Below, in pieces: positions 1 to 20,372 of a DNA stretch of 20,372 nt. The notes below the pieces were generated by a model. The model saw only the letters and a program-made list of their open reading frames with translations, ran no database searches and was not told the origin of the DNA. This stretch comes from Utricularia gibba (taxonomy: Eukaryota > Plantae > Magnoliophyta): assembly GCA_002189035.1 (NCBI GenBank), contig NEEC01000233.1:1-20372 (forward strand). The letters run 5' to 3'. Position numbers and translations under genes: made by a program. How positions within the stretch are numbered: position 1 is the stretch's first letter; every line of letters starts with the position of its first letter.

Positions 1-2
1 AT

Positions 3-267
3 GAAATAGGGAACCCAACCTAACCATGGAATTCAGCCCAGCCCAAATAGTGGATGCAGCCCGACCAGATGCTAAAATACGGTCAGTCCGAGAACCAGTT
101 AAGCCCGGTCCACAATAGAGGCCGGTCCAGATACTAACGCGGCCTCAGCCCAAGAAATAGGCAACCCAACCCAACCATGGATTCAGCTCAGCCCACATAG
201 TGGATGCAGCCCGCCCAGATTCCAAAATACGGCTCAGATCGGTCACTCAATTAAGCCTGGTCGACAA
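3..267. repeat. Direct repeat, two ~113-bp copies (3-115 and 154-267), period ~151 bp
   Basis: gaaataggSaacccaaccYaaccatgga...tggatgcagcccg.ccagat.c.aaaatacgg occurs at 3-82 and 154-232 with 8 differences in 80 bp. A weaker tail matches at 97-115 and 249-267. The window starts just before copy 1, so more copies may lie upstream. Confidence 0.9.
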
Positions 268-604
268 ACTGGATACAGCTACCCACACTCTATTGCAGGC
301 TCAGTCCAGACAGTATAACTGTCACAGCTTATATTTATAACTGTCCCTGTCCAAATTCTTGCCCAGCCCAGACCTTATTACATGCCCACATCCTCTTGCG
401 GGCCCAGCCGACACCATAATTATGGCCCAGCCCGCAACCGTTTTCTGGATCAGCCATATTCTAATTCTGACCCAAATTAAATCAATAATGGACCCATACC
501 GCATCCTCTAACTGACCCAGCCCACACCCTAATTCTTTTCTTAATTGCGAAATATGGGCTTGTTTCCAAATTTGGGATTTCTCTTGCCTTGAAAACTATA
601 TATA
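35..604 (+). promoter_or_regulatory. Site II (TCP-type RGCCCA/TGGGCY) cluster plus TATA box
   Basis: Nine site II hexamers start at 35, 40, 147, 190, 365, 401, 424, 519 and 555, followed by TATATATA at 597-604. This is typical architecture of plant growth/housekeeping Pol II promoters. Activity is inferred only. Confidence 0.55.
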
Positions 605-1247
605 GAGCCGAATATGCGCAGCGTTTCTCAGTTTGTGAATGTAGGTTTAGAGAATTTTAGTCTAGGGCATTTTGCTTTTGTAGGATCTGTAGAGTTTTTT
701 TCTTGAGAAAGGGTATCGGGATAGCGATCAGGTTGGTTTCGTCTCTCCGTTATGATTTCTTTTCTTTTCAATGCTGTTCTTTCCTTTCGATAATCGTGTA
801 GTTCATTTCGTTCTTGTATTCATTTGATTTTGGTTCGTTCTCGTTTTTTTTCCTTTCTTCGTTTTGTTTTTGTGTTATGTTTCCCCTACGCCTTTCGGTG
901 TGTGGTTTTATTTCTTGATGTTTTATCTTTTGTTTGTCCCAATTCTTGTGTTGGATTTCTGTTTCGTGACGTTTTTTGTTGTCGTCAATGTTTTGAAAAT
1001 CGAACAGATTAATCAATCTTCTAGTTTCTCTTGCTTTATTTCTGAAATAGCTTGAATGATTTGAGTTTTGCAGTTTTCGATGTCTAGGATTCGATTTCTT
1101 TTTCATACTTCTGGAATGAATTCAAAATGTGTTGCTTGTTTTTGCAAATGATTCATCAATTTCCCGGTCTAATTATTCTTCTTCCTCTTGGTTCCATCTC
1201 CAGGAAAGGCGCCATCGTCGTTGCGATTACCACGCTCCTCCATTCAT

Positions 1248-1460
1248 CAAAAAAGAGGCCAAAAAAAAGGAAAAAAAAAATAGGCCAAAAAAAGAGGCTA
1301 AAAAAAAAAAAAAAGCCCAAAAAAAGAAAAAGAGGCCCAACAAAATAAAAAAGAGGCCAAAAAAGAAAAAAAGAGCCCAACAAAAGGACAAAGAGGCCCA
1401 ACAAAAGAAAAAAAGACTCCAGAAAAAAAAGAGCCAGAAAAAATAGTCTAAAAAAAAACA
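1248..1460. repeat. A-rich degenerate minisatellite, A(n)-GAGGCC(C)/AGCCC units
   Basis: Poly-A tracts are interrupted about ten times by gaggcc/taggcc/gagccc/gactcc/gagcc-like words. This accounts for the spurious Lys-rich and Phe-rich ORFs in the track. Confidence 0.85.
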
Positions 1461-1509
1461 AATATTGCCAGCCTTCCCCGCGATCGAATCCGATCGCTAT
1501 TTATAAAAA
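1314..1509 (+). promoter_or_regulatory. Second site II cluster plus TATA box
   Basis: AGCCCA at 1314 and 1374, GGCCCA at 1334 and 1395, TATAAAA at 1503-1509, directly upstream of the structured repeat array. Confidence 0.45.
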
Positions 1510-1510
1510 A

Positions 1511-2540
1511 AGGGGGATTTTCATCGCAGCAGGTATCACTCTCGTGATCGATAATGTCTGCAAGGCTTGGCAGCCATCCTCTATCATCTATCGCAACGCT
1601 GGCTTGCCTACCCATTTAGGTAATTTATTGTGTAAGCTATTATGGTATACGGCTCCTTGTAGGATAAGTTACTTGTTGTGAGTGGGGTTAAGTAATCAGC
1701 TAGGATTGTTGTAGTGTAGATTAGAATACAAAGTTTTTAACTCCGCCTGTGCTAAACAGCACAGCCAGTCCCAAGCCTGGGTTAAGGAGGAGGGAGAACT
1801 TGTCTTATCTAAGAGGGTGTAATTTGTTGTCTTGTATTTTGATGATTTGGGTAGGCATCTTCTACTCTGATGCTACTAGGTCATATCTTGTGTCTGGTAG
1901 CAATCCCTGTTTTGTGCTTTCAGTATTCTATTTGAAATCAGAAGGCATTATGTTGTGTCCATGACTGTTGGTTTTAGGGTGGGGCTGAGTTCTTAGACTG
2001 GGATTGCTTTAGAGTAGATTAGAATACACGGTTTTTAACTCTTCCCATGCAAGTAGCAGCCTGCCCCATGCCTGGATTAAGTAGGAGTGAGACTTTAACA
2101 TATCTAGGAGGATTGAAATTGTCATCTCGTATTTCGCCAATTCCAGCATTCATAGTGTTGACGGTTTTTCTACACCTACATTATCTTGCTCTTGGTAGCC
2201 ATCCATCCCTGTATTGTGTTTGCAGTAGTCTCTTTGAAACTAAAAAGGCAGCATGCTTTCTCTGCATGCACTGCTCTCTTGTTTCATGGTTTTGCTACAT
2301 GCTTTTCAGAATGCATACCGTTCTGGGGCGAGTGTTTTCTCTGCATTTCTCCACTTCTATTGCTCTCCTGTGTCAACCAAACTGGCACAGTGCCTGCGCA
2401 GACTCAAAGAGTAGCTAGTTACGGATATCAAGAGGGTTGTGTTAGTGAACTGACTCACAAGGGTGCAGGCAATGCATCTAACCCGGTCTCTTCAAACTCG
2501 TGAACTGCTTGGGGCATGCAGAGACAGATCCATCCAGTCC
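1511..2540 (+). ncRNA. Candidate structured non-coding RNA cluster of unknown class
   Basis: No credible ORF. Repeat units fold manually into long stems with multibranched tops and follow a site II + TATA block. Transcription, strand and class are inferred. Confidence 0.35.
1683..2250. repeat. Degenerate tandem duplication, period ~295-298 bp (units ~1683-1950 and ~1979-2250), with more diverged partial units on both sides
   Basis: gtagattagaataca is identical at 1716-1730 and 2014-2028, within a 41-nt block (1703-1743 vs 2001-2041) with 36/41 identity. Other shared words: tatcta(a/g)gagg at 1806 and 2101, YtggYagcMatcc at 1567, 1894 and 2192, and tttgaaa....aaggca at 1931 and 2233. Confidence 0.85.
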
Positions 2541-3098
2541 AGGTTTTAGCTCTAAAGACCGGTTTTCAGCCATTTTACAAGTTAAGTGAGCTCAGTTCTT
2601 GTTTCGGATTTCTTCAATTCAAGACGACGGAGTCGGCCTTTGTGTTTGTAGTTGTTTGTAGCTTCTTTATGGATCAAGGAGGGGGAGACATGAACAGGCT
2701 TCTGGTGAGCAGCAGGGAAGCGCCGCTGAATGTATTCCTTGCTTGCTGCTTGCTGCTTGCTACGCTGATATTGTTCCATTTTGATTGCAAATTAAAAGTA
2801 ATTATAGTAAAAGGAGACGTGTCCCAGGCTACTCGACGCCGTTTCTGGAAGTAGTTAATTAATGAAGATCCAATTAAAAAGAGTACTTAATGAGGAAATT
2901 AGTATATTTAAACGGCGTCGTATAGAGGAAACATGGATGGATACGCGAATTTTGTTTATAATTTCAGGTTAGAGTTCTCACTCTTCCGTCGTGCTGCACT
3001 GTGACCGCCTTCGCGCGGTGAGGATTCTCTGGTTAAAGGTTCCGCCTTTCATCTTCGAGTGGAGGTGTAGGTGATCGGGATCGGGGAGAATTGGCGGA

Positions 3099-6000
3099 AT
3101 GCTGAAGGCGAATGGGGGCGCCGGATTGCCCACGGGTCGTTGCAGATCCACCACGCTCGCTAAAGTCGCGGGGTTTCTGCTCATCTCACTGGTTTTCTTC
3201 TATTTAGGGAAACGTTTTTCTGATGGATCATCACAGCAGCTCCTTTTCTACGCATCGCAACAGAACCCACAGCCCAAAAACTCTGCTTTTGTCGGTCTGT
3301 CCCCGAATCTGAACAAGACATTTGATATCACTCGCCTTATAAACGCTACTGCGCCGCCCCCGCGATAGTGAATACTCGGAATGAGGCAAAAGAAGTTGCT
3401 GCTCTTCCTCCGCCACCACCATCACCGCCACCGTCTTTGGAAAGAATGGGTGTGGTTGATGAGGATGGAAGGATGACGGATGATTTCCAGGTTGGTGATT
3501 ACGACCCAGAGCTGGTGGAAAGTTGGTCGAAAACGAATGAGAGCGAGGATGCAGGAATTGATGGAAAGGGGAGAATGTGAGGATTAAGATCAAGAAGCTT
3601 CCGCTGTGTCCTGAGAGTATGAGAGAGTATATACCATGTTTGGACAATATCGAGGCGATCAAGAAGCTGCATGATACTGAAAAAGGGGAAAAATTTGAGA
3701 GGCATTGTCCCGAAGAAGGAAAAGGCCTGAATTGTTTGGTTCCTCCCCCTAAGGGTTACAGAACACCTATACCATGGCCGAGAAGCCGCGATGAGGTGCA
3801 GTCACAATGGCATCTTGATCATTTTTCGATCTCTTCATTTATTCATTACAATTATATGTAGATGGCACATTTATCATCAGTTTCGAGGTGTTCGAATGTG
3901 ATTTAAGCTTGTTGATAGTTGTCGACCATTTTGATTAATTTTTTTGTCATTGGCAGGTTTGGTTAGCAATGTTCCTCACGCCCGTTTGGTTGAGGATAAA
4001 GGTGGTCAAAATTGGATCACTATTAGTAAAGATAAGTTCAGGTTTCCTGGAGGAGGGACACAGTTCATACATGGGGCTGTTGAGTACCTGGATCAAATTG
4101 AAAAAGTATTGTTTTGTTCTTAGTTTCCATAGGAGCTATAGTACTTTCTCCAAAATCCATGTTTCCTTCGGAAATTTATGCTTTTACCCGTGTTCTTCAG
4201 ATGGTGCCAGAAATTGCATTTGGTCGCCATACTCGAGTTGTGTTGGATGTCGGGTGTGGTGTAGCTAGTTTTGGTGCTTATTTGTTATCACGCAATGTCC
4301 TTACACTCTCTGTGGCGCCAAAAGATGTTCATGAGAACCAGATCCAGTTTGCCCTTGAACGTGGTGTTCCTGCAATGGTTGCAGCATTTGTTTCACGGCG
4401 ATTACTTTACCCTAGTCAAGCATTTGATCTTATTCACTGCTCAAGATGTAGAATCAATTGGACCAGAGATGGTATGGTTATATTGTATGTAATTCTATTA
4501 CTTGAAAGCTTGTCTGCTGCCTATGTTAATGTAAGAGCACCTGTTAGTTTAGTTGAAATTTTGTTGCTTTATGTGGAATATCATAAGGAACTAGATCTTG
4601 CAAGCTTCTTTGTTGATTTTTTTTTTTTCAGCAGCCTTATTTTTGCATAGCTTAAAGGCCATTGTGAATTTCTGTCATTGAAATTTGTCTTCTTTTTTAA
4701 AAATGAAACTTCAAACCAAATCCTGAGAATTTTATCGTTCATGGCTTCCATTGCTCAGAACGAATTCAGTGTCCGCCTGGACTTTATGTTATATGTATCC
4801 CATTTAAACTAATACAGGCACTTTTTTCTCTCCTCCTGTTCGTTAGATGGGATTTTGCTACTTGAAGTCAACAGGATGCTTAGGGCAGGAGGGTATTTTG
4901 CTTGGGCTGCACAGCCAGTTTATAAGCATGAACCAGCACTTGAACAACAATGGGAAGGTAGCCCTTGAGATGATTTTATTCTCAAAGCCTCATTCAATTT
5001 GTGAAATGCATTTCTAGTATTGAAGAGACTCATTATTTCTTCTGCCTGGTCTCCACCTTTTTTTTTTGGAAATACTTCTGGGTGGCTGCATGAGAATGCA
5101 ATTTTCATACTGCTGTAATCGAGAGATATATATTAATGCATGCACTCATCTACTGCAGAAATGGTTAATCTCACTAGTCGAATGTGTTGGACCCTCGTGA
5201 AGAAAGATGGTTACATAGCCATATGGCAAAAGCCATCGAATAATAGCTGCTATCTTAGTCGTGCTGAAGGAACTCATCCGCCCCTCTGTGAGCCTGATGA
5301 TGATCCTGATAATGTTTGGTACGCAGCTATTTTAATCATAACCTGTGTTGTCAGATTCAAGAGAATAGTTCCTAAGTACTGAATTTCATTTCCATGTTCT
5401 CCTTTGTTTGAATTTTGTTAGGTATGTTGATCTCAAAGCATGCATAAGCCGTCTGCAGGAGAATGGATATGGCTCTAATGTTAGTCCCTGGCCAGAACGG
5501 TTGCAAAATCCTCCAGATAGGCTACAGAGCATACAGTTTGATGCATATATGTCAAGGAAAGAACTATTCAAGGCAGAATCTAAATACTGGAAGGAAATAA
5601 TTGAGGGCTATGTACGTGCACTTCACTGGGGCCAATATAAGATGAGAAATGTATTGGACATGAAAGCTGGATTTGGGGGTACATTACCTCCTGCCTTTTA
5701 TCTACTGTGCCTTTTTTTAAGAGCCTAGACAGTTGAACTTATTCATATTTCTTATGGTTCTTATCATTCTCTGGCAGATTTGCATCAGCTCTTATCGAAA
5801 ACAAGCTGAATTGCTGGGTGATGAATGTTGTCCCCGTTAGTGGAACCAATACATTGCCTGTTATTTATGATCGTGGTCTCATTGGAGTTATGCACGACTG
5901 GTATGAATTGTAACATGGCTTCCCTTACGTAATTTTATTCCTGGTTTGCTCAATGAATGGTTGGTTTCTGGTTACTGCATCAATGAGTTTCAGGTGTGAA

Positions 6001-6591
6001 CCATTTGACACATACCCAAGAACCTATGACCTGATTCATGCTGCTGGACTTTTCTCCATTGAGCATAAACGGTATCGTCTTGCCTCTTCATTTAACTCAC
6101 TATTCATCTGGCATGTTTACCTGTTTGCCAATTGACTATTAGGAGCGTTAGAATCTTAGAAGGAAAAAAAAAAGGAGGCATTGCTTGTGCTTTTCAATGT
6201 CTCTTTTGCTTGTGTCCTGTTTATGTCGCCGATCAATAGATTATTTCACTTTCAATCACCAGAAATACAGCATGTTTTTAAGCAGAGAAAGACATCAGCT
6301 CGGTGATTAACTTTTCTGTCATCGTTGCAGTGGTGCATATGAGCTTTCTGTAGACATTTATGCATACCCTTTTTCTGGCTTAGGTGCAATATGTCCAGCA
6401 TCATGCTTGAAATGGACAGAATCCTGCGACCGGGTGGCCGTGTATACATCCGTGACTCGCTCGCCTTAATGGATGAGCTTCAAGAGATCGGTGTCGCCCT
6501 TGGATGGCATGTCTCTTTGAGGGACACATCTGAAGGGCCTCACGCGAACTACAGGATCTTATCATGCGACAAACGCCTCATACGAGCATGA
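3099..6591 (+). CDS. PMT11: Probable SAM-dependent methyltransferase PMT11-like (Golgi type II membrane, putative pectin methyltransferase family); 9 exons with four -1 frameshifts as assembled
   Basis: Exons 3099-3795, 3957-4105, 4201-4471, 4847-4957, 5159-5318, 5422-5678, 5778-5900, 5994-6071 and 6384-6591, all introns GT-AG. Features: N-terminal TM anchor ([12 protein letters not shown]), Pro-rich stem, [61 protein letters not shown]-terminus DKRLIRA. Restoring one base at each of four homopolymers gives 685 aa. Confidence 0.93.
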
Positions 6592-7325
6592 GGCCAACCA
6601 GCCATCTGTGTATCTTCTTCATCTACATGCTCTGCAAATCAGAAAATCGTGTGGTTTAGATCAGGTGAATGTACAGTCGGGGAGCAATGAGTGGAAGCAG
6701 TAACATCTTCTTCTCAGAGAGAAGACTAACAGAGAAGTTTGAGTTCACGTACACCCGCCTTCAGACCTCGTTCCAGTTTCATTCATTCATTCATGTTGTT
6801 TCAAGTGCCTGCAATGTATTGTGCATTGGGGTTTAGGAATTGTACTGGCTTCTTGCCGATATGATCGTATCCATTGTCGTCGGAGTTCCCGATTCATTCC
6901 CATCGTCTTCTTTGTTTGTCATCATCGACTACCCTTTTCTTCAACCATCATGCCCGTAGATCATTTCCCTGTTTCATGCTCTTAGTGATTACAGCGGACT
7001 ACTTCTCAAGGAGTATGATCGATGAGATGGGCTTCTGATCTATTCAGTTCCCTGCTGCACATTCTGCAAATCCCATTTTCTTGCAGGAAGCTGAATCTGG
7101 TATGCATCTACTTGCTGTTGATCGGAATTCTGTGCAAAAGCTTCATTGGGATCCCTCGCGCTTCTTAAGGTAGAATCCCCTGTTCTTGATTTATGTACAC
7201 ACTTCAGGAAAAAGTGATCGGATTTAGGGTTCCGGTGAATGGGTGGAAGTGTTTGCTGTTGAAAGATGAGAACTTTGAATGATTAGGGCTGGAAATGGTA
7301 CTCGCGTTCTTCTCCGTCTCTTTCC

Positions 7326-8768
7326 ATGGCGGTTTTCAGATCCATTCCTGGTCTCTGCAAGAAGCTTATGGTGAGAAATATTTGCAGCGGCGGATTCAGA
7401 ATCACCTCAAATAGTTGTCTCCAGCATCGTTGCAAGTCGACGGCGCGTGTCAAGCACATCCGGGTTCCTATCCCCTTCATTGACCAACTGAAACAGTGCC
7501 GAAATCCCGATGAATATCTTGCTCTCTTCCGGGATTTCAATGAAATGGGCTACAAGCATCAGTACCCATGCTTCGCTTCTTTGGTGTACAAGCTTGCTCG
7601 CGCCCGGAGATTCGATGAAGTGGAAGCCGTCCTGGATTTCCTCAAAACTCACGACATTAGATGCAAAGAAGCTCTGTTTATCGGACTGATTCGTCACTAT
7701 GGAAAGGCAGATATGATCGACAAGGCCATGGAAGTTTTTCTCGAGATGGGAAGATCGTGGAACTGCGTCCGCACGCGTCACTCCTTCAACACGATTTTGA
7801 ATATGTTGGTTGACGGAGGGCGCGCTGCCGATGCTGCAGAGCTGTTTGAAAAAGCTCCGACGTTGGGATTCAGACCGAACTCGGTGTCATACAACGTCAT
7901 GATGAAAATGTGGTTGCAGAAGGGCGAGTTGCAGAACGCCATGAAGATGTTCGATGAAATGCTCGAGAGAAACATTCAGCCTACTGTGGTAACATACAAT
8001 TGTCTGATAGCGTTTTACTGCACAAGGGGCGACATAGAGCAGGCGAACAAGGTGTTGCATGATCTGAGGAAGAAGGGGAAGTGCGGCAATGCAGTAAGCT
8101 ACGCCTTGCTGATGGAAGCCTTATGCGCTTCAGGGAAGTTCACAGAAGCCAGGAAACTGATGTTCGACATGGAATACCATGGCTGCAAAGCAGAGCTCGT
8201 GAACTATGGAGTGCTAATGACAGCCCTCACCAAAAAAGGCTCAATCAGCGAAGCCAAAGATCTCCTCCTTGAGATGAAAAGGAGGAGCATCAAACCAGAC
8301 GTTGTCATATACAACATCCTGATAGACTACTTCTGCAGAACAGACGGGAAAGCTTCAGAGGGATACAAAATGCTAGTAGACATGCAACTCAAGGGATGCG
8401 AGCCAAACGCAACCACATTCCGCACCGTGGCGGATGGCTTGTGCAGGGAGGAAGATTACATGGGAGCTCTGAGAGTTGTGAATGCCATGCTCTTAAGCAG
8501 AGCATTCCCCCGGATCGAAACGTTCCGGCGTCTTGTGATGGGGCTGGTCAAGAATGGGAAGCTGGAGGAGGCAGGGGTTATGTTGGAGGAGATGAACAGG
8601 AGGAAAATGAGCTTGGAATGGAGTTGCTGGGAGGCCCTGGTGCAGATGGCATGCAGGGACGATGAGGGTCATTCCAGTTTACATGTTTTAGGCCATGTGC
8701 TGATGCCATTCTCCTTGCATTTGAAGTGGGAGAAGAACCTAGTAAACTTGGACACTGTATCTGCATAG
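7326..8768 (+). CDS. P-class pentatricopeptide repeat protein, probably mitochondrial (resembles Arabidopsis At1g07740)
   Basis: Intronless 480-aa ORF with a basic Ser/Arg-rich N-terminus and tandem ~35-aa repeats (PNSVSYNVMMK, PTVVTYNCLI, PDVVIYNILID, PNATTFRTVADG). The At1g07740 resemblance is from memory. Confidence 0.95.
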   Translation: MAVFRSIPGLCKKLMVRNICSGGFRITSNSCLQHRCKSTARVKHIRVPIPFIDQLKQCRNPDEYLALFRDFNEMGYKHQYPCFASLVYKLARARRFDEVEAVLDFLKTHDIRCKEALFIGLIRHYGKADMIDKAMEVFLEMGRSWNCVRTRHSFNTILNMLVDGGRAADAAELFEKAPTLGFRPNSVSYNVMMKMWLQKGELQNAMKMFDEMLERNIQPTVVTYNCLIAFYCTRGDIEQANKVLHDLRKKGKCGNAVSYALLMEALCASGKFTEARKLMFDMEYHGCKAELVNYGVLMTALTKKGSISEAKDLLLEMKRRSIKPDVVIYNILIDYFCRTDGKASEGYKMLVDMQLKGCEPNATTFRTVADGLCREEDYMGALRVVNAMLLSRAFPRIETFRRLVMGLVKNGKLEEAGVMLEEMNRRKMSLEWSCWEALVQMACRDDEGHSSLHVLGHVLMPFSLHLKWEKNLVNLDTVSA

Positions 8769-8808
8769 GCTCTGAATTTTTTTATTAATCATTATCAATT
8801 GTGGGTCC

Positions 8809-8816
8809 CACGTGGC
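8809..8816 (+). promoter_or_regulatory. G-box/ABRE motif CACGTGGC
   Basis: Exact motif in a short GC-rich patch just after the PPR stop. Function and target gene are unknown. Confidence 0.25.
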
Positions 8817-10421
8817 GTTGATGGTGGGCCCCCAGCTCCCGGAATATTGATGCATATGCGCTGGATGAAACCTAGGATTATTTAATAAAATTTATGGATT
8901 TAAATATTATAAGTGATTTTTACCCCTAATTATTTCAAGCTATTTCTTCTAAATATATATTATTAAATATAAATGTATTTGTTTATATGTTAATAATTTA
9001 AATATATTATTAATTAAATTATCGCTAATAATTTAGATTTTAGAAATGGATAAAATTTTTACTACTACAAAATATTTTTTTATTAATTTTTTTTTAAAAA
9101 AGTATTTAAATTACTTATTAATTAAGCGACTCAATACTAAATTAAAATCTATAATAAAAATATAAAAAATAGCAGTTAATCTAAATTTTGATTGAACGCA
9201 TATTATTTCAAATGACTAACCTTAAATTGATTGAAGAATAGATGATAAAAAATAATTCGCTACAAAATCTGCACCAATATCGATTTCATTTTGATTTGCA
9301 TCAAAATCTACAAAAAAAAAATTAGTTTTTTGGAATTTATTAAGTTTCCTTCTAAATTTCGACTACAAAATCTCGATTTTCTATTTATTTTCTTTTGAAT
9401 TTCGTATATATCTAAACTTGAATCACTAAGTTGGTGCAAATCATGAATCCACTAAAAAACACGAGAGCAATTGCCATCACAACTAGTAAAGTTTAGAGTT
9501 TAAGATTTAAAATTTCATATAAATTATGTTTTAAAATCATCAGAGTAATCCCATGACTCAAAATCGATTAATCGATATTTAAAACATAATTGGTTAGGTT
9601 TAATACAATTGATATTCTATCACTATATTTAAAAATAATGTTATGCATTGATCGGTTCAACTCGAATTGCAGATCAAACGCTCACTCAGAAGACTCATAG
9701 AATAATAAACGGGTAGATTTTTTACTGGTTAAAATGCTGTTCGAAGTGATGTGGAACACACCCTGGAAATGCTACGGCCAAGTAGACCACTTCTTCATCT
9801 TCTTGGGGACAGAGCTGTTGGTTTAAGAAACATTTCTTAGAAAGTCCCATCAAGGCAAATTCCTGGTGGGGTGGGTTATTACAAATTCTGGTCGGACAGC
9901 TTGTTCTCAGCTGACCGGGAAATACAAAACTGCCGTTGCCATTGACTGAGTCGAAGCTCAATAAAAGTGTGAACGGTTTCCTATTTTACTCTTTCTTACC
10001 ACAGCCGGTGGTCTATCTGAGCCCCTGACCCACCATTGTTGTTGGGGGTGTAAAGGCTATCCCACTCTACCTTTGCAAGGGATCACCCTAACCTCTTAGA
10101 CAGCGAGCCGTGTCGTGTGGATTTATTTTCATTACTTTTGGGTATACCCTTTTTGTTCATACCTGTATACACCACTGAAGGGATGGCCATGGTGACTGGA
10201 TGAATCGCGCATTTTGTGTGAACTGCAAACGCTCTGTCTGGATGGGTTTTTTCTTGGGAATGTTTGTGGGTTCGGCATTTTCATCTGGGTTTTGTCGTTT
10301 CTCTTCGTTTTCCTGCTTGCACTTGCCTTTGTTTATTATGTCAGTCGCTATTTCTGGTTCTGTTGCCTGAATCTGGGGGGTTTTGTTTCTTCAAAGCGTG
10401 AACCCGTGCGGGTTTCTGATT

Positions 10422-12901
10422 ATGGGTGTTCGAATCTAAGATATTGTTTCTGGGTTCTGCTGCTATTGGATCTAGCTTGCTGTTCCATTGGATCTGATCA
10501 TTACTACATAGATTGTGGATCATCAACCAATGTTGTTTTGGGTAATATCACTTTTGTTGCTGATACTTCGTCTTCAGTATCTGTAACAACACCCCAAGGG
10601 ATTCTTGCGAATGCCAACTTGAATTCTGTAGAATCATCTGCATATGCGCCAGTTTTAACTACAGCAAGAGTATTTAATGGGCCTTCAAGGTATACCTTCC
10701 CGATTAATCAGGCTGGAAGGCACTGGATCCGATTGCATTTCTTCCCCTTTGTGTATCAGAATTATAATATGAGTTCTGCTAGTTTCTCAGTTTTTGCTCA
10801 GAGGACTACACTGCTTAGTAATTTTAGTCCACAGACTGCTACTTTGAGGGAATACAGTATGAATATAACAACTGGAGATCTGGTGATCACATTTTCACCT
10901 TCTAGTAATTCCTTTGCTTATGCCAATGCCATTGAGGTTGTCTCAGTTCCTGATAATCTGATCGTTCCTGGCGCTTCCCTTTATAACCCATCTGGGCAAT
11001 TCGACAGAGTTGCATCTTTAACTCTGGAGACTGTGTATAGGCTGAATATGGGTGGACCATTTGTGTCATTCTTGAATGATTCGTTGGGAAGAACATGGAT
11101 TTCAGATAGCGGTTTCTTGTTGCAGCCTAACCTTGCAACCAATAGATCCAATATAGCAGCAGTTCAGTACCCTATGGGTGGTGCAACAACAGATAATGCT
11201 CCTCCTACAGTTTATGGGACTTGCACAGAAATGAATTCTGCTTCTGATCCTAGCAGCAACTTCAATGTCACTTGGCAGTTTCAGTTGGATCCTGGGTTTC
11301 AGTACTTGATCCGGATGCATTTTTGTGATATTATAAGCACCTCTGCTAATCAGCTCGTGTTTGATGTTTATATTGATTCAGTTCTTGTTGCTCCAGACCT
11401 GGAACCAAGTACTAGAACTCCTGGACAGGTGGCCTCTGCCTTCTTCATGGATGTCGTCACCCCAACAGTCAACAGAGATACACTTAGGGTCACCATTGGT
11501 CCATCTCCACAGAGCTCCTACCCTGATGCCCTTCTGAATGGTTTAGAGATCATGAAAATGAACAACTCTGAGAATAGCCTTGCTGGAGTATCGACATTAC
11601 CAGCATTCCGATCAAGGCGGAACGTTGGAATGATCACTGGTATTTGTATTGGGGTTCTACTTGTTTTTGTTACTGTGGGACTTCTGTTTCTTCTACACAG
11701 AAAAAGGAAACAAGAACGGCTTCGAGATTCGAAGGCTTGGATTCCCATATCAGTTAATGGTGGAACTTCTCACACTTTGGGGAGTAGATATTCAACTGGG
11801 ACGACTCTTAGTGTTGGATCCAACTTGAGCTACCGCATACCCTTTGTAGCAATGCAGGAAGCAACCAACAACTTCGATGAAAGTTTGGTGATAGGAGCTG
11901 GTGGATTCGGGAAGGTGTACCAGGGGACTCTTAGTGATGGTACAACAGTAGCGATCAAGAGAGGCAATCCCAGGTCTCAACAAGGCCTAGCAGAGTTCAG
12001 AACTGAAATTGAGATGCTGTCTCAGTTCCGCCATCGCCATCTGGTTTCCTTGATAGGTTACTGTGATGAGAGGAATGAAATGATCCTTGTTTATGAATAC
12101 ATGGAAAAGGGAACCTTGAAAAGCCATCTATATGGCTCGAATCTCCCGAGCCTTAGCTGGAAGGAGAGACTGGAGATATGCATTGGTGCAGCAAGAGGGC
12201 TGCATTATCTTCACACTGGCTATGCAAAAGCAGTCATTCACCGTGATGTAAAGTCAGCAAACATATTGCTTGATGAGAATCTCATGGCAAAGGTTGCTGA
12301 TTTCGGGCTCTCTAAAACAGGGCCTGAGATTGATCAAACCCATGTGAGTACAGCAGTAAAGGGGAGCTTTGGATATCTAGATCCTGAATACTTCAGAAGG
12401 CAGCAGTTGACAGAAAAATCAGACGTTTACTCATTTGGGGTTGTGCTGTTTGAGGTTCTTTGTGCAAGGCCTGTGATTGATCCAACGCTTCCCCGAGAAA
12501 TGGTTAACTTAGCCGAATGGGCAATGAAATGGCACAAGAAGGGCCAGATAGATCAAATCATAGACTCAAGCCTTGTTGGAAAAATAAAACCAGATTCACT
12601 CAGAAAGTTTGGAGAAACAGCAGAGAAGTGTTTATCTGAGTTCGGTGTAGATCGGCCCTCCATGGGAGATGTCCTATGGAACCTTGAGTATGCCCTCCAG
12701 CTTCAAGAGGCTGTGATCCTCAATGATCCTGAGGAAAACAGCACAAATGTGATCGGTGAACTTTCACCTCAAGTGAGTGAGTTCAACCACCCTGGCACAA
12801 GTGCCTCTGTTGAACGGTTCGAAACCTCGAGTGTTGATGATCTTTCCGGCGTTTCTATGAGCCGGGTCTTCTCCCAACTAGTGAAGTCAGAAGGGCGATG
12901 A
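10422..12901 (+). CDS. HERK1: CrRLK1L malectin-like receptor kinase, HERK1/ANJEA clade; intronless
   Basis: Malectin-like ectodomain (YYIDCGS, GRHWIRLHFFPF, LETVYRLNMGG, YLIRMHFCDI, LLNGLEIMKM), a TM helix (VGMITGICIGVLLVFVTVGLLFLL), and kinase motifs GAGGFGKVY, VAIKR, HRDVKSANILL, DFG and GSFGYLDPEY. The C-terminus VFSQLVKSEGR is typical of the clade. The track's 10214 start is TTG; the likely start is ATG 10422, one base out of frame (about 826 aa when corrected). Confidence 0.93.
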
Positions 12902-13463
12902 CATGAATGAGTATACACCTGCTTTTGAGCCTGTGAGCCACTCTTTTGATCAAGGCCTCTATGCTCTGTATCACTTTTATCATTGTTTGTGTGTGCAATT
13001 GTTTGTTTTCATCAAATTCAATTGAACCCACTGGATGATTCTTTTGGCTTTAACTTATCATCCCAATAGTCATAAGATTTTCACTTTTGTTCAGTTAATC
13101 TTCCATCACCACACACTCCTACCTGCACAGAGGGGCGGCCATATCCTATTGAGCACCATCGTGTAGCCATGCTTCCCTTTGTTGTGCTTTAGGATTTCCA
13201 ACGCTTTCCATTTTAAAACAGACAACAGCTCCGCATTCCCTCCTCAGTTCTCACAATTCTGTGGTGTCTCTGCCATCCCTTGTTCATCTTCAACGTCTCC
13301 TTGGTGGCAAGGTCGAAAATTGAGGTGCTCCCGCAGAATAGCAAGCTAAGAAAAAAGCTAGTTGCTTCTTCAAATGGTAAAAACATCATCAAGGGAAGAA
13401 ATTTTTGCTTAAATGAGCGGGCAAGCTTACACCGGCGATCTGCAAATAGTAAAAAAACTCGAA

Positions 13464-13560
13464 TGGGCTGGCTGGGTAGTTTTGGATCGGACCAGACCAC
13501 AAGGCTCTGTGAAACGGGTCGCTTTAATCTGACCCGGTTAAGGCCTGGTCTAAAACCCTG
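13464..13560 (+). promoter_or_regulatory. Proximal promoter of the FtsJ-like gene (site II, telo-box-like word)
   Basis: TGGGCT near 13464 and aaaaccctg near 13552, about 50-140 bp upstream of the ATG. Confidence 0.3.
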
Positions 13561-13607
13561 CCCCTAAAGATGGCGAATGGCAAAACTCACAGAGCTAGCG
13601 AAGCAAA

Positions 13608-15044
13608 ATGAGTGGAACGCCAGATTTCTTCTACAGAGAAGCACAGCGCCTCGGTTACGTAGCTCGCTCGGCGTTCAAGGTATGTTTTTTTATCGTGTTT
13701 TGCTTGGAGACGATTTAATTCCCCGTTGTCTCTGAAATTTCGGCTGGGGATTTTGAAATGCAGCTGCTTCAAATCCAGAAACAGTATAGAATCATTGCAC
13801 CGGGATCTTCTGTTCTTGACCTTGGCTGCGCCCCCGGTGCCTGGCTTCAAGTATGTTGTTAATGTGGTTCTTGCAACTCAGCTCCTTCTAGTCGTATTGC
13901 AGGAAAACACTAGAGCCTTATATGAAAAATCCGCTTATTCATGTACTGGAATCTCCCATTATTAGAAAAATTGTCCCTTATCCGCCATGGGAACATGTAT
14001 TGATGGTTATTTGAACAACAATCACATGTAAAGGAAATCTTCTTGTTCTGAAATACCTGACTGCTTAAATTTTTGAACAAGCAGAATTGTTCACTTATTT
14101 GGACATGGTTTCTTTCTGAATCTGGTTGTTGAACTCTTGAACAAGCAGAGTTTTTGTCACTTATTTGGACATCACCAATGGTTTCTTTCTATATCTGGGC
14201 GTTGTTTTTTTCTCGATTCCTTTAGCTTTGATTGAATACCTCTTTCAAGTTCATGTGGTACCTGCCGCAGGTAGCTTGCCAGCACTTGGGTCCATTAATC
14301 AAGGGCGGAGTGGTGGTTGGAATTGATGTCAAGGTGATAATCACATTCCATCTTCAGGATCTCTAATACTGAATCCCATGGAGTCACATGGTTTTTGAAT
14401 TCTCAATATCATATGCTGCAGAGCAGAAGGTGAAGGTGCCTCCCATGCACTGTGACTCAAGGGTTAAAACCATTTGTGCCGATGTCATGAATCTCCCCAT
14501 TGATCAAGCCAGGATGCTTTCTCCTGAGGTCTTTCTTCTTTTCATCTGAACCAATCTATCTAAACTCTTGCTCTCATGCACCCCTGTTTCATTCTCCAGC
14601 AAAAAGGGTTCTCAGTTGTGCTCTCAGATATGTGCCCTCCTGTTTCCGGAATCACAATCAGGGATGCAGCATTGTCCGCTGATCTGGGCATGCAAGCCAT
14701 AAATTTAGCCATGGGAAGAGCTTCCGCAGACAGACAACACAACAGTGTATCAGAGGAAGCACACTCAACTGATTCCTGCAACTCTTCATTGGGTACAGGC
14801 GGGTTGCTGCAACGAGGGGGCAACCTCATCATCAAGTTTCTTGAAAGCGAAGATACGAAAGGTTGCTCTCCTTAGCCATTCCCGTATCCGTTTTCTTACA
14901 AGACTCTCATGTTGTTACTGTTCTTCTGTTGCAGAATTTCATCAAATGTGCAAGCCCCTCTTTAAGAAAGCCTCATGGTTGAGGCCAAAAGCAACCAGAT
15001 CATGTTCAAAAGAGGTTTATTTGATTTGCCAGGGGAGACTATAG
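13608..15044 (+). CDS. FtsJ/RlmE (RrmJ)-family RNA 2'-O-ribose methyltransferase, 231 aa (resembles Arabidopsis At5g13830)
   Basis: Exons 13608-13679, 13764-13850, 14271-14333, 14427-14528, 14600-14861 and 14935-15044, GT-AG introns, frame intact. Motifs: [66 protein letters not shown]. Confidence 0.93.
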
Positions 15045-15494
15045 CTTTGAAAAGGAGACAAATGTGCCAAAAAAAATAGTATACATCAGAGCTTCTTTGA
15101 TGGTTAGCAGATCAACTTACAGATGCCTTTGCAGATGGAAAAAATTTAAAATTATTTTTATCTTTTTATTAAATTTTGGTTATTTTTTGATGGCGCGAAA
15201 CAATGTACGGTCGATCCAACCTCAATTCTGGTACAAGAAAAGATTTTTTGAAAAGATGAGAAGAGGAGGGAGGTCATGTCATGTTGGTCACATCATTCAA
15301 GAGAAGTCACACCAACACAATTGGGTGTATTATTGTTCACTCTTATAAAAAATGACCAACTTATTTGTAAAAATTTGTTATGAGAGAAATTAAATATTAT
15401 TTATATGTTTAGTTGATTGGTTAAATTATGTGTAAGTAAAAAATAATTTATTGAAATTATGCAACAAAGAATAAAAATAATCCTAAATGATGAA

Positions 15495-15563
15495 GTTTTT
15501 TTTTTTAATCTCAAATAAAAGTAAACCTACATATTATCTTCCATCTAACGAAACGGACCCTTA
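15495..15563. mobile_element. Terminus of a PIF/Harbinger (Tourist-like) MITE
   Basis: aacgaaacggaccc at 15547-15560 (reverse complement gggtccgtttcgtt, Tourist-type TIR) followed by TTA, the typical TSD. The other end was not confidently located. Confidence 0.5.
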
Positions 15564-15576
15564 GGGTTTAGGGTTT
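15561..15576. repeat. Two plant telomere-type repeats (ttagggtttagggttt)
   Basis: Directly visible; overlaps the putative MITE TSD. Confidence 0.6.
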
Positions 15577-16299
15577 GATATGTCATAAGAAAGAATGATA
15601 CCATATAATTTGATTGATTCTGGCATTTAAATACAGCAGAAAATATTTTAATAAAAACGATGAATGGTATAGAGATATGTAAATGAGATAAGATGTGCTT
15701 AATTCATGAATTGTAAGTAGAATGAGAAATATTTTTTAATATATATGTATAAATGGAAAGATTCAAATTTCAGTGTTAATCCTTCTCACCTAATAAGCAT
15801 GGGATTTGGATAGAATTATTAATATTTTTCACTTACTAATCATACTTTAGTACTATTCTGAAAAAAAAAAATTAAATATATAACTAAAATTTGTCATTAA
15901 GTTTATAAATTTAGACTATTATTATTAATTTAACATTATTGATGGATGTGCTCATGGCTCGGCATGCGGATCGGACATCAAGAGCAGTCGCACCATCCGC
16001 AGAGCCCTAGGGTTCAGGCAGGGGGCTTGCGGTTGTGGAAGACCATGAGGATGGCTCATTGAGATGCAATGGGTGCCGAGTCTGAGTACACCTGAGCAGC
16101 CTCTGGGTGCAGAGAAGAGAAACTGACGCCCGCCGAGGGATCTGCAGCAGAAGCAAAACCCTAATTTCAACTGTACTGCAAGAAAAGAGAGCAAGGTTCT
16201 AAGGAAAAATGGAGGGTCTGAAAATGCAGGGAAGTTCTCTTGGGGTTCATCGTTTCGTGTTGGTTCTGAGATCAGATCCGGTGGGTGGCTCTCAGCTTC

Positions 16300-16412
16300 G
16301 CATTAGCCACTCATTGCTGCTGCAGCATCATCAAGATTCTCGTACAGATGTGCTCCCAGAGGCATCATCCCACATGAATCTTGAAGATGCTCCACCTGCA
16401 AAAACTGGCTGC
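16300..16412 (-). ncRNA. MIR172: miR172 precursor hairpin (c/d-type mature sequence ending in G)
   Basis: The minus strand of 16320-16340 reads AGAATCTTGATGATGCTGCAG (canonical miR172). The star arm GGAGCATCTTCAAGATTCATG is at 16373-16393 and pairs with one U.U mismatch in the 15-nt core. The lower stem agcca/tggct is at 16305-16309 and 16406-16410. Confidence 0.97.
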
Positions 16413-16502
16413 TTCCCTTCACAGCAACGCTGGCGCAGGAGAAAAAGAGAGAAATCTTGAAGAAGAAGAAGAGGTGTGAGGGATGAAGAAGGGGAAGGCT
16501 GA

Positions 16503-16508
16503 TTTATA
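16503..16508 (-). promoter_or_regulatory. TATA box of MIR172
   Basis: TATAAA on the minus strand, followed by a CT-rich leader and the hairpin about 90 nt downstream. TSS is expected near 16470-16480. Confidence 0.7.
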
Positions 16509-16939
16509 GAGGCAGTGTGAGTTGTGACTGCGAGCGGGATCCCGTTAGTGTCATTTATTAGGACGGTTAAGCGTCGTGATCCCGGGAACAAAAATGCTAC
16601 GCGAGATTTATTACAGGCTGAGTGCCTGCAGTTTCCTTAAACAAAACAATCTCTGTAGTGCTCCGACACGGCGATACGGCACGAATCGCGATTATGATAC
16701 GCTCGGTTCCGAGAGACTGCTAATAGGATTTGTCCGGGATTTGTAAAAGAAAAAAAAAAGATAATCCATTTGATAAATACAGTTTCGAAGTTCATTACAA
16801 GCTGATCGTATTGAGTAATGAACGATTGGTCGACTTATGAAGGTTGATGTTCGAAAGATAAACTTTTTTTCGATAAAAAATCATGGCAAATTGGAGCTAT
16901 ATCAATGTTAACATATTGCAAAAAACTTATATAAAATAA

Positions 16940-17203
16940 GGTCGTGTTTGGTTAATATAAGATTATAAATTATAGAATATTTACTTTATGGGTTTAAATT
17001 AGTTTGAGATTATATAAGATTTTTTTAATCTTATATATATGAATTTATTTAAAATCACCTACTTTTTTACTTTAATTAATATCGATTATAATTTTATTAA
17101 CTAAATAATATCTAATTAATTGATATATATCATATTTATTTAAATTCAAGTAAATTAAACCAATTTTATCTTATTCCCATCACCCAACCATTTCCTAAAC
17201 GAC
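16940..17203. mobile_element. Degenerate PIF/Harbinger (Tourist-like) MITE
   Basis: TAA at 16937-16939, then ggtcgtgtttggtt, an AT-rich body, and a decayed right end cccatc...cctaaacgac. It shares words (tttacttt, tttgagatta, tatctt..ccatc) with the 15495-15560 element. Confidence 0.45.
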
Positions 17204-17609
17204 AATGGAGGTTTCTATTGTAAAACAATTGCATGACTAGTCTTCGCTCTTTCTGTGTACATCGCATTTGCCCTTGAAAGCCCGATTGTCTCGGGATTTC
17301 TGGGGATCATGAGCAATACCCTACAGCCAGTTCCAACGCATAACACACTATTTTGAAGTTTCTTTTTGTTGGGTCTTTTAAACTTTAGAATTCTATAGAT
17401 CAAATAAGTACACGTGAAACTCAATTATACAAGAAACTTGAATCATACTACAAAAATTAAGTCCAAATAATTAATCATGTTTCATAATTTATTGTATAAG
17501 TGACTATTTTCAATTATTGATAATTCATAATCTCTTATGTATGTGATTATTTCATATTCAAATACGAATGTAGTGTCGTTTGTTCTAATAGCATCAAGCC
17601 TCAGCCATT

Positions 17610-17792
17610 TGATGGGTGTAGAGGTTAGTTTTGTATTGAAGAAATTGAAGAGATAAGGGGTAGAAAGGCGACTGTAAGAACTGGATTTGATGAATGCTGT
17701 AGATTACTTGAGAAATGCTTTTGTTCTGATGGGCGTAGAGGTTAGTTTTGTATTCAAGATATGGCAGGTAGGAAGACGACTGCAAGAAGTGG
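17610..17792. repeat. Direct repeat, period 117 bp (17610-17684 and 17727-17792)
   Basis: A 33-bp block is 31/33 identical and a 26-bp block is 22/26 identical, with spacers differing by 9 bp. Confidence 0.85.
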
Positions 17793-19023
17793 GGTTTGTG
17801 TGGATTTCCAGGCGTTTCAAAGTGGCGGAAATGACGGAGATTTGTTGCGTACTGCGGAAAGGGTTCGGACAGGGTTTGACGTTTGAGAGACAGGATGAGA
17901 ATTTGGGAGCAGACTGGGTTCTCCTCCCTTGTCTTCTTTCCCATTTCCGGCCTTGCTTCTCTCGTGAGCTTCTGTAACATCATTCTTTACACACTAAACA
18001 TTTGGAGTCCTGCTCTGAGCACCGCCTGGAACTCATTCATGGCTCCCTCCTTTGACGGGTCCAAACCCGGATCTCAGACAACCCAACCCCTCTTCCTCTT
18101 CTTTTCCCACAGCAGAGCCTGCCCATTCGGAACACTCTGGTAATTGTAATGAAGAACGAAGATGGTTGGCTGAAGTTAATCAGCTTGGTGGGTTGCAGGC
18201 GAGCAAAATAAAAGATTAAATGACATAGATATTTCTTCATTCGGGAAAAGAAGAAAAGCGAGGTACCTTACATAAAAGTTCACAGATACTATATGTCGTA
18301 AACATACATTTGTTGAAATTAAGGATTTAATAGATTAGATGAACTATATAAAAGCTAATTACATAATAAACAGAAGACTTAAGTTGAAATGATGTTTGAT
18401 ATGATTAAAACTTTTTTTTATAATTATGAGTAATACTAAAATCATAAATTGATCTAATTTTGTCGCATAAGCCTAACACATTTTTCTGTGTTTTTTTTTA
18501 ACTAAAACTCAAATGAATATGAATATATCTTAGTCATTCAGTCTTGTCATGAGATAAATATCTTAATACTATATTGAAATTGAGTATAGGATGAGTTGAG
18601 CGAACATACGTAAAATATAAATATACAATAAACATAAATCACATTAAAAAAATGAAATATAATTAATTATTAATAATTTATAATTTTTTATATACTTGAA
18701 CATTTTGTTTTAATTTTTTGATATGATATTATTTGTTCTAATAATACCAAGTTAACAATAGGATAATTACAATGAAAACAACATAGAAACAGTTCATTAA
18801 CATAAAAATGATCAAACTGATAAATATAGGCCATTGTTTTCATGCTTATTATCTGCAACTCTATTAAAATCTTTATCGAATAAATTTGATATTTCAATTT
18901 ACTAAGAATTTTAAAATAGAAAAATTAGAGATAACTGGGCAATGAAAAATTAAAGTTGAATGTGAAAAAATATTTATTACAATTAAAACCTTATTAAATT
19001 AACAAAACGTCAAAGGAGGTTAA

Positions 19024-19234
19024 TGGGCCTGGGCCTTTGGGGGCTTGACCCGTGGATTAGAGGCCCATCACCCAAGCCCGGCCGGTGCAAAAATCTGGGG
19101 GAATCTGTGCGTGGCGAGTACGCGAGGAGCTCCGGACGACAGGAGTACACTCTTTATGGCCAAAGCCCAATGATTGTTCCAGATACTTCTCACTGAAGTT
19201 TCCTTGTTCACCGTCCCCGTTCCGTCTAGGGTTT
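19024..19234 (+). promoter_or_regulatory. Site II plus telo-box promoter/leader of the FKBP gene
   Basis: TGGGCC at 19024 and 19030, GGCCCA at 19062, AGCCCA at 19164, and TAGGGTTT (reverse telo-box) at 19227-19234. Confidence 0.6.
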
Positions 19235-19758
19235 CCACTGCTGCATGGTAAGTAAGCTTGGAAAAATGTTGATCGTTGATTTCGGCTGTTTTCGGTCCAT
19301 TATTGCCATTGATGATTGTCCTCAAGCTTTGAATTGGATGCTGTTTGTGGGTTTGTGGTGATACTCTATCTGCTGGTTCATTTGCATCTATTGTTGATGA
19401 AAGATTCTCGCGTATGATTGAACCCTAAGCTGGAGTGGCACTAATGCAGCACTTGCTCTGCACTATCTGATCAGCTTTGATCTTCTAATCCATAGGTTCC
19501 ATTCTTTTTGCAAGCAAGTGTTACTTCAAAGGTGAAGCCAGTTCTTATTACTTTTATGCGGCCAAAGTTTTTCTTGAGAAAGAAATGCCAAAATTGTTGT
19601 GTATAGTTTGATCTCAAAGCCGTTGAGAGAAAAGTTTACAGATTTTTGCTACTTTTGTTGCAAAATTCCGTTGAATATTGTTGTTCTTCGTAAAATTCTA
19701 TAGAAATGCCTACAAGTTTGAGTTTCTGCGTTCACCAGTTGAATCCTTGGAGGAAAAC

Positions 19759-20336
19759 ATGAGTGATCCAATTGATTTGTCTGGAGATGGAGGTGTCTTG
19801 AAGACCATTGTCCGGGCAGCGAAGCCTGATGCCGAAGTTCCAACAGATAGCCTTCCACTTCTTGATGGTATGCTAGTTTTTTGCTTGATACTTTTACTTG
19901 AAAATTTACGTTAACCATGAGGAATAGGAGGAAGACCTATCACTATATTAGCTATCAATTCAATGAATATTTCATTGATTAATTGCATAATTCGTTTCAA
20001 GCCATCCATTCAGAAGTTACTGAATGATTTCTTGTTCCATTGTTTGGTATCCATAGTTCATTATGAAGGCATTCTTGCTGAGACTGGAGAGGTCTTTGAT
20101 TCTACCAAAGAGGATAACAGTATCTTCACCTTTGAACTGGGCAAGGGATCAGTCATACAAGCCTGGGACATTGCCCTGAGGACAATGAAGGTTAGGTTAT
20201 TGCTTACCCTCATCCTTTTTTGTTTATGCATCTTCCTTATATGCACATGTTCTCAGGTTGGTGAGGTCGCAACGATTACGTGTAAGCCGGAATATGGCTA
20301 TGGCAGTGCAGGTTCTCCACCGGAGATTCCACCCAA
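19759..20336 (+). CDS. FKBP20-1: FK506-binding peptidyl-prolyl isomerase FKBP20-1-like, partial (continues beyond the window)
   Basis: Exons 19759-19867, 20057-20190 and 20257-20336: [81 protein letters not shown] probable leader intron spans 19248-19738. Confidence 0.93.
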
Positions 20337-20372
20337 GTAAATTTCAAACTGCTCTGGTCCACTTCTGAAGGT

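Follow-up and report, generated by a model that had tools for sequence, protein, structure and literature searches.

Twister ribozymes are built from stems P1, P2 and P4, with P3 optional and the RNA ends in P1. Pseudoknot T1 joins L4 to L1, pseudoknot T2 joins bulged L4 nucleotides to the conserved GC of L2, and the class is typified by strongly conserved nucleotides in L1, L2 and L4 together with a U-A cleavage dinucleotide beside P1 (PMC5408937). The chemistry of the class is established, cleavage leaving a 2′,3′-cyclic phosphate on the upstream piece and a 5′-hydroxyl on the downstream piece (PMC5408937, PMC8782182). Twisters occur in plants, where two of eight predicted rice copies have been verified and their function is unknown (PMC10226581). 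Twister variants also sit at the 5′ end of the RTE/Perere-3 non-LTR retrotransposons of Schistosoma mansoni and carry out the processing of that end (PMC8501958, PMC7761336).

The locus described here lies in a 20,372-nt stretch of DNA (the window), which, judged by the relatives of its PPR gene, is nuclear DNA of a Lamiales flowering plant. A sequence-only reading of this window had proposed a tandem array of units that fold into similar multibranched hairpins and form a cluster of undescribed structured RNAs. A comparison with Rfam identified a match to RF03160 (twister, type P1) in the first complete unit, unit A, at positions 1734–1798 of the plus strand (68.8 bits, E 4.8e-14). The gathering score of this family is 67.2 bits, which unit A exceeds by only 1.6 bits; the alignment extends over the full model (1–68 of 68) and was obtained on the plus strand only. 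The match removes a false lead, since the supposed undescribed class is a described family that the sequence-only reading had not considered. Unit A is a new copy of this known ribozyme class, and we put the probability at about 0.78 that it holds a complete, probably active type-P1 twister whose tandem duplicate, in unit B, has decayed.

The ribozyme, with an extended P1, occupies 1731–1801 (+), as delimited by the Rfam match, the pairs read off the sequence and the fold. All of its stems consist of standard pairs. P1 has four base pairs (1734–1737/1795–1798) and an extension of three more (1731–1733/1799–1801), P2 has four (1741–1744/1786–1789), P3 has seven (1747–1753/1758–1764) and P4 has four (1765–1768/1777–1780). 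Pseudoknot T1 pairs 1770–1772 with 1792–1794 (C1770-G1794, C1771-G1793 and C1772-G1792), and T2 pairs 1775–1776 with 1745–1746 (G1775-C1746 and C1776-G1745). The U-A dinucleotide adjoining P1 places the predicted self-cleavage site between U1738 and A1739 (site rule from PMC5408937). Thus, the score, the stems, both pseudoknots, the conserved nucleotides and the U-A dinucleotide of unit A are all those of a type-P1 twister. When 1731–1801 was folded alone as a nested structure, P1, P2, P3 and part of P4 were obtained, and of 200 dinucleotide shuffles of this 71-nt core only 4 folded as stably (z=-2.45). The sequence-only reading had drawn three of these helices correctly, as its third stem and two apical hairpins of unit A are real and correspond to P1, P3 and P4. 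Its view of a structured RNA under selection holds for the core of unit A in this respect, although P2 and the pseudoknots had been missed.

Nearly all of the 35 highly conserved positions of RF03160 are kept in unit A. The exceptions are one P4 pair in which the change is compensated, one A-to-U change that also occurs in unit B and in L003, a twister from a metagenome, and two variable positions of the P3 loop that are gapped out where the alignment is ambiguous. In its helices, conserved loop nucleotides, pseudoknots and U-A dinucleotide, unit A resembles the type-P1 twisters of rice (Osa-1-4 and other predicted copies; RF03160), and like them it has a protein-coding gene nearby in the nuclear genome of a plant. 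Unlike the rice twisters, the present copy comes from the Lamiales, its P1 is extended to 7 bp, it has further flanking stems and a decayed tandem duplicate, and its cleavage is predicted. The likeness to the RTE/Perere-3 variants lies in the position of the cut, here a predicted one: in both cases it falls near the ribozyme's own 5′ end, such that the ribozyme stays on the downstream RNA and frees that RNA from the upstream transcript. In contrast to those elements, whose twister variants are truncated, this locus has a full twister, and it is accompanied by no retrotransposon body, reverse-transcriptase ORF or target-site duplication.

A scan of metagenomes with the twister pattern yielded two twisters, at 3382–3442 (+) of L003 and 1551–1610 (-) of L004, with unrelated flanks. 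The P2 and P4 letters of their type-P1 cores are the same as in copy A. Immediately before each of these two twisters comes an A-rich tract, the arrangement that one would expect if the ribozyme stood at the start of a retroposed element.

Unit A (1682–1978, +, ~297 nt), which holds the intact twister, is followed by its old duplicate, unit B (1979–2273, +). Self-comparison of 1400–3100 gave a single significant pair, 1682–1967 versus 1979–2273, with 69.5% identity over 298 columns (E 3e-37), which bears out the claim that these units are diverged tandem repeats. The repeat is head to tail, the homologous cut sites of A and B are 298 nt apart, and no further copy of the unit was detected by blastn in the 20-kb window. 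A truncated first unit and a diverged third unit had also been proposed. The stretches concerned (1511–1681 and 2274–2600) gave scores that 18 to 344 of 500 shuffles equalled, and blastn returned nothing for them. Since both stretches score within the shuffle range, we interpret the array as a single old tandem duplication.

Unit B retains a decayed copy of the twister at 2032–2093 (+), which scored 17.9 bits against RF03160 (E 1.7). Reading the pairs off the sequence revealed one mismatch in each of P1, P2, P4, T1 and T2, and the invariant L4 loop has changed from U to C and from A to U. The fold of this copy was no better than that of shuffles (z=-0.20). Unit B therefore departs from a type-P1 twister in score, helices, pseudoknots and conserved nucleotides; judging from these changes, it is an old tandem duplicate whose ribozyme, now decayed, is predicted to be inactive. 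The proposed polycistronic cluster of similar functional RNAs is thereby reduced to two units, the second of which has lost pairs in its ribozyme helices and pseudoknots. It had also been claimed that A and B keep the same helices, which is correct for the outer stems but not for the twister, in which P1, P2 and P4 each have a mismatch in B.

Identity between the two units varies along their length. It is 82% in the best-conserved flank (1700–1733), 71% in the twister (1734–1798), 52% in the middle (1799–1884), 65% in the 3′ arm of the outer stem (1885–1906) and 79% in a pyrimidine-rich CAG stretch and the next 17 nt (1907–1940). The 5′ arm of the outer stem of A (1703–1721, +) lies inside the best-conserved flank, and its 3′ arm (1885–1906, +) is followed by the conserved pyrimidine-rich stretch ending in CAG (1907–1923), which looks like a 3′ splice site. 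The outer stems described in the sequence-only reading exist, with energies of -11.4 kcal/mol in A and -15.0 kcal/mol in B. When the 5′ arms were paired with downstream sequence they outperformed 280 of 300 shuffles in A and 292 of 300 in B, which is moderately above chance. In the best thermodynamic register, the comparison of the flanking stems of A with those of B gave 12 unchanged pairs, two one-sided changes, one broken pair and no compensatory change. The double change from U1715-G1892 to A2013-U2190 is present in the register that had been drawn originally; two sequences cannot carry a covariation argument for the outer stems.

The larger hairpin that the two units were said to share fared less well. 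Taken whole, the units folded no more stably than dinucleotide shuffles, with z=-0.69 for A, z=+0.98 for B and z=-0.05 for the minus strand of A, an outcome that the sequence-only reading had itself named as refuting it. Inclusion of the outer arms gave z=-1.6 for A and z=+0.8 for B. The consensus from RNAalifold for A and B was weak (-17.65 kcal/mol), and of the stems only the outermost one, of 6–10 bp, was preserved in it. The folds of the neighbouring stretches (1525–1700 and 2245–2540) were likewise no better than shuffles.

Upstream of unit A we found the promoter motifs that had been described. An A-rich minisatellite with a period of ~20 nt (1248–1446) contains four site II-like RGCCCA cores (at 1314, 1334, 1374 and 1395), and a TATA-like box follows at 1502–1508 (+), 236 nt upstream of the predicted cut; we infer a promoter role for this box. 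A second site II/TATA-like module is present at 1–600, ~900 nt upstream of the module before the twister, where ~155-nt repeats with eight RGCCCA cores are followed by a TATA at 597. In one frame the 20-nt-period minisatellite reads as a lysine-rich 105-aa ORF (1129–1446, +); as the period is not divisible by three, this ORF is probably spurious. A protein search with the 71-aa ORF over unit A gave no candidates.

Downstream of the repeat, on the same strand as the twister, are the coding exons of a PMT11-type methyltransferase (PF03141; 3099–6591, +), which were placed by comparison with several proteins, that of Paulownia among them. From the predicted cut to the start codon of this gene is 1360 nt. 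No protein in the collection was closer than ~81% to this PMT11; one exon piece of the gene (5423–5680) served as a query. An intronless PPR gene follows at 7326–8765, and the relatives closest to it, at 64–67% identity, come from Rehmannia, Paulownia, Salvia and Erythranthe. Exact look-ups of the PPR gene and of the ORFs at 2047–2415 and 2516–2851 gave no match in this collection, which has no protein above ~81% identity to the PMT11 of the window. Here, 735 nt separate PMT11 from this adjacent PPR gene, which is of the At1g07740 type. The two genes are on separate chromosomes in Paulownia, and the PPR gene of Salvia is flanked by other genes. The protein identities of the window genes to other Lamiales are low (64–75%), which together with the PMT11/PPR adjacency suggests a rearranged, fast-evolving lineage. 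Farther downstream, two tandem TTAGGGT units, which are telomere-repeat or telo-box-like, occur in an AT-rich intergenic stretch (15561–15576). A hairpin resembling a MIR172 precursor is found at 16310–16405 (-); it scored 69.3 bits against an Rfam gathering score of 70 (E 1e-13) and is probably a genuine miR172 gene.

This arrangement raises the possibility that the twister lies in a long 5′ leader or a 5′-UTR intron of the PMT11 mRNA. Self-cleavage would then compete with splicing, strip the cap from the message and tune PMT11 output. The twister and PMT11 share a strand, the cut would fall 1360 nt upstream of the ATG and behind the TATA/site II-like module, rice twisters have been reported in gene UTRs (PMC10226581), and acceptor-like sites lie at 1923, 2225 and 2967. 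Base composition did not separate introns from exons in this region. However, a second TATA-like stretch near 2903, upstream of PMT11, could be the promoter of PMT11 itself. A further argument against a leader came from other Lamiales. A scan for RF03160, at the gathering score and at E up to 1, detected no twister in the 6 kb that precede the closest PMT11 homologues in Paulownia, Erythranthe nasuta and Andrographis (L005–L007). The same 6-kb regions had no similarity to positions 1450–3100 of the window. The position of the twister is thus not anciently conserved. Because these three loci show no microsynteny with the window beyond PMT11, the result goes no further than to show that the Lamiales do not share a twister upstream of PMT11. 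Two PPR-based loci (L001 and L002) were rejected as orthologous loci, as PMT11 is not next door in either. On balance we regard a place in the PMT11 leader as unlikely, though it is the alternative that these data leave in the best standing.

A twister could also be a neutral leftover without present function, one that is intact by chance and either untranscribed or irrelevant. Its absence from this position in the three other Lamiales species is consistent with such a relic, and the decay of the sister unit shows that the sequence can decay. That same decay provides the contrast with copy A. Six damaging changes at highly conserved core positions occurred in B and none in A, and if changes fell equally on both copies we calculate a probability of ~0.03 that all six would be in one copy, a figure that comes from two sequences without an outgroup. 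Furthermore, the flanks and copy B have diverged by 30–48%, the middle of the unit being 52% identical, and at this neutral divergence a copy A free of selection would be expected to lack several of the 35 core positions. Instead, A retains these positions or compensates for the change, with the exception of the one change common to B. Our estimates of the probability of chance preservation range from roughly 0.004 to 0.03, and we consider a neutral leftover improbable. The distribution of the six damaging changes suggests that copy A has been kept by selection, which, with two sequences and no outgroup, is evidence rather than proof.

The head-to-tail arrangement calls to mind ribozyme-bearing mobile elements. 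In plants, hammerhead retrozymes and tandem hammerhead repeats have direct repeats of ~300 nt with a small self-cleaving ribozyme in each unit (PMC4918200), a feature that they share with the locus described here. We therefore weighed whether the two units might be the relic of a mobile or satellite-like element, the twister counterpart of hammerhead retrozymes or of tandem ribozyme satellites, whose cuts once released a ~298-nt monomer able to circularise. In favour of such an origin are the 298 nt between the homologous cut sites, the established formation of unit-length RNAs from tandem ribozyme repeats and retrozymes in plants (PMC4918200, PMC7761336) and the reported enrichment of type-P1 twisters in plant class I transposons (PMC11933835). 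The marks of a plant retrozyme are a central region between two LTR-like repeats with hammerheads, a primer-binding site for tRNA-Met, a polypurine tract and duplications of the target site. At this locus the ribozyme is of another class, hammerheads being absent, the repeats are adjacent with no central region between them, no tRNA-Met primer-binding site was found even when two mismatches were allowed, and neither LTR-like or A-tail boundaries nor a reverse-transcriptase ORF are present. We accordingly rejected the locus as a retrozyme. One of the two ribozymes is predicted to be inactive, which means that no monomer could be released now, and there is no other copy in the window. With two adjacent units, no primer-binding site and no retroelement ORF, a retrozyme-like or satellite origin is unlikely, and we rate it below even the neutral leftover.

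The weakest alternative is a polycistronic cluster of a new class of 250–300-nt structured RNAs, which the somewhat above-chance outer stems of both units and the single double change might have favoured, but which we consider very improbable because the core structure is that of a known Rfam family, the whole-unit folds and the consensus fold of A and B are unremarkable, and there are two units only. A plant polycistronic snoRNA cluster was rejected as well, since only sub-threshold matches at the level of chance were obtained (SNORD95, E 4.1; sR55, E 2.2), both on the opposite strand.

As a type-P1 twister, unit A would act as follows. A plus-strand transcript would fold into the double-pseudoknot twister structure and cut its own backbone between U1738 and A1739, leaving a 2′,3′-cyclic phosphate on the upstream piece and a 5′-hydroxyl on the downstream piece. 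The downstream piece would keep almost the whole ribozyme at its 5′ end, and the upstream piece would take the short 5′ strand of P1 only. We infer that Pol II transcribes the A/B pair as part of a non-coding RNA or a leader with its start near the TATA at 1502 (at ~1530), the pair possibly lying in intron-like sequence. In such a transcript the cut would split a capped piece of ~200 nt from an uncapped downstream RNA, and the 7-bp P1 together with the flanking helices could hold the two halves paired after the cut. The twister may reside in an intron of a non-coding gene or in the PMT11 leader, or it may be a stand-alone processing site. An intronic setting would agree with the acceptor-like stretch that is conserved where each unit ends.

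Self-cleaving ribozymes of animal introns, such as the CPEB3 HDV-like ribozyme and intronic hammerheads, offer a precedent for such a setting, as their cleavage competes with splicing in a Pol II intron. The possible likeness is confined to a place inside a Pol II intron, which is putative here; the ribozyme class and the kingdom differ. In the literature that we found, no plant twister is described that has a decayed tandem partner or that lies in an intron.

The locus is a natural matched pair, with an intact ribozyme and its decayed duplicate 298 nt away. Because this pair is situated behind a promoter-like module and beside a well-known gene, it is a convenient locus for tests of cleavage and of its effects on neighbouring transcripts. 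More speculatively, and doubtful to a degree between that of a PMT11 leader and that of a neutral leftover, the twister and its conserved flanks (1700–1733 and 1885–1940) might constitute a self-cutting intron that works as a functional module in a family of plant non-coding genes. In such a module the ribozyme would sever the intron, the clamp helices would keep its halves joined, and the output, be it a non-coding RNA or the downstream PMT11 message, would be set by the competition of cleavage with splicing. If true, this would be the first role assigned to a plant twister.
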